NCBI GenBank assembly: GCA_963707635.1
Contig: OY970173.1
Span: 1,920,001 to 1,984,000 of the forward strand
DNA from: Candidatus Latescibacterota bacterium
Lineage (GTDB): Bacteria > Krumholzibacteriota > Krumholzibacteriia > WVZY01 > JAKEHA01
DNA: 64,000 bases
Direction of reading: 5' to 3'
In this document: positions 1 to 64,000 of the stretch, piece after piece
Layout: each line of letters starts with the position of its first letter
How positions within the stretch are numbered: position 1 is the stretch's first letter
Notes under the pieces: model-generated
Told to the model about the DNA's origin: nothing
What the model saw: the letters and a program-made list of their open reading frames with translations, nothing else
The model's database searches: none
Translations under genes and position numbers: made by a program

Positions 1-429
1 CGCCGGGGGGGCCTGGGGGAAGGCGGTGGCGAGCGAGCACAGCTTGACGCTGCGCGTCGAGGCGTGGATCACGAAGATCTTCTCGTTGTTGCTCGACGGG
101 TCGCCGGGAAACACGAAGAAACCGAAGCCCTGGGGCGAATAGTTGAGGGTGTACCCGAAGAGGATCTCGCCGTCGGCGAACTCCACCATGACCTTCTTGC
201 CGTTGTTCTGGCGCGCGAAGAAGCCCTTGCGCTCGTCGTAGTCGGGGTTGCCGTTGTACTCGCGCACGAAGAACAGCGCCTTGAGCGAGGAAAGGCCGAT
301 GTCGTGGAGGTAGGGTCCGTCGTTGAGGTGAAAGTGGGCCCGCAACGGCGAAAAATCGATCGTGGTGCCACGAGCGAGGGTGCCGTCGCGAAAGCGTACG
401 ACCACCCGGTTCTCCAACTTGGGTGCCAT
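1..429 (-). CDS. Conserved hypothetical protein, DUF6982-like (3' end runs off the window; missing from the ORF track)
   Basis: ATG at 429, open to the window edge: MAPKLENRVVVRFRDGTLARGTTIDFSP...LKALFFVREY...KKVMVEFADGEILFGYTLNY...GFFVFPGDPSSNNEKIFV. Family name is from memory. Confidence 0.75.
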   Translation of the reverse strand, partial: MAPKLENRVVVRFRDGTLARGTTIDFSPLRAHFHLNDGPYLHDIGLSSLKALFFVREYNGNPDYDERKGFFARQNNGKKVMVEFADGEILFGYTLNYSPQGFGFFVFPGDPSSNNEKIFVIHASTRSVKLCSLATAFPQAPPA

Positions 430-442
430 ACGCCTCCGAGAA

Positions 443-458
443 TGCAACGGGCGTACCA
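443..458 (-). promoter_or_regulatory. Sigma54 -24/-12 promoter candidate
   Basis: TGGTACGCCCGTTGCA on the minus strand, GG-N10-GC; consensus is TGGCACGnnnnTTGCW. Confidence 0.65.
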
Positions 459-617
459 CGGCCGGTGGGAGGGGACGCGGGTTCCGCGCGAGTCTCTGCC
501 CGTCCCCGGGATTACCGGTTGGGTGTCACCCGTGTGGGTCCGGGCCGCCCGCGTCGGCGCCGGGCTGCGGAAGATTCCGCGCCGGGTGGGGAAGAATCGC
601 CAGCGACGCGTGCCCGG

Positions 618-1382
618 CTACGACGTCCCCGCGCTGCGGCGGAGGTTTCGCAGCAGGGGTTCGAAGAGGTCGATCGGCACCGGGAAGATGATGGTCGAGT
701 TCTTTTCCACCGCGACCTCGGTCAGCGTCTGCAGGAACCGGAGCTGGAGCGACGCCGAGTTCTCCGAGAGCACGTCCGCCGCCTCGCGCAGCTTGGCCGC
801 CGCCTGGAACTCGCCGTCGGCATGGATGACCTTGGAACGGCGCTCGCGTTCCGCCTCCGCCTGTTTCGCGATCGCGCGCTGCATCTCCACCGGCAGGTCG
901 ACGTGTTTGACCTCGACCATCGAGACCTTCACCCCCCACGCATCGGTCTGCTCGTCGATGATGCGCTGGAGGCGCTGGTTGATGACCTCGCGCTCGGAGA
1001 GCAGCTGGTCGAGTTCGAATTGTCCCACCACCGAGCGCAGCGTGGTCTGCGCGAGCTGGGTGGTGGCGTAGAGGTAGTCCTCCACCTCCGTGATGGCCCG
1101 CGCGGGGTTCATCACGCGAAAGTAGACCACCGCGTTGACCTTCACCGACACGTTGTCCTTGGTAATGACGTCCTGCGGCGCCACGTCCATGGTCACCACC
1201 CGAAGCGTCACTTTCACCATCTTGTCGACGATCGGGACCAGCAGCACCAGGCCGGGCCCGCGCGCGCCGGCGAGCCGGCCGAGGCGAAATACCACGCCGC
1301 GCTCGTACTCGCGCAGGATCCGGATCGCGCTGGCTATCAGCATGAACGCGATGAAGGCGATGGCGATGAAAGAAAGTTGCAC
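618..1382 (-). CDS. SPFH/stomatin (slipin) family membrane protein
   Basis: N-terminal TM helix, [49 protein letters not shown]. Confidence 0.95.
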
Positions 1383-1402
1383 GGGGGCCTCCTTAGGGAA
1401 CG

Positions 1403-2746
1403 TTAGGTCTTTGGTCTCACGCGCACGCGCATGCCGTCGACGTCGACCACCACGACCGCTGTCCCGGCCGCGATGGGGTCGTCGCTGTGCGCGTTCCAGA
1501 ATTCGCCGTGCACGAACACCGATCCTTCCTCGTGCACGGCCGTCTTGGCCACTCCCGCTTCTCCCACCAGGCCCTCGTTCCCGGTGGTGACCCGGCGCCG
1601 CTGGGCGCGCACGCCCATTCCCACCGCGAACAGGAAGAACAGCGCGGTGAACGCCACCGCCGGGATGATGACGGAGAGGGACACGCGCATGAACGGAAGC
1701 GGGGAATCGATGAGCATGATGGAACCGATCAGCATTGCCACCACCCCTCCGATGGCGAGGGCGCCGTGCGAGGCGATTTTCACCTCGAGAACGAAGAGCA
1801 CGATCGCGATTGCGATCAGCGCCAGCCCCGTCCAGTTGATCGGCAACATCTGCAGTGCGAAGGCCGCCGATATCAGCGCGATCGCGCCGACCACACCCGG
1901 GAGGATCGCGCCCGGATTCTGGAGCTCGAAGAAGACGCCGAAAATGCCGGCGAGCAGGAGCAGGTAGGCGATGTTCGGCTCCGAGATCCGCGCGAGGAAC
2001 CGTTCGCGAAACGAGGGCGGCGCGTCCTCGATCCGCGCGCCGGCGGTGTGCAGCGTGACCGCACCGGAATCGGTCTCGACGATCCGGCCGTCCAGGCCGC
2101 GCAGCAGTCGGTCGAGGTCGGGCGCAACCAGGTCGATGACCCGCTCCGCCAGCGCCTCTTCTGCGGTGGACGAAATGCTCTCGCGCACCACGCGCTCCGC
2201 CCAGTCCACGTTGCGTCCGCGCCGGGCGGCGATGCTGCGGGCGTACGCGGCGGCGTCGTTGGTGACCTTCTCCTCCATGACGTCGTCGGGTTCCTCGCCC
2301 GGACGGCCGCCCGGGCCGATCGAGACCGGGTGGGCGGCGCCCAGGTTGGTGCCGGGCGCCATCGCGGACACGTGCGCGGCCAGCGCGATCAACGCGCCCG
2401 CGCTGGCGGCGTGGGCGCCGCCGGGAGACACGTACGTGGCGACCGGTACGGGGCTTGCAAGAATCGCCTGGATGATGTCCCGCATGGAGGAGGAAAGACC
2501 ACCGGGGGTGTCCATGCGCAGGACGACGCAGACCGCGCCTTGCGCGCGCGCGTCCCGGAGCAGGCGCTCAACATAGAGTGCGGTGGCGGGACCGATGGCT
2601 CCGTCGATGTCGCCGACGAGAACGCTCGGCGCCGCGGCCGGCGACGGCATGGATTCCGTCTGACCGGTCGCGCGCGGCGCGAACAGCGCGACGACGACGG
2701 CGAGCCCGACGACGGGCGCGAGGAACCTGGGTGTGGGAGTGCGCAT
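1403..2746 (-). CDS. nfeD: NfeD long form (membrane-bound ClpP-class serine protease)
   Basis: [29 protein letters not shown] bundle and C-terminal OB fold; typical partner of the SPFH gene; start uncertain (2746 or 2812). Confidence 0.92.
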
Positions 2747-2897
2747 GTTCGATGCGCCGGCGCGGAGCGACCTCGGCACACGCCGGGGCGTCGTCGCCGG
2801 CTTCGCGAACATGGTAGCGCAGCGGTGGGGGCGCGAGAAGGGCAAACCCCGCTGCGAATTGGGTTTGATCGCAGGCGCGCCCGGGTGGTAGCCTTTT

Positions 2898-2914
2898 TGG
2901 CAACTTCGTTGCCT
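2898..2914. promoter_or_regulatory. Palindromic sigma54 -24/-12 candidate between the divergent nfeD and HNH genes
   Basis: Plus TGGCAACTTCGTTGC; minus AGGCAACGAAGTTGC; both GG-N10-GC. Confidence 0.5.
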
Positions 2915-2927
2915 CACAACGCTAGGG

Positions 2928-3467
2928 GTGAGTTCGTTCGAACACGTTCTATTGCTCAACGCGTCGTTTGAGCCGCTAAACGTAATCGGCTGGCAGCGCG
3001 CGATCAAACTGGTCGTGCTGGAAAAAGCCGAGATTGTCGAAGCGACCGATCGCCACGTGCGGTCAGTGTCCCGGCACGTGCCGGTTCCGTCGGTCGTGCG
3101 GCTTACCTGTTTCGTGCGCTTCCGCCGCCGCGAGGCCAAGTTCTCGCGCCGCAACATCTACTCCCGCGACGACCATCGCTGCCAGTATTGCGGGGAGCGC
3201 CTCACTCCCGGTGACCTGACCTGCGACCATGTGATCCCGCGCTCGCGCGGCGGCCAGACCGCATGGGCGAACATCGTGACGTGCTGCGTTCCCTGCAATC
3301 GCCGCAAGGGGGGGCGCACTCCGTCGGAAGCGGGGCTGCGTCTGATTCGGTCACCGGGACAGCCCACCTGGCTCTGGGGCGTGCAGAACCGCTTCGCCAA
3401 CCGCCGGCCGCCGAAGGCCTGGCATATCTACCTCTACATCGACCGGGAGCTCGAAGGGGTTTCCTGA
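2928..3467 (+). CDS. HNH endonuclease (McrA-like)
   Basis: LLLNASFEPL N-terminus, RD-CQYC, DHVIPRSRGG, W-NIVT-CVPCN-RKG. Confidence 0.92.
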   Translation: MSSFEHVLLLNASFEPLNVIGWQRAIKLVVLEKAEIVEATDRHVRSVSRHVPVPSVVRLTCFVRFRRREAKFSRRNIYSRDDHRCQYCGERLTPGDLTCDHVIPRSRGGQTAWANIVTCCVPCNRRKGGRTPSEAGLRLIRSPGQPTWLWGVQNRFANRRPPKAWHIYLYIDRELEGVS

Positions 3468-3508
3468 CGCCGCGCCGATCGTGCGGAGGGCGCCGGGAAG
3501 AGAGAGCT

Positions 3509-3595
3509 TGGTGCCGGAGGTCGGAATCGAACCGACATGGAGTTGCCTCCGGGGGATTTTGAGTCCCCTGCGTCTACCAGTTTCACCACTCCGGC
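3509..3595 (-). tRNA. tRNA-Leu(CAA)
   Basis: GCCGGAGTGGTGAAACTGGTAGACGCAGGGGACTCAAAATCCCC...GGTTCGATTCCGACCTCCGGCACCA; long variable arm, encoded CCA. Confidence 0.97.
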
Positions 3596-3653
3596 ACCAC
3601 CAGGAAAGTGTCATTATCTACCGCAACGGCAGGCGGTTGTCCAGACATTCCAC

Positions 3654-3681
3654 TTGACGAAGCGGGCCGGTCTGGTAAGGT
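3654..3681 (+). promoter_or_regulatory. Sigma70-type promoter of tRNA-Ala
   Basis: TTGACG-N16-TAAGGT with extended TG. Confidence 0.55.
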
Positions 3682-3692
3682 GGATCCGGTAT

Positions 3693-3768
3693 GGGGTTGT
3701 AGCTCAGCTGGGAGAGCACTTGACTGGCAGTCAAGAGGTCACGGGTTCGATCCCCGTCAACTCCACCA
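3693..3768 (+). tRNA. tRNA-Ala(GGC)
   Basis: GGGGTTGTAGCTCAGCTGGGAGAGCACTTGACTGGCAGTCAAGAGGTCACGGGTTCGATCCCCGTCAACTCCACCA. Confidence 0.97.
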
Positions 3769-3789
3769 TCTTTCACTCCTCCCAGCCGA

Positions 3790-5223
3790 TTGTCGACGAA
3801 CCTCTGCATTTTCGAAGACAAGAAGTTCTCGAACTTCTTGCCGCTTTCGTTGAGTCAGCCCGTCTTCGACCTGCGCGTCGGGTACGGGACCCTGCGGACG
3901 CGGCTGGTTGACGCGCTGCCGCGCCACCGCCTCTCGCTCATCTGCCGCGACTACCTCGCCGACGTGGCGAGGATCGTGGCGGCGCCGGCGTCGGTCAACG
4001 AGACCCCGGCGGGTACCACGCTGTTCTTGAACGGCCGCCTGCTCTGTTTCGGCGACGAACGCGCCCGCCTGCTGAAACAGCTCGACGACGACACCGTCGC
4101 GGTCAAGGGAGGCTACATCGTCGCCGCGCGCCTGAACCGCGCGGCCGCGGTCGAGGTGGCCGCGTATCTGCTCAAGCGCGTCAACGACGACGCGGTCGAG
4201 CAGATGTGCGCCGCGCTGCGCGCGCAGGCGACGGGGACGGTGGAACCGGCGCGCCGGCGCAAGGCGACGACGCGAGCGTCGAACGCGGCGCAGGGCACCT
4301 ACGAAGACCTCCACGCGATCGGCCAGGACGACGTCGAAGAGAAGCTGCCGCTGGAGCTGGAGCGCGTGTTCGACGCGCGCAGCATACGGCGGGTGGAATG
4401 GCCCGAAGCGCGGCTGGTTTCGTTCCCGTGGCAGTTGATAGAGTTCAACGGCGCCGCGATCGCGGACGATTTCACGCGCATGCCGTTTCGCGGGCAGGCG
4501 GAGGACTGCGTGGTCTACCCGGGCGTCCACGTGATCGAAGCGGACAACGTGGTGATCGGGGAGAAGGCCGTCATAAGGGCCGGCGTCGTACTCGACGCGA
4601 CCGGCGGGCCCATCGTGGTCGGCGACCGGGCGGTGGTCATGCCCAACGCCTGCGTCGTGGGCCCCGCGAGCATCGGCCCCGATTCGATCGTCAAGGCGGG
4701 GGCCAAGATTCTGGAAGGCACCTCGATCGGCCCGGTGTGCAAGGTCGGCGGCGAGGTCGAGGAAACCATCCTCGGCGCCTATTCGAACAAGCAGCACGAC
4801 GGATTCATCGGCAACTCCTACCTGGGTGAGTGGGTGAACATCGGCGCGGCGTCGAACAACAGCGATCTGAAGAACAACTACAGTCCGGTCCGCATGTGGT
4901 GCGCGGGGAGCATGCGCGAGACCGGGCGCCAGTTCCTCGGGCTCCTGATGGGCGACCACACCAAGACCGGGATCAACACGCTGTTCAACACCGGCACGGT
5001 GGTCGGCTTCAACTGCAATATTTTTTCGAGCGAAATGCCCGCGAAGTTCGTTCCCAGCTTTTCGTGGGGACACGGCGAGCACATGACCGGCTACGACCTC
5101 GACAAGGCGATGAACACCGCGGCGGTGGTGATGGAGCGTCGTCGCGTCAAGTTCACCGCGGCGCACCAGCAACTGTTCCGCCGAATCCATGAAATGAGCG
5201 AGCGCGCCGGCCGCAACCTCTGA
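3790..5223 (+). CDS. GlmU-like sugar nucleotidyltransferase / hexapeptide acyltransferase (Bacteroidota-type alternative GlmU family)
   Basis: FLPLS--PVFDLRVG N-terminus, left-handed beta-helix repeats, KVGGEVE, SNKQHDGFIGNSYLGEWVNIGA, GDHTKTGIN. Confidence 0.85.
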   Translation: MSTNLCIFEDKKFSNFLPLSLSQPVFDLRVGYGTLRTRLVDALPRHRLSLICRDYLADVARIVAAPASVNETPAGTTLFLNGRLLCFGDERARLLKQLDDDTVAVKGGYIVAARLNRAAAVEVAAYLLKRVNDDAVEQMCAALRAQATGTVEPARRRKATTRASNAAQGTYEDLHAIGQDDVEEKLPLELERVFDARSIRRVEWPEARLVSFPWQLIEFNGAAIADDFTRMPFRGQAEDCVVYPGVHVIEADNVVIGEKAVIRAGVVLDATGGPIVVGDRAVVMPNACVVGPASIGPDSIVKAGAKILEGTSIGPVCKVGGEVEETILGAYSNKQHDGFIGNSYLGEWVNIGAASNNSDLKNNYSPVRMWCAGSMRETGRQFLGLLMGDHTKTGINTLFNTGTVVGFNCNIFSSEMPAKFVPSFSWGHGEHMTGYDLDKAMNTAAVVMERRRVKFTAAHQQLFRRIHEMSERAGRNL

Positions 5224-5525
5224 TCACCCGCCACCACCGCCGGGAATCCCAACACCGTGCACGCCGCGCGGCTCCCGGCCCGTCCACTCGCCGCCATCAG
5301 GAGATACCGCGCCGTGACGCGCGACGCGTCCTCACCCGAACACCGGCGTGCGTCCATCTCGTTACAGCGGAGCAGACTCCCGCTTCGTGACTCCAGACGG
5401 CTGCGCCGTGTCCCGCAGCGGCGCGCCGGCGACGAATCCGCCGCGAACGCCATCGTCGCTTGCAACCGCTTGCACGGCTTTGAGCTGCCCTTGCCAAGCC
5501 CGCGAGGCGATGCGTCGCGGGGGCG

Positions 5526-5541
5526 TGGCACATGCCTTGAT
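5526..5541 (+). promoter_or_regulatory. Sigma54 -24/-12 promoter candidate (GA variant at -12)
   Basis: TGGCACATGCCTTGAT; predicted +1 about 5552-5553. Confidence 0.55.
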
Positions 5542-5552
5542 AGGTCCAGGGT

Positions 5553-5660
5553 GAAAAGGCCGCTGCTTCGCCCGTGTCTTGCTTCGGCGTGGGCCCATTC
5601 CCTCAAGGACATTGCGTTTCCCGAGACCAGGCACACGGCGCGGCGGCGCCTTTTCGTTTT
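5553..5660 (+). ncRNA. Putative ~105-nt long-hairpin small RNA
   Basis: GAAAAGGC/GCCTTTTC, CGCTGC/GCGGCG, CCGTGT/ACACGG and CTTG-CTTCGG/CCGAGA-CCAGG pairings; U-rich end; begins at the predicted sigma54 +1. Confidence 0.5.
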
Positions 5661-5752
5661 GCCCCCGGATCCCGCACCCGCCGCCGCCTCCGGATACTCC
5701 CACCGCGCCCAGCCGCGGGAATCGAGCCCGCCGCCGCTCTGTAAGGTCTTAT

Positions 5753-5781
5753 TTGACAGAGGTTCCGTGGTGTGATAGGTT
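5753..5781 (+). promoter_or_regulatory. Sigma70-type promoter of the HU/IHF-bS22 operon
   Basis: TTGACA-N17-TAGGTT with extended TG. Confidence 0.6.
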
Positions 5782-5914
5782 GGTCGCCGATCTCATTGCC
5801 GGTGTTCGACCCCGGGGCTCCGTCGTCCAGGCGGCGACGGAAGCACCGCGGATCGGTCCGGTGGTTCGCGACGCGTTTGCGACGCAACCCATTGTTGTCA
5901 ACTGGGAGAGAACC

Positions 5915-6199
5915 ATGACGAAAGCAGACTTGGTCGAGGATATCTCGAGGGTCACCGGGCTCAACAAGAAGGACACGAGCATCATTGTCAATGAGGTGAT
6001 CAACAATATTTGCCGCGCGTTGGCCGAGGGCGACAAGGTCGAGCTGCGCGGATTCGGGAGTTTCAAGGTGAAGGAGCGCCGGGCCCGGCAGGCGCGTAAC
6101 CCGCGCACCGGCGCCGGGGTTCAGGTGCCCGCGAAGTTGGTGCCGTTCTTCAAGGCGTCCAACGAACTCAAGGCGCGTGTCAACGATTCCACCGTCTGA
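5915..6199 (+). CDS. HU/IHF family DNA-binding protein
   Basis: MTKADLV...VELRGFGSFKVKERRARQARNPRTG...VPFFKAS; GGGAGAG RBS. Confidence 0.96.
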   Translation: MTKADLVEDISRVTGLNKKDTSIIVNEVINNICRALAEGDKVELRGFGSFKVKERRARQARNPRTGAGVQVPAKLVPFFKASNELKARVNDSTV

Positions 6200-6224
6200 A
6201 CGCGAAGAAAGGGAGTATTCGGGA

Positions 6225-6320
6225 ATGCCTTGCGGACGCAAACGTAAACGACAGAAGATCAGGACTCACAAGCGCAAGAAACGCCTGCGCAAGAACCGCC
6301 ACAAGAAGAGATTGCGGTAG
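6225..6320 (+). CDS. 30S ribosomal protein bS22 (AURKAIP1/COX24 family), 31 aa; missing from the ORF track
   Basis: MPCGRKRKRQKIRTHKRKKRLRKNRHKKRLR*; GGGAG RBS. Confidence 0.85.
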   Translation: MPCGRKRKRQKIRTHKRKKRLRKNRHKKRLR

Positions 6321-6325
6321 TCGAC

Positions 6326-6363
6326 GGGCGGCGGCCGGTGAATCCGGCCGCCGCCTTCGTTTG
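6326..6363 (+). terminator. Intrinsic terminator
   Basis: GGCGGCGGCCGG-TGAAT-CCGGCCGCCGCC followed by TTCGTTT. Confidence 0.75.
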
Positions 6364-6406
6364 AACTCGAAGTGCGGGATTCATCCGCAGGAGGTCAAAG
6401 AGGTCG

Positions 6407-6760
6407 ATGACACGAGTCGAACGACGCTCCGCCGCCCGGTTGCCGGCGCGGCTGGCCATGGAGATCACGCTGGGTGCGGACCGCGCGCGCGCGGAAAGCC
6501 TCAACGTGAGCGCCAACGGCGTGTACTTTTCGTCCAAGGCCTACATACCGCTGCTGACGCGGCTGCGGATCACGCTCGAGCTTCCGGAGGAGCCCGGTTC
6601 GACGTCGCGGGTGGCGTGCGACGGGGTCGTGGTGCGCACCGAGCCGGAGGTGGAAACCGCGTCGGCCAGCGAGTACGAGGTCGCCTGCTACTTTACGGAT
6701 ATGTCCGACACCGACCGCGACCGCCTCGAGTCGTATATCCTTCGCCACGTACCGTTTTGA
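6407..6760 (+). CDS. Stand-alone PilZ domain protein
   Basis: ERRSAAR (RxxxR) and NVSANG (D/NxSxxG) motifs. Confidence 0.88.
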   Translation: MTRVERRSAARLPARLAMEITLGADRARAESLNVSANGVYFSSKAYIPLLTRLRITLELPEEPGSTSRVACDGVVVRTEPEVETASASEYEVACYFTDMSDTDRDRLESYILRHVPF

Positions 6761-6781
6761 AATATAGACGGTTGTCTCGAT

Positions 6782-6817
6782 GGGTGGCCGCCCCCGGGGG
6801 TGGCCACTTTTTGTTTG
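6782..6817 (+). terminator. Intrinsic terminator
   Basis: GTGGCCGCCCC/GGGGTGGCCAC hairpin followed by TTTTTGTTT. Confidence 0.75.
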
Positions 6818-6878
6818 CCCGCGTTTTTGGCCCTGTGGTAAGCCTGTTACCACTTTCGAGCGGCCGGAGGCTATCAGG

Positions 6879-8531
6879 TTGAAAAGGAAGATCCCAAGAT
6901 CACCCCGCGACGGTACCCCGGCGCCTGTGGCCCACGTGGCCTCGCCCGTCGTCGCCGAGCCGCTCGAGCGCGTGGCCGCGCAGCTCAAGACGCTCTACCA
7001 GATGGGGCGCGATCTGGGGGACGACGAAAACTGGAGCGACGCGCTCGACCGCTTCCTGATGGCGTTGGTGACGTTCATGGGGGCGAGCGGGTCCGGATTG
7101 CTCCTGTTCAGCGACCGCGAGCGTTCGCTGTCGGTGCGCGCCGTGTTCCACGTGGACGACGAGCTGGTGGAGCGCGCGATCGCGACCATCCGCGAAGGCT
7201 GGCACCAGCACGCGCGCCGCGCGGAGATGCACAGCCTCGAGAGCTACCGCGAGCGCCGCCCCACCTCGTGCCTGGAACGCACCACGCGCTGGGCCGTCAC
7301 CGTGATCCCGCTGCGGCACCGCGGCCGCGCGCTCGGATTCCTGCTGCTCGACAAGGTGTATACGAGTGCCCCCGACTTCCAGCGCGACTATCATTTCTTG
7401 AGCGCGTTGCAGACGATCTTCGCGGAAGAGATCGCGAACGCGTCGTACATCAGCGACCTGCGGCAGTTGAGCCGGTTCAACCAGAAGGTCCTCGATAATA
7501 TCCGCAGCGGAGTCGTCACCACCGACCTGGAAGGCAACATTCGCTATTCGAACTCGTGGGCCAGCGACATGTGCCCGCGGCTGCGCTCGGTCGCGAAGAC
7601 GACCATCGCGTTCGACGACCTCTTCCACGGCTCGCCCCCGCCCGGCCTGTTCCGGCGCTTCCGGGACGCGCCGGGGGACAGCGAGGTGGTCGAGGTGGAC
7701 TGCCATGGCGGGCGCGCTCACCCGTTTCCGGCGCGACTCCGGCTGGCGAAGATGCACGACGACCACCTCAACGGCACGGTCGTGATCGCGATCTTCGACG
7801 ACCTTTCCGAGCACAAGCGCATGGAAGAGGCGATTCGTCGCAACGACCGCCTGCGCTCGCTGGGGCAGTTGTCGGCGGGTGTCGCGCACGAGATTCGAAA
7901 TCCGCTGGCGGGGATCGCCACCACCGCCGAGGTGCTGGCCTCGAAACTGCGCGGCGACGAGGAGAAGACCAAGTACGTCGACGTCATGCTCGATGAGGTG
8001 AGCCGGCTCGACGGCATCGTGCGCAACCTGCTCGCGTTCGCGCGCCCGCCCAGGCCGCAGCTGGCCCCGTGCCTGGTCGGCGAGATCGTGGAGCGCGTGC
8101 GCGTGCTGCTCGCGGACCAGGCGCGGGCCCGCAGCGTCGCGGTGGACGTCGAAGTCGGGGCCGCTGCGCGTTGTCTCGCCGACGCGTCGCAGCTCACGCA
8201 GGTTCTGCTGAACCTGGCGCTGAACGCCGTGCAGGCGTGCGCCGCCGGAGACCGGGTGTCGATCGGGGCGCGGCGCGAGACGGACGCGGAGCAGGAGTGG
8301 GTGTCGATCGAGGTGTCGGACACCGGCGCCGGCGTACCGAGCGAGGTACGCGAGAGCCTGTTCGAGCCGTTCGTGACCACCAAGACGCAGGGAACCGGTC
8401 TGGGCCTCGCGATTACGCGCCAGATCGTCGAGGACCACCGGGGGACGATTGCGTGCACGTTCCTCGAGCGCGGGACCACATTCACCGTCCGCCTGCCGGC
8501 GTACGCGGAGGTCGGCACCGGGGCGCGCTAG
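6879..8531 (+). CDS. Cytoplasmic sensor histidine kinase (GAF-like + PAS + HisKA + HATPase)
   Basis: H-box AHEIRNPL, N-box NLALNA, G1 DTGAG, F-box FEPFVTTK, G2 GTGLGL; TTG start after GGAGG. Confidence 0.93.
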   Translation: MKRKIPRSPRDGTPAPVAHVASPVVAEPLERVAAQLKTLYQMGRDLGDDENWSDALDRFLMALVTFMGASGSGLLLFSDRERSLSVRAVFHVDDELVERAIATIREGWHQHARRAEMHSLESYRERRPTSCLERTTRWAVTVIPLRHRGRALGFLLLDKVYTSAPDFQRDYHFLSALQTIFAEEIANASYISDLRQLSRFNQKVLDNIRSGVVTTDLEGNIRYSNSWASDMCPRLRSVAKTTIAFDDLFHGSPPPGLFRRFRDAPGDSEVVEVDCHGGRAHPFPARLRLAKMHDDHLNGTVVIAIFDDLSEHKRMEEAIRRNDRLRSLGQLSAGVAHEIRNPLAGIATTAEVLASKLRGDEEKTKYVDVMLDEVSRLDGIVRNLLAFARPPRPQLAPCLVGEIVERVRVLLADQARARSVAVDVEVGAAARCLADASQLTQVLLNLALNAVQACAAGDRVSIGARRETDAEQEWVSIEVSDTGAGVPSEVRESLFEPFVTTKTQGTGLGLAITRQIVEDHRGTIACTFLERGTTFTVRLPAYAEVGTGAR

Positions 8532-8573
8532 CCCGGTTTCCGGCACGAAGGCATCAACCCGAAGGAGTGATTC

Positions 8574-9971
8574 ATGCCGAAGACGATTCTCATCATCGAC
8601 GACGAGAAGACCATTCGCTGGTCGCTGGCCGAGGCGCTCAATGCCAGCGGCTACGAAACGGTCGACGCGGACGGCGCGGCCGCCGGCATCGCCCGCTTCC
8701 GCGAGGCCACCCCGGACCTGGTGCTGCTCGACATGAAGCTGCCCGACGGGTCCGGGCTGGACGTGCTCAAGTCGGTAAAGAGCGAGGACCCGGGGGTCCC
8801 GGTGATCATGATGACCGCGTACGCGGAGGTGGAGACGGCGGTGGAAGCGATGAAGAACGGCGCGTACGATTTCGTCGCCAAGCCCTATTCGCTGGAGAAA
8901 CTTCGCGTCGCTATTTCGAACGCGCTGGAGAACGAGCGGCTGCGCACCGAGATCGCGTACCTGCGCTCGGGCACCACCGGCGGCGCCGTCTTCAAGTCAT
9001 TCATCGGCCGCAGCCCGGCGATGCTGGAGATCTTCGAGAAGATCCGCAAGATCGGGCAGAGCAAGGCCAACACCATTCTGATCACCGGCGAGAGCGGGTC
9101 GGGGAAGGAACTCGTCGCGCGCGCGATTCACTCCTGCAGCCACGACGACGCCCGCCCGTTCATGGAAATAAACTGCGCGTCGGTTCCGGAGACGTTGCTG
9201 GAGAGCGAGCTGTTCGGGTACGAAAAGGGCGCATTCACCGACGCCAAGACCCGCAAGAAAGGCTTGGTCGAGCTCGCCGAGGGCGGGACCCTGTTCCTGG
9301 ACGAGATCGGAGAGATGGGCATCACGCTCCAGTCGCGCCTCCTGCGCGTGCTCGAAAACAAAACCTTTCGGCGCGTCGGGGGTGTCAAGGACCTGACCGT
9401 GAACACGCGCATCGTGTCGGCGACCAATCGCGACCTCGGCCAGGCCATCAAGGACAAGGTCTTTCGGGAAGACCTGTATTACCGGCTCAAGGTGATCCCG
9501 CTCCACATTCCGCCGCTGCGCGAGCGGCGCGAGGACGTCCCGCTGCTCGTCAATCACTTCGTCGAGCGTTTCAATCGCGAGCTCGGCAAGCAGGTGGCGC
9601 CGCCGGAACCGGCCGTGATGGACTACCTCGTGCGCTACGACTGGCCCGGCAACGTGCGCGAGATGCGCAACGTGATCGAACGGGCGATGCTGCTCGAGGC
9701 CCAGGACGAACTGCTGGTGTCACACCTCCCGAGCGAGATCCGCGGGCATGCGGGAGGCGACATTCCGACCGTGCGCTCGTCGGCGGTGGTGGTCGATTCG
9801 TTCTTCCCGATGACGCTGCGCGACGTGGAGCGCGTCCAGATCGAGCGCACCCTCGAGCAGACGCACGGCAACAAGTCGCGCGCGGCTGCGATCCTGGGCA
9901 TCTCGCGGCAGACGCTGCGCGAGAAGCTCAAGACGTTCCACGGCGACGAGGCGACGGTGGCCGGGCCGTAG
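8574..9971 (+). CDS. Sigma54-dependent response regulator (REC-AAA+-Fis HTH; NtrC/AtoC family)
   Basis: IIDDE, LLDMKLP, GESGSGKE, ESELFG, GAFTDA, FLDEI, WPGNVRE, C-terminal HTH. Confidence 0.96.
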   Translation: MPKTILIIDDEKTIRWSLAEALNASGYETVDADGAAAGIARFREATPDLVLLDMKLPDGSGLDVLKSVKSEDPGVPVIMMTAYAEVETAVEAMKNGAYDFVAKPYSLEKLRVAISNALENERLRTEIAYLRSGTTGGAVFKSFIGRSPAMLEIFEKIRKIGQSKANTILITGESGSGKELVARAIHSCSHDDARPFMEINCASVPETLLESELFGYEKGAFTDAKTRKKGLVELAEGGTLFLDEIGEMGITLQSRLLRVLENKTFRRVGGVKDLTVNTRIVSATNRDLGQAIKDKVFREDLYYRLKVIPLHIPPLRERREDVPLLVNHFVERFNRELGKQVAPPEPAVMDYLVRYDWPGNVREMRNVIERAMLLEAQDELLVSHLPSEIRGHAGGDIPTVRSSAVVVDSFFPMTLRDVERVQIERTLEQTHGNKSRAAAILGISRQTLREKLKTFHGDEATVAGP

Positions 9972-10192
9972 AGGCTTCTCGTAGGGGCGCGGGTCCTGTC
10001 GGCCAACAGCCCGCGGCGGGCTCGCCATTCGCGCCTTCGCACTCGGTGGCTCGCCCTGGCGGGCGCCCGTTGGCCGCCACCCGCGTGCGCCTTTCCGGCT
10101 ACCGGACAATTCTTTCCCACCCACGCGGGCATCGGTGCCGGAAACTGGTCGCACGTCGGCCAGCGGCGTGCGGATCGCCGCGGCACCACGCC

Positions 10193-10222
10193 TTTAACCT
10201 TATTTATACCAGCTAGATAACG
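10193..10222 (+). promoter_or_regulatory. AT-rich IHF-like site upstream of a sigma54 promoter
   Basis: TTTAACCTTATTTATACCAGCTAGATAA in a GC-rich context; TACCAGctagATA has two mismatches to WATCARnnnnTTR; lies about -50 to -80. Confidence 0.4.
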
Positions 10223-10247
10223 TCGGCGCCTGGCGTCGCGTTGCCGA

Positions 10248-10262
10248 AGGCACGTGCTTTGC
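10248..10262 (+). promoter_or_regulatory. Sigma54 -24/-12 promoter candidate
   Basis: AGGCACGTGCTTTGC, GG-N10-GC. Confidence 0.65.
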
Positions 10263-10275
10263 GCTTCGGCGCGGC

Positions 10276-11079
10276 GTGAACCCATCGAACGATTCCGAGC
10301 GAGAGTCCTACGTGGCCCGTGATCAGGCGCGCGTGCGCCGCCGGCGCGCCGCGGAAAACCTGCTCGTGGACCTCGGCGCTCGTCCGGCACCCGAGCTGAC
10401 CGCAGACGACCGCGCCACCGTCCGCGCGCTCGACGCGCTCCTCGCCCAGACCGTGCGGGCCGGCCGCCACTCGTCGGGGGCGATTCGCGCCTACGCGTCG
10501 CTGATCGAAGACGCCCATCCGGCCTCGAACGCGAGTCACTGGGCGGAGAAGATCGCGCGTTCGGCGGGCGAGCTGGATGCGTTCGTGGCCCGGCTGGCCA
10601 CGTTGCGCGTGTGCGAGGGCGAAAAACCGACTCCGATGGAATGGGGGGACGCGATGTCGCGCGTGGCCGATCGCTGCGCGTCCATCGGCGTCTGCACAAT
10701 CGAAGTCACCGACCGCTCGCGCGGTGCGTTCCGGCAACGCGCCGAGCTGGTGGGCAGAATCCTGTTTCAACTGGTACGAAACGCGGTCGAGGCGGCGCCG
10801 CGTGGGGGGCTGGTGCGCGTGCGGGTCGACGAGGCCAGACTGGATGGCGCGCGCGGCGCACACATCCGTGTGGGCGACGGCGGCGAGGGAATGACCCACG
10901 ACCGGGTCGAGGAAATCTGGCGGCCATTTGTCAGCGACAAGCGCGGGCACCCGGGCCTGGGGCTCGCGTATGTCGCCACGTGCGCACCGCTGGTCGGCGC
11001 GCTCGCCGGCATCCGCTCCACCGACGAAGGGACCGAGGCGCACCTGATTCTGGAAGAAGAAGGAGGACTGGAATGGTAA
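10276..11079 (+). CDS. Sensor-less histidine pseudokinase (degenerate H-box, HATPase motifs present)
   Basis: QLVRNAVEA, DGGEGM, WRPFVSDK and PGLGLA present; H-box region reads LAQTVRAGRHSSGAI. Confidence 0.75.
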   Translation: MNPSNDSERESYVARDQARVRRRRAAENLLVDLGARPAPELTADDRATVRALDALLAQTVRAGRHSSGAIRAYASLIEDAHPASNASHWAEKIARSAGELDAFVARLATLRVCEGEKPTPMEWGDAMSRVADRCASIGVCTIEVTDRSRGAFRQRAELVGRILFQLVRNAVEAAPRGGLVRVRVDEARLDGARGAHIRVGDGGEGMTHDRVEEIWRPFVSDKRGHPGLGLAYVATCAPLVGALAGIRSTDEGTEAHLILEEEGGLEW

Positions 11080-11648
11080 GGACGATTTTACTCGCAGGCG
11101 TGGGCAAGGCGTGGGTTACCGGCAGCGACGTATCGATTCTCGTCGCGATGCTCGGCGCGGAGGCGCTCGATTTCCTGGCGCGCCGTTCCTGCGACGCGGT
11201 CGCGGTCGGAAACGTCCCCGACCTGGCGCAGACGGACCTGGCGGAACGCATCCACGCGCGCTACCCGCGGCTGCCGATCGTGTTCGTCGGCGAGCAGGTC
11301 CCGGTGATCGCCCCGGTCTGGGAACACGTGCCGCCGTCATTGCTCGACCGGCTTCCGGCCGTGCTCGAACGCGCCGCGGAGGTGGGCTGGCTGCGCCGGG
11401 AATACGACCGTTTCGCGCAATCCACCGCCGAGGCGCAGCCGCGGGAAGTGGAGCTGACATTCGAACAGGGATCCATTCGTGAGATGGAACGCCTCATGAT
11501 CGTCGGCCGGCTGGAGCGATTGAACCAGAACCGGACGCGGTCGGCGGAGTCGCTCGATATCAGCGTGCGCACCCTTCGCAACAAGCTGCGGGAGTATCGG
11601 GCGCGCATCGCGTCCACGGGCCAGAAGCGATCGCTATTGACAGACTGA
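11073..11648 (+). CDS. Pseudo-receiver + Fis-type HTH protein lacking the AAA+ domain
   Basis: ATG 11073 after GGAGG, overlapping the previous stop; REC-like GAEALDFL..CDAVAVG..PD..P-LPIVFV; HTH NRTRSAESLDISVRTLRNKLREY. Confidence 0.75.
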   Translation: MVRTILLAGVGKAWVTGSDVSILVAMLGAEALDFLARRSCDAVAVGNVPDLAQTDLAERIHARYPRLPIVFVGEQVPVIAPVWEHVPPSLLDRLPAVLERAAEVGWLRREYDRFAQSTAEAQPREVELTFEQGSIREMERLMIVGRLERLNQNRTRSAESLDISVRTLRNKLREYRARIASTGQKRSLLTD

Positions 11649-11665
11649 CAGACCGTCGATAGTGT
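11637..11665 (+). promoter_or_regulatory. Sigma70-type promoter overlapped by a tandem TGACAGAC repeat
   Basis: TTGACA-N17-TAGTGT; TGACAGAC at 11638-11645 and 11646-11653. Confidence 0.5.
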
Positions 11666-11668
11666 TCG

Positions 11669-13174
11669 TTGCGGTGGAACCCGTTGAATTCACCGCAGCT
11701 TCAGATTCTGGCCCTTTCGGCTGATCCGACAATCCGCCAGTCGCTCGAGGCGGCCGCGGTCGCCGACATCGGGCCCGTCCGGTTCAGCGACGACGCTGCC
11801 GGGCTGCTCGATGCGCTGACCTCGGCGGCCGGTGCGATCCTCATCGACGAGCTCGCGGAGCCCGCCTATGTCTCCCTCATCAAGCGGGCGCGCAAGACGG
11901 CGCCCGGTGTCGAGGCCATCGTCGTGGGCGGGCCGAAGTCGGACGCGGTTCGGCGCGACGAGCGCCGCGACGCCGTCGATCTGTACATCGAACGTCCGCT
12001 CGAGCCCCGCACCCTGCGCTCCACCCTGACCCACCGATTGACGCTGGCGGCGCTGAAGGCGCGCAGCGGCATCATCGGTCGTTCTCCCGCGCTCGAAGAA
12101 CTGCTCGAGAGCGTGCTGCTGGTGGCGCCCACCGAGGTTCCGATCCTGATCCAGGGCGAGAGCGGGACCGGAAAGGACGTCATCGCGCGCGCGATCCACG
12201 CGTGCAGCCGTCGTCGCGATCGTCCGTTCGAGGCCGTCAACTGTGGGGCGCTCGCGGAGGGCGTGCTCGAGAGCGAGCTGTTCGGCCACGAACGCGGCGC
12301 GTTCACCGGGGCGGTGTCGCGCCGCCCGGGCATGTTCGAGCGCACCGACACCGGAACCATCTTTCTCGACGAGGTCGGCGAGACGAGCCCCAACATGCAG
12401 GTCCGGCTCCTGCGCGTGCTCGAGTCCGGCGAAGTGCTCCGCGTCGGGGGCGTGACGGGACTCCGCGTTGACGTGCGCGTGATCGCGGCCAGCAATCGCA
12501 ACCTCGGCGAAGCGGTTCGCTCGGGCGCGTTTCGCCAGGATCTCTATTACCGGCTCAAGGGCGTGAGCCTGCACCTGCCGCCGCTGCGCGAGCGGCGCGA
12601 AGACATCCCGGTGCTCGTGCAGCATTTCATCGCCGCGGCGAATCGAACCAATCAGAAGTCGGTGCGGGGTGTCGACGCGGACGCGATGAATCGCCTGGTC
12701 GCGTACTCGTGGCCGGGGAACATTCGCGAGCTGCGCAACCTGGTGGAGACGTTGGTCGTGCTCGCGCCGGGCGCCCGCCTCACGCGGGAGCTGGTCGACG
12801 CGCAACTGTCCGACGCCGGCGGACCGACGCGCGCGGAGGCGCTCCTGCCGGTGGCCGTGGGCCGGAGCCGGGACGACGCCGAGCGCGAGTTGCTCTACGG
12901 GTCGATACTCGCCCTGCACCGCGACGTGCGCGAGATCCTTCGCCTCTTCCACGAGGGGTCCCGGCCGCAGCCGGGGGTGGTGTGGGACGGGCTGCGCGAG
13001 GTCGGAACCGAACGGCCGCGCGAGGAGACGAATCTGAGCCTGGGTCATCTCGAACGCGCGGCCATCCGCGAGGCGCTCGTTCGCGCCGGGGGGAACCGCC
13101 GCAAGGCGGCGGAGTACCTGGAGATCTCGGAGCGCACGCTGTACCGCAAGATCAAGGAATTCGGGCTGGCGTGA
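11669..13174 (+). CDS. Sigma54-dependent Fis-family activator with atypical receiver domain
   Basis: GESGTGKD, ESELFGH, GAFTGA, FLDEV, WPGNIRE, HTH GNRRKAAEYLEISERTLYRK; start may be slightly downstream. Confidence 0.93.
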   Translation: MRWNPLNSPQLQILALSADPTIRQSLEAAAVADIGPVRFSDDAAGLLDALTSAAGAILIDELAEPAYVSLIKRARKTAPGVEAIVVGGPKSDAVRRDERRDAVDLYIERPLEPRTLRSTLTHRLTLAALKARSGIIGRSPALEELLESVLLVAPTEVPILIQGESGTGKDVIARAIHACSRRRDRPFEAVNCGALAEGVLESELFGHERGAFTGAVSRRPGMFERTDTGTIFLDEVGETSPNMQVRLLRVLESGEVLRVGGVTGLRVDVRVIAASNRNLGEAVRSGAFRQDLYYRLKGVSLHLPPLRERREDIPVLVQHFIAAANRTNQKSVRGVDADAMNRLVAYSWPGNIRELRNLVETLVVLAPGARLTRELVDAQLSDAGGPTRAEALLPVAVGRSRDDAERELLYGSILALHRDVREILRLFHEGSRPQPGVVWDGLREVGTERPREETNLSLGHLERAAIREALVRAGGNRRKAAEYLEISERTLYRKIKEFGLA

Positions 13175-13197
13175 CCGGGCCCGGCCCAAATCACTCG

Positions 13198-13226
13198 TTG
13201 TGCGCCGTGCGGCCGGCCCTTATAAT
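13198..13226 (+). promoter_or_regulatory. Sigma70-type promoter
   Basis: TTGTGC-N17-TATAAT. Confidence 0.6.
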
Positions 13227-13300
13227 CATCTGGTGCCCCTCCCCTGGTAGTAGCTCCCGAATAAGATGGTTTTTGCCTTCCCCTCGCTGACGATCGAAGG

Positions 13301-14332
13301 ATGATTATGCGGTTTCGCACCGTTGGCTTCTGCATGCTGGGTGTCCTCGCGGCATCCCCGGTTCACGCGACCAAGCTCGCCGGCGAGTTCATGGCGCTCG
13401 GAGGAGGTGCCCGCGCCCTCGGGATGGGCGGCGCGTTCGCGGCGGTGGCCGCCGATGCGTCCACCATCTTCTGGAATCCGGCCGGGATCGCGGGGATCGA
13501 ACGGCGCCAGGTGCTGGCCATGCACGCGGAGCAGTTCGGCGACCTCGTGAACTACAACTTCGGGGCCTACGTCCAGCCGACCTCACTGGTCGACGCGTCG
13601 CACAGGCCGGCGTTCGGGGTGGCGCTGATCCACCTGGGAGCTCCCGACCAGCCGATCACGAACGACCTGACCGCGGTCGACGCGAACGACGATGGAATCC
13701 CCGAGTACTTCATCGATCCGAACGGCCGGGCCATCTACCCCAGCGAGTACGACTCGATCCGGCGCGAATCCGACAACAGCTTCGCGGGTTTCGGCACCTT
13801 TGCGATGGAGACGGGATTCGGGAACGTGGGGGGGACGCTCAAGCTCATCTACCAGGACGCGATCGCCGGGGAATCCAGCATGGGGATCGGCATCGACCTG
13901 GGATTCCTCCGCCGCGGTTTTCTGACCAAGGACCTTTCGGTCGGCGCCAAGCTGCAGGACGCGACCGGGACCTACATCAGCTGGAGCACCGGGACTACCG
14001 AGTTCATCATTCCGATGCTCAAGCTCGGGGGCGCGTATCGCATCGCGCCCGAGGGTCTCCATGGGGCGATCCTGCTCGCGGCCGATGCGGACTTCTTCTT
14101 CGACAACCGGCAGACGGCGTCGGAATTCTGGGTGGAGACGGTCAGCGCCGACCTTCGCCTCGGCGCCGAGTTGAGCTTCGATGACCGGGTGATGATCCGG
14201 GGAGGGGTGGACGGAAGCAACCCGACCGCGGGCGCCGGGCTCTACTTCTCCATGGTTGGGCTGGACTACGCCTACCTGCACCACGACGACTTCGAGGCGA
14301 CCCACCGCGTGTCGCTGCTCGCCAACTTCTAG
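13301..14332 (+). CDS. PorV/PorQ-like (UPF0164/FadL-related) outer-membrane beta-barrel protein
   Basis: Signal peptide, GARALGMGGAF-AVA-DAS-IFWNPAG, C-terminal LDYAY...THRVSL-F. Confidence 0.85.
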   Translation: MIMRFRTVGFCMLGVLAASPVHATKLAGEFMALGGGARALGMGGAFAAVAADASTIFWNPAGIAGIERRQVLAMHAEQFGDLVNYNFGAYVQPTSLVDASHRPAFGVALIHLGAPDQPITNDLTAVDANDDGIPEYFIDPNGRAIYPSEYDSIRRESDNSFAGFGTFAMETGFGNVGGTLKLIYQDAIAGESSMGIGIDLGFLRRGFLTKDLSVGAKLQDATGTYISWSTGTTEFIIPMLKLGGAYRIAPEGLHGAILLAADADFFFDNRQTASEFWVETVSADLRLGAELSFDDRVMIRGGVDGSNPTAGAGLYFSMVGLDYAYLHHDDFEATHRVSLLANF

Positions 14333-14356
14333 TCGCCGCTTTCGGCGGCACCGCCG

Positions 14357-16273
14357 TCAGCGCTGCAAATCGGATTCGTCGATCGAGCCCACGCTGCGCG
14401 GCCTCCACACCACCAGCACGTCGCCGGGGCGGATGGTCGAGTTGCGCGCGCGCCCGTTCCACGCCATCAGGTCCTGCACGGCGACGCCGTAGGTCTTACT
14501 GATCGAATAGAACGTCTCGCCGCGCTCGACGACGTGGCGCTGCTTTTCGAAGCGCGACTCGTCGACCGACGCGGTCTTCGTCGTCTCGGGGACGGCCTCA
14601 GGCTCGACCCGGGACGACGCCACGTAGATGGCGAGCTTCTGGCCCGGGTAAATGTGGCGGCGGGAGAGGTCGTTCCACGAACGGATGCGCGATGCGCTGG
14701 TGCCGTGGCGCTGCGCAATCTCGCTCAAGGTATCGTTGGGACGGACCGTGTAGACGATCCGGGTCTTGCCGGCGGGAGGCGCCGACGTCCGCTGCGCGTA
14801 GCGCTCGAGCGCGTCGCGGTTGATGGCCGACTTCGGGTTCATGTACGACGGCTTCGAGTTCTCTCCCGCGGCCGAGGGAATGTGACCGCCCGCCACCGGG
14901 ATCATCACGACCTGGCCGACCTGCAACATGCTCCTGCGCTTCATTCCGTTGGTGTCGCGCAGCGCTTCCACCGACGTTCCGTAGCTGGCAGCGATCCCGG
15001 AGAGGGTGTCGCCCTTCCTGACCCGGTGCTCCTTCCACGACACGCGTTTTTCGGGCGGCAGCTGGGCGAGGTTCTGGCTGCAGAGCTCTCCCGAGCCGCG
15101 CGGCACCTTGACGTGGATCTCCATGTTGGGCGGCGTCGCGCCACGGCGCAGATGGGGATTCATGTCCCGAATCACTTCGGTGCTCGTCCCCGCGCAGCGC
15201 GCGAGTTGCTCGAGGTCGGTTGCCTCCGTGACCGTGACCGCGTCGAAGCGGATCGGTTCGACCCGGGGTATCGTGAAGCCGTACTTCTCGGGCTCGCGCA
15301 TGATATAGAGCGCGGCGAGGAACTTCGGCACGTAGCGTTCGGTCTGCAGCGGAAGGTCGAGCTCCCAGAAATTCTCCGTCTTCTGACGCGCGACCTGGCG
15401 CGCCACGCGGTACTCGCCGCAGTTGTAGGCGGCGAAGGCGAGAAACCAGTCGCCCCAGATCCCGTGCAGGTCCTGGAGGTAGTGACCCGCCGCGTAGGTC
15501 GACGCCACCACGTCGCAGCGCTCGTCGTACCACCAGTTCACGCGCAGTCCGTAGCGGCGGGCGGTCCCGTTGATGAACTGCCACGGCCCGACCGCGCGCG
15601 CGGAAGACACCGCCTTCATGGCGAAGCCGCTCTCGATGAACGCCAGGCAGACGAGTTCCTGCGGGAGGTCCATCTCATCGAGAATGGCGGCCACCGTCGG
15701 GCGGTTGAGCTGCATCCGGTAGAGGGCCCGTTCGAACCGTTCGCGACCGGGACCCGTGAAATAGGTGAGCCAGAAATCGATCCGGCTGTTTTCGATGTAG
15801 GGGAACGCCGTATCCGTCTTGCTGAACAACGGTCCGTCGTCGATCGACCCCAGCTCGGGCCAGCGCGCGTTGGCGAGCGCCAGGCTGTCGTCCAGCGCTG
15901 AATATCCGTCTTCCACCACCAGGTCCACGGCGAGGGTGTCGAGCGCGGACAGCGCGTTCAAGACGCTCGCGAACTCGGGGTCGTGTTCGGCGTGGGGATG
16001 AGTGCGGATGAACTCGTTGACGTCGAACACCAGCGAATCACGCGCCGCGACGAAGCGGGTCCCGTCGCCGGCGGCCTGCAGCGCCTGCGTGGCGCTCACC
16101 CGGGTTTGAAAGCCGCGCACCGAGGCCGAAACCTCCTGGGCGGCGTCGATCGAAGGCTCGTTGGCGGCTCGCGTGGCCTCCGCACGCTGGTGGGAGTCCG
16201 ATGAGCAGCCGGCTGCGAGTGCCAGGGCCATTCCCATGATGGCCAGTTGTACGGCAGAGTTCTTCAGGTTCAC
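14357..16273 (-). CDS. mltD: MltD-like lytic murein transglycosylase lipoprotein with three LysM domains
   Basis: Lipobox LAAGC, IESGF, GPWQF, AAYNCG, three LysM repeats; GTG 16273 after GGAGG. Confidence 0.9.
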   Translation of the reverse strand: MNLKNSAVQLAIMGMALALAAGCSSDSHQRAEATRAANEPSIDAAQEVSASVRGFQTRVSATQALQAAGDGTRFVAARDSLVFDVNEFIRTHPHAEHDPEFASVLNALSALDTLAVDLVVEDGYSALDDSLALANARWPELGSIDDGPLFSKTDTAFPYIENSRIDFWLTYFTGPGRERFERALYRMQLNRPTVAAILDEMDLPQELVCLAFIESGFAMKAVSSARAVGPWQFINGTARRYGLRVNWWYDERCDVVASTYAAGHYLQDLHGIWGDWFLAFAAYNCGEYRVARQVARQKTENFWELDLPLQTERYVPKFLAALYIMREPEKYGFTIPRVEPIRFDAVTVTEATDLEQLARCAGTSTEVIRDMNPHLRRGATPPNMEIHVKVPRGSGELCSQNLAQLPPEKRVSWKEHRVRKGDTLSGIAASYGTSVEALRDTNGMKRRSMLQVGQVVMIPVAGGHIPSAAGENSKPSYMNPKSAINRDALERYAQRTSAPPAGKTRIVYTVRPNDTLSEIAQRHGTSASRIRSWNDLSRRHIYPGQKLAIYVASSRVEPEAVPETTKTASVDESRFEKQRHVVERGETFYSISKTYGVAVQDLMAWNGRARNSTIRPGDVLVVWRPRSVGSIDESDLQR

Positions 16274-16336
16274 CGGAGCCTCCTGGATGGTGGGACGGCA
16301 GGACCTTGGATCTGGGGCAATATGGATGATGATTTG

Positions 16337-16352
16337 AGCAACTTGCAAGCCA
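16337..16352 (-). promoter_or_regulatory. Sigma54 -24/-12 promoter candidate for mltD
   Basis: TGGCTTGCAAGTTGCT on the minus strand, GG-N10-GC. Confidence 0.55.
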
Positions 16353-16460
16353 AAAGCGGGGTTCCTCCAAGCGGGTGATCCACCCTTGTGATACCGGTGG
16401 AAGTGTCGCTGGTAACTAGTGTAAACTAATTGCAGTAGAATAATCCACCCTGAAGAAGGT

Positions 16461-17867
16461 ATGGCTGCCGTGCGCATCTATGATCAGGACTTCCGATACC
16501 TTCTCCTCCACCTGGTGCCCCAGCACCGGCTGTCTCCCGGACTCCGGCGAGACGTCGACCATGCGCTCCGGAACGGGGAGACCGGCGCACTCCGGCGCGA
16601 GGCGATCCGAGCGCTCGAGGAGCTTTGCGAGAGCGCCTACTTCGAGCGCACGGGGGTGCGCGCCGAGAACGGCCGGGTCGTCGTCGGGTACCGACGCCGG
16701 GGAGGGAGCTACCAGTTGAGTGTCGCCCTCCCGCGCGCGGAAGAAGCGTGGCTCCTCCCGGCCGCGCCGGCAGTTCCTCCCGCAGCGCCTCCCGCCCCGG
16801 ACGCGGTGGAATCGACCGAAACGCTCCGCACCACGAATGCGGCGCCGGCGCCGCATGTCGCCGGGCCCGACGATCGCGCCGCGGTTCCGCAGGCCGATGA
16901 GATCATCCCCGTCATCATGCGCTCGTTCGCGATCGTCGATCGCGCGATGCCCGTGCTGGAACGAATCGACGTGCTGCTGGGTGCGCTGGAGCGTTGGCTC
17001 GGAATGAGCAACGTGGGGCTCGACGTGCTGGAAGACACGCTGGTGGCGGGTGAGGCGGACCCGCGGGCGCGCGTGCGGGTGCTTTCCGAGGCGGACCTGC
17101 GCGCCTCCGAAGTGGCGCGCGCCGCCATTGAATCGGGTACCCGCCGGCTGATCCCGCGCGCGAACCTCGACGCGCCGGGCCCGGGGGGCGCGGCGTGGGA
17201 TGTGCTCGGCATCGCGCCGATCTTCGCCCTGGGCAAGGTGGTCGGCGCGCTGCGGGCGTGCTTTCCCGCGGGGCTCGACCGGACCGCCATGGACGCCGCG
17301 CTCGAGACGGCGACAGGGGTGGTGCGGCACGTGATCGAGTTCCACCACCAGTTCGAGAACCTCACCTCGGTGGACTCTCTCACGGGTATCTACAACCGGC
17401 AGTTTTTCGATCGCCAGTTGCCGGTCGAAATCGAGCGCGCGATGCGCTCCGGGACGGCGCTCTCGATGCTCGTCGCCGACATCGACGATTTCAAGCGCAT
17501 CAACGACGACCTCGGCCACAAGAAGGGCGACGAGGCTCTGGCCGCGGTGGCCGACATCATCCGGCGCAACCTCCGCAAGATCGATACTCCGTTCCGCTAC
17601 GGCGGCGAAGAGATCGTCATCCTCCTCCCCGGCACGCCCGAGTTCGAGGCGGTGCACACCGCCGAGCGTCTGCGGCGCGTCATCCAGCAGCACCGCGGCT
17701 TTCGTGACGGTCGCGGAAACCCGCGCGAGGTCACGGTGAGCGTCGGCGTGGCCGTCTACCCCGACACGGCGAAGACCGGAGACCAACTCTTCTCCCAGGC
17801 CGACGAGGCCATGTACCGCGCGAAGCAACGCGGCAAGAACCAGGTGGTGCTGTACTCCAACTCGTGA
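16461..17867 (+). CDS. Diguanylate cyclase (unknown N-terminal domain + GAF-like + GGDEF)
   Basis: DSLTGIYN, DIDDFKRIND-LGH-KGD, RKID I-site, RYGGEEI, ADEAMYRAK. Confidence 0.93.
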   Translation: MAAVRIYDQDFRYLLLHLVPQHRLSPGLRRDVDHALRNGETGALRREAIRALEELCESAYFERTGVRAENGRVVVGYRRRGGSYQLSVALPRAEEAWLLPAAPAVPPAAPPAPDAVESTETLRTTNAAPAPHVAGPDDRAAVPQADEIIPVIMRSFAIVDRAMPVLERIDVLLGALERWLGMSNVGLDVLEDTLVAGEADPRARVRVLSEADLRASEVARAAIESGTRRLIPRANLDAPGPGGAAWDVLGIAPIFALGKVVGALRACFPAGLDRTAMDAALETATGVVRHVIEFHHQFENLTSVDSLTGIYNRQFFDRQLPVEIERAMRSGTALSMLVADIDDFKRINDDLGHKKGDEALAAVADIIRRNLRKIDTPFRYGGEEIVILLPGTPEFEAVHTAERLRRVIQQHRGFRDGRGNPREVTVSVGVAVYPDTAKTGDQLFSQADEAMYRAKQRGKNQVVLYSNS

Positions 17868-17888
17868 GCAACCGCGCGGCAAACGCGC

Positions 17889-19376
17889 GTGTGGGTGGGG
17901 TGGTGGGGGATGGTGTGGGTGCTCTCGGCGTGCGTCGTGCTGGGGACGGCGGGACGCTACGGGTTCTCGGGAGGAATAGCCGCGTCGCTGCTCGGCTGGG
18001 CGCTGTGGCGGCGCGACGGGAGCGCGGCCGGTTACGCGCTGCTGGCCGCTCTGTGCACCGCCGTCGGCGCCGGCGCGACGCTCCGCCACGACGCGGACGC
18101 CCGGTGGGTGGCGGCGGCGGCGGCGCGCGCCGGAGGCGCCCTCGTCGAGCTGCACGGGCGCGTCGACGACTTTCCCCGCACCAGTCCCTACGGCGTCTCC
18201 TTCGCATTCGCCACCGTCATCGACGGGCGTCCGGTCCGGCTGCTGGTGCGCGCGTCCTTCTTCGACGTCACGTACGGGGACCGCTATTCGCTGCGCTCGC
18301 GACTCGCCGCGGCGCCCCCGGCCTCGCGCGCGGCCTTCGATGCCCGCGGTCTCTCGGGTTGCGCGCGCGTCGAGCTTCGAAACGCGCGGCGACTCGAAGG
18401 AACGGGCGGATGCCCGGTGACGCGCGGCGTGCTGTGGCCGCTGCACCTCGCCGCACGGGTGCGTCTGACGCGCGCACTCGGCGACCGTGCGGCGCTGGCG
18501 AACGGAGTCCTGCTCGGCGAACGGAGCCAGTTCGACCGGCGCACGCAGGCGGCGATCAACCGCCTCGGCATCATGCATCTGATCGCGATCAGCGGCATGC
18601 ACCTGACCACGGTGGCGGCGTGCGCGGTGGCGATCGGCCGTCTGGCGCCGCGCTGGAGCGGCGTGTGCGTCCTGCTCGCGGTCTCGCTGTACGCCGGCGT
18701 GGTCGGCGGCGTGGACTCGCTGACTCGCGCCTACGTGATGGCACTGATCCTGTTCGGCGCGCGCGGACTGGTGCGGCCGCTGCGCCCGGTGGACGCGCTC
18801 GGCAAGACGCTCTGGCTCATGCTGCTCGCGTCGCCGCTGTCGATCCGGTCCGTCGGTCTCCAGCTGTCGGTGGCCGCGACCTTCGCCGTGCTGGTGGTGC
18901 TTCCGGAGTTGACCGCGCGCCCGCGCCCGGCGGCCTCCTGGCTCACACGGGCGCTGGTCTCGAGCCGGCGGGCCGTCGTCGGCGCCTTCGTGTTGAGTCT
19001 TGCGGTGGAAGTGTTCATCGCACCGCTCCAGCTCCACTATTTCGGCGCGGTCAGCGCCGTCGGCCCGATGGCCACCGTCGTCTTCTTCGTGCCCGTGTCG
19101 ATCGTGCTCGTGGGGGCGCTGGGGCTGGCCGCGTTCGCCGGTATTCCGCTCGCCGGGCCGGCGCTAGCACGCGCACTCGAGTGTGCGTCGGAGTCCACGC
19201 GCACGCTCGCGCTGGCGCTGGCCGGTTGGGTGCCCGACCCGGTCGCGCTCCCGGTACCGCACGCGTTTCCATATTACGGCGGGGTCGCGTGGGTGTGGGC
19301 GACCCGGCGCCGGCCGTGGCTCTGGCCCTGGGGGATCGTGGCCATCGCGGCGTCGTTCCGGTCTGGACCGTGGTAG
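17889..19376 (+). CDS. comEC: ComEC/Rec2 family competence membrane protein (no C-terminal metallo-beta-lactamase domain)
   Basis: LLGERS, GIMHLIAISGMH, S--RA--M, GLQLS-AAT; multiple TM helices. Confidence 0.85.
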   Translation: MWVGWWGMVWVLSACVVLGTAGRYGFSGGIAASLLGWALWRRDGSAAGYALLAALCTAVGAGATLRHDADARWVAAAAARAGGALVELHGRVDDFPRTSPYGVSFAFATVIDGRPVRLLVRASFFDVTYGDRYSLRSRLAAAPPASRAAFDARGLSGCARVELRNARRLEGTGGCPVTRGVLWPLHLAARVRLTRALGDRAALANGVLLGERSQFDRRTQAAINRLGIMHLIAISGMHLTTVAACAVAIGRLAPRWSGVCVLLAVSLYAGVVGGVDSLTRAYVMALILFGARGLVRPLRPVDALGKTLWLMLLASPLSIRSVGLQLSVAATFAVLVVLPELTARPRPAASWLTRALVSSRRAVVGAFVLSLAVEVFIAPLQLHYFGAVSAVGPMATVVFFVPVSIVLVGALGLAAFAGIPLAGPALARALECASESTRTLALALAGWVPDPVALPVPHAFPYYGGVAWVWATRRRPWLWPWGIVAIAASFRSGPW

Positions 19377-19455
19377 CGCGTGACGGAAGAATTTTTCGTG
19401 TGTGCCTTCGGGGGCGGATGCTATAGTGGCCCCTCCGACGACGGGAAGGGTGTTC

Positions 19456-20082
19456 GTGACCTCCGTACGATGCCGAGTGGCCGTTCTGGCCTCGGGCCGC
19501 GGCAGCAACTTTAGAGCCCTCGCCGAGCGCTGTCAGGATGCGGCGTTCCCCGCCGAGGTGGCGTGCCTCGTCACCGACGACGATCAGTCCGGCGCGGTCG
19601 CCGTGGCCGAGAGCCTCGGGATTCGCTGGCACGCGGTCGACGCGGGGGAGCGGCGCGGCCGGCTCCGCGCAGGCGCGGAGGCCGAGATCGTCCGCATTTG
19701 CGAAGCCGAGCGCGCGGGGCTGGTGTTCCTCGCGGGATTCATGCGCGTCCTCGAGGGCGAACTCCTCTCCCGGTTCGACGGGCGGATCTTGAACGTCCAC
19801 CCCTCGCTGCTGCCGAGCTTCAAGGGACTGCACGCGCAGCGCCAGGCGCTGGAGTACGGTGTGAAGGTGGCGGGGTGCACGGTGCATTTCGTCGATGCGT
19901 CGGTCGACGGCGGGCCGATCGTGTTGCAGGCCGCCGTCGGCGTGCGCGACGACGATTCGGTGGAGAGTCTGCGCGCCCGCGTGCTCGAGGCCGAGCACCG
20001 GATCGTTCCCCGCGCGGTGGAATTGTTCGCACGCGGACGGCTCCGCATCGAGGCCCGACGCGTTCTCGGAACCGATGACTGA
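19456..20082 (+). CDS. purN: Phosphoribosylglycinamide formyltransferase
   Basis: SGRGSN, LAGFMR, LNVHPSLLP, GCTVHFV, DGGPI. Confidence 0.97.
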   Translation: MTSVRCRVAVLASGRGSNFRALAERCQDAAFPAEVACLVTDDDQSGAVAVAESLGIRWHAVDAGERRGRLRAGAEAEIVRICEAERAGLVFLAGFMRVLEGELLSRFDGRILNVHPSLLPSFKGLHAQRQALEYGVKVAGCTVHFVDASVDGGPIVLQAAVGVRDDDSVESLRARVLEAEHRIVPRAVELFARGRLRIEARRVLGTDD

Positions 20083-20137
20083 CTCCCGGCCGGCGCGGGC
20101 AGCGGCGCCGTCACGGGTCCGACACGAAGGAAACCCC

Positions 20138-21037
20138 ATGACTCGCTCACTCGCCAGCACCCGCGACCTCGGGCTTTCGCCGGATCGCGCGGGGAAAGTC
20201 CGCGACGTCTTCGACCTCGGCGATCGGCTCCTGATCGTCTCCACCGATCGCATCAGCGCGTACGACGTGATACTGCCCACGCGCCTGCCCGGCAAGGGCG
20301 TCCTGCTGACGCAAATCACGCTCGGCTGGTACGAACACTTCGGCGCGTCGCTCAAGACGCACTTCCTGACCGCGGAGACGTCCGAGTACCCGGCGCCCTT
20401 CGGCGGGCGGACCGAACTCACCGGCCGCAGCATGCTGGTCGCCAAGGCGCGGCGTTTCGACGTGGAGTGCGTGGTTCGCGGATACTTGAGCGGGTCGGGC
20501 TGGAAGGAGTACCAGCGCTCGAAGTCGGTGTGCGGGATTCGCCTGCCGGACGGGCTCACCGAATCCGCCGAGCTGCCCGAACCGATCTTCACCCCCGCCA
20601 CCAAGGCGGACAGCGGCCACGACGAGAACATTTCCTTTGCCCAGATGTGTGAGATCGTCCCGCGTGCGACGGCCGAGAAGCTCCAAAGTATGAGCATCGA
20701 CTTGTACGCGCGGGGACGGGACTACGCGCGCGGTCGCGGCATTCTCCTGGCCGACACGAAATTCGAATTCGGGTTGATCGACGGCGAGGTCACGCTCATC
20801 GACGAGATGCTCACCCCCGATTCGTCGCGCTTCTGGCCCGCCGACCGCTACGCGCCCGGGGGGCCGCAGGAGAGCTTCGACAAACAATTCGTGCGCGACT
20901 ACCTGGATCGGAGCGGGTGGGACCACAACCCGCCCGGGCCGGAGCTGCCGCCCGACGTGATCGCCCGGACCATCGCGCGTTACAAGGAAGCCCACGACCT
21001 CCTGTTTCCGCACCGCCACGTGGAGAAATATCTGTGA
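20138..21037 (+). CDS. purC: SAICAR synthetase
   Basis: GKVRD, TDRISAYD, ECVVRGY, ADTKFEFG, TPDSSRFW, SFDKQ. Confidence 0.97.
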   Translation: MTRSLASTRDLGLSPDRAGKVRDVFDLGDRLLIVSTDRISAYDVILPTRLPGKGVLLTQITLGWYEHFGASLKTHFLTAETSEYPAPFGGRTELTGRSMLVAKARRFDVECVVRGYLSGSGWKEYQRSKSVCGIRLPDGLTESAELPEPIFTPATKADSGHDENISFAQMCEIVPRATAEKLQSMSIDLYARGRDYARGRGILLADTKFEFGLIDGEVTLIDEMLTPDSSRFWPADRYAPGGPQESFDKQFVRDYLDRSGWDHNPPGPELPPDVIARTIARYKEAHDLLFPHRHVEKYL

Positions 21038-22596
21038 AGAAGACAATGAAAGCCGTGACCGCCCTGGTGAGTGTCACCGACAAGTCCGGGCTTGCGGAGC
21101 TCGCGACCGCCTTCGCCGAATGCGGGGTGCAGATCATCGCCTCGTCCGGGACGAAGGCGTTTCTCGAGTCGAGCGGGATTGCGGTGGAGGAAATCTCCGC
21201 GTACACGGCCAGCCCCGAGATTCTCGGGGGGCGCGTGAAGACGCTGCACCCGAAGATCCACGGCGGCATTCTGGCGGACCGCGACAACCCCGAACACCTC
21301 CGCACGCTCGAGACGCACGGCACCCGCCCCATCGATTTCGTCGTCGTCAACCTCTACCCGTTCGAAGAGAAGTACCGCTCGGGCGCGAACGCCGACGACA
21401 TGATCGAGCACATCGACATCGGCGGGATCACGCTCATGCGCGCGGCCGCGAAGAACCACCGGCACGTCACCGTGTTGACGAACCCGTCGCAGTACGCGGC
21501 CGTGATCGAACAATTGAAGAAGGACGGCGGCACCTCGCCGGCCACGCGCGCGCGTCTGGCGGGCGAGGCGTTCGCGTTGACGGCGACCTACGACGCCGCC
21601 ATCGGGCGCTATCTCCGGGACCAGGCCCCCGGCAACGGATTCCCGGAACGGATCGCGATCGGGCTGACCAAGGTGACGGACGTCCGCTACGGCGAGAATC
21701 CCCACCAGCGCGGGGCGCTGTACCGCACCGTGGCCGACTCGCCGTTCGTCGCCATGTCGCAGACGCAGGGGAAAGAGCTCTCGTTCAACAACTATCTCGA
21801 CGTGATCGGCGCGTTCGCGCTGGTGCGGGACCTGGGAGCGGGCGGGGTGGCGATCATCAAGCACAACAACCCGTGCGGTGCCGCGTGGAAGCGGGACGTG
21901 CTCGAGTCGTGGCGGCGCGCCCTCCAGACCGATCCGGTGAGCGCGTTCGGCGGGGTGGTGGCCGTCAACGGGTCCGTGAGCGCGGCGCTGGCGGAAGAGA
22001 TGGGCCAGGTGTTCCTCGAGGTCGTGCTCGCGCGCGCGGTGGACGCCGCCGCCGAGCCGATTCTCGCCAGGAAGAAGAACGTACGCGTGGTGACGATCCC
22101 GGACCGGTACTGGGAGCCGGCGCCGGCCGGCGCGATGGGCGTCTGGACGCACGACGTCATGCTGGTCCAGGACGACGACGCCGGATTCCCGGAGCTTGAC
22201 CGGATCGAGACGGTGACGCGGCGCGCGCCCACCGACGCTCAGGTGCTCGCGCTCAAGATGGCGTGGAAGGTCGCCAAGAACGTGAAGTCCAACGCCATCG
22301 TCGTGGCCGACGTCGACGGGACGGTGGGAATCGGCGCGGGGCAGATGAGCCGTGTCGACTCGTCGCACCTGGCGACGCGCAAGGCGGCGACGGCGGCGCT
22401 CGCGGTGGCGGGCGCGGTGGCGGCGTCGGACGCGTTCTTTCCGTTCCCGGACGGCGTGCTGGAGCTGGCGCGCGCGGGCATCGCGGCCGTGATCCAGCCC
22501 GGCGGATCGATTCGCGACCGCGAGGTCATCGACGCGGCGAACGAAGCGAACCTCGCGATGGTGTTTACCGGCAGACGGCATTTCCGTCACCTGTAG
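21034..22596 (+). CDS. purH: Bifunctional AICAR transformylase/IMP cyclohydrolase
   Basis: GRVKTLHP, IDIGG, RYGENPHQ, KHNNPCG, GQMSRVDS, SDAFFPF, RHFRH. Confidence 0.97.
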   Translation: MKKTMKAVTALVSVTDKSGLAELATAFAECGVQIIASSGTKAFLESSGIAVEEISAYTASPEILGGRVKTLHPKIHGGILADRDNPEHLRTLETHGTRPIDFVVVNLYPFEEKYRSGANADDMIEHIDIGGITLMRAAAKNHRHVTVLTNPSQYAAVIEQLKKDGGTSPATRARLAGEAFALTATYDAAIGRYLRDQAPGNGFPERIAIGLTKVTDVRYGENPHQRGALYRTVADSPFVAMSQTQGKELSFNNYLDVIGAFALVRDLGAGGVAIIKHNNPCGAAWKRDVLESWRRALQTDPVSAFGGVVAVNGSVSAALAEEMGQVFLEVVLARAVDAAAEPILARKKNVRVVTIPDRYWEPAPAGAMGVWTHDVMLVQDDDAGFPELDRIETVTRRAPTDAQVLALKMAWKVAKNVKSNAIVVADVDGTVGIGAGQMSRVDSSHLATRKAATAALAVAGAVAASDAFFPFPDGVLELARAGIAAVIQPGGSIRDREVIDAANEANLAMVFTGRRHFRHL

Positions 22597-22602
22597 TCGA
22601 CG

Positions 22603-24141
22603 ATGGCAGCCAACGGCGTTCTCATTCTGGATTACGGCTCGCAGTTCACGCAGCTCATCGCGCGCCGCATACGTTCGAAGGGCGTGTTTTCGGAAGTGCT
22701 GGCGTGGAACACGCCGCGCGCGCGCGCCCTGGCCAACCACCCGCGCGCGGTAATTCTCTCCGGGGGCCCGTCGAGCGTCTTCGAGCCGGGGGCGCCGACG
22801 CTGCCCCCCGACCTGTGGTCGTGGGGAATTCCGGTGCTCGGGATCTGCTACGGCATGCAGCTCGTCGGGCGCGAGCTCGGCCTCGAGGTAGTTCGCGCCG
22901 GGGCCGCCGAGTACGGGCACACGCGCGTGCGCGTCCAGACCGAGCACCCGCTGTTCCGGCGCACGCCGGCCGAGCAATCGGTGTGGATGAGCCATGGCGA
23001 CCGGGTGGTGGGCGGCGACGCCGACCTCCGCGTGCTGGCCACCTCCGGCGACGACGAGATGGCCGCGTTTCATTACCCGCCCCGCAACGTCTACGCGGTC
23101 CAGTTCCACCCCGAAGTGCACCACACCGCCTACGGGGACACGATTCTCGAGAACTTCCTCTTCGACGTGTGCGCGTGCGAGCGCACCTGGTCCGCGGGCG
23201 CGATCGTGGACGAGATGGTGCGGGAGATTCGCGAGCGCGTCGGCAACCGTCGCGTGATCTGCGCGGTGAGCGGGGGCGTCGACAGTTCGGTGGTCGCGTG
23301 CCTGGTCGACCGCGCCATCGGCATGAACCTCTTCTGCGTGTTCGTGGACAACGGGCTGCTCCGCGCCGGGGAGCGCGAGGGGGTCGTCGAGTTGCTGGGA
23401 TCGCACCTGTCCGCGCCGCTGGAAGTGGTGGATGCGCGCGCGCGGTTTCTCGCTCGTCTCGCCGGGGTCGACGACCCGGAAGAAAAGCGTCGCCGGATCG
23501 GCAACCTGTTCATAGAGATCTTCGAGGAGGTCAGCACCGCGCGCGGGCCTTTCGATTTCCTGGCGCAGGGGACGCTCTACCCGGACCGCATCGAGAGTTT
23601 CTCGACCGGGGGGCCGTCGGTCACGATCAAGACGCACCACAATGTCGGCGGACTTCCGGAGAACATGCGCTTCCAGCTGGTGGAGCCGCTGGCGCTGCTC
23701 TTCAAGGACGAAGTGCGCGCGGTGGGCGCGCAGCTGGGGCTGCCGGCGGAACAGCTTCGCCGCCACCCGTTCCCCGGGCCCGGGCTGGCGGTGCGCGTGC
23801 TCGGCGAGGTGACCGAAGAGAAACTCGGGATTCTCCGCCACGCGGATCGGATCTTCATCGACGCGCTCAAGGAGTACGGGCTCTACGACCGGGTGTGGCA
23901 GGCGCTCGCGGTGTTGCTGCCGGTGCGCAGCGTCGGCGTGATGGGTGACGCGCGCACGTACTCGTTTCCGGTGGTGTTGCGGGCGGTGACGAGCACCGAC
24001 GGGATGACGGCCGACTGGGCGGATCTCCCCGCCGATTTCCTCCGCGAGGTCTCGAACCGGATCATCAACCAGGTTCGCCACGTGAACCGGGTTGCGTACG
24101 ACGTGAGCTCAAAACCCCCGAGCACAATCGAGTGGGAGTGA
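22603..24141 (+). CDS. guaA: GMP synthase (glutamine-hydrolysing)
   Basis: GICYGMQ, QFHPEV, SGGVDS, IKTHHNVGGLP, KPPSTIEWE. Confidence 0.98.
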   Translation: MAANGVLILDYGSQFTQLIARRIRSKGVFSEVLAWNTPRARALANHPRAVILSGGPSSVFEPGAPTLPPDLWSWGIPVLGICYGMQLVGRELGLEVVRAGAAEYGHTRVRVQTEHPLFRRTPAEQSVWMSHGDRVVGGDADLRVLATSGDDEMAAFHYPPRNVYAVQFHPEVHHTAYGDTILENFLFDVCACERTWSAGAIVDEMVREIRERVGNRRVICAVSGGVDSSVVACLVDRAIGMNLFCVFVDNGLLRAGEREGVVELLGSHLSAPLEVVDARARFLARLAGVDDPEEKRRRIGNLFIEIFEEVSTARGPFDFLAQGTLYPDRIESFSTGGPSVTIKTHHNVGGLPENMRFQLVEPLALLFKDEVRAVGAQLGLPAEQLRRHPFPGPGLAVRVLGEVTEEKLGILRHADRIFIDALKEYGLYDRVWQALAVLLPVRSVGVMGDARTYSFPVVLRAVTSTDGMTADWADLPADFLREVSNRIINQVRHVNRVAYDVSSKPPSTIEWE

Positions 24142-24150
24142 CGCGTCCGG

Positions 24151-24179
24151 TTGTCCAGGCCCCGCGTCCGCCGTATACT
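24151..24179 (+). promoter_or_regulatory. Sigma70-type promoter, probably giving a leaderless transcript
   Basis: TTGTCC-N17-TATACT; ATG at 24186. Confidence 0.55.
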
Positions 24180-24185
24180 CAAACC

Positions 24186-26540
24186 ATGACCCGTCGTTCG
24201 GTCATGGCGGCCATCGTAGCCCTGCTTGCGGGTGTGACGCTCGTCCACCCCGTCGATCCCCGGGCCTCCAAGGTCAAGGACGCTATATCACCAGGCAACA
24301 TAACAACTTACGTGGCATCGCGCTCCCGGGTGCTCGCGACCCACGGGGAGTGGGCGCTCGCGTGGGACGCGCTGCAGACGGAGAGCAGTCGCGCCTCCGC
24401 CGATCTGGCGGTCAGCGTGCTCACGCGACTTCGGCGCTACGCTGCCGCGGAGAGCGTCCTCTCTCGACTCCTCGTCGACAGCGATCGGGACCGTTTCTTC
24501 CGGCAGGTGCAACTCGCCCGGTTGCAGCTGGAAGCCGGGCAGGTCGAGCGCGCGCTCGAACGGCTCGCGGCCATCGAGGCTCTCTCCGACCCGGTGTACG
24601 GGGCGTATCGGGATCTCGTGCTGGCGCAGGCGCGGTTCGCCGCGGGTGACGCGCCCGGGGCGGCGGGCGTGATCGACCGCGCGCTGCGTTCCGGCGCACC
24701 GGCCGCCGTGCATCCCGCCATCGACGATGTGCGAATCGACGCGCTGCTCGCGCTGGGGCGCGCGCCGGAGGCGCTCGCGGCGGCCCGCGACGCGATCGCG
24801 GATGCGCGCGACGCGGACACCCGCGCGCGCATGCTGCGCCGAGGCTACGACATTGCCACCGACTCCGGCGACCGCGTCGAAGCCGCGCGCAGCGCGAGCG
24901 CGCTGTTCGACGAGCACCGGCGGTCGCGCGACGCGCAGGAATGCGCCACCGATTTCGTGGGCCGGGCGGCGGCGGCGCAGGCGGCGCCCGGGGTCCTGCT
25001 CTCGTGCGCGTCGGTGTTCCAGGCACACGGCCGCGGTGCCGAGCTGCGGCGAGCACTGCGACTGTTGGATGCGCGGGCGCTCACGCCCGCCGAGGCGGAG
25101 TTGCGGCGCCTGCTCTGGGGCGAGTATCACTTCATGAGCGGCGACTTTTCGCGCGCCATCGCGCTGGCGCGGCCTTCCTATGCGGACGACGGGTTGCGGC
25201 GCCGCTCGATGCTCCTGCTCGCGCGCTCGTTTCGCCGGGTGGCGCGCGCCGCCGATGCGGCGAGCGTATACGCTGCCTTCGCCACCGCGTTTCCCAACGA
25301 CCCCCTCGCGGCCGAGGCGATGTACACGGCTGCCTCGCTGTACGCGGACGCCGGCAGGGCCTCGGAAGCGAATCTCCTTCTGGACAACGTGCGGCGCGCG
25401 TATCCGTCGACGTTCTACGGATGGGCGGCGGCGCTGGAGCGCGCGAGCCGGTTCGAAAACGACGGACGGACGCAGGACGCTGCGGACATTTACGAGCAAT
25501 GGCTCACGCGGTCGCGGCGCACCGACGAAGCCGCGTTGTTCTACCTCGCGCGCGCCCGGGCAAGCAGCGGCGCGCAGGGGGAGCCGCGGATGCTGCTCGA
25601 CGAACTCGCGGCGGTGAACCCGTTCTCGTTCTACACCCGCCCGGACGTGACGGGCTGGGCGCTCGGCCCGCGCGCGGCGGTGGGGGACGCCGAGCGCCGC
25701 GACGCGCTTTCCGACTGGCTCGCCGGCACCGAAGCGCGCCGCGAACAGGCGTACCGCCGCGTGCTCGCGTCGGCGAAGGCGGCGTCGGCCCGGGACGGCG
25801 ATGCGGAGGTCGGGCTGGTTCGCGCCCGCCGATTCCTCGAGGCCGGGTTCGACGACTGGGCCCAGGAGGAACTGGAGGTTGCGTTGCGCGAAGGACTCGA
25901 CGGGGCCCCGGAGGCGCTGCGCATGGCGCGGCTCTTCGATGAAAACGCGATGCCGTGGCGCAGTGTACGCCTCTACGAGCGCGCGCGCGCCGGCATGCCG
26001 TGGGAAGACCGCCGCGCGCACGCGGATGATTTTCGTCTCCTGACCTATCCGATCCCGTACCCGGCGCAAGTATTCGAAGCCTCGTTCGCCAACGACCTCG
26101 CCCCGCACCTGCTGTACGGGTTGATTCGGGAAGAGAGCCATTTCGAAAGCGAGGCGGTGTCGCGCGCGGGTGCGGTCGGGCTGATGCAGCTCATGCCGGA
26201 GACCGCGAGCCGCGTGGCGGCGCAGATGGACCTCTCCTGGGAAGGCCCCGATCAACTCGGGAGCCCGGACGTAAACGTGGCGATCGGCGCCTGGTACGCC
26301 GCCGACCTGCTCCGCGACGGACGCGGGAGCGTGGCGTGGATGCTCGCCGCGTACAACGCGGGGCCGGGCGCGGCGAAGCGCTGGATCGCGCCGGGAACCG
26401 TGGGGGAGGCGGTGATCGACGCCGTCGAGTCGATCGACTACCGCGAGACGCGAGGGTACGTGAAACGCGTGGTCGAGTCGGCGAATGTCTACCACGATCT
26501 CTACTTCGGTGGTGGAAGGGCGACCGGCGCTCCCCGCTAG
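24186..26540 (+). CDS. TPR-containing soluble lytic transglycosylase (Slt70-like)
   Basis: Signal peptide, helical repeats, REESHF, GAVGLMQLMP, AAYNAG, ETRGYVK. Confidence 0.9.
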   Translation: MTRRSVMAAIVALLAGVTLVHPVDPRASKVKDAISPGNITTYVASRSRVLATHGEWALAWDALQTESSRASADLAVSVLTRLRRYAAAESVLSRLLVDSDRDRFFRQVQLARLQLEAGQVERALERLAAIEALSDPVYGAYRDLVLAQARFAAGDAPGAAGVIDRALRSGAPAAVHPAIDDVRIDALLALGRAPEALAAARDAIADARDADTRARMLRRGYDIATDSGDRVEAARSASALFDEHRRSRDAQECATDFVGRAAAAQAAPGVLLSCASVFQAHGRGAELRRALRLLDARALTPAEAELRRLLWGEYHFMSGDFSRAIALARPSYADDGLRRRSMLLLARSFRRVARAADAASVYAAFATAFPNDPLAAEAMYTAASLYADAGRASEANLLLDNVRRAYPSTFYGWAAALERASRFENDGRTQDAADIYEQWLTRSRRTDEAALFYLARARASSGAQGEPRMLLDELAAVNPFSFYTRPDVTGWALGPRAAVGDAERRDALSDWLAGTEARREQAYRRVLASAKAASARDGDAEVGLVRARRFLEAGFDDWAQEELEVALREGLDGAPEALRMARLFDENAMPWRSVRLYERARAGMPWEDRRAHADDFRLLTYPIPYPAQVFEASFANDLAPHLLYGLIREESHFESEAVSRAGAVGLMQLMPETASRVAAQMDLSWEGPDQLGSPDVNVAIGAWYAADLLRDGRGSVAWMLAAYNAGPGAAKRWIAPGTVGEAVIDAVESIDYRETRGYVKRVVESANVYHDLYFGGGRATGAPR

Positions 26541-26635
26541 GGGGCGAAAACCCGCCGCTTGCACAATGCCCGCCGTCGGCGCGCCTCCAATCTTTCTCTT
26601 ATCGGCGCGGCTGCAGTTCGCTACCATCCGCCGCG

Positions 26636-27262
26636 ATGATGAGCCGCCCCCCCGATCGCACCGCCGCCGCGCCGCCGGGCCCGCGGACGCTCAAGCACGA
26701 ACTGCAACGTAAGTCGTTTCATCTCGGCATGATAATCGTGCCGGTCTGGGTGTACTTTCTACCCCCCACCCCCGCCCTGCTTGGCCTCATACTTGCTACT
26801 TTCGTCACCGTCGCGATCGACTTGCTGCGACTAAGCGACCATCGGCTCCGAACATTTTTTCTGCGATTGTTCCGATCGCTGATCCGCAGCCACGAGGAAG
26901 AGCACCTGCTGGGGTCGACGCACTACATGATCGCGGCGCTGTTGAGCGTGGTCGTGTTCGACCACGCGATCGCCATCGCCGCGCTGGCGTTTCTGGTCCT
27001 CGGCGATGCGGCCGCGGCGATCGTCGGTAAGCGTTTTGGGGTGGCGAGGTTCTGGGGCAAGAGCCCGCAGGGATCGTTCGCCTGTCTGACGGTGTGTTTG
27101 CTGGTCGGGTCCCTGCTGCTCCCGAGCCTGTGGCTGGCCGCGATCGGGGCAGTGGTGGCCACGGTAGCCGAGGCGATGCCGTCGCCTCTGGACGACAACA
27201 TGCGGGTTCCCATTTTCAGCGGCATCGCGATGCAACTGGCGGCGCGGTTCCTGCAGGGGTAA
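26636..27262 (+). CDS. CTP-dependent polyprenol/diacylglycerol kinase family (phytol/dolichol kinase-like)
   Basis: RKSFH, GDAAAAIVGKRFG, GKSPQGS, DDNMRVP. Confidence 0.85.
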   Translation: MMSRPPDRTAAAPPGPRTLKHELQRKSFHLGMIIVPVWVYFLPPTPALLGLILATFVTVAIDLLRLSDHRLRTFFLRLFRSLIRSHEEEHLLGSTHYMIAALLSVVVFDHAIAIAALAFLVLGDAAAAIVGKRFGVARFWGKSPQGSFACLTVCLLVGSLLLPSLWLAAIGAVVATVAEAMPSPLDDNMRVPIFSGIAMQLAARFLQG

Positions 27263-27268
27263 GTAAGC

Positions 27269-28213
27269 ATGTTCCTTAAGCGACTGTTCGCATTCATTCC
27301 GAAGAGCGAGTTTTCCAAGGCTCTGAACCTCTTCAATTCGGGCGAGTACCGCAAGGCGCTGGCCCGTTTCCAGGAGCTGCAGGGCATCGCGGAACAGGCC
27401 AGCGACGTCGACCGCGCCACCCTCGACCTGTATACGTGCGAAGCGCACGTGGCGATCGCGAAGGAGTGCGGCGTGGCGGGCGACACCGCGGGCGCGATGC
27501 GCGAGATGGAGGCGGCGGTGGCGATCAAGCCGATGTTCGCCGACCTCCACTACAAGCTGGGCGTGCTGTATTCGCAGACCGGTCGCCTGGAGGACGCGCG
27601 CAACTGTTTCCGCAATTCGCTCGAGATCAACAACAAGTTCTTCCGCTCGCGCGTGTATCTCTCCATGATTTCGCGCCGCATGGGCGACCTGGACACGGCC
27701 GTGCGGGAAGCCGTCAGCTCGAAGCACAGCTGCCCGAACTTCTATCGCGAGACGCTGGAGTCGCTGGTGATGACGCTGCGCACCGGCAGCGAGGACGAGA
27801 TCGCGCGTCTGTACTCGGAACTGATCGAGGAGCGGCCGAGCTCGGCCCAGATCAGCCGCGAGCTGGCGATCGAGGCGATCCAGAACGGCAACATGGACGA
27901 AGCGATCCGCGAGCTCAAGAAGGCGATCGCGCTCAAGCCGGATTACCCGGATCTCCACAACTACCTGGGCATCGCATACGGCAACAGCGGAATGGTCGAC
28001 GACGCGGTCCAGGAATTCGAAGTGGCGCTCAAGATCAACCCGTACTACCTGAAGGCCCGTCTCAACCTGGCGCTGCTCTATTATGAAAACGCCCGCTACG
28101 ACGAGGCCCAGGCGCAGCTCGACATGGTCCTCAAGGTCCAGTCCGACAACCAGCTCGCGAACAATCTCCTGCACGAGCTTCGCGTCGTGGCGTCGGGCCG
28201 GACCGGGAAGTAA
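27269..28213 (+). CDS. TPR repeat protein
   Basis: Several TPRs (P-FADLHYKLG, PDYPDLHNYLG, NPYYLKARLNLA). Confidence 0.9.
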   Translation: MFLKRLFAFIPKSEFSKALNLFNSGEYRKALARFQELQGIAEQASDVDRATLDLYTCEAHVAIAKECGVAGDTAGAMREMEAAVAIKPMFADLHYKLGVLYSQTGRLEDARNCFRNSLEINNKFFRSRVYLSMISRRMGDLDTAVREAVSSKHSCPNFYRETLESLVMTLRTGSEDEIARLYSELIEERPSSAQISRELAIEAIQNGNMDEAIRELKKAIALKPDYPDLHNYLGIAYGNSGMVDDAVQEFEVALKINPYYLKARLNLALLYYENARYDEAQAQLDMVLKVQSDNQLANNLLHELRVVASGRTGK

Positions 28214-28241
28214 CACCAGCGAGACCCGGAGCGCGGCCATC

Positions 28242-29021
28242 ATGGAACAGAACGTAAAGTTTATCGACTACTACGAGGTGCTGGGGGTGTGGCCGACCGC
28301 CGACACCGACACCATCAAGAAGGCGTACTTCAAGCTGGCCAAGCTGCACCACCCCGACATAGCGGGCGAGTCGGCGGAGAAGGAAGCCGTCGATTTCAAG
28401 CTGATCAACGAGGCGTTCGCGATCTTGAGTGACGCCGCGCAGCGGCGCGAGTTCGACGAGCGCCTGAAGAAGAAGTTGGGCGGGACCCAGGCCGAGCGCC
28501 GCGAAGCGGACAAGCGGTCCGCCCAGCTCTCCTACGACCAGGCCCGGGCCGCCATGCGCCAGAATCGATACGACAAGGCCGCGGTGCTCCTGAAGGCCGC
28601 GATCAAGTTCGACGAATCGAATCCCGCCTACCACAGCTGGTACGGATTCTCGCTGGGAGTGCTGCGCACCCAGCTCCACGAGGCGCGTGACGCGTGCAAG
28701 AAGGCGCTGGAAATGGAATTCTACAACGCCGACTACCATGCGAATCTCGGTTTCGTATACATGCAGGCGGGACTCGCCAGCACGGCGATGGAGTGTTTCG
28801 AAGAGGCGCTGAAGTGGGACCCGGAGCACCCGGTGGCGTCGCGCTACTTCAAGAACGGCAAGGACGGCAAGCCGGTTGCCAACCTGAACGGGAAGTCGAA
28901 GGGCAGCGGGCTGTTCGGCATTTTCCGGCGCGGCGGCGACGGCGACGACAAGGCGACCGCCACCGCGACTCCCACCATCCGCAAGTCGAAGTCCGCCCGC
29001 CGTTCCACGCGCCGCTCGTGA
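28242..29021 (+). CDS. J-domain (DnaJ class C) protein with TPRs
   Basis: DYYEVLGV, IKKAY, HPD motif, INEAF-ILSD; C-terminal TPRs. Confidence 0.9.
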   Translation: MEQNVKFIDYYEVLGVWPTADTDTIKKAYFKLAKLHHPDIAGESAEKEAVDFKLINEAFAILSDAAQRREFDERLKKKLGGTQAERREADKRSAQLSYDQARAAMRQNRYDKAAVLLKAAIKFDESNPAYHSWYGFSLGVLRTQLHEARDACKKALEMEFYNADYHANLGFVYMQAGLASTAMECFEEALKWDPEHPVASRYFKNGKDGKPVANLNGKSKGSGLFGIFRRGGDGDDKATATATPTIRKSKSARRSTRRS

Positions 29022-29109
29022 CCCGGTCGCGCTCCCGCTTTCGCCAGCCAACATTGAGTTGACACCCTGAAAGGCGCACGCCTACGCTCGATCCCGCCGA
29101 GCGTGCGCC

Positions 29110-31041
29110 ATGAATCGATCCATTTGCTATATGCCCGTTGCGAACGGGCCCGACGAGCGACGCGACCTCGCCTACGCCGAGGGATCGGCGCGCGCGAAGA
29201 GCCTCCACCTCCTCTTCCAGGACACGGGACCGCGCTCCTCCGACGCCCGCATGCGCTTTCTCAAGGCCGGGTACCGGGACGTGGTTGCGCGCTACCTCGA
29301 CCCGTCGCACCCCCGGACCGCCGCCGCGCTGCTGCGCGACGTCGTCCGCGCGCTCGACCAGCTCGCCCGCGGCGTCGACACCCGGCTCGACGACTACCGC
29401 GAGCTGGGCGTGTACGTGCTCGCGGGCGAGATGGACGTTTACTATCTGCTGTGCACACGGGGTGGCGCGGCGAGGGTGCGCCGCAACGGCGTGTTCATTC
29501 CCGTGAACCCGGCGACGCTCGCGGGCGTGCGCGAGCTTTCGATCGACTCGGCGCGCGCCCAGCGGGACCTGTTCACGCCCACGCTCCCGGACAGCCTGGT
29601 TCTGTTTCGTATCGAGGGGCCGGTCGTCGCGGGTGGCTCGCCGCTCGAGCTCCTGCTCGGCGGCGATCCCGACGACGCGGGTGCCGCCATCGACGCCCTC
29701 GACGTGCCCCGACCGCAGGGCCACCACCTGGCGGTGTCCGAGCGCGGCCGTCACGCGGTCATGTACGTGGCCTTCGAGCCGTCCTCGCGCGGCCGGCCGA
29801 CCGCGGCGCCGGCGGCGGCGCCGACGCGAGCGTCGTTCCCACTGCGCCGGGCGACCTGGGTGGCGAGTACGGCGTTGCTGGCGGCCGTCATCGCCGGGCT
29901 CGTGCTGACGAAGCCGTGGGACGCGCGCGACGGCCGGGGCGATTCGAACAACGCACGTGCGTCGCAGGAGCGGGTCGCGGCGCTGGCGGCGCGGCGCGCG
30001 CCGGTCGAGCCCGCGCCCGAGCCGGTTGCGCCCGCGGCGACGGAGCAAGCGGTTCCGGCCCCGGAGGCCTCCGGCTTTCGCGTGGCGTGGGAAAAGGCGT
30101 ACCGCGCGGCGGTGACGTCGTCTCCTTGTGCGCTCGGGGGCGCGGTCGTTTTCGGCGCGCGCGACGGCAAGGTCTACGCGCTGGATCGCGCGAGCGGGGC
30201 GAAGGTGTGGACGCACGCGGCATCCGCCGGGGTGGGCGCGTCGCCGCTGGTGCGCAACGACGCGGTGGTGGTGGCAGACTACACCGGGACGGTGGTCCGC
30301 CTCGCGCGGGGCGACGGCCGCGTGGCGTGGAAGCGGGCGCTGCACGAACGGGTGGTGAGCACCCCGGCGACCGACGGCGTGCGCGTGGCGGTGGGAACCG
30401 CGACGGGAAACGTGTACGCGCTGTCGCTCGAAACCGGACGGGTGTTGTGGAAGTTCCGGACCCGGGGGCAGATCCGCGGCGCCATCGCGCACGCGCGCGA
30501 CACCTACTTCGTGCCGTCGCACGACGGACGGCTCTATGCGCTTGCGGAGGACACGGGGGCGCGTCGGTGGGCGCTCGCACTCGGCGGGCCGGTCGCGTCG
30601 TCGCCGGCGAGCGATGGGTCCGTGGTCGTGGTAGGCACGGCGCGCGGCGAAATCGTGGCGCTGGACGCGGCCAGCGGCGCGCGGCGCTGGGCGGTTTCCA
30701 CCAGCGGTGAGGTCAACTCCGGCGTGGAAATAGATCGCGGGCGCGTATACGCCGGCAACGCCGACGGGCAGGTGTACTGCGTGGACGCGGCGAGCGGCCG
30801 GGTCGTCTGGCGCGCCGAGACGTCGGGTCCGGTTCTGTCCAAGCCGTTCGTCGGTGACGGGCTGGTCGTGGTCACGTCGTACGATCGCCGCGTGTATTGC
30901 TTCGACGCCGGCTCGGGAGAGGTGGTGGATCGCTACGAGACGAGCGAGGCGATCTTTTCCTCTCCGGCGCTGATCGAGGGCCGCGTCTACTTCGGCAACA
31001 ACGCGGGCCGGTTCTACTGTCTGGAGGCGCCGCGCTCCTAG
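29110..31041 (+). CDS. Membrane-anchored PQQ-like (BamB-like) beta-propeller protein with uncharacterised N-terminal domain
   Basis: Central TM helix; repeated DG-VYALD--SG---W motifs. Confidence 0.85.
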
Positions 31042-31139
31042 CCGGGGTCGGTGCGGCGGGTCGGTCGTCGCCCGCCTTGCGCCCCCACCCCCGGTTTGCT
31101 ACCTTCCGGCATGCACGTCACGAAAGGCCGTTCGCGTCT

Positions 31140-34100
31140 ATGAGTCTGCTGCAAAAGTTCTTTAAGCCTAAGTCACAGCGTGACTTCCAGCGAAACTCTC
31201 CGCTCCTTGACGAGGTCAATCTCCGCTTTCGGGAGTTCGACGGGTTCACCCCCGAGCAGTTCAGGGCCAAGACCGACGAACTGCGCGCGCGGGTCGCCGA
31301 CGGGGAGACACTGGACAGCGTGCTGCCCGAGGCGTACGGCCTGGTCAAGGCGGCGTGCAAGGCGCTCGTCGGCACCACCTGGAACGTGTGCGAGATTCCC
31401 ACGCGCTGGGAGATGGTCCCCTACGACGTGCAGATCGTCGGCGGGATCGTCCTGCACGAAGGAAAGATCGCCGAGATGGCCACCGGCGAAGGCAAGACCC
31501 TGGTCGCCACCATGCCGCTGTACCTGAACGCGCTCTCGGGGCGCGGCGTGAACTTGATCACCGTCAACGACTACCTGGCCCGGCGCGATTCGGAGTGGAT
31601 GGGACGGGTGTTCGAGCTCCTCGGCGTCACCGTCGGCTGCATCCACGCCGACATGCCCAACGAGGCGCGCAAGCAGGCGTACGCGCGCGACGTGACCTAC
31701 GGCACCAACAACGAGTTCGGGTTCGATTACCTGCGCGACAACATGAAGACGCGCGCGGAGGATCGCGTCCAGCGGGGGCACTACTACGCCATCGTGGACG
31801 AAGTCGACAGCGTGCTGATCGACGAGGCCAGGACCCCGCTGATCATCTCCGGGCCGGTGTCCCACAGCCAGTCCTCGGATCTCTTCGCGCGCTTGAAGCC
31901 GAAGGTCGAGCGGGTGGTGACCCTGCAGACGCGCCTCATGAACGACCTGGTCGCGTTCGCAGAAAAGCACCGCGACGACCCCGAGCAGGAAGAAGAAGTG
32001 GCCCGCGGCCTCCTGAAGGTGAAGCGGGGGGCGCCGCGAAACAACCGCTTCATGAAGCTGCTCCAGGAGACAGGGACGGAGAAGTTGATCGCGCGCATGG
32101 AAACGGATCTGATGCGCGACAAGGTGCTGACCGAGCTGGACGAGGAGCTCTACTTCGCGGTCGACGAAAAGGCCAACACCATCAACCTGACCGAGAAGGG
32201 GCGCGACGCGCTCTCCCCGGAGGACCGCGAGCAGTTCGTACTGCCCGACCTGAGCGAGCAAATCGCCGCCATCGACGCACGGGTGGACCAGCCGGCCGCC
32301 GAGCGCGTGCAGGAGAAGGACCAGGCGTACCGGCACTACGCCGAGCGTTCCGAGTCGATCCACAACTTCAACCAGTTGCTGCGCGCCTATTCGCTGTTCC
32401 AGAAGGACAACGAGTACGTGGTGCAGGATGGGAAGGTCCTCATCGTCGACGAGTTCACGGGGCGTCTGATGCCGGGGCGCCGCTTCTCCGAGGGACTGCA
32501 CCAGGCGCTGGAGGCCAAGGAGGGCGTGCGCATCGAGGGCGAGACGCAGACGCTGGCCACCATCACGCTCCAGAACTACTTCCGCATGTACGAGAAGCTC
32601 GCCGGGATGACGGGGACCGCGGAGACGGAGTCCGAAGAGTTGCACAAGATCTACAAGCTCGACGTGCAGGTGGTGCCGACCAACGAAGCGGTGCGCCGCG
32701 TCGACTTCGACGACCTGGTCTACAAGACCAAGCGCGAGAAGTACAACGCGATCGTGGACGAGATCGCGCGCCTCCACGAGCTGAAGCTGCCGGTGCTGGT
32801 CGGGACCATCAGCGTGGAGGTCTCCGAGACGCTGTCGCGATTCCTCAAGCGCCGGGGGATCGCACACAACGTCTTGAACGCCAAGTACCACCAGCAGGAG
32901 GCCGAGATCGTCGCGCGCGCGGGCCGGTCGGGTGCGGTCACGATCGCGACCAACATGGCGGGGCGCGGCACCGACATCAAGCTCGAGGCCAGCGTGATGA
33001 AGTGCAACGAGTGCGGGATCGGCACCGGGCGCAAGGACTGGCCGAACAAGGAGGGGGGGACCGTCGACACCAACGCGTGTCTCGAGGACGTCCCCTGCGG
33101 CCTCCATATTATAGGTACCGAGAGGCACGAATCGCGCCGGATCGACCGCCAGCTCCGCGGCCGCGCCGGACGCCAGGGCGACCCCGGCTCATCGGTGTTC
33201 TTCATTTCCCTGGAGGACGACCTGATGCGCCTGTTCCGCCCGGAGCGGATCGCGGGCGTCATGGATCGCCTCGGCATCAAGGAAGGGGAGGTCATCACCC
33301 ACCCGCTGGTGACGAAGAGCATCGCCCGCTCGCAGAAGCGGGTCGAGGCGTACAACTTCGAGATCCGCAAGCGCCTGATCGAGTACGACGACGTGATGAA
33401 CAAGCAGCGCGAGGTGATCTACGGGCGGCGCAACGAGGTCATCGATGCCGCCGACCTCACCCCGATCATCCACCTCATCCTCGACGACTTCGTCGAGGCG
33501 GCGGTGGAGCGCTCCATCGACGCGTCCGAGCTGCCGGAGAATCAGAAGCGCGCCGAGTTCCTGGCCCAGATGGAGAGCATCTTTCTCCACTCCTTCGCGC
33601 TGCCGGAAGACGCGTCCGAGGCGGTCGACGCGCTGCGCGAGCACGTGCGCGAGACGGCGCGCGACGCGCTGCGGGCCCGCGAGGAGTTTCTCGCCCGCGA
33701 GTTCAACAGCCCGGAGATGGTGCGCGAGTTCGAGAAGTTCGTTCTGCTGCAGGTGATCGACGAGAAGTGGATGGACCACCTGCACGAGCTGGATTCGCTC
33801 AAGGAGGGGATTCACTACCGCGCGTACGCGCAGAAGGACCCGCTGGTGGAATACAAGCGCGAAGCCTTCGGCCTGTTCAGCGACCTGAACGAGCGCATCG
33901 ACCGCGACGCGCTGTACGCGATCTTCCACGCGCGCATCGCCGCCGCCCCGCGGCCGGTGGCCGACTTGAGCCGGGCGCGGGCCGAGCACCGCGAGGCGGC
34001 GTCGGCGATCCAGAGCGCGGCGCCGTCGGCGCCGCCGCCCGTCGAGGCGCCTGCCGGTGCTCCGAGGGCGCTGCCGGCGCGTGCTCCCGCCCCGCCGATG

Positions 34101-34247
34101 GGTGCCACGGAAGCGACCAGCCACGTGCTGCGCGAGCGCCCGAGCACCCAGCCGGTGGTGCGGACCGAGGAGAAAGTGGGCCGCAACGACCCCTGCCCGT
34201 GCGGGAGCGGGAAGAAGTACAAAAAGTGTTGCGGCGCAAAGGATTAG
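31140..34247 (+). CDS. secA: Preprotein translocase subunit SecA
   Basis: [40 protein letters not shown]-terminal SEC-C motif. Confidence 0.98.
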
Positions 34248-34378
34248 CCGTCCGTTTCCACACCCTCCCGCCGGTTGTCCACAGAATAGAGTTGCCCTTT
34301 TTCTCACGCCCGGTATATGTTTCGAACCCCTTTTTGGGGCGAGCACGGGACTTGCGTAGTGCCGCGGCGGGGTCAACT

Positions 34379-34822
34379 ATGTGGACGAGGCTGATGGATC
34401 TGGTAGTTCTGGTGGCCGAAATGGCCCGGCACGCCGACCGTCGCCCGGTCGAGCTCGACAAGGAGCTCACGCGCCGGGGCTATTCGCCGGACGAGATCGA
34501 GCACGCGGTGTTCTGGTTTTCGTCCCGCCCGGCGCCGAGCGGCGCGGAGCGCCGCACCCGGTCGGTTCGGGTGCTGAGCGAGTTCGAACGGCTGAGCCTG
34601 TCCACCGGCGCGTACGACTACCTGTTCCGCTTGCAGAATCTAGGGATCATCGACGCGCGTCAGTTCGAAACCATCGTGGCGCGCGCCATCCCGGCCGGTG
34701 GAGACAAGGTGGATGTCGAGGACGTGAAGTCGATCGCGTACGCGGTGATCTTCGACAAGGACCCGGCCGAAATGGAAGAGGACGTGTTGGGCCGTTTCGA
34801 CGCGGATGGTGCGCCGGCCTAG
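34379..34822 (+). CDS. Smg/DUF494 family protein
   Basis: L--RGYSP-EI--A--W, SVRVLSEFER, YLFRLQNLGII; typical position upstream of topA. Confidence 0.8.
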   Translation: MWTRLMDLVVLVAEMARHADRRPVELDKELTRRGYSPDEIEHAVFWFSSRPAPSGAERRTRSVRVLSEFERLSLSTGAYDYLFRLQNLGIIDARQFETIVARAIPAGGDKVDVEDVKSIAYAVIFDKDPAEMEEDVLGRFDADGAPA

Positions 34823-34898
34823 AGGATTCGCGCCGCGGACAGAGTTTTTTTTCACGACGCAAGACTCCGATCTTGCGATTTCGTTTTATGGGGTAAGC

Positions 34899-37130
34899 AT
34901 GGCGAACAATGCGCTGGTAATCGTCGAGTCGCCCGCGAAGGCGAACACCATCAAGAAGTTCCTGGGCAAGGGCTTCAAAGTGGTGGCGTCGGTCGGGCAC
35001 GTCATGGACCTGCCGACCAACAAGCTCGGCGTGGACGTCGACAAGAATTTCGAACCGGAATACGTCGTCTCGCGCGGCAAGAAGAAGATTCTCGACCAGA
35101 TCAAGAAGGACGCCAAGAGCGCGGACGAAGTCTTCCTGGCCCTCGATCTGGACCGCGAGGGCGAGGCGATCGCGTGGCACATCCGCGAGTACATCCGCCC
35201 CGTGCAGACCAACGTCAAGCGGATCATCTTCAACGAGATCACCAAACTCGCCATCCAGGGCGCCATCAAGAACCCGATGGACGTCGACATGAAGAAGGTT
35301 GACGCGCAGCAGGCGCGGCGCATTCTCGACCGCATCGTGGGTTACAAGATCAGCCCGATCCTCTGGCAGATCTTCTACTATGGATTGAGCGCGGGGCGGG
35401 TGCAGACGGTCGGGCTGCGACTGGTATGCGAACGGGAAGGGGAGATCGAGCGGTTCGTCGCGCAGGAGTACTGGACGGTCGAAGGATTGCTGCGCACGCC
35501 GCGCGGCGCCGAGCTGCCGGTGAAGCTGGCGGAGAAGAACGGGGAGAAGCTCGAGCTGAAGAACCAGCAGGAGACCGACGCCGTCCTCGTCGACCTGCGC
35601 AAGGCGTCCTACCGGGTGACCGGGGTCGAGAAGAAAGAGCGGCGGCGCAACCCGCAGCCGCCCTACATCACCAGCACCCTGCAGCGCGACGCTGCGCGGC
35701 GACTTCGTTTTTCCGCCAAGAAGATCATGATGCTCGCCCAGCAGCTCTACGAGGGCGTCGACGTCGGCAACGGCGAGCGCGTGGGGCTGATCACGTACAT
35801 GCGCACCGACTCGGTGCGCGTCTCCGAGCAGGCGGTGGACGCGGCGCGCGCGTACATTGCCTCGTCGTACGGCGAGGGGTACCACCCCGACAAGCCCCGC
35901 GTCTACAAGACCAGCGCGAAGGCGCAGGACGCGCACGAGGCGATCCGGCCCTCGGACATCGTCCGCACGCCGGAGTCCCTCAAGGCGGTCCTTACCAAGG
36001 ACCTGCACGCGCTCTACGACCTGATCTGGCGCCGATTCGTCGCGTCGCAGATGGAGAGCGCGCGCTACGACACCACCGAGGTGCTGGTGGGCGCGGGCGC
36101 GTACACGCTCAAGGCCAACGGCCGCGTGATGACGTTCCCCGGATTCCTGAGCGTCTACGAGGAGCAGCTCCCGGACGAGGGCGGCGAGCTTCCCGCGGTC
36201 GAAGTCGACGAGGCGCTGACACTCACGTCGATCGATGGGTTGCAGCATTTCACGGAGCCGCCGCCGCGCTACACCGAGGCGACGCTCATCAAGGACCTGG
36301 AGGACAAGGGCATCGGGCGGCCGAGCACCTACGCCAACATCGTCTCCATCATCCAGGAACGGGAATACGTCGAAAAGGAAGAAGGGCGGTTGTCCCCGAC
36401 CACGCTGGGCCGCCAGGTGTGGAAGACGCTCGAGCGTTTCTTCCCGGAGGTGTTCGATACCTCGTTCACGGCCCAGATGGAGCAGGAGCTCGACCGGGTC
36501 GAAGGGGGCGAGTTCGGCTGGCAGCGGGTGGTGAAGGATTTCTACGCGCCGTTCAAGGAATCGCTCGACCACATCGACGAGAAGAAGAGCGGTCTCAAGA
36601 ACGAGCTGCAGGAACAGACCGAGGTGAAGTGCGAGAAGTGCGGGCGCAATCTCATCAAGAAATGGGGCCGCAACGGCCAGTTTCTGGCGTGCCCCGCCTA
36701 CCCGGAGTGCAAGTTCTCGCGCCCGCTCACCGAGCAGTCGCCCACCGTGCACCTGGAGGGGAAGTGCCCGAAGTGCGGCTCCAACCTGGTCGCGAAGAGC
36801 GGGCGCTATGGCCGCTTCGCGGCCTGCGAACGCTACCCCGAGTGCAAGCACACGGAAGCGTTCCCGATCGGCATGAACTGTCCGCGCCCGGGCTGCGACG
36901 GCAAGATCGTCGAAAAAGTCACCAAGCGCATGAAGGTCTTCTACGGGTGCAGCAACTACCGCACACCGGTCGAGGGACAGCCGCAGCAGGGCTGCGACTG
37001 GGCGAGCTGGGACAAGCCGATCAACGAGGAGTGCCCGAGCTGCGGCAACCCCTACCTGGTCCACAAGACCTCGAAGACGCGCGGCGATTACCTCAAGTGC
37101 CCCAAGTGCAAGGAAGAGACGGCCGGCTAG
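34899..37130 (+). CDS. topA: DNA topoisomerase I with C-terminal zinc ribbons
   Basis: IVESPAK, D-DREGE, SAGRVQ, GLITYMRTDS, GIGRPSTY, C4 zinc fingers. Confidence 0.98.
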   Translation: MANNALVIVESPAKANTIKKFLGKGFKVVASVGHVMDLPTNKLGVDVDKNFEPEYVVSRGKKKILDQIKKDAKSADEVFLALDLDREGEAIAWHIREYIRPVQTNVKRIIFNEITKLAIQGAIKNPMDVDMKKVDAQQARRILDRIVGYKISPILWQIFYYGLSAGRVQTVGLRLVCEREGEIERFVAQEYWTVEGLLRTPRGAELPVKLAEKNGEKLELKNQQETDAVLVDLRKASYRVTGVEKKERRRNPQPPYITSTLQRDAARRLRFSAKKIMMLAQQLYEGVDVGNGERVGLITYMRTDSVRVSEQAVDAARAYIASSYGEGYHPDKPRVYKTSAKAQDAHEAIRPSDIVRTPESLKAVLTKDLHALYDLIWRRFVASQMESARYDTTEVLVGAGAYTLKANGRVMTFPGFLSVYEEQLPDEGGELPAVEVDEALTLTSIDGLQHFTEPPPRYTEATLIKDLEDKGIGRPSTYANIVSIIQEREYVEKEEGRLSPTTLGRQVWKTLERFFPEVFDTSFTAQMEQELDRVEGGEFGWQRVVKDFYAPFKESLDHIDEKKSGLKNELQEQTEVKCEKCGRNLIKKWGRNGQFLACPAYPECKFSRPLTEQSPTVHLEGKCPKCGSNLVAKSGRYGRFAACERYPECKHTEAFPIGMNCPRPGCDGKIVEKVTKRMKVFYGCSNYRTPVEGQPQQGCDWASWDKPINEECPSCGNPYLVHKTSKTRGDYLKCPKCKEETAG

Positions 37131-37166
37131 CGCGCGTTCGCTCGAGCCGGCGTACGTCGATGCTCC

Positions 37167-38483
37167 ATGCGTGAAGTGACCATCGTCGGCGGCGGGCTGG
37201 CCGGCTGCGAAGCGGCGTGGCAGCTCGCCGACCGCGGGGTGGACGTGCGGTTGTGCGAGATGCGGCCGCACACGCCCACCGGCGCGCACAAGACCGACCA
37301 CCTCGCCGAAATCGTCTGCTCCAACTCGTTCAAGTCGACCCTGCTCGACACGGCTTCCGGCCTCCTCAAGGCCGAGATGGACGTGCTCGGTTGCCGGCTG
37401 CTGGAGGTCGCGCGCGCGAGCGCGGTGCCGGCCGGCCACGCGCTCGGTATCGACCGCGAGCTGTTTTCCTCCGGCGTCACCGAGGCGATCGCCCGCCACC
37501 GCCGCATCCGCGTTGAGCGCCGGCGGGTCGACTCGCTGGAGCTCGAGCCCCCGGCGGTCGTCGCGACCGGGCCGCTGACCGGCGACGCGCTGGCGCAGGC
37601 GCTGGTGGAACACTGCTCGAAGGACAATCTCTACTTCTACGACGCCATCGCGCCCTCGTTGGACGGCGACACCATCGACCCGGCGGCGGGGTACTGGGCG
37701 AGCCGGTACGGCAAGGGTGACGCGGACTACCTCAACATCCCGTTCGACCGCGAGCAGTACGCCCGCCTGATCGAGTTCATCCGCGGCGCCGAATACGCTC
37801 AGTCGCACGCCTTCGAGGAAGAGAAGTATTTCGAGGCGTGCCTGCCCATCGAGGTGCTGGTCCAGCGCGGGCCGGAGACGCTCCGCTTCGGCCCCATGAA
37901 GCCGAAGGGGCTGCCCGACCCGCGCACCGGCAGGGAGCCGCACGCGGTGCTGCAGTTGCGCCGCGAGAGCCGCGACGGCAGCCTGATGGGGCTGGTGGGA
38001 TTCCAGACCCGCATGACCTGGGCCTGCCAGAAGGAGTTCATCCGTTCGCTGCCGGGATTTTCCGACGTCAGCGTGCTGCGCTTCGGCACCATCCACCGCA
38101 ACATCTTTCTCGACATCCCGGAGCTGTGCGAACCGTACCTGCGCGATCGCCGGCGTCCGGGGCTGTTCTTCGCCGGGCAGATCTGCGGGGTGGAAGGGTA
38201 CGTCGAGTCGATCGCGAGCGCGATCGTGGCGGCGCTGGGTGTGACCGCGTGGCTCCACGACCGTCCCATGCCGCCGCTCCCGGAGGTCACGATGATCGGG
38301 GCGCTGATGCGATACGTGCACGCGCGCAGCGCGAACTTCCAGCCCATGAACGCGAACTTCGGGATTCTCCCGCCGGTTGCAAACGCACCCCGCATGAAGC
38401 AGGCCAAGCACGAGGCGAGCTCGCGGCGGGCGGTCGACGCGATGGCCGCCTACCGCAGCGAGCACGCCTGGCTGTTTTCCTGA
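37167..38483 (+). CDS. trmFO: Folate/FAD-dependent tRNA m5U54 methyltransferase
   Basis: GGGLAG-EAAWQ, VCSNS, FYDAIAP, FEACLPIE, GPMKPKGL, GVEGYVES, FQPMNANFG. Confidence 0.97.
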   Translation: MREVTIVGGGLAGCEAAWQLADRGVDVRLCEMRPHTPTGAHKTDHLAEIVCSNSFKSTLLDTASGLLKAEMDVLGCRLLEVARASAVPAGHALGIDRELFSSGVTEAIARHRRIRVERRRVDSLELEPPAVVATGPLTGDALAQALVEHCSKDNLYFYDAIAPSLDGDTIDPAAGYWASRYGKGDADYLNIPFDREQYARLIEFIRGAEYAQSHAFEEEKYFEACLPIEVLVQRGPETLRFGPMKPKGLPDPRTGREPHAVLQLRRESRDGSLMGLVGFQTRMTWACQKEFIRSLPGFSDVSVLRFGTIHRNIFLDIPELCEPYLRDRRRPGLFFAGQICGVEGYVESIASAIVAALGVTAWLHDRPMPPLPEVTMIGALMRYVHARSANFQPMNANFGILPPVANAPRMKQAKHEASSRRAVDAMAAYRSEHAWLFS

Positions 38484-38586
38484 CGCGGGTTCGCGCGGCG
38501 GTGCCACGCCTTCGACCAGATTTCGCGTGTCCGCTTCGCGGATGATTGGGTATAGTCGGGTTCGGCCAGCCCCGCTGGAGTGTATT

Positions 38587-39504
38587 GTGGACCTCGACGC
38601 CGCCATCGAACGCTTCCGAACTCACCTCGCCGACGAGCGCGCGTTGTCGCCGCGAACGGTCGAGGCGTACGCCAGCGACCTCGCGCTGCTTTCCCGTTTC
38701 CTCTGCGACCGCGACGGAGCCGCGCCGGCGGCGGGGGCGGTGTCCACGCGCGACCTGCGCGCGTTTCTGGCCGACGAAGTGGGTCGCGGGCGGTCGAGCC
38801 GCTCGATGATGCGGCGCGTGGCCGCCATCCGGGCGCTGTTCCGTTTCCTCCACGGCCGCGGCGAGCTGGAGGCGGATCCCACCCGGGAGCTGGCGCAGCG
38901 CGTCGCGCGCCGCTCAGTGCCGACCATCGTCGACGAGGAGCGCCTGCGCGACATGATGGGGCTGGCCGAAGCGACCACCGTCACCGGCCGGCGTGACCGC
39001 GCGGTGCTGGAATTCCTCTACGGGTCAGGCGTCCGCCTGCGCGAGCTGGTAGCCCTCGACGTCGGTGATTTCCTCCCGCTGTCGGACCGGGTGGTGGTGC
39101 ACGGGAAGGGCGACAAGCCGAGGGTCGTGCCGTTCGCCGGCGAGGCGCGCGCCGCGATGATTGCCTACTGGGGCGAGCGTTTCGGAATCGTGGACCCCGG
39201 GGACGCGACGCTGCGGCGGTTCGCGAAGTCTCCCGCGTTTTCGAGCGCGGTGACCCCGCGCATCAGCCCGCGAACCGTCCAGCGCATCGTCGGCCGCTAC
39301 CTGCGCCGGGTCGCGTCGGTGACGAAAGCCTCGCCGCACGTGCTGCGCCACGCCTTCGCCACCCACATGCTGGACCACGGCGCCGACCTTCGCGCGGTCC
39401 AGGAGCTGCTGGGTCACGCCAGCCTTTCGACGACGCAGATCTACACCCACGTGTCGGTCGAACACCTCAAGAAAGTCTATCGCAAGGCCCACCCACGGGC
39501 GTGA
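38587..39504 (+). CDS. xerC: Tyrosine recombinase XerC-like
   Basis: RDRAVLEFLYGSGVR, GKG, HVLRHAFATH, LLGHASLSTTQIYTH; follows topA-trmFO. Confidence 0.9.
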   Translation: MDLDAAIERFRTHLADERALSPRTVEAYASDLALLSRFLCDRDGAAPAAGAVSTRDLRAFLADEVGRGRSSRSMMRRVAAIRALFRFLHGRGELEADPTRELAQRVARRSVPTIVDEERLRDMMGLAEATTVTGRRDRAVLEFLYGSGVRLRELVALDVGDFLPLSDRVVVHGKGDKPRVVPFAGEARAAMIAYWGERFGIVDPGDATLRRFAKSPAFSSAVTPRISPRTVQRIVGRYLRRVASVTKASPHVLRHAFATHMLDHGADLRAVQELLGHASLSTTQIYTHVSVEHLKKVYRKAHPRA

Positions 39505-39526
39505 ACGAAGACGAAGGCAGGATCGC

Positions 39527-40630
39527 TTGATTGACATCGCGGGTCATTGGCGGCGTCGCGCGCGCGTCCTCTCGGCGTGGGCCGCCGCCGCGCTCGCGGT
39601 GGCCTGTGCGGTGCAGGAACCGCCCTCCGGCGGCCCCGAGGACCGCACGGCGCCGACGGTGGCGGCGACGATTCCGGCCCGGGACTCCACCGGCGTCGAC
39701 CCGGCCAGCGACATCGCGATCGCCTTCAGCGAAGACATGACGCGGGCGCGGGTCGAGCGGCTGGTGAGCGCGGAGCCGCCGATCGCGCCGGGCTCGGTGC
39801 GCTGGAACGACCGCACGCTGGTGATTCACCCCGAAGGCGGCCTCCAGCGCGACACCACCTATGTCGTGCGCGTGAAGTCCGGCTTCCGGGACCGCCACGG
39901 GGTTCCGGGCACCGACGAGTACCAGTTTGCGTTTGCCACCGGCGCGGTGCTCGACACCGCCCGCATCGAGGGGGCCGTGTTCTTCAAGAAGGAACCGTCC
40001 GCGAAGGCGTTGGTGCGCGCGTTTCGCATCCCGCGCGACTCGGCGTTCACCGCCGAAGCCGCGCGCCCGGATCGCGAGACGCCGACCGCGCACGACGGCC
40101 GTTACGCGTTGCGTTACCTGCCGTCGCACGGCGCCCGGTTCGTGGTGATGGCGTTTGTCGACGTAAACGGCAACGGGACCTTCGAGCGCGCCACCGAGCC
40201 GTTCACGGTGGTTCCGGACACGGTCGTGCTCGCCTCGGAGCACCCGGTGGTGACCGGTCTCCAGATCACGATCATCGATCCAGCCGAACCGGGACGGGTG
40301 CACGGGGTGGTGGTGAACGAGTCCGGCATCGATTCGGTGCGCGCGACCGTCGGCCTGTACGCGAGCGAGGACTCGTCGCGCGCGCGTCACATCGCCGTCT
40401 GCGGCGCCGACGGATCGTTCGCCGTGGAGCAAGCGCGTCCGGGCGAATACGTCGTGCGCGCGTTCCTGGACCTGCGCGCGGACAGCCTGTGCGGCGACTA
40501 CCCGTGCCCCGGCGACAGCGCGCGCGCGTGCCCGGAACCGTGCGCGCGGCTCGCCGGGGTCTTGACGGTCAGGCCGGGGGCGGCGGTCGAAGTTCCGCGT
40601 CTGGTGTTGCGACGTCGGGAGGAACCGTGA
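39527..40630 (+). CDS. Ig-like (Big_5) domain lipoprotein
   Basis: Lipobox AVAC, P-GGPED--P, I-FSE, L--DTTY-V, F-DVNGNG. Confidence 0.8.
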   Translation: MIDIAGHWRRRARVLSAWAAAALAVACAVQEPPSGGPEDRTAPTVAATIPARDSTGVDPASDIAIAFSEDMTRARVERLVSAEPPIAPGSVRWNDRTLVIHPEGGLQRDTTYVVRVKSGFRDRHGVPGTDEYQFAFATGAVLDTARIEGAVFFKKEPSAKALVRAFRIPRDSAFTAEAARPDRETPTAHDGRYALRYLPSHGARFVVMAFVDVNGNGTFERATEPFTVVPDTVVLASEHPVVTGLQITIIDPAEPGRVHGVVVNESGIDSVRATVGLYASEDSSRARHIAVCGADGSFAVEQARPGEYVVRAFLDLRADSLCGDYPCPGDSARACPEPCARLAGVLTVRPGAAVEVPRLVLRRREEP

Positions 40631-41454
40631 GAATCGAATTCTGGAAGGTCAACGGAGCGGCCAACGATTTCGTCGTCATCGACAACCGCGACGGTGCGCT
40701 GTCTCTGACCGGCGAACAGGTGGAGTGGCTGTGCGACCGGCGCCGCGGCGTGGGCGCGGACGGGTTGATTCTGATCGAGAAGCGCGCCGGCTTCGATTTC
40801 CACATGGGCTTCTACAACAGCGACGGCAGCCCGGCGGAGATGTGCGGAAACGGTGCCCGGTGTTCCGCCCACGTGGCGGTGGCACTGGGCGAAGGACAAC
40901 GGCGCGACGATTCCGTCCAGGTTCGCTTCATGACCGGCTCCGGACCGATCGACGCCCGCGTGCGGGGCAATCGCGTGTCCATGTCGATGATGGACGCGCG
41001 GGCGATGCGGCGCGACGTGCCGGTGCGGCTTGCGCCCCGGGGCGCGCCGGTGCATTTTATGATCGTCGGCACCCGCCACGCGGTGGTACCCCTCCCCGAC
41101 GTGTCCACCCTTACGCCCGAGGAAGTCGTCGAGTATGGCCGCACACTCCGGAACGACCCCGCCTTCGCCCCGGAAGGGACCAACGTGAACTTCTGTTCCA
41201 TCGCGACCGACGGTCGCGTCCACCTGCGCACGTACGAAAAGGGTGTCGAAGCCGAGACATTCGCGTGCGGGACGGGTTCCATCGCCTCCGCCGTGCTCTA
41301 CGCCCACGAGGGCCGGCTCGCGAGCCCGGTGCGTGTCATGCAACGCAGCGGCGACGAGCTCACGGTGAGCTTCGAACCGGGGCCGGAGGGCGCGCGGCAC
41401 GTCCAGCTCGAAGGCCCGGTGGCCGTCAACTTCCGGGGCTGGACCGACGTCTGA
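40627..41454 (+). CDS. dapF: Diaminopimelate epimerase
   Basis: NDFV, GVGADG, EMCGNG, NVNF, RTYEKGVE, ACGTG. Confidence 0.96.
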   Translation: MRIEFWKVNGAANDFVVIDNRDGALSLTGEQVEWLCDRRRGVGADGLILIEKRAGFDFHMGFYNSDGSPAEMCGNGARCSAHVAVALGEGQRRDDSVQVRFMTGSGPIDARVRGNRVSMSMMDARAMRRDVPVRLAPRGAPVHFMIVGTRHAVVPLPDVSTLTPEEVVEYGRTLRNDPAFAPEGTNVNFCSIATDGRVHLRTYEKGVEAETFACGTGSIASAVLYAHEGRLASPVRVMQRSGDELTVSFEPGPEGARHVQLEGPVAVNFRGWTDV

Positions 41455-41471
41455 CCGGCGTTCTGCTCCCG

Positions 41472-44267
41472 ATGCCCAAGCGCGTCTTCTCACTGGCGTT
41501 CCTGGCGGTGACGCTCGCGGTCGTGGCGACCGCGCACGCGCAGTACCCGTTCGGGAAGAACAAGGTGATATACCGGGGCCGCGAGTGGCGCGTGCTGGAA
41601 ACCGAGCACGTCGACATCTACCACTACGCGCCTGATTCCACCCTGATCCTGTACCTCGCGCCGCTGGTCGAGAGCACCTACCGCGAGTACAGCGCCACCT
41701 TTCGCGTCGAGTTCGGGCGGCGGGTGCCGTTCGTGTTCTACGCCACCCACTATGACTTCCAGCAGACCAACATTCTGCCGGTGCTGATCTCCGAGTACAC
41801 CGGCGGTTTTACCGATCTGATCAAGGGTCGCATCGCCGTGCCGGCGAACGGCTCGTACTCGAGCTTGCGGCACGTGGTGCGCCACGAGATGGTGCACGCC
41901 TTCATGCTGGAAAAGCTGCAGCAATCCATGCACGACCAGGGGAAGTACACGTACACCCAGCCGCCGTTGTGGTTCGTCGAGGGGATGGCGGAGTACTACG
42001 CGGACTGGCCCCAGGACGCGCAGGGCGAGATGTTCGTCCGCGACGCGCTGCTCTCGGGACGGCTGCTGGGCCTCGATGAGATCTGGCGTATCGAGGGCTC
42101 GTACCAGATGTACAAGCACGGCGAGGCGGTGATCAACTATATCGCGACCAACTTCGGTCACGACGCGGTGGTGCGGATCCTGGAGAGTTGGTGGACCTCG
42201 GGCGAATTCACGCTGGTGCTGAAGAACACGATCGGCCTCGATGAGCTGGAGCTGGATGAGGCGTTTCAGAAATACGTGAAGCGCCGGTACTACCCGTCGG
42301 TCCTCCGCCACCAGTTCGCCAGCGACCTCGGCGTGCGTCTGACGCCGAATCACAGCTTCCACAGCCGGGCGGCCGTCGGCCGGGACGCGGCCGGGCGCCC
42401 GGCGGTGTATTCGCTCACGGCGCGCGACGGCGTGGTGGTCATCGCGGAAGGGGTGGGAAACCAGCGCGAGGGCTGGAGCGAGCGCGTGCTGCTCAGCGGC
42501 GGGCACTCGGGCTCGATGGAATCCATCCCGGCGTTTCGGAGCAAGCTGGAGGTGCACGGGGACACGCTGGTGTTCGTGTCCAAGAGCAACGATCGCGACA
42601 TCATCTATCTCTACAGCTTATCGAAACAGCGGAAGATCGCGGCGTTTTCGATGGACGGGCTGGCGCTGATCTCCTCCCCCACGCTGTCGGGGGACGGCAG
42701 GAAGATGGTGTTCAGCGCCATCGAGAACCGCGGCCGCATGGACCTCTTCCTGGTCCACCTGCCCAGCGGGCGACTCGAGCGCCTCACCGAGGACGGGTTC
42801 AGCGAGGAGGACCCCGACTACCACCCGACCGAGGACGTGGTGCTGTTCACGTCCGACCGGGGTGGGGGTGACCACCGGGGCCGCACCCACATCTACAAGA
42901 TGGACCTGGCCAGCCGCGAGATCACCCCGATCGAAGGGGGGCCGTGCGCCGATTCCAACCCCGAATGGGCCCCCGACGGGAACTCGTTCCTGTTCACGTC
43001 CGACCGCGACGGCACCCAGAACATCTACCTCAACCGCGGGGACGTGATCGTCCGGCAGACCAACGTGTTGACGGGTGTCAGCGCGCCCTCATTCATGCCC
43101 GATGGCAGCGGCTTCGTGGCGAGCGTGTACGAGAACGGGGAGTTTCAGCTCTACCGGTTCCCGCTCGAGGCGGACGCGCCGGCGCGAATGCTTCCGAGCC
43201 CCCCGGACAGCCTGGTGGTGCCCTGGAGCCGCGAGGACGCGCGCGCGGAGGACTTCGTGACCAAACCGTACGAGACGCGTTTCAGCGTCGATTTCGTCGG
43301 GGCCGGGGTGGCGATCGATCCGGGGGCGGGAGACGTGGGCAACGGCGGCCAGCTGGAACTGACCGACGTGCTCGGCAACCACCAGATCGAACTCGTGTTC
43401 GGGACCACCACCGAGGACTTTTCGAGCTTCTGGCGGAACTTCAACGCGGCGGTCGTCTACGTGAACCTTTCGCACCGGGTGAACTATTCGACGAGCCTGT
43501 TCCACCTCAATACGTCCCGGTATCAGAGCATCATCTCGAAGGAAGAGAAGCGCGTGGGCGGGGCGTTCGGCTTGAGCTATCCGCTCAACAAGTTCGAGCG
43601 GATCGAAGGCTCGGTGGTGCTGCGCTACATCGAACAGAACGACTTCGTTTCCCTGACCCCGCGCACCAGTTTCACGGGGTCGCTGTTCGGCACGTACGTG
43701 CGCGACAACACGCTGTGGACCTTCGGCGGGCCGCTGACAGGGTGGAGGTACTACGTGACCGGGGGGCCGACGATGGATTTCGGGGGCCACGGATTCGACA
43801 ACACGCTCCTCCAGCTCGACCTTCGGCGCTACCTGAAGCTGGGACCGCGGGTGGCGGTTGCGCTGCGCTACGTGACACGCAACTCGTGGGGAGGAGACGA
43901 GCAGCTATTCTACCTGGGCGGCCCGTGGACGCTGCGCGGGTACAACTACAACGAGTTCTTCGGCAAGACGACGCAGCTGTTCAACACCGAGCTGCGCTTT
44001 CCCTTGCTGGACGGGCTGTCGATCGTGCTCCCGTTCGGGCCGATCGAGCTCCCGATGTTTCGCGGGGCGCTGTTCTTCGACGCCGGCCGCGCCACCCGCA
44101 ACGATTTCGAATTCTTCGACACGGATTGGCTGGGGTCGTTCGGAACCGGGATCGAACTCAACCTGGGTTTCGCGCCGGTCATTCGCGTCAACTTCACTTG
44201 GCGGACCGACTTCGATCGGATATCCTCCGACACGGGTTTCGAATTGTTTCTCGGCTATAATTACTAG
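41472..44267 (+). CDS. Secreted peptidase-MA-like (HExxH) + TolB/PD40 propeller + Omp85-type barrel protein
   Basis: FGKNKV, HEMVH, PLWFVEGMAEY, PD40 repeats, LGG--TLRGY, ELRFPL, C-terminal aromatic residue. Confidence 0.85.
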   Translation: MPKRVFSLAFLAVTLAVVATAHAQYPFGKNKVIYRGREWRVLETEHVDIYHYAPDSTLILYLAPLVESTYREYSATFRVEFGRRVPFVFYATHYDFQQTNILPVLISEYTGGFTDLIKGRIAVPANGSYSSLRHVVRHEMVHAFMLEKLQQSMHDQGKYTYTQPPLWFVEGMAEYYADWPQDAQGEMFVRDALLSGRLLGLDEIWRIEGSYQMYKHGEAVINYIATNFGHDAVVRILESWWTSGEFTLVLKNTIGLDELELDEAFQKYVKRRYYPSVLRHQFASDLGVRLTPNHSFHSRAAVGRDAAGRPAVYSLTARDGVVVIAEGVGNQREGWSERVLLSGGHSGSMESIPAFRSKLEVHGDTLVFVSKSNDRDIIYLYSLSKQRKIAAFSMDGLALISSPTLSGDGRKMVFSAIENRGRMDLFLVHLPSGRLERLTEDGFSEEDPDYHPTEDVVLFTSDRGGGDHRGRTHIYKMDLASREITPIEGGPCADSNPEWAPDGNSFLFTSDRDGTQNIYLNRGDVIVRQTNVLTGVSAPSFMPDGSGFVASVYENGEFQLYRFPLEADAPARMLPSPPDSLVVPWSREDARAEDFVTKPYETRFSVDFVGAGVAIDPGAGDVGNGGQLELTDVLGNHQIELVFGTTTEDFSSFWRNFNAAVVYVNLSHRVNYSTSLFHLNTSRYQSIISKEEKRVGGAFGLSYPLNKFERIEGSVVLRYIEQNDFVSLTPRTSFTGSLFGTYVRDNTLWTFGGPLTGWRYYVTGGPTMDFGGHGFDNTLLQLDLRRYLKLGPRVAVALRYVTRNSWGGDEQLFYLGGPWTLRGYNYNEFFGKTTQLFNTELRFPLLDGLSIVLPFGPIELPMFRGALFFDAGRATRNDFEFFDTDWLGSFGTGIELNLGFAPVIRVNFTWRTDFDRISSDTGFELFLGYNY

Positions 44268-44396
44268 CTCTCGACGGACCACCGACACCGGGCCCTCGGC
44301 TCATGCACTTCGCGCGCGAATGCTGAAAGCGCGCCTCGTGAAATCGCCTCGAGCCCGATGTCGGCGGCCCGTCACGTTGCGAATCCGGAGTCAATC

Positions 44397-46109
44397 ATGC
44401 GCTGGTCGAAGTCATACCTGCCGACCCACAAGGAAGTCCCCAGGGACGCCGAGATACCGAGCCACCAGCTCATGCTGCGGGCGGGGTTGATCCGCATGCT
44501 CGGCGCGGGCGTGTACACGTTTCTCCCCGCCGGGCTGCGGGTGCTCCACCGGATCGAACACATCGTGCGCGAGGAAATGAACCGGGTCGGCGGGCAGGAA
44601 GTCCAGATGCCCGTGCTCCACCCCGGCGAGTTGTACGAGGAGACCGGCCGGCTGGCCAACTTCGGCGAGATTCTCTTTACGCTCAAGGATCGGCGCCAGC
44701 GCCTGTACGCGCTGGGACCGACGCACGAGGAGGTCGTGACCGACCTGGCCCGCGCCGAGCTGAAGAGCTACCGGCAGCTGCCCCAGTGCCTCTACCAGAT
44801 CCAGATCAAGTTCCGCGACGAGTTCCGTCCCCGCTTCGGCGTGATCCGTGCCCGCGAGTTCATGATGAAGGACGCGTACAGTTTTCACGCCACGCCGGCG
44901 TCGCTTGCAGAGACGTACGAGGCGATGGCGGGAGCGTACGCGCGCATCCTGGAACGCTGCGGGCTGAGCTTCGTGCGGGTGGAGGCGGAGTCGGGTGCCA
45001 TCGGCGGCGACGTGAATCACGAGTTCATCGTGCTCGCGGATCAGGGGGAGAGCGTGATGTTCCGCTGCCCGAATTGCGGCTACGCGGCCAACGACGAGCG
45101 CGCGGTGAGCATGGGCCCCGCGCTGCCCGTCGCCGAGCCGGGGAGCGGCCCCCGCGAGGTGGCGACACCGGGCAAGCACACGGTGGACGACGTCAGCGCC
45201 TTTCTGCAGGTGTCGCCGCAGCAGTTGGTGAAGACGCTGCTGTTCAAGAGCCACGACCGGGTGATCGCGGCGCTGATCCCGGGCGACCGCGCGCTCAACG
45301 AGGTGAAGTTCGCGAAGGTGGCCGTGGACGCGCAGCTGCTCGACGAGGCCGGGGTCCGTGCGCTGACGGGGGCGCCGGTCGGCTTTGCCGGCCCGGTGGG
45401 CCTCGATGCGAAGGTCGAGATCATCGCGGACACACTGCTGGAGCGCTACCAGGGCATGATCGTGGGTGCGAACAAGGCGGACACGCACACGCGCGGCGTG
45501 CGCATGGGCAAGGACTTTCGAACTCCCGACCGGATCGCCGACATCTCTACCGTCGTGGCCGGCGATCGCTGCAAGCAGTGCAAGTCCGGGGAGCTCGCCG
45601 TCCAGCGCGGGATCGAGATCGGACACATCTTCAATCTCGACGTGAAGTACAGCAGGAGCATGAACGCCACGTTCCTGGACGCCAACGGACAGGAGCAGCA
45701 CTTCATCATGGGCTGCTACGGCTTCGGTGTGTCGCGTGCCGTCGCCGCCGCCATCGAGCAGCACCACGACGAGCGCGGGATCCGCTGGCCGAAGGCGCTG
45801 GCCCCGTTCCACGTGATCGTGCTTCCCGTCAACACCGCCGACCCGCAGTCGCAGGCGGTCGCCGAAGACCTCTACCGGGAACTCGGGGAGGCCGGGCTCG
45901 ACGCGCTCCTCGACGACCGCGATCTGCGGCCGGGGCCGAGGTTCAAGGATGCGGACCTGACCGGCGTTCCGCTGCGGGTCACGATCGGGGAACGGAATCT
46001 CAAGGACCAGAACCTCGAGATCTACTACCGCCTGGAAGACCGGACCGAGATCGTCCCGATCACGGCCGCGGCCGAACGGGTCCGCGCGTACTACGCCACG
46101 CCGGGTTGA
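44397..46109 (+). CDS. proS: Proline--tRNA ligase (with editing insertion)
   Basis: SHQLMLRAG, LGPTHEE, FRDE-RPRFG, GIEIGHIF, MGCYG. Confidence 0.97.
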   Translation: MRWSKSYLPTHKEVPRDAEIPSHQLMLRAGLIRMLGAGVYTFLPAGLRVLHRIEHIVREEMNRVGGQEVQMPVLHPGELYEETGRLANFGEILFTLKDRRQRLYALGPTHEEVVTDLARAELKSYRQLPQCLYQIQIKFRDEFRPRFGVIRAREFMMKDAYSFHATPASLAETYEAMAGAYARILERCGLSFVRVEAESGAIGGDVNHEFIVLADQGESVMFRCPNCGYAANDERAVSMGPALPVAEPGSGPREVATPGKHTVDDVSAFLQVSPQQLVKTLLFKSHDRVIAALIPGDRALNEVKFAKVAVDAQLLDEAGVRALTGAPVGFAGPVGLDAKVEIIADTLLERYQGMIVGANKADTHTRGVRMGKDFRTPDRIADISTVVAGDRCKQCKSGELAVQRGIEIGHIFNLDVKYSRSMNATFLDANGQEQHFIMGCYGFGVSRAVAAAIEQHHDERGIRWPKALAPFHVIVLPVNTADPQSQAVAEDLYRELGEAGLDALLDDRDLRPGPRFKDADLTGVPLRVTIGERNLKDQNLEIYYRLEDRTEIVPITAAAERVRAYYATPG

Positions 46110-46122
46110 CACCCGGGATAGG

Positions 46123-46160
46123 AAAAGAAAATCGGCGCCTTCCCGTGGGAAGACGCCGAT
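46123..46160 (-). terminator. Intrinsic terminator of rpsT (possibly bidirectional)
   Basis: ATCGGCG-CTTCCC/GGGAAG-CGCCGAT hairpin with an A-tract on the plus-strand 5' side. Confidence 0.7.
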
Positions 46161-46185
46161 ACCTCGAGACGTTGTCGGCCGGGGC

Positions 46186-46428
46186 CTATGCCTGCTTGGG
46201 CGCGAGGCGCGACTTGAGGCGCGCCGCCCGGTTCCTGGAAATGATGCCCTTGCTTACGGCCCGGTCCAGAAGGGACTGCAGCTGGGCGTACTCGCCGGGA
46301 CGCTTGCCGAGGTCGAGCTCGCGAAACCCTCGCACCGCCGTGCGCAGGTTGGCCCGGTTGGCGCGGTTACGCGCGGTGCGTTTCACGTCCTGCTTGATCC
46401 GCTTGAAGCACGATTTATGTTGTGGCAT
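46186..46428 (-). CDS. rpsT: 30S ribosomal protein S20
   Basis: MPQHKSCFKRIKQ..RN...LRTAV...LDRAVSKGII-RNRAARLKSRL. Confidence 0.95.
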   Translation of the reverse strand: MPQHKSCFKRIKQDVKRTARNRANRANLRTAVRGFRELDLGKRPGEYAQLQSLLDRAVSKGIISRNRAARLKSRLAPKQA

Positions 46429-46458
46429 TCCGTAGTCCTCCCGAATAATGAATGCCGG

Positions 46459-46487
46459 AATCTAGCAGCTTTCCTGGATTCCGTCAA
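46459..46487 (-). promoter_or_regulatory. Sigma70-type promoter of rpsT
   Basis: TTGACG-N17-TAGATT with extended TG. Confidence 0.6.
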
Positions 46488-46490
46488 GCC

Positions 46491-47393
46491 GTGTCTAAAC
46501 ACAACCTCGACGGGGCCGTCGACGCCTTTCTCCATTACCTGGTGATCGAGAAGGGCCTCCTCCCCAACACGATTGCATCGTATGCCCGCGACCTGCGCGC
46601 CTACGCGGAGACGCTGGAGGAGCTCGGGGTCGCCGACGCGTCGCACATCGGCGACGCGGCCACCGAGTTTCATGCGATCCGGTTGTCGCGGCGGGGACTC
46701 AAACCCTCCTCGCGCGCGCGCATGCTCTCGACCCTCCGACATTTCCACCGCTTCCTGGTGCGTGAAGGGCTGGGGGCGGACGCCGCGCCGCCGCGGGTGG
46801 TGCGTCCGCGGCTGGGCCGTCGTCTGCCGACCGTGCTCACGCTCGGACAGGTGGAACGGCTCCTCGAACAGCCGGACGCGAGTCCGCTGGGCCTGCGCGA
46901 CCGGGCCATGCTGGAAGTGGCGTACGGCGCCGGGTTGCGGGTGAGCGAGCTGTGCGGCCTCGAGGTCGACGCGGTCAAATTCGAGCAGCAATTGGTGATG
47001 GTGACGGGCAAGGGTGGCAAGCAGCGGGTGGTGCCGTACGGGCGGGCGGCCGCCCGCGCGCTTTCGCGCTACCTGGACGGCGGGAGGCCGGGCCTGCTCG
47101 CGGGGCGCGTCTCGATGCGGGTGTTCGTAAACCACCGGGGCGGGCCGCTCTCGCGGGTTGGTTTCTTCAAACGCCTGAAGCAGCACGCCGCTGCGGCCGG
47201 GATCGAGCGGCGCGTGAGCCCCCACGTGCTCCGGCATTCCTTCGCGACCCACCTGCTCGAAGGCGGGGCGGACCTGCGCGTGGTGCAGGAGCTTCTCGGC
47301 CACGCGGACATTTCCACCACCCAGGTCTATACCAACGTCGACACGCGCCACATTCTCGAGGCGCACCGCGCCTTCCACCCGCGCGGGCGGTGA
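46491..47393 (+). CDS. xerD: Tyrosine recombinase XerD
   Basis: EKGL--NTI-SY-RDL, RDRAMLE--YG-GLRVSEL, HVLRHSFATHLL, TTQVYT, HPR end. Confidence 0.93.
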   Translation: MSKHNLDGAVDAFLHYLVIEKGLLPNTIASYARDLRAYAETLEELGVADASHIGDAATEFHAIRLSRRGLKPSSRARMLSTLRHFHRFLVREGLGADAAPPRVVRPRLGRRLPTVLTLGQVERLLEQPDASPLGLRDRAMLEVAYGAGLRVSELCGLEVDAVKFEQQLVMVTGKGGKQRVVPYGRAAARALSRYLDGGRPGLLAGRVSMRVFVNHRGGPLSRVGFFKRLKQHAAAAGIERRVSPHVLRHSFATHLLEGGADLRVVQELLGHADISTTQVYTNVDTRHILEAHRAFHPRGR

Positions 47394-47417
47394 CGCCCCG
47401 CGGCCCCGGCTAATTCC

Positions 47418-47447
47418 TTGACACCCTTCGAAACGCCCGCATAGAAT
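47418..47447 (+). promoter_or_regulatory. Sigma70-type promoter of the trpS operon
   Basis: TTGACA-N18-TAGAAT. Confidence 0.6.
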
Positions 47448-47487
47448 GCGGCAAAACGCCGTGTCGCGGCGTGGGTTGGAGCGTCGC

Positions 47488-48486
47488 GTGTCCCCGGAAA
47501 AGCAGATCATACTCAGCGGCAACCGGCCCACCGGGCGCCTCCACCTCGGCAATTACACGGGGGCGCTGGAGAACTGGGTGGCCCTGCAGCCGCAGTATCG
47601 CTGCTTCTTCATGGTGGCGGACTGGCACGTGCTGACCACCGACTACGAGCATACGGCCGCCATCGCCGAGCACACCCGCGAGATGGTGACCGACTGGATC
47701 AGCGCGGGGCTGGACCCCGACGAGTCGGTGATTTTCGTGCAGTCGCACGTCAAGGAGCACGCGGAGCTCAACCTGATTCTGGCCATGCTGGTCAGCGCGG
47801 CCCGTCTCGAGCGCAACCCGACGCTGAAGGAACAGGTCCGCGAGCTGGAGATGGATCAGGGTGGGGAGGGGATCACGTTCGGGCACCTCGGATATCCGGT
47901 GCTGCAGGCCGCCGACATCCTGATGTACCGTGCTCACGTGGTGCCGGTGGGCGAGGATCAGTTGCCGCACATCGAAATCACCCGCGAGCTGGCGCGGAAG
48001 TTCAACCGCCTGTTTGGAGAAGTGTTTCCGGTCCCGGACGGTAAGCTCACGAAATTCGCCCGGTTCCCGGGCCTGGATGGCAAGCGCATGAGCAAGTCGC
48101 TCGGCAACACCATCGACCTCGCGGACACGCCGGAAGCCATCCAGAAGAAGATCCAGACCGCCTTCACCGACCCGGAGCGCAAGCGGCGCAGCGACCCGGG
48201 ACGCCCGGAGGTGTGCCTCATTTATACGTACTGGAACAAGTTCTCGCCGTCGACCAGCAGCGAGATCTACGAAGGGTGCACGACGGCGAAGCTCGGATGC
48301 GTCGAGTGCAAGCAGCGGGTCGGGCGCGCCATAGCGGACTACCTGGCGCCGCTGCGGGAGAAACGCCGGGCGCTCGAGGCCCGTCCGGGTGCGGTCGACG
48401 AGGTGATCCGCGCCGGCGATGAGAAGGCCCGGCGCGCCGCCGTTGCCACCATGGAACTGGTCCGGGAGCGGATGCACATTGGCTGA
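47488..48486 (+). CDS. trpS: Tryptophan--tRNA ligase
   Basis: PTGRLHLGNY, YPVLQAADIL, VPVGEDQ, RMSKS. Confidence 0.97.
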   Translation: MSPEKQIILSGNRPTGRLHLGNYTGALENWVALQPQYRCFFMVADWHVLTTDYEHTAAIAEHTREMVTDWISAGLDPDESVIFVQSHVKEHAELNLILAMLVSAARLERNPTLKEQVRELEMDQGGEGITFGHLGYPVLQAADILMYRAHVVPVGEDQLPHIEITRELARKFNRLFGEVFPVPDGKLTKFARFPGLDGKRMSKSLGNTIDLADTPEAIQKKIQTAFTDPERKRRSDPGRPEVCLIYTYWNKFSPSTSSEIYEGCTTAKLGCVECKQRVGRAIADYLAPLREKRRALEARPGAVDEVIRAGDEKARRAAVATMELVRERMHIG

Positions 48487-49318
48487 ACTACGTTCGCTGC
48501 GTTACACGACCGAGCTCGAGGGGCTGCGCGCGCCGCTGGATGTGATCCTGTACCTGATCCGGCGCGACAACCTCGACATCTACGACATCCCGATCGCGAA
48601 GATCACGCGCGAGTATCTCGACTATCTCAACATGATGGACGACATGCAGATCGAGCTCGCGGGGGAGTTCTTCGTGCTGGCGGCGACCCTGATGCGGATC
48701 AAGGTGCAGATGTTGCTGCGCAAGGACGACGACTCCGATGAGGACCCGCGCCAGGAACTGGTCCGGAGCATTCTGGAGTACAAGAAGATGGTGGAAGCGG
48801 CGCGGACGTTTCGCGAAATGGAAGAACACCGGCAGCACATCTACACGCGGCCGGTCGGGCTGCAGGAGAAGGACGCCGCCGGCGAGGCGGTGCTGGACTT
48901 GAGCCTGTTCCAGCTCATGCGCGCGTTTCAGGACGTGATGACGCAGTTCGAGGGCGCCGAGGTGCGCGAGGTCGAGCTGGAGCAGTTCACGATCGAGGAG
49001 AAGATCGCGGCGGTCCGCTCCGCGTTGGAGGCGGCCGAGCCCGTACTGTTCTCGGACTTGTTCGCGGGCAGCCGCAGCCGCCTCGAATTGATCGTCACCT
49101 TCATGGCCATGCTCGAGCTCCTCAAGCACGGGGGCGTGCGCGTGCAGCAGGAAGCGTCGTTCGGGCCGATCTGGCTCTACCAGGGGCCGAATTTCGCCGC
49201 GCCGCTGGAGGCCGTGAGCGATTGGACGAGCGAGCCGGCGGCGCCGGTCGAGGTGGCGGACGCGAGCGACGAGCACTTCGCCTCACTCACCGGCGACGGA
49301 CCGCGCGAAGAAGGGTAG
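48479..49318 (+). CDS. scpA: Segregation and condensation protein A
   Basis: PLDVILYLI---LDIYDIPI, AGEFFVLAATL, IVTFMAMLEL. Confidence 0.93.
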   Translation: MAELRSLRYTTELEGLRAPLDVILYLIRRDNLDIYDIPIAKITREYLDYLNMMDDMQIELAGEFFVLAATLMRIKVQMLLRKDDDSDEDPRQELVRSILEYKKMVEAARTFREMEEHRQHIYTRPVGLQEKDAAGEAVLDLSLFQLMRAFQDVMTQFEGAEVREVELEQFTIEEKIAAVRSALEAAEPVLFSDLFAGSRSRLELIVTFMAMLELLKHGGVRVQQEASFGPIWLYQGPNFAAPLEAVSDWTSEPAAPVEVADASDEHFASLTGDGPREEG

Positions 49319-49324
49319 CGGCAG

Positions 49325-50095
49325 ATGGACAATCCCAATCTCGACAACATCGTCCTGGCCCTGCTGTTCGCGTCGGAAGAGCCGCTTTCGGCCCGGAGGA
49401 TCGCCGCGGTGGTGGAAGACGTCACCGTGGCCGACGTGAAGCAGGCGATCGACACCTGGAACGCCCGCGCCGATGCCGAGGCGTGGAGCATCGGCATCGA
49501 ACAGGTGGCCGGCGGCTATCGCCTCGCGACGCGCGCCGAGTACGCGGCCTACGTGTCGCGCCTGTACGCGGGGCGGCGCCGGTTCCGCCTCTCTCGCGCC
49601 GGGCTGGAAACCCTCGCGATCATCGCGTACAAGCAACCGATCACGCGCGCGGAAGTGGAGACCATCCGCGGGGTGGGGAGCGGCAGTGTGGTCGCCAACC
49701 TGATGGAACGCTCGCTGGTGGAGATCGTCGGCAAGGCCAAAGTGCTGGGCGCCCCGTTTCTCTACGGCACGACGCCTGCGTTTCTGGAGTACCTGGGGCT
49801 CAATTCGATTCGCGACCTCCCCAGCCTGGAAGACCTCGAGGCGTTGCTCGCCCGCGAGGCGGGCGGCGAGTCGGCGCTCGACGGCGACGAGGCGGACGAT
49901 TCGGCGGCCGCGGCGACGCTGGCGACGGCGGCGCGGGTCGGCCCGCTGGTCGAGGAACCCGTGAACCGGCCGCTATACGACGAACTCCAGCGCGGGAGCG
50001 CCGAGGTTCCGCCCGCACCCGGGCGGACGCGGTTCGACGCCGACGGCGGAGACGGCCCGGATGTGCCCGGGGACGCGGCCGGTGACGACGCATGA
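49325..50095 (+). CDS. scpB: SMC-Scp complex subunit ScpB
   Basis: ALLFAS, VAGGY, LETLAIIAYKQPITRAE, YGTT--FL. Confidence 0.95.
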   Translation: MDNPNLDNIVLALLFASEEPLSARRIAAVVEDVTVADVKQAIDTWNARADAEAWSIGIEQVAGGYRLATRAEYAAYVSRLYAGRRRFRLSRAGLETLAIIAYKQPITRAEVETIRGVGSGSVVANLMERSLVEIVGKAKVLGAPFLYGTTPAFLEYLGLNSIRDLPSLEDLEALLAREAGGESALDGDEADDSAAAATLATAARVGPLVEEPVNRPLYDELQRGSAEVPPAPGRTRFDADGGDGPDVPGDAAGDDA

Positions 50096-50922
50096 ACGAT
50101 GCGCGAACGCCCGCGGGCGAAGGCGACGCGATTCGTCTGAATCATTTTCTGGCGCGGATCGGAGTGGCCTCCCGGCGCGCGTGTGACGACATCATCGCCG
50201 CGGGGCGCGTGCGCGTGGACGGCCGCGTGGTGCGCGAGCTGGGGGTGAAGGTCGTGCCCGGGCAGTCGGTGGTGACGGTGGACGGAACGCCCGTGGCCGC
50301 ACCGCCGCGCCGGATTGTGCTCATCATGCACAAGCCGAAAGGGTTCGTGACCACGGTCTCGGACCCCGAAGGCCGGCCAACGGTCATCGATCTGTGCCGC
50401 GGCGTGGCCCGCAAGCAGCGCCTGTTTCCCGTTGGCCGACTCGACGTCAATACCACCGGCGCCCTGCTCATCACCAACGACGGCCTGCTCTGCTATCGCC
50501 TCACGCATCCACGCTTCGGGATTCCCCGCGTCTACCAGGTGAAGATCCGCGGCACCGTCAGCGAGTCTCAGCTGCGCCGTCTCGAACGCATGGCGCGCGA
50601 GTCGTCGCCGGGGGCGCCGCCCGCCCGCGCCCAGCGGCGCGAGTCGAAGCCATCGGTCGACGTCGTGATTCGGCTCCCGCGGGAGCGGGAAGTGGTGATG
50701 CGCTTTCGCCTGCTCGAAGGAAAGAACCGGCAGGTCCGGCAAATGTGCGAGGCCGTCGGACTTCGGATCGTCGCGCTCAAACGCGTGAGTTTCGGTCCGG
50801 TGTCGATCCGCAAGCTTCCCCTCGGCGCGGTACGCCCGCTCGAGCGGCGCGAGCTCGATCGCCTCGACTCGATTCTCGCGACGGCGGCGGCGGGAGCGGG
50901 AGGGGCCCGTGGATCTGCGTAG
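50092..50922 (+). CDS. rluB: rRNA pseudouridine synthase (RluB/RsuA family)
   Basis: S4 domain, HKPKG, PVGRLD, EGKNRQVR. Confidence 0.9.
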   Translation: MNDARTPAGEGDAIRLNHFLARIGVASRRACDDIIAAGRVRVDGRVVRELGVKVVPGQSVVTVDGTPVAAPPRRIVLIMHKPKGFVTTVSDPEGRPTVIDLCRGVARKQRLFPVGRLDVNTTGALLITNDGLLCYRLTHPRFGIPRVYQVKIRGTVSESQLRRLERMARESSPGAPPARAQRRESKPSVDVVIRLPREREVVMRFRLLEGKNRQVRQMCEAVGLRIVALKRVSFGPVSIRKLPLGAVRPLERRELDRLDSILATAAAGAGGARGSA

Positions 50923-52018
50923 GCTGGTTCGACCCGGTATCCTGGACATCGAGCGCTACGAGCCCGGAGAAGACCACCCCGGCGCGGTCAAGCTTTCCTC
51001 GAACGAGAACCCGAGGCCGCCGCATCCGAAGATCGTGCAGGCCGTGGTCGCCGCACTCCGGGAGGCCAACCGCTACCCGGAATCGGGGAGCCCGGACCTG
51101 ACGCGCGCGCTGGCGGCGCACCACCATCTCGACCCGGGCGAAATCGTGGTGGGGAACGGGTCCAACGAGATCATCGATTTGCTGGTGCGCTCGTTCGCCG
51201 GGCCGGGCGACAACGTCGTATTTCCGGTCCCGAGCTTCATCGTCTACGGGCTGATCGCGAAGATCTGCGGCTGCGATGGCGTCGGCGTCCCGTGCCGCGA
51301 CTACCGGATGGACCTTCCCGCCATGCGCGCCGCCGTGAACGACCGGACCCGGGTCGTGTTCCTGTGCAACCCGAACAACCCCACCTCGACCTACGTGGGC
51401 GCGCGCGAGGTGCGTGCGTTTCTCGACGGGTTGAGCGACGACGTGTTCGTGGTCATGGATGAAGCGTACGTCGACTATGTCGACGCGCCCGACTACCCCG
51501 ACTCGCTCGCCCTGCGCCGGGAGCGCGAGAGCCTGGTGGTGCTGCGCACCTTCTCGAAGTACTTTGCCATCGCCGGCGTGCGCGTCGGCTACGCCATCGC
51601 GGATCCGGGCGTGGTGGACGTGCTCCACCGCGTGCGCCAGCCGTTCAACGTGAGCCGCCTCGCGCAGGCCGCCGGCATGGCGGCGCTCGCGTGCGCGGAC
51701 GAGCTCAAACCGATGGCGAAGGAAACCATCGCGGAGCGCGCACGGGTGCGCGAAGCACTGCTGGCGCTCAAGCTCGTGTGCCCGCCTTCCCAGGCCAACT
51801 TCGTTTTCGTCGATCTGGGTGAATCGGACCTGGACCTCTTTACAGAGCTGGTGCGTCGTGGCGTGGTCGTGCGCCGGCTCGGCCAGTTCGGGGCGTCGCG
51901 CAACAGCTACCGCATCAGCATCGGGACGCCGGCGGAGAACGACCGCCTGCTCGACGCGCTTCGCGATATCATGCACCGCCATCCCTCCGCGGCGCCCACG
52001 CGGCTGCGATCCCCTTGA
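50909..52018 (+). CDS. hisC: Histidinol-phosphate aminotransferase
   Basis: KLSSNEN, GNGSNE, NPNNP, DEAY, RTFSK. Confidence 0.93.
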   Translation: MDLRRLVRPGILDIERYEPGEDHPGAVKLSSNENPRPPHPKIVQAVVAALREANRYPESGSPDLTRALAAHHHLDPGEIVVGNGSNEIIDLLVRSFAGPGDNVVFPVPSFIVYGLIAKICGCDGVGVPCRDYRMDLPAMRAAVNDRTRVVFLCNPNNPTSTYVGAREVRAFLDGLSDDVFVVMDEAYVDYVDAPDYPDSLALRRERESLVVLRTFSKYFAIAGVRVGYAIADPGVVDVLHRVRQPFNVSRLAQAAGMAALACADELKPMAKETIAERARVREALLALKLVCPPSQANFVFVDLGESDLDLFTELVRRGVVVRRLGQFGASRNSYRISIGTPAENDRLLDALRDIMHRHPSAAPTRLRSP

Positions 52019-53391
52019 AGGCTCCCCTCTCGGCAGAGCAACTGCTGCGCGGGTTCACCATCGCGATCGACGGTCCCTCGGGTTCGGGAAAAACCACGAC
52101 CGCGAGGCTGGTCGCGCGGCGCCTCGGATTTCGTCACATCGATACCGGTGCCATGTACCGCGCGGTGACGCTGGTCGCGCGCGAGCAGGGAATCGACGTG
52201 GGCGACGGCGAGCGCCTGGGCGCGCTGGCGCGGGGCCTTGCGATCGACGTTGCCGCCGCCGCCGACGGTGCCCCGGTGGTTCGGATCGCCGGGCGCGACG
52301 TCACCGCCGCGGTTCGAAGCCCCGAGGTGACGGCGGGGGTGTCGGCGGTGAGCGCCCACCGGGCGGTGCGCGCGGCGATGGTGCGCCGGCAGCGCGAACT
52401 CGCGGCCGGCGGGGGAGCCATTCTCGAGGGGCGGGACATCGGCAGCGTGGTGCTTCCGGGCGCCGACGTGAAGGTCTACCTGGACGCGTCGGTGCGCGTG
52501 CGGGCGCAGCGGAGGTGCGACGAGCTGCGCCGCGCAGGCGTGCACGAGGAGGTCGAGAACGTGGAGCGCGACCTGGCGCGCCGGGATTCGTTCGACGCGT
52601 CGCGGGAGGAAAGCCCGCTGGTGCGGCCGGTCGGTGCGTGGCGCGTCGATACCTCGCCGCTCACCATCGACGAGCAGGTCGAGCGGGTGGTGGCGCTGGC
52701 GCGGGAAGAAGCGGCGCGACGCGAGGCCTCGCTGGCGCGCCCGGTCCGCGTGGACGGCAAACGGCTCTGGTGGCGGGCGACGACCGGGCTGGTGGCGTGG
52801 GTGTACGCCATTCTCTTCGGCATGAGGGTCCGCCATTATTTTCGCGGCGAGCCGCCCGAGAACTACCTGTTCGCGTCCAACCACCGCTCCACCTCCGATC
52901 CGCCGGTGGTGGGGAGCCGGCTCTCGCGCGAGGTCTACTTCGTTGCCAAGGACTCCCTGTTCAAGAATCCGCTGTTCGGACGTCTCATCCGGTCGTACAA
53001 CGCGTTCCCGATCCGCCGCGGGGTGTTCGATCGGGAAGCGATGCAGACCGCGCTGGACCTGCTCAACCGCGGGCGCTCGGTCCTGATTTTTCCCGAGGGA
53101 GGACGCGTGCTCGGCGAGGACCTCGGGCCCGCCCGCAGCGGAGTCGCCTATCTCGCGATCAACTCCGGGGTTCCGGTCGTGCCCGTGTACGTGTCGGGGA
53201 CCGACCGCCTTCGCGACTGCCTGCTGAGGAGGTCCCGCATCCTGGTCGTGCACGGGCGCCCGATCCGGATTCCGGCCCCGCTGTGCGCGGAGTACCGGGC
53301 GGCCGACGACCGCACCGCCTACCGGCGCTACAGCGACATGGTGATGGCCGCCATCCGGGCCCTCAAGGAAGCCGCGGACGACCCGCGCTGA
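52015..53391 (+). CDS. cmk: Cytidylate kinase fused to a PlsC-like lysophospholipid acyltransferase
   Basis: IDGPSGSGK, DTGAMYR, EGRDIG; then NHRSTSD (HX4D) and FPEG. Confidence 0.92.
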   Translation: MKAPLSAEQLLRGFTIAIDGPSGSGKTTTARLVARRLGFRHIDTGAMYRAVTLVAREQGIDVGDGERLGALARGLAIDVAAAADGAPVVRIAGRDVTAAVRSPEVTAGVSAVSAHRAVRAAMVRRQRELAAGGGAILEGRDIGSVVLPGADVKVYLDASVRVRAQRRCDELRRAGVHEEVENVERDLARRDSFDASREESPLVRPVGAWRVDTSPLTIDEQVERVVALAREEAARREASLARPVRVDGKRLWWRATTGLVAWVYAILFGMRVRHYFRGEPPENYLFASNHRSTSDPPVVGSRLSREVYFVAKDSLFKNPLFGRLIRSYNAFPIRRGVFDREAMQTALDLLNRGRSVLIFPEGGRVLGEDLGPARSGVAYLAINSGVPVVPVYVSGTDRLRDCLLRRSRILVVHGRPIRIPAPLCAEYRAADDRTAYRRYSDMVMAAIRALKEAADDPR

Positions 53392-53419
53392 CGCCCCGAA
53401 GTCCTTTTCCAGTTTCCGG

Positions 53420-53448
53420 TTGCAACGGCCTTGCCCAGAGGGTATTAT
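53420..53448 (+). promoter_or_regulatory. Sigma70-type promoter of rpsA
   Basis: TTGCAA-N17-TATTAT. Confidence 0.6.
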
Positions 53449-53490
53449 GCACAAATCCCGTTTTTTACACGTTGCAAGGAGGAATACGGT

Positions 53491-55338
53491 TTGATGATCG
53501 ATGAATCTCGCGGCCCGGCCCGCACCGAAAATACTCAAGCGAGAGGAGGTGTGGGTCTGCGCTCGCCGGCGTACGCGCTCTTCGAGCACATGGACGCCGA
53601 AGCGGCCGCCATCGAGGCGACCGGCCGGGCGGCCGGAGCGACGCTCATTCCCGGCTACGAAGAAACGATCAGCACCTTCGAAGAAGGGCAGATCGTGCGT
53701 GGCACGGTCACGGACATTCGCGAGAACGAAGTCATCGTCGACGTCGGATTCAAGAGCGAGGGGACCATCCCCATCGCCGAGTTCCGCAACATCGATCAAC
53801 TGGCGGTTGGCAACCAGTTCGACGTCTACCTCGAGAAACTCGAGAATCAGGACGGGCTGGTGGTCCTGTCGAAGGAGAAGGCCGACTTCTTCAAAGTGTG
53901 GGGCCAGATCAAGGACGCCCACGACAACAACCAGATCGTCCAGGGTCGCGTCAAGCGCCGCATCAAGGGCGGCCTCGTGGTCGACCTGCTCGGCGTCGAT
54001 GCCTTCCTCCCCGGCAGCCAGATCGCGCTGCGCCAGGTCCCCAATCTCGACGACCTGCTCTACCAGACGCTCGACTTCAAGATCATCAAGATCAACAAGC
54101 GGCGCCGGAACATCGTGGTGTCGCGCCGTGTCGTGCTCGAAGAGAAGCGCGAGGAGCTCAAGCGCGGCCTGATGGGCGAACTGGAGCCCGGCCAGATCCG
54201 CGAGGGCGTGGTCAAGAACATCACCGACTTCGGGGCGTTCGTCGACCTGGGCGGCGTCGATGGCCTCCTGCACCTCACCGACATGACGTGGGGTCGCGTC
54301 GGCCACCCGTCCGACGTGGTGCAGATCGGCCAGAAGATCAACGTCAAGGTGCTCGACTTCGACCGCGAGAAGGAGAAGATCTCGCTGGGGTTGAAGCAGC
54401 TCACGCCGCACCCGTGGGAGGGCGTCAACGACCGCTACCCGGTGGGCACGCGCCTCAAGGGGCGCGTGGTGAGCATCACCGACTACGGCGCCTTCGTCGA
54501 GCTCGAGAAGGGCGTGGAGGGCCTGATCCACATTTCCGAGATGTCGTGGACGAAGCACGTCAAACACCCGTCGAAGATCCTGTCGGTCGGTCAGGAGATC
54601 GAGGCCGTCGTGCTCAAGGTCGACAAGGACAACCAGAAGATCTCGCTGGGGCTGAAGCAGACCGAGCCGGATCCGTGGACCACGATCGAAAGGCGTTATC
54701 CGCCGGGCACGCGCCTCAAAGGCATCGTCCGCAACCTCACCAACTTCGGCGCCTTCGTCGAAATCGAAGAGGGGATCGACGGCCTGCTGCACATCTCCGA
54801 CATGTCGTGGGCGAAACGGGTGCGCCATCCCAGCGAGGGCGTGAAGAAGGGCGACCTGGTGGACGTGGTCGTGCTCGAGATCAACCAGGACAAGAAGCGA
54901 ATCAGTCTGGGTATGAAGCAGCTCTCTGACAATCCGTGGGATCGTCTCGCCGTCGAGTTCGCGCCGGACACGGAAGTGCACGGCAAGATCACGCGCATCC
55001 TCGATCGCGGCGCGGTCGTCGAGGTTCGCCACGACGTCGAAGGCTTCGTCCCGGTCGGCCAGATGGGCATGGACGACATCGTCCACCCCGAGCAGTACTA
55101 CCAGGTGGGCGAGGAGATCCCGTTGCGGGTGATCAAGGTGGACCCGAAGAACAAGCGGATCGTGTTGAGCGTGAGCGCGTACCTGGCGACTCGCACCGAC
55201 GACGAGGTCCGGGAGTTCCTGGGACGCCACCCGAAACGGGATATCGTCATCCCGACGACGCCGTCGTCGGACGGGGACGAAATAGACGACGTCGACCTGG
55301 CGGTCGACGACGTGTCGATCGAGCCCGTGGACGAGTAG
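53491..55338 (+). CDS. rpsA: 30S ribosomal protein S1
   Basis: Six S1 repeats (DFGAFVDLGGVDGLLH etc.); AAGGAGG RBS before TTG 53491/ATG 53494. Confidence 0.97.
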   Translation: MMIDESRGPARTENTQARGGVGLRSPAYALFEHMDAEAAAIEATGRAAGATLIPGYEETISTFEEGQIVRGTVTDIRENEVIVDVGFKSEGTIPIAEFRNIDQLAVGNQFDVYLEKLENQDGLVVLSKEKADFFKVWGQIKDAHDNNQIVQGRVKRRIKGGLVVDLLGVDAFLPGSQIALRQVPNLDDLLYQTLDFKIIKINKRRRNIVVSRRVVLEEKREELKRGLMGELEPGQIREGVVKNITDFGAFVDLGGVDGLLHLTDMTWGRVGHPSDVVQIGQKINVKVLDFDREKEKISLGLKQLTPHPWEGVNDRYPVGTRLKGRVVSITDYGAFVELEKGVEGLIHISEMSWTKHVKHPSKILSVGQEIEAVVLKVDKDNQKISLGLKQTEPDPWTTIERRYPPGTRLKGIVRNLTNFGAFVEIEEGIDGLLHISDMSWAKRVRHPSEGVKKGDLVDVVVLEINQDKKRISLGMKQLSDNPWDRLAVEFAPDTEVHGKITRILDRGAVVEVRHDVEGFVPVGQMGMDDIVHPEQYYQVGEEIPLRVIKVDPKNKRIVLSVSAYLATRTDDEVREFLGRHPKRDIVIPTTPSSDGDEIDDVDLAVDDVSIEPVDE

Positions 55339-55366
55339 CCCCGCCCGATCCAGACGAATTCCCGAG

Positions 55367-55408
55367 GTCGGGGGCCGGTCCGGAAACCGGCCCCCGGCCT
55401 TTTTCTTT
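55367..55408 (+). terminator. Intrinsic terminator of rpsA
   Basis: GGGGGCCGGT-CCGGAA-ACCGGCCCCC hairpin followed by TTTTTCTTT. Confidence 0.8.
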
Positions 55409-55489
55409 GGCCCGATGGCTCCTTGACGCTCCGGCACGCACCGTCCATCATGGGGCGTCAACCGACGTTTCGCTTCGAGGAGGCCCGCC

Positions 55490-55810
55490 GTGTGGTTCGT
55501 TCGTTCCGTGCTGATCCTTGCCGGCGTCATCGCGTTCCTCTGGCTCGGGATGGAAAACGCCGACCAGACGATTAATTTCACGTTCTTCACGCGCGTGTAC
55601 CCGGGGCTCAATCTCAATTTTCTTCTGCTGCTGGTGTTCGTGTCGGGCATGGTGTTCTCGTTCCTGATCTCCGTGATCAACGAACTGAATCTGCGGCGCC
55701 AGCTGTCGCAGGCGCGGCGCGAACTCACGCGCATGGATCGGGAGATTGCGGCGCTGCGGAGCCTTCCCCTGGAGGACACCGACGGGGCGAGGAGCGGTTC
55801 CAACGGCTAG
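55490..55810 (+). CDS. lapA: LPS assembly protein LapA family
   Basis: Two TM helices around the EN motif, coiled-coil tail; upstream of lapB. Confidence 0.8.
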   Translation: MWFVRSVLILAGVIAFLWLGMENADQTINFTFFTRVYPGLNLNFLLLLVFVSGMVFSFLISVINELNLRRQLSQARRELTRMDREIAALRSLPLEDTDGARSGSNG

Positions 55811-55821
55811 CGCGAGGGATC

Positions 55822-56976
55822 ATGGATTCCGCCGTCGTGCAGTTCATCGCAGGGGCCCTGGGGGCGGTGTTGATCGTCGCCGGTGCGTGGGTCATGCGCG
55901 GGCGGCGGGAACGTCGCGTGGAGCCGGCACCGCTGCCATACGTCGAGGGGCTGCGGCTGTTGATCGACGGCCGCAAGGCGGAGGCGTTCGGGCGCCTGCA
56001 GGCGGCCGTGATCGCCGGCAACGCCCCCACCGACGCCTACATCCGCATCGGCGCCATTCTGCGCGAGCGCGGTGACGCGGCCAAGGCGCTCCAGATTCAC
56101 AAGAGCCTCACCGTCAAGTCCGACCTCACCCAGCGCGAGCGCGTCGAGGTGCTGGCGAATGTGGCCGACGACTATGTCGCGCTCGGCCACACCGAGCGCG
56201 CCCTCGAGACGGTGGACGCGGCGATGCGGCGCTCCGGTTTCCGCGACCCCACCCTGGTCGGTATCGCCGCGCGCGCGTGCCACCTGCTGGGCAGAACGGA
56301 AGAGGCCTACGAGTACCTGAAGGAGCTGCGCAAGGCGGGGGGCGTGGGCGACCGCGAGATGGCGCTGTACCTGGTCTCGGTGGCGGAAGCGGACGCGGCG
56401 AAGGGCCGCGCGCGCGACGCGCGCAAGACGCTCACGCGCGCGCTCCGTCACGATTCCGAGTGCGCGCCGGCGCTCTTGGCGCTCGGCCGGCTCGAGGAAG
56501 CGACCAACGACGTCGAGGACGCGATTCGACTCTGGCGCCAGGCGGCGCGCGTGTCGCCGGACCTCGCGCCCGCGGCGCTGCGCAGTCTGGAGCGCGTCCT
56601 CTACCAGCGCGGGACGTTCAATGAAATCGAAGCGGTCTACCGCGAGGTACTCGAGAGCCGCCCCGCCGACGAGAACGCGGCCCTGGCCCTCGCGTCTTTC
56701 TATCGCAAGCAGGGGCGGGTGGACGACGCCATCACCCTGCTCGAGGACTACCGGGTGTCCAACCCGGATTCCATCCAGGGCACAATGCTACTGACGTCCA
56801 TTTATGCGGCGCGCGGCGACACGGATGAGCTCGAGGCGCTGATGGACCGCAACGGACACGGGCTGGGCCGGAGCACACGCTATCGGTGCAGCTCGTGCGG
56901 ATGGGAAACCGACGAGATGCGCTGGCATTGTCCACGGTGCAACCGCTTTGACACGTTCCTCGGCAGTGCGCAGTAG
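55822..56976 (+). CDS. lapB: LapB-like TPR protein with C-terminal rubredoxin motif
   Basis: N-terminal TM, LRERG---ALQIH, TPRs, YRCSSCG...WHCPRC. Confidence 0.85.
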   Translation: MDSAVVQFIAGALGAVLIVAGAWVMRGRRERRVEPAPLPYVEGLRLLIDGRKAEAFGRLQAAVIAGNAPTDAYIRIGAILRERGDAAKALQIHKSLTVKSDLTQRERVEVLANVADDYVALGHTERALETVDAAMRRSGFRDPTLVGIAARACHLLGRTEEAYEYLKELRKAGGVGDREMALYLVSVAEADAAKGRARDARKTLTRALRHDSECAPALLALGRLEEATNDVEDAIRLWRQAARVSPDLAPAALRSLERVLYQRGTFNEIEAVYREVLESRPADENAALALASFYRKQGRVDDAITLLEDYRVSNPDSIQGTMLLTSIYAARGDTDELEALMDRNGHGLGRSTRYRCSSCGWETDEMRWHCPRCNRFDTFLGSAQ

Positions 56977-57979
56977 CGTCGTCGCGACGCTGGTGGCGGC
57001 GCTGGCTTGGTCGGCGGCGGCCCGCGAAGACGCCGGCGACTTCATCCGGCGCGGGAAGAACGAGCTTTCTGCCGGGCGCGTGGTGGCGGCGGAGTCGAGT
57101 TTCGCGCGCGCGGCGGGGATGGCGGACGGGGACGAACGGCGGGAAGCCTGGTTCCTGCAGGCGAGCGTCGTGCGCTCCGGGGCGCAGGCCGAGGCCCTCT
57201 ATCGGCGCGTGCTCGACGAGCCGGCGGCGGACGAATGGACGCAGCGTTCCGCGATCGAGCTGGCCAAGATCCAGTTCGCGATGGGGAGGTACGAGGCCGC
57301 CCGCGCGGTGCTGCGGGAGACCGGAGCGTGCGACGCCTCGGACGAGGCGTGCCTCTTCGAGGGACTCTCGTGCGTGATGGCGCGCGACTACGAGGACGCA
57401 ATCGCGCCGCTGGAACACATCCGCAAAGGGCGGCTCAAGACGTGGGCGGCGGTCGCCCTCGCCGAGGCGAGCGAGGGGTTGGGCCGACACGAAGACGCGT
57501 GCGCGCGTTACGAGGCGCTCGCCCGCTCCCGCGTCAATCCGGCTGCGTGGTACCGCTACGCCGAGTGCGTGGAAACCTCCGGCGACGAGGAGCGCGCGCG
57601 CCGGGAGTACGAGGCGCTGCAGGACGCGTTTCCGCAGGCGCCCGAAGCGCTGCGCGCGGCGGAGAAACTGGCGGGGTCGGCCCCGGTCCCGGCGCCGGCC
57701 GACGAGGCCGCGGAAGAAACGGTGCCGACGGGGCCCGGCTACACGATCCAGTTCGGGTCCTTCGGCGACCGCGGCAATGCGATCAAACTCTATGCGAAAA
57801 TCAAACGCACCCACCCGGGAATCCGCATCGACAGCGAGCTGGTCAACCACCGCGAGGTGTTCCGGGTGCGGTTTGGTCACTACCCGACGCGCGAGGAGGC
57901 GAAGGCGACCGGCGACGCCATGGCGCGCGACCTCGGCGAGGAATTCACCGTCATGCCGGTTGCGCCGCGCGCGCCATGA
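56948..57979 (+). CDS. TPR + SPOR domain periplasmic protein
   Basis: Signal peptide, TPR-like helices, YTIQFGSF---NA...FRVRFG-Y-TREEA. Confidence 0.85.
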   Translation: MTRSSAVRSSVVATLVAALAWSAAAREDAGDFIRRGKNELSAGRVVAAESSFARAAGMADGDERREAWFLQASVVRSGAQAEALYRRVLDEPAADEWTQRSAIELAKIQFAMGRYEAARAVLRETGACDASDEACLFEGLSCVMARDYEDAIAPLEHIRKGRLKTWAAVALAEASEGLGRHEDACARYEALARSRVNPAAWYRYAECVETSGDEERARREYEALQDAFPQAPEALRAAEKLAGSAPVPAPADEAAEETVPTGPGYTIQFGSFGDRGNAIKLYAKIKRTHPGIRIDSELVNHREVFRVRFGHYPTREEAKATGDAMARDLGEEFTVMPVAPRAP

Positions 57980-60591
57980 CTGACGCCACGCCGCTGATGT
58001 CCCAGTACCGGGACATCAAGAACCAGTTCGGGGATTGCATTCTCCTGTTCCGGGTCGGGGACTTCTACGAGACGTTCTTCGAGGACGCGATCGAGGTTTC
58101 CGGCCTGCTCAACATCACCCTCACCACGCGCGATCGCCACAAACCCAACCCGATCCCCCTGGCCGGCGTCCCGTTTCACGCGGCCGAGACCTACATCACC
58201 CGGCTGCTCGCCGCCGGCCGGAAGGTGGCCGTGTGCGAGCAGGTGGAAGACCCCGCGCTCGCGAAGGGGCTGGTGCGGCGCGATGTCGTGGAGGTGCTGA
58301 CCCCCGGCACCGCGCTCAACTCCGGACTCTTCGCCGACGCGGACAACAACTACTGCCTCGCGGTGCACCCGGTGAACGACGACGAAATCGCGCTGGCGCT
58401 TCTCGACGTCGGCACCGGCGAGCTGGTCAGCGGGGCCGGCACCACCGACACCTTCTTTCACCTGATCCAGGGCAAGAAAGTGCGCGAGCTGGTGATTCCG
58501 AAGTCGATCCCGGCCGGGCTGCGCGCGCTGCTCATCGAACATCTGGAGGACCCGTTCGTGACCGCGCTCGACGACGGCGCGTTCACGCCCGAGCGCGCGG
58601 GCGCCTCCATCGGGGCACAATTCGGCGAACGCGCCGCCGCCGTCGCCGCGGCCGTCGGGGCGGGCGAGCGGGTGGCGGTGGGAGCGGTGCTGGGGCACTG
58701 CATCGGCCTGCGCGGGGGCGCGCTGCCGCAGGTGGTGGGCATCGAGCGCGCGCTCGCGACACGCTTCGTGCTGCTCGACGACGAGACCATCGGAAACCTG
58801 GAGTTGTTCGAGCCGCTGCGCGGCGGGGTCGCCGCCGCGACGCTGCTGCGCACGCTCGACCGCACCGCGACCGCGATGGGGTCGCGCGAACTGCGGCACT
58901 GGATCCAGAAACCGCTGTGCGACGCGGCGGGGATCGACGAACGGCTCGACGCGGTGGCGCGCGTGTACGGCGACGCGTCGCTCGCCGAGTCGCTATCCCG
59001 GGAACTCAATGGCATCGCCGACATCCAGCGGCTGGCGGCGCGGGTCGCGGCGCGCAAGGCGATCCCGCGGGAGCTGCACGCGCTGCGCGAGTCGCTCGCG
59101 AAAGCCCCGGCTCTGGGCCGGGTCGCGGCGTCCAGCGGGTGCGTGCTGCTCGAGCGCGCTCGCTCGCTGGTGGGCGACCACTCCGAGCTGTGCGACCTCG
59201 TCGAGCGCGCCATCGTGGCCGACCCGCCGTCCCACCTGCGCGAGGGCGGCGTCATCCGCCGCGGGTTCGACGCGGAGCTGGATTCACTCATCGACGCGAG
59301 CGAAGCGGCGAAGCGATGGGTGGCGGGGCTGGAGGCGCGCGAACGCGAGCGCAGCGGCATCGCCTCGCTCAAGGTCGGGTTCAACAAGGTGTTCGGCTAT
59401 TACCTGGAGGTATCGAACGCGCACGCGAAGTCGGTTCCCGCCGACTACGTCCCCCGGCAGACGCTGACCAACGCCCAGCGCTACTACACGCCCGAGCTCA
59501 AGGAGAAGGAGGACGTGATCCTGCGCACGGAAGAGCGGCGCGTGAAGGAAGAGAATCGCGTGTACGAGGCGTTGTGCTGCGAGATCGCGTCGCGTTCCGA
59601 TTCGCTCCAGCGCGCAGCGGCGGGCATTGCCATCCTCGACGCGGTGCTCTCGCTGGCCACGGTCGCGCGCAGCAACGGGTACCGTCGCCCCGTCGTCGAC
59701 GGCACGCTCACGATCGAGATCGTGGGCGGCCGCCACCCGGTGCTGGAGCGGGTGGTATCGGAGCCGTTCGTTCCCAATGACCTCTTCCTCGACGTCGAGC
59801 GCCGCCAGTTCGCGCTGATCACCGGGCCGAACATGTCGGGCAAGAGCACGTACCTCCGCCAGACCGCGCTCATCGTGCTGATGGCTCAGATGGGGTCGTT
59901 CGTGCCCGCCGAGCGCGCGCGTATCGGCGCCGTCGACCGCATCTTCACCCGCGTCGGGGCCAGCGACCGTCTGAGCCGTGGCGAATCGACGTTCCTGGTC
60001 GAGATGAACGAGACCGCGAATATTCTCCGCCACATGACGGATCGCAGCCTCCTGATCCTGGACGAGATCGGGCGCGGGACCTCGACCTACGACGGGCTCG
60101 CGATCGCGTGGGCGGTCGCCGAGCATCTGCTGCAGGGAACGGTGGCGCGGCCGCGCACACTGTTTGCGACCCACTTCCACGAGCTGACCCAGCTGAAGAG
60201 CGCGTATCCACGCCTGGTCAACCTGAAGATCTCGATCCGCGAGTGGGCGGGCGGCATCGTGTTCCTGCGCAAGATCGTCGCCGGAACCAGCGACAAGAGT
60301 TTCGGGATTCACGCCGCGCGGGTGGCGGGAGTGCCCGCGCCGGTGATCAAACGCGCGGAAGAGATTCTCGCCTCGCTCGAGTTGCGCCGGGGGCTGGTGG
60401 CGCGGACCCTAGAACCCGACGACGCGCGCGAGCAGACGAATCTCTTCGCCGGGCCGACCGCCGCCCCGGCCGTCGGCAACGGCGACGCGTTGCGGCGGGC
60501 CCTCGACGAGTTCGACGTCGACACCACCACGCCGCTCCAGGCGCTCCAGTTCCTCAAACGCCTCAAAGAGATCGACAGCGACGGCGGGTAG
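57976..60591 (+). CDS. mutS: DNA mismatch repair protein MutS
   Basis: TPLMSQY, GDFYE, GPNMSGKST, GESTFLVEM, DEIGRGTS, ATHFHEL. Confidence 0.98.
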   Translation: MTDATPLMSQYRDIKNQFGDCILLFRVGDFYETFFEDAIEVSGLLNITLTTRDRHKPNPIPLAGVPFHAAETYITRLLAAGRKVAVCEQVEDPALAKGLVRRDVVEVLTPGTALNSGLFADADNNYCLAVHPVNDDEIALALLDVGTGELVSGAGTTDTFFHLIQGKKVRELVIPKSIPAGLRALLIEHLEDPFVTALDDGAFTPERAGASIGAQFGERAAAVAAAVGAGERVAVGAVLGHCIGLRGGALPQVVGIERALATRFVLLDDETIGNLELFEPLRGGVAAATLLRTLDRTATAMGSRELRHWIQKPLCDAAGIDERLDAVARVYGDASLAESLSRELNGIADIQRLAARVAARKAIPRELHALRESLAKAPALGRVAASSGCVLLERARSLVGDHSELCDLVERAIVADPPSHLREGGVIRRGFDAELDSLIDASEAAKRWVAGLEARERERSGIASLKVGFNKVFGYYLEVSNAHAKSVPADYVPRQTLTNAQRYYTPELKEKEDVILRTEERRVKEENRVYEALCCEIASRSDSLQRAAAGIAILDAVLSLATVARSNGYRRPVVDGTLTIEIVGGRHPVLERVVSEPFVPNDLFLDVERRQFALITGPNMSGKSTYLRQTALIVLMAQMGSFVPAERARIGAVDRIFTRVGASDRLSRGESTFLVEMNETANILRHMTDRSLLILDEIGRGTSTYDGLAIAWAVAEHLLQGTVARPRTLFATHFHELTQLKSAYPRLVNLKISIREWAGGIVFLRKIVAGTSDKSFGIHAARVAGVPAPVIKRAEEILASLELRRGLVARTLEPDDAREQTNLFAGPTAAPAVGNGDALRRALDEFDVDTTTPLQALQFLKRLKEIDSDGG

Positions 60592-60642
60592 CCGCCCCCT
60601 CCCGACCGACTCTCGGGCACGACAGACCGCGATGAGGAATCG

Positions 60643-60658
60643 TGGTCCACGAATTGCT
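60643..60658 (+). promoter_or_regulatory. Possible sigma54 promoter
   Basis: TGGTCCACGAATTGCT, GG-N10-GC with an imperfect -24 box. Confidence 0.35.
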
Positions 60659-60732
60659 TCTCTCCCAGCGGTTCGTGCGATGCCTGGCGACGCCTCACCT
60701 GGTGTAATGGGTGAGGCGTGTCACGTAACATA

Positions 60733-63009
60733 ATGAAAAAACGTAAAATACGTTGTGCGATCCTCAGCGGTGGGGAGGGGGACCTCTACGTGTTCGGCGA
60801 GATCCACAAGCGCCGGGACGTCGAGATCGCATTCGTCTACGACCGCAATCCTGCCGCCGTCGCCCTGGAAATCGCCGAGATCCTGCACGTACCACGCGTC
60901 ACCCGGCCCGAGGACATCGCCGCCTACCTGCCGCTCGACTGCCTGGTGGTCGGCGAGCCACGCGACCGCTTCGCCGAGGAGCTCACCCTCCTCGCCAACG
61001 TCGAGGTACTCGACCACACAGAGGCACTCGCCCGTTTTGGACGCCCGGCCCCGACGCCGTCCGAATCGACGGCGGGCGCGGTGGCCGACGTCCCGTACAC
61101 CATCGAGGACGCGCTGGCCGGGTTCGAACGCCTGTTCGACCGCAAGCGGCTGCTCAAGTTTCTGCTCGACGTGGCGGTCGAAACCACCGGCGCGTCCAAC
61201 GGGTCGATCATGCTCTACTCGTCCGAGGCGCGCGAGCTGTACATCGCGTACGCCACCGGGCTGAGCGAGCGCGTCGTGCGCAACACCCGGCAGAAGATCG
61301 GCGAAGGCATCGCGGGCAGCGTCGCCCAGGAACGCAAAGGCAAGCTCATCCGCCAGGCCGCGGTGGGAACGCACTACCGCTCCGACCGCGACCGGGTCAA
61401 CATCTCGTCGGCCTGCTCGGTCCCGCTGATCGAGGACGACCGCCTGCTCGGCGTGTTGAATGTTTCCTCGACCGGCAGCGGGCGGGAGTTGTCGGCCGGC
61501 GATCTCGAGACGCTCGAGCGCTTGAGCCGGCGCATGGCGCGTGTGCTCTCCGAGTCGCTCAAGCTCCAGGAAATCCAGCTTCGCTCCGGCGAAATGAACC
61601 TGCGCCAGTCCGTGGGCGAGCTGGTGGAGAAGCCGGGGAGCACGCCGGAGAAGTTCGCGCTCCTGTCCGCGCTGGTGGCGGAGCTCACCGGGGCGGAGTC
61701 GGTGGAGGTTTTCATCAGCACCCACAGCGGGGACTGGCTCGTGCTGGGCGGCTCCAACCGCCGTCTGTCCACGACGCCGGATTTCGTGCGCGTCGGCAAG
61801 GGAGCGATGGCGCGCGCGTACCTGGAGCGGCGCACCATCATCCTCACCGAACCCGTGGACCCGCAGAGCGGGGCGTTGGCCTCCTCGTTCGTATTCGTCC
61901 CCCTGGCGCTGGGGGAGAGCCTCGGGGTCGCCACCATCGAATTCGCCGAGCGCCATCGCCTCGACGGTTTCCTCGCGGTCAAGGACTCGATCGCCCTGGA
62001 GCTCTCGCGGTTCATCGCGTCCGAGCGTCGCGAGCGGCGCCTGCGCAGCGAACTCACCGCGCTGGCCCGTATCTCGGAGTCCGCGCCCGCGATCCTCTCG
62101 TGCCGGGCGTTGCAGGACCTCTCCGACGTGGTGGCGCGGACCATCGTGGACGCACTCGAGTGCGAGCGCGCGTCGGTGCGCCTGCGCTCCGGAGGTGCGG
62201 GGGGATGGACGGTCGCGTACTACGACGCGGCAGGACGGCCGGAGGCGTCGTGGAGCGAGGAAGACGAGGAGCGCTTCGAGAAGCTCGACAAGAAGCGGGC
62301 CGCGTATCACCTGGACTTTCTCGACGTCGCTTCCGGCCGCGGCGAGCACACGCACGGCCACCACTCGGTGCTCGCGGTCCCGATCCGTTCCGGCGACGAG
62401 CTGCTGGGCGGGATCATCACCTATGACAAACGCGCGAGCACGGCGGTGGAGGACGCGGTGTTCTCCTCCCACGACGAGAGCATCATCGACCAGGTCATCG
62501 CCATGGTGCTGCCGACGGCGCGCTCGCTTTCGTCCGGAGACGCGAGCGCGCGCCCGTCGTACGACGACATCCTCGCGGGCAACGGGCACCGGCTCTCGCG
62601 CGTGACCGACGCGGAGATGTCGCGCGCGGATCGTTACCACCAGCCGTTCGCGCTGCTGATGCTGCGCGTACCCATGCTCTCGTCTCTCTTCGCGGCGGAC
62701 GAGCCGCGGGCCCTGGCGGCCTCGGACGAGATTCGCCAGGGAATCCAGACCCGCACGCGCAAGAGCGACTACGGCGCGTGGATTCGCCGCGACACCTACG
62801 CGCTGGTGTCGCTCGAGGGAACGCGGCGCATCAAGTTTCTGGTGTCCCGGCTCGTGGCCTACCTTAAGAAGGATCTCGGCAAGTTCGGGACCGCGATCGG
62901 ACCCGCGGACGTGGAGATCGGCATCGCGGTCTACCCGGGCGCGTCGCGCTCCGCGGAAGCGCTCTTCGACGAAGCCATCGCCGCGCTCAAACCCCACGCG
63001 GCGGATTAG
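60733..63009 (+). CDS. Multi-GAF protein with Rossmann-like N-terminus and degenerate GGDEF domain
   Basis: GSIML, GEGIAG-VA, SVPL---RLLGVLNV; further GAF-like units; C-terminus E--RA-RY--PFALLM...RKSD...IGIAVYP...A--L. Confidence 0.85.
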   Translation: MKKRKIRCAILSGGEGDLYVFGEIHKRRDVEIAFVYDRNPAAVALEIAEILHVPRVTRPEDIAAYLPLDCLVVGEPRDRFAEELTLLANVEVLDHTEALARFGRPAPTPSESTAGAVADVPYTIEDALAGFERLFDRKRLLKFLLDVAVETTGASNGSIMLYSSEARELYIAYATGLSERVVRNTRQKIGEGIAGSVAQERKGKLIRQAAVGTHYRSDRDRVNISSACSVPLIEDDRLLGVLNVSSTGSGRELSAGDLETLERLSRRMARVLSESLKLQEIQLRSGEMNLRQSVGELVEKPGSTPEKFALLSALVAELTGAESVEVFISTHSGDWLVLGGSNRRLSTTPDFVRVGKGAMARAYLERRTIILTEPVDPQSGALASSFVFVPLALGESLGVATIEFAERHRLDGFLAVKDSIALELSRFIASERRERRLRSELTALARISESAPAILSCRALQDLSDVVARTIVDALECERASVRLRSGGAGGWTVAYYDAAGRPEASWSEEDEERFEKLDKKRAAYHLDFLDVASGRGEHTHGHHSVLAVPIRSGDELLGGIITYDKRASTAVEDAVFSSHDESIIDQVIAMVLPTARSLSSGDASARPSYDDILAGNGHRLSRVTDAEMSRADRYHQPFALLMLRVPMLSSLFAADEPRALAASDEIRQGIQTRTRKSDYGAWIRRDTYALVSLEGTRRIKFLVSRLVAYLKKDLGKFGTAIGPADVEIGIAVYPGASRSAEALFDEAIAALKPHAAD

Positions 63010-63128
63010 CTCGGGCACCCCCGGCGCCGGTTATCCCCACAATTCCATCGCCCGCCCCGAAGCTTTCGTTGCCCGCGCCGGAGGCCCGTGCTAATGTGTT
63101 CCACGGTTACGCGCAACTGGAGCTATAA

Positions 63129-64000
63129 ATGGCTGTCATTCGCACACTTCCAGACGACGTCGCGCGCCGCATCGCCGCGGGCGAGGTGGTGGAGCGCCCC
63201 GCCTCGGTGGTCAAGGAACTGCTCGAGAATGCGATCGACGCAGGCGCGCAGACGATCACGGTGACCACCGCCGGCGGCGGGGAAGCGCTGATCGAAGTCC
63301 ACGACGACGGCAGCGGCATGTCGCGCGAAGACGTCGAGCTGGCGCCGCGCAATTTCTCGACCAGCAAGATTCGCGACGCGGACGACCTGCAGCGCATCGC
63401 CACCTACGGGTTTCGCGGGGAGGCCCTCGCCAGTATCTCGGCGGTGTCGCGCTTCGAGTTGATATCGAGCGATAGCGGCGACGGCGAGGGTTGGCGCGTG
63501 CGCATCGAAGGGAAGGACGCGGTCGTGAGCGAGCCCGCGCCGCACGAGCGCGGCACCACGGTGCGGGTGCGCGACCTCTTCTTCAACACGCCGGCGCGCA
63601 AGCGCTTCCTGCGCTCGTCGGTCACGGAGCGCAAGCGCATCCTGGAGACGATTCTCTCCTTCGCGCTCATCCTGCCCGAGATCGAGATTCATTTCGTCGA
63701 CGACGGCCGCCAGGTGCTCGACCTCCTCCCCGCACCCGGGTGGCGCGAGCGGGTTGCAGCGGTGCTCGGCAACGAGGTCATGCCCCACATGGTCGAGGTC
63801 GAGGGCGGTTCCGGTCCGATGCGCGTGACGGGGTTCGTGAGCCTGCCGACCCACACCCGCGCCAATCGCTTCAGCCAGTTTTTCTTCGTGAACCGGCGCG
63901 CGGTACGCGAACGCACGCTCGTGCATGCGCTGCAGGACGCGTATCGCAACGTGATCCCCTACAAGCGCTACCCGGTGGCGGTGCTGTCCGTCGAGATGCC
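63129..64000 (+). CDS. mutL: DNA mismatch repair protein MutL (partial, runs off the window)
   Basis: IAAGEVVERPASVVKELLENAIDAG, DDGSGM, TSKI, GFRGEALASI, DLFFNTPAR. Confidence 0.97.
   Translation, partial: MAVIRTLPDDVARRIAAGEVVERPASVVKELLENAIDAGAQTITVTTAGGGEALIEVHDDGSGMSREDVELAPRNFSTSKIRDADDLQRIATYGFRGEALASISAVSRFELISSDSGDGEGWRVRIEGKDAVVSEPAPHERGTTVRVRDLFFNTPARKRFLRSSVTERKRILETILSFALILPEIEIHFVDDGRQVLDLLPAPGWRERVAAVLGNEVMPHMVEVEGGSGPMRVTGFVSLPTHTRANRFSQFFFVNRRAVRERTLVHALQDAYRNVIPYKRYPVAVLSVEM

Follow-up and report, generated by a model that had tools for sequence, protein, structure and literature searches.

An Arg-type pseudokinase and an AAA+-less regulator of probable flagellar descent behind a conserved sigma54 promoter in Krumholzibacteria

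The window analysed here is a stretch of 64,000 nucleotides in which two overlapping frames of the forward strand, ORF 10276-11079 (267 amino acids) and ORF 11073-11648 (191 amino acids), are flanked by the genes of two activators, which will be hereafter referred to as RR1 and RR2. A first-pass annotation, made from the sequence alone, had described the two frames as intact and coupled, and both are, through their overlap and a strong Shine-Dalgarno sequence. The features of the locus are the following.

6879..8531, + strand: upstream GAF-PAS histidine kinase with a canonical HEIRN box; probable partner of RR1
8574..9971, + strand: RR1, intact REC-AAA+-HTH activator upstream of the pair; candidate activator of the sigma54 promoter
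10103..10118, + strand: upstream FlbD/ftr-type site, CGGACAATTCTTTCCC, 145 nt upstream of the sigma54 box; putatively bound, as an enhancer or operator
10207..10219, - strand: IHF-like site with 2 mismatches, inside the AT tract 10193-10221
10241..10246, + strand: TTGCCG half-site by the -24 element, of putative function; fuller sites lie at about -19 and -38 in outgroups
10248..10263, + strand: sigma54 promoter, AGGCACGTGCTTTGCG; GG at 10249-10250, GC at 10261-10262; start codon 14 nt after the -12 C
10276..11079, + strand: pseudokinase, sensorless DHp+CA protein with the H-box R61-A-G-R-H65; orthologue of a His-bearing flagellar-operon kinase
10456..10470, + strand: H-box codons R61-A62-G63-R64-H65; Arg in place of the phospho-His, His in place of the Thr/Asn at H+4
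11061..11066, + strand: AGGAGG, Shine-Dalgarno sequence of the second gene, within the final pseudokinase codons
11073..11648, + strand: pseudo-receiver, linker and FlbD/FlrC-type Fis HTH; AAA+ deleted relative to orthologues of 457-479 amino acids
11457..11600, + strand: HTH region, residues 129-176, with recognition helix ISVRTLRNKL; strongest purifying selection
11637..11642, + strand: TTGACA, probable sigma70 -35 element of the RR2 gene, overlapping the end of the HTH gene
11669..13174, + strand: RR2, downstream sigma54 activator; probably co-transcribed with the pair by read-through

The gene order, which runs GlmU-like, HU, PilZ, kinase, RR1, the pair, RR2 and PorV-like, is conserved wherever the contigs reach. 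The short regulator lies directly behind the pseudokinase in 15 of 16 loci of the genus, and the contig ends within the 16th. A kinase match is present in 15 of the 16 other genomes of the genus, in 21 of 22 of the family and, by a wider alignment, in 30 of 151 of the class; its frame is open in each of the 15 other genus genomes that match, where identity is 48-55%. For the kinase, 27 close protein entries were retrieved, the window protein included, and for the regulator more than 100 relatives; the few of these with a taxon label belong to Ca. Krumholzibacteria or Ca. Latescibacteria. A terminator scan gave no terminator between the HTH gene and RR2, the sole terminator-like match being within chance, and the intergenic region folds little better than shuffled sequences (z -1.8). 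The TTGACA of the RR2 gene is kept in all 15 loci compared, and in 12 of 15 genus loci the stop codon of the HTH gene lies inside it; a consensus scan called no promoter at 11637..11642. A frameshift or assembly artefact behind the missing AAA+ domain was ruled out, as 15 genus loci share the short open frame of about 150-191 amino acids. A recent duplication of the neighbouring kinase or of RR1 was ruled out by the weak in-genome similarity and by true orthologues at the same locus elsewhere.

The pseudokinase has a match to HATPase_c and none to HisKA in Pfam. In structure comparison, its AlphaFold model (pLDDT 84.5) resembles the DHp+CA kinase cores of proteins such as ZraS and DivL. The protein can be described as a HisKA-type kinase core, composed of a DHp hairpin and a Bergerat-fold CA domain with N, G1, F and G2 boxes, in which the phospho-His and acidic residue of the motif H-E/D-x-x-T/N are missing and R-A-G-R-H stands instead. 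A kinase fold without the H-box His is that of the DivL/PsmA kind. The first-pass annotation had noticed that the four boxes remain, and residues N169, D201 and G203 of the ATP-binding site are conserved together with the G2 glycines. It had also placed an Arg at the phospho-His position, which is borne out: position 61 is Arg in 38 of 38 genus sequences and His in 12 of 12 outgroup orthologues. The alignment to the upstream kinase from which this was read covers the CA domain only in BLAST; the register of the H-box was set by syntenic orthologues, which confirm it. The lack of a sensor is real too, but it is ancestral, since the His-bearing orthologues are equally sensorless.

Residues R61, A62, R64 and H65 are present in all 38 genus sequences. 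His65, the His of the RHSS segment, sits at H+4, where it replaces Asn. At 22 positions, conservation in the genus reaches 95% or more and the near outgroups differ; 7 of these positions lie on helix 1 of the DHp domain. Among the 22, the overlap of the two genes accounts for Trp267, and several are conservative substitutions or ones that a high GC content favours. The H-box of 22 short top matches, picked from 150 listed representatives after removal of long proteins, of fragments that lack an H-box and of one member of the genus, has His in 15, Arg in 4 (one poorly aligned) and another residue in 3. The clear Arg-type orthologues, P0274, P0283 and P0289, have Gly, Asp or Ala at H+4, never His. 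One transition, of a kind that GC-rich DNA favours, suffices to turn His into Arg, a point that counts against the interpretation preferred below. An acidic residue at H+1 is reported to be needed for the kinase activity of HisKA proteins, and Thr or Asn at H+4 for their phosphatase activity (PMC3510030). With both gone, the kinase and phosphatase activities of the window protein are predicted to be lost.

The AlphaFold model of the regulator (pLDDT 83.1) matches receiver domains of sigma54 activators in Foldseek, and in a profile search of the PDB its family aligned with NtrC1 over the receiver as well as the HTH. A receiver-like region devoid of acidic pocket, phospho-Asp and Thr/Ser, joined directly to an HTH with no AAA+ domain between them, had been proposed by the earlier reading, and this description stands. 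The acidic pair is replaced by A8/G9 and the phospho-Asp by Gly46, with Gly9 and Gly46 in 54 of 55 sequences; across these 55, Thr/Ser is rare and Lys absent, which leaves the region without the residues of a phosphorylatable response regulator. Gly9, Gly46 and Asp50 hardly vary. The receiver end has gaps in 22 of the 55 sequences. Many members have lost part of the receiver, which counts against the preferred interpretation. The long coiled-coil linker helix, of the kind used for activator dimerisation, is kept. HTH_8 (PF02954, over cut-off) is the only Pfam domain. Thus, the Fis-type HTH of a sigma54 enhancer-binding protein is present, while the AAA+ domain with its GAFTGA loop, present in orthologues, is absent. 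The sole NCBIfam match is the C-terminus of FlbD (NF050807, E 4e-9, 35.9 bits against a cut-off of 750); three full-length orthologues score 371-384 bits against the same model and cut-off, and many short HTH relatives carry an FlrC label. The recognition helix is conserved in 16 of 16 aligned orthologues. Orthologues from sister genera are full activators with the same C-terminal helix, and therefore the AAA+ domain was deleted in frame. Of the 14 full activators encoded in the genome, the HTH protein matches RR1 alone (phmmer, E 0.0014); TLRxKL is common to both recognition helices, and the helix of RR1 is the most similar in the genome. Receiver-plus-Fis-HTH proteins of similar size also occur in other phyla, as found in a search with the homologue P0044.

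The sigma54 promoter noted in the first-pass annotation is well conserved. A box is found at the same place in all 29 upstream regions examined, 28 of which are related regions. The start codon follows the -12 C by 13-15 nt in 13 of 14 genus loci, and therefore the transcript of the pair is probably leaderless. The IHF-like tract, also proposed earlier, fares less well in the window itself, where the site has two mismatches to the consensus and is not above chance at the locus. Across relatives, such sites do recur at fixed offsets, -41 and -53, in 14 of 29 regions where shuffles give a mean of 7.7 and a maximum of 13, and the window offset, -41, is that of 1-mismatch sites in three relatives.

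The FlbD site has been described as CCCGGCA-N5-TGCCGGG (PMC3333781). The window site at 10103-10118 has two mismatches to GGCA-N5-TGCC, and a similar site is found at -127 to -150 in 8 genus relatives. A matrix of such sites, trained on relatives without the window, ranks the promoter of the pair first of 48 strong sigma54 boxes in the genome, at 13.7 versus 10.6 for the next. With an AT-rich core and at most one mismatch, this motif occurs 17 times in the 29 promoters versus a shuffle mean of 0.84 (maximum 6), and with at most two mismatches 44 times versus 8.1 (maximum 17), the promoters being related and the significance of both counts overstated. The sites cluster near -146, -92, -38 and -19, and the motif is also found at a flagellar operon promoter of G004, a flagellated relative. 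The stronger site at -90 to -105 of many relatives is absent from the window promoter, which speaks against the preferred interpretation. Some of the sites fall in hairpins, and this too counts against it. The sequence is compatible with binding by RR1, by the HTH protein or by both, which likewise counts against it. Elsewhere in the genome, the FlbD-type sites upstream of greA, a TolC-like sigma54 gene, pilB and pilM are not conserved (4-5 relatives each). The pil promoters carry a different motif. A matrix made from the -145 sites alone gives 12 higher-scoring matches in the genome, none near a sigma54 box; the FlbD-type motif has 115 matches genome-wide, 30 of them intergenic and most away from sigma54 boxes.

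In G004, G101 and G016, a FliA/WhiG gene, scoring over the cut-off, directly follows the activator, and the order kinase-activator-fliA is also found in six genomes of three other families. The locus of flagellated relatives is composed of a sigma54 promoter, a sensorless His kinase, a full activator and fliA, which stands between the pair and the RR2 gene. Of the 36 genomes of the order, two have flagellin: G004 and G101, which represent two f1 genera with an intact GAYTGA loop. It is also present in 6 of 7 distant kinase-bearing genomes, the seventh being 84% complete. A full flagellar cluster that includes sigma54 boxes is found in G004. All genomes with the fliA linkage have flagellin, save G016. 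That genome, 96% complete, has an intact kinase, activator and fliA, yet no flagellin or flhA was found in it, and it counts against the preferred interpretation. The window genome is a single contig, 96% complete, where 30 of 36 queries from the G004 flagellar cluster have no match, the other six match distant paralogues only, and neither flhA nor fliA is found over the cut-off. The kinase has no match in three flagellated f5 genomes, nor in families f3, f4, f6 and f7, which are partly or wholly flagellated; the tie between kinase and flagella is not universal, and this counts against the preferred interpretation as well. Flagellar genes have been noted in one Krumholzibacteriota genome (PMC10936416), and FlgS, FlrB and FleS are known as cytoplasmic flagellar kinases with activators (PMC7064773). 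The ancestral pair has the hallmarks of such a flagellum-associated system, a cytoplasmic kinase and a full activator linked to flagellar genes; the window pair, with no AAA+ domain and no flagellar genes in its genome, does not have its role, the activation of rod and hook genes with sigma54. There is little doubt that the pair descends from a flagellar kinase-activator-fliA operon.

The activator has been damaged in different ways within the order. Both flagellated genera keep the GAYTGA loop. The window genus (g1) has the AAA+ deletion, whereas three f1 genera have loop lesions, STLTGS, ASQVGE (with half of the receiver deleted) and RASAGA. In G034 and G022, the loops read IVAPTGA and VVGQAA and the kinase gene is gone, which brings the genera with a destroyed GAFTGA motif to five. 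In G074 and G125, of f2, an HTH-only frame of about 87 amino acids stands behind the sigma54 box, with no kinase. Both genes and the promoter are lost from three further f2 genomes (G134, G050 and G089), an observation that weighs against the preferred interpretation. These states cover the genomes of the order other than G119, G028, G083, G086, G116 and G131 and, for the activator, other than G095. In a tree of neighbouring genes, the window genus stands by itself (support 100) and flagellated G101 falls within the genera with dead loops (100); in an earlier tree that included the kinase, the window genus is sister to flagellated G004 (97). From these trees, at least three independent inactivations are needed in the order. 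The number rises to about five if the less supported nodes are right and transfer has restored no gene. Save for the three f2 genomes, the lineages with an inactivated activator keep the promoter and the HTH.

Selection was compared along the genes by pairwise NG86. The genus medians of dN/dS, to be read as relative values and ranks only, with synonymous sites near saturation and pairs that are not independent, are 0.15 for the HTH, 0.14 for RR1, 0.19-0.26 for the other neighbours, 0.36 for the kinase (0.12-0.27 in the closest pairs), 0.59 for the receiver and 0.72 for the linker; the whole-gene medians of the pair are 0.36 and 0.42, against 0.14-0.26 for the neighbours. The relaxed receiver and linker count against the preferred interpretation. 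From this ranking, the DNA-reading end of the regulator is the part that has been kept. The first-pass annotation had argued against simple decay, and the open frames, the low value of the HTH and the newly invariant kinase residues agree with it. Of the checks it had proposed, profile and structure searches recovered the DHp+CA kinase fold and the receiver fold with its HTH, and synteny and dN/dS gave a kept gene order and not the unconserved, neutrally evolving pair that would have spoken against it. A conserved pair that works independently of phosphorylation, as it had suggested, is supported by the lost residues and the conservation throughout the genus. It is very likely that selection has retained the pair.

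Loci with a dead cognate activator still have the site, the IHF-like tract and the sigma54 box, and thus another activator is implied. RR1 is the candidate, being adjacent, intact and the bearer of the most similar recognition helix in the genome, and it would activate the promoter of the pair through the FlbD-type sites. FlbD has been reported to repress class II genes (PMC3096577). With a recognition helix unchanged and activation dead, the simplest use of the HTH protein would similarly be occupancy of those sites. At the sigma54 promoter of the pair, it would compete with RR1 and amount to negative feedback, limiting a transcript that may run, with no terminator, into RR2. The pseudokinase would bind a receiver domain, either that of its partner or that of phosphorylated RR1, in the manner of DivL. 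On this account, the pair is what remains of a flagellar-type kinase and sigma54 activator that have lost the phospho-His, the phospho-receiver site and the AAA+ motor in a genus without flagellar genes. Such a brake on its own promoter, with the Arg pseudokinase as docking partner, is the likeliest mechanism, and we give it about even chances. It agrees with the anti-activator of the first-pass annotation, in which the flagellar origin and the recurrent inactivation had been missed. Against it, no conserved target of the HTH protein beyond its own promoter was found at the four candidate genes. A fuller account is more tentative. In it, the former kinase has become an Arg pseudokinase that reads the phosphorylation state of RR1 through its new conserved surface and thereby controls the brake, and the activators of several Krumholzibacteria lineages have independently become DNA-binding-only regulators, down to an HTH-only Fis-like protein, after flagellar loss; we regard this whole as possible rather than probable.

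The HTH protein could instead be a Fis-like architectural or global DNA-binder with many weak sites, its autoregulation being incidental; the emergence of Fis from an activator of the NtrC type would then have been repeated independently. The HTH-only protein that persists without a kinase in two f2 genomes would suit such a role, as would the 115 genome-wide motif matches, 30 intergenic and mostly off sigma54 boxes. A common ancestry of Fis and NtrC is cited in PMC7166090, and the Caulobacter NtrC, which lacks GAFTGA, is described as sharing sites with a nucleoid protein (10.1101/2023.06.06.543975). However, the recognition helix is unchanged from specific flagellar activators, expression depends on a regulated sigma54 promoter, and the candidate outside sites are not conserved, and we find this alternative unlikely. 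Action by protein contact has a smaller share still. The AAA-less protein would form inactive mixed dimers with RR1 or RR2, or regulate sigma70 promoters like RegA/PrrA; its receiver fold, linker helix and nearly invariant Gly9, Gly46 and Asp50 fit this, as do the proteins of such size in other phyla, but selection is concentrated on the DNA-reading helix and not on the receiver, and the f2 HTH-only form has no receiver at all.

Slow decay is equally improbable. The two genes would then be useless leftovers of flagellum loss, kept as carriers of the promoter, the ribosome-binding overlap and the -35 element of RR2. The relaxed receiver and linker, the raised whole-gene medians, the complete loss in three f2 genomes and the stop codon within TTGACA in 12 of 15 loci are what such leftovers would show. 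They would hardly have frames open in all 15 other matched genomes at 48-55% identity, an HTH at 0.15 and closest kinase pairs at 0.12-0.27, 22 newly invariant kinase residues, or an HTH kept through at least three independent inactivations. There is, finally, little to recommend a kinase that is still active, in which His65, one helical turn away, serves as a relocated phospho-acceptor and passes phosphate to RR1 or another regulator. This normal relay through the nearby His had been named beforehand as what would refute the pseudokinase, and it is weakened rather than removed. His65 is invariant in 38 sequences, where it replaces Asn, and N169, D201, G203 and the G2 box are conserved; yet no acidic residue follows it, as HisKA kinase activity is reported to require (PMC3510030), the operon partner has no phospho-Asp, and the Arg-type orthologues P0274, P0283 and P0289 have no His at that position.

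If the more tentative account, of a pseudokinase that reads RR1 and controls the brake, is true, the pair is a two-component system in which neither partner carries phosphate. A single syntenic locus offers a natural evolutionary series, from intact through loop-dead, AAA-deleted and HTH-only to lost, that shows the fate of a regulatory tier after its organelle disappears. With orthologues set side by side, both the proposed descent of Fis from an enhancer-binding protein and the birth of bacterial pseudokinases become testable. Conversion after flagellar loss appears to have happened several times in the order. Each ingredient has precedent. In the literature searched, which comprised titles and the openings of abstracts with few subscription journals, a paired pseudokinase and pseudo-receiver of known ancestral function found no match, nor was there a precedent for pairing with an AAA-less activator, traceable flagellar ancestry and a parallel series; the pairing, the ancestry and the series appear new to that extent.

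The ancestral operon resembles FlgS-FlgR, FlrB-FlrC and FleS-FleR, which combine a cytoplasmic kinase without a membrane sensor and a sigma54 activator (PMC7064773), and it is linked here to fliA, mostly in flagellated genomes. The upstream activator and sigma54 promoter resemble the FlrA/FleQ tier. This likeness to the proteobacterial systems is one of kind and not of tree-based orthology, and the window pair differs from them in having no phospho-His, phospho-Asp, AAA+ domain or flagellar genes. The regulator resembles Caulobacter FlbD in its only NCBIfam match and in the GGCA-N5-TGCC-type sites of its promoter. FlbD is described as both activator and repressor, and Desulfovibrio DVU1063 as having an atypical receiver (PMC3096577, PMC3333781); these two keep the AAA+ domain and GAFTGA and activate, which the window regulator is predicted to be unable to do.

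RegA, PrrA and ActR have a receiver and a Fis HTH in about 180-190 amino acids, with no AAA+ domain, and are phosphorylated on Asp. The window regulator, in contrast, has no phospho-site and was born by internal deletion of a full activator. It is like Fis and the GAFTGA-less NtrC of Caulobacter in that a C-terminal HTH was kept after sigma54 activation was lost; the AAA+ domain is kept in that NtrC (10.1101/2023.06.06.543975) and deleted in the window regulator, which differs from Fis in having arisen separately, from an FlbD-type activator, within a series where intermediates can be seen and several events run in parallel. The pseudokinase shares with DivL and PsmA a DHp+CA fold in which the phospho-His is replaced (PMC4211667, PMC12963549). 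PsmA is described as a histidine pseudokinase that is a binding module (PMC12963549), and DivL as having Tyr at the H-box and needing its H+3 Arg to bind DivK~P (PMC4211667). The counterpart of that Arg, R64, is invariant in the window genus. Unlike DivL and PsmA, the window pseudokinase has Arg and not Tyr, a His at H+4 and no PAS domains, is paired in an operon with a pseudo-receiver, and can be traced to a flagellar kinase.

Orthologues of the pseudokinase that bear the phospho-His, which the pseudokinase has replaced by Arg, include those at the following positions:

L024 7846-8772, His-bearing kinase orthologue
L025 7706-8533, His-bearing kinase orthologue
L071 8313-9167, His-bearing kinase orthologue

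In the alignment, an acidic residue follows the phospho-His (position H+1) in only one of the 12 His-bearing orthologues, while Asn at H+4 is kept in 11 of the 12. Because the H+1 acid is mostly absent and the H+4 Asn is retained, a phosphatase bias may already have been present in the ancestral flagellar kinase. In six further orthologue-like sensorless kinases (P0274, P0283, P0289, P0291, P0298 and P0305), the H-box carries Arg, Ala, Asp or Asn instead of His, which suggests that the His was lost independently further times.

The activators of the distant flagellated orthologues (loci L071-L075 and L078) have GSFTSA in place of GAFTGA. At most of these loci, a small 100-aa gene lies ahead of the upstream kinase, and at some a single-domain receiver is found 3' of fliA. 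At the regulator locus, fliA is also retained in genomes G016 (L024 7846-11214) and G028 (L087 1-891); flagellin and flhA were looked for in both and neither was found. This retention possibly reflects recent flagellar loss, or another use of sigma28. In G134, away from the regulator locus, a frameshifted flhA-like gene adjoins a FliA-like sigma factor (G134:C11:3610-6379).

Two loci carry a shorter product of about 87 aa beneath a sigma54 box, its gene preceded by a good Shine-Dalgarno sequence:

L085 2751-3092, minus strand, HTH-only protein
L086 3091-3513, minus strand, HTH-only protein

This protein derives from the flagellar activator and is the size of Fis.

Genes for an HU/IHF-family protein and for a single-domain PilZ protein (window 5927-6760) are syntenic with the regulator cluster at all loci examined. 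This synteny, together with the gene listed below, hints at a c-di-GMP input.

Window 16461-17867, GGDEF gene

Elsewhere, the sigma54 promoters of two type IV pilus genes, pilB and pilM (L106, G000:C1:2250000-2268000, and L107-L115), are conserved and share a separate motif that includes TTTGCA. Strong sigma54 boxes number 48 in this genome, which encodes 14 activators.

RR2, the sigma54 activator downstream of the pair, has its own probable promoter, conserved across loci L024-L027, L031-L042 and L081-L083:

Window 11637-11670, probable sigma70 promoter of RR2

Its -35 element, TTGACA, overlaps a TGACA-N3-TGTCA palindrome, likely an autoregulatory operator; promoter and palindrome are also kept in loci that lost the pair. 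The true start of RR2 is probably a TTG near 11684. Behind RR2 (window 11669-13174) sits a PorV/UPF0164-like outer-membrane gene. The domain search of RR2 matched no Response_reg domain in the N-terminal part, which looks like another atypical receiver.
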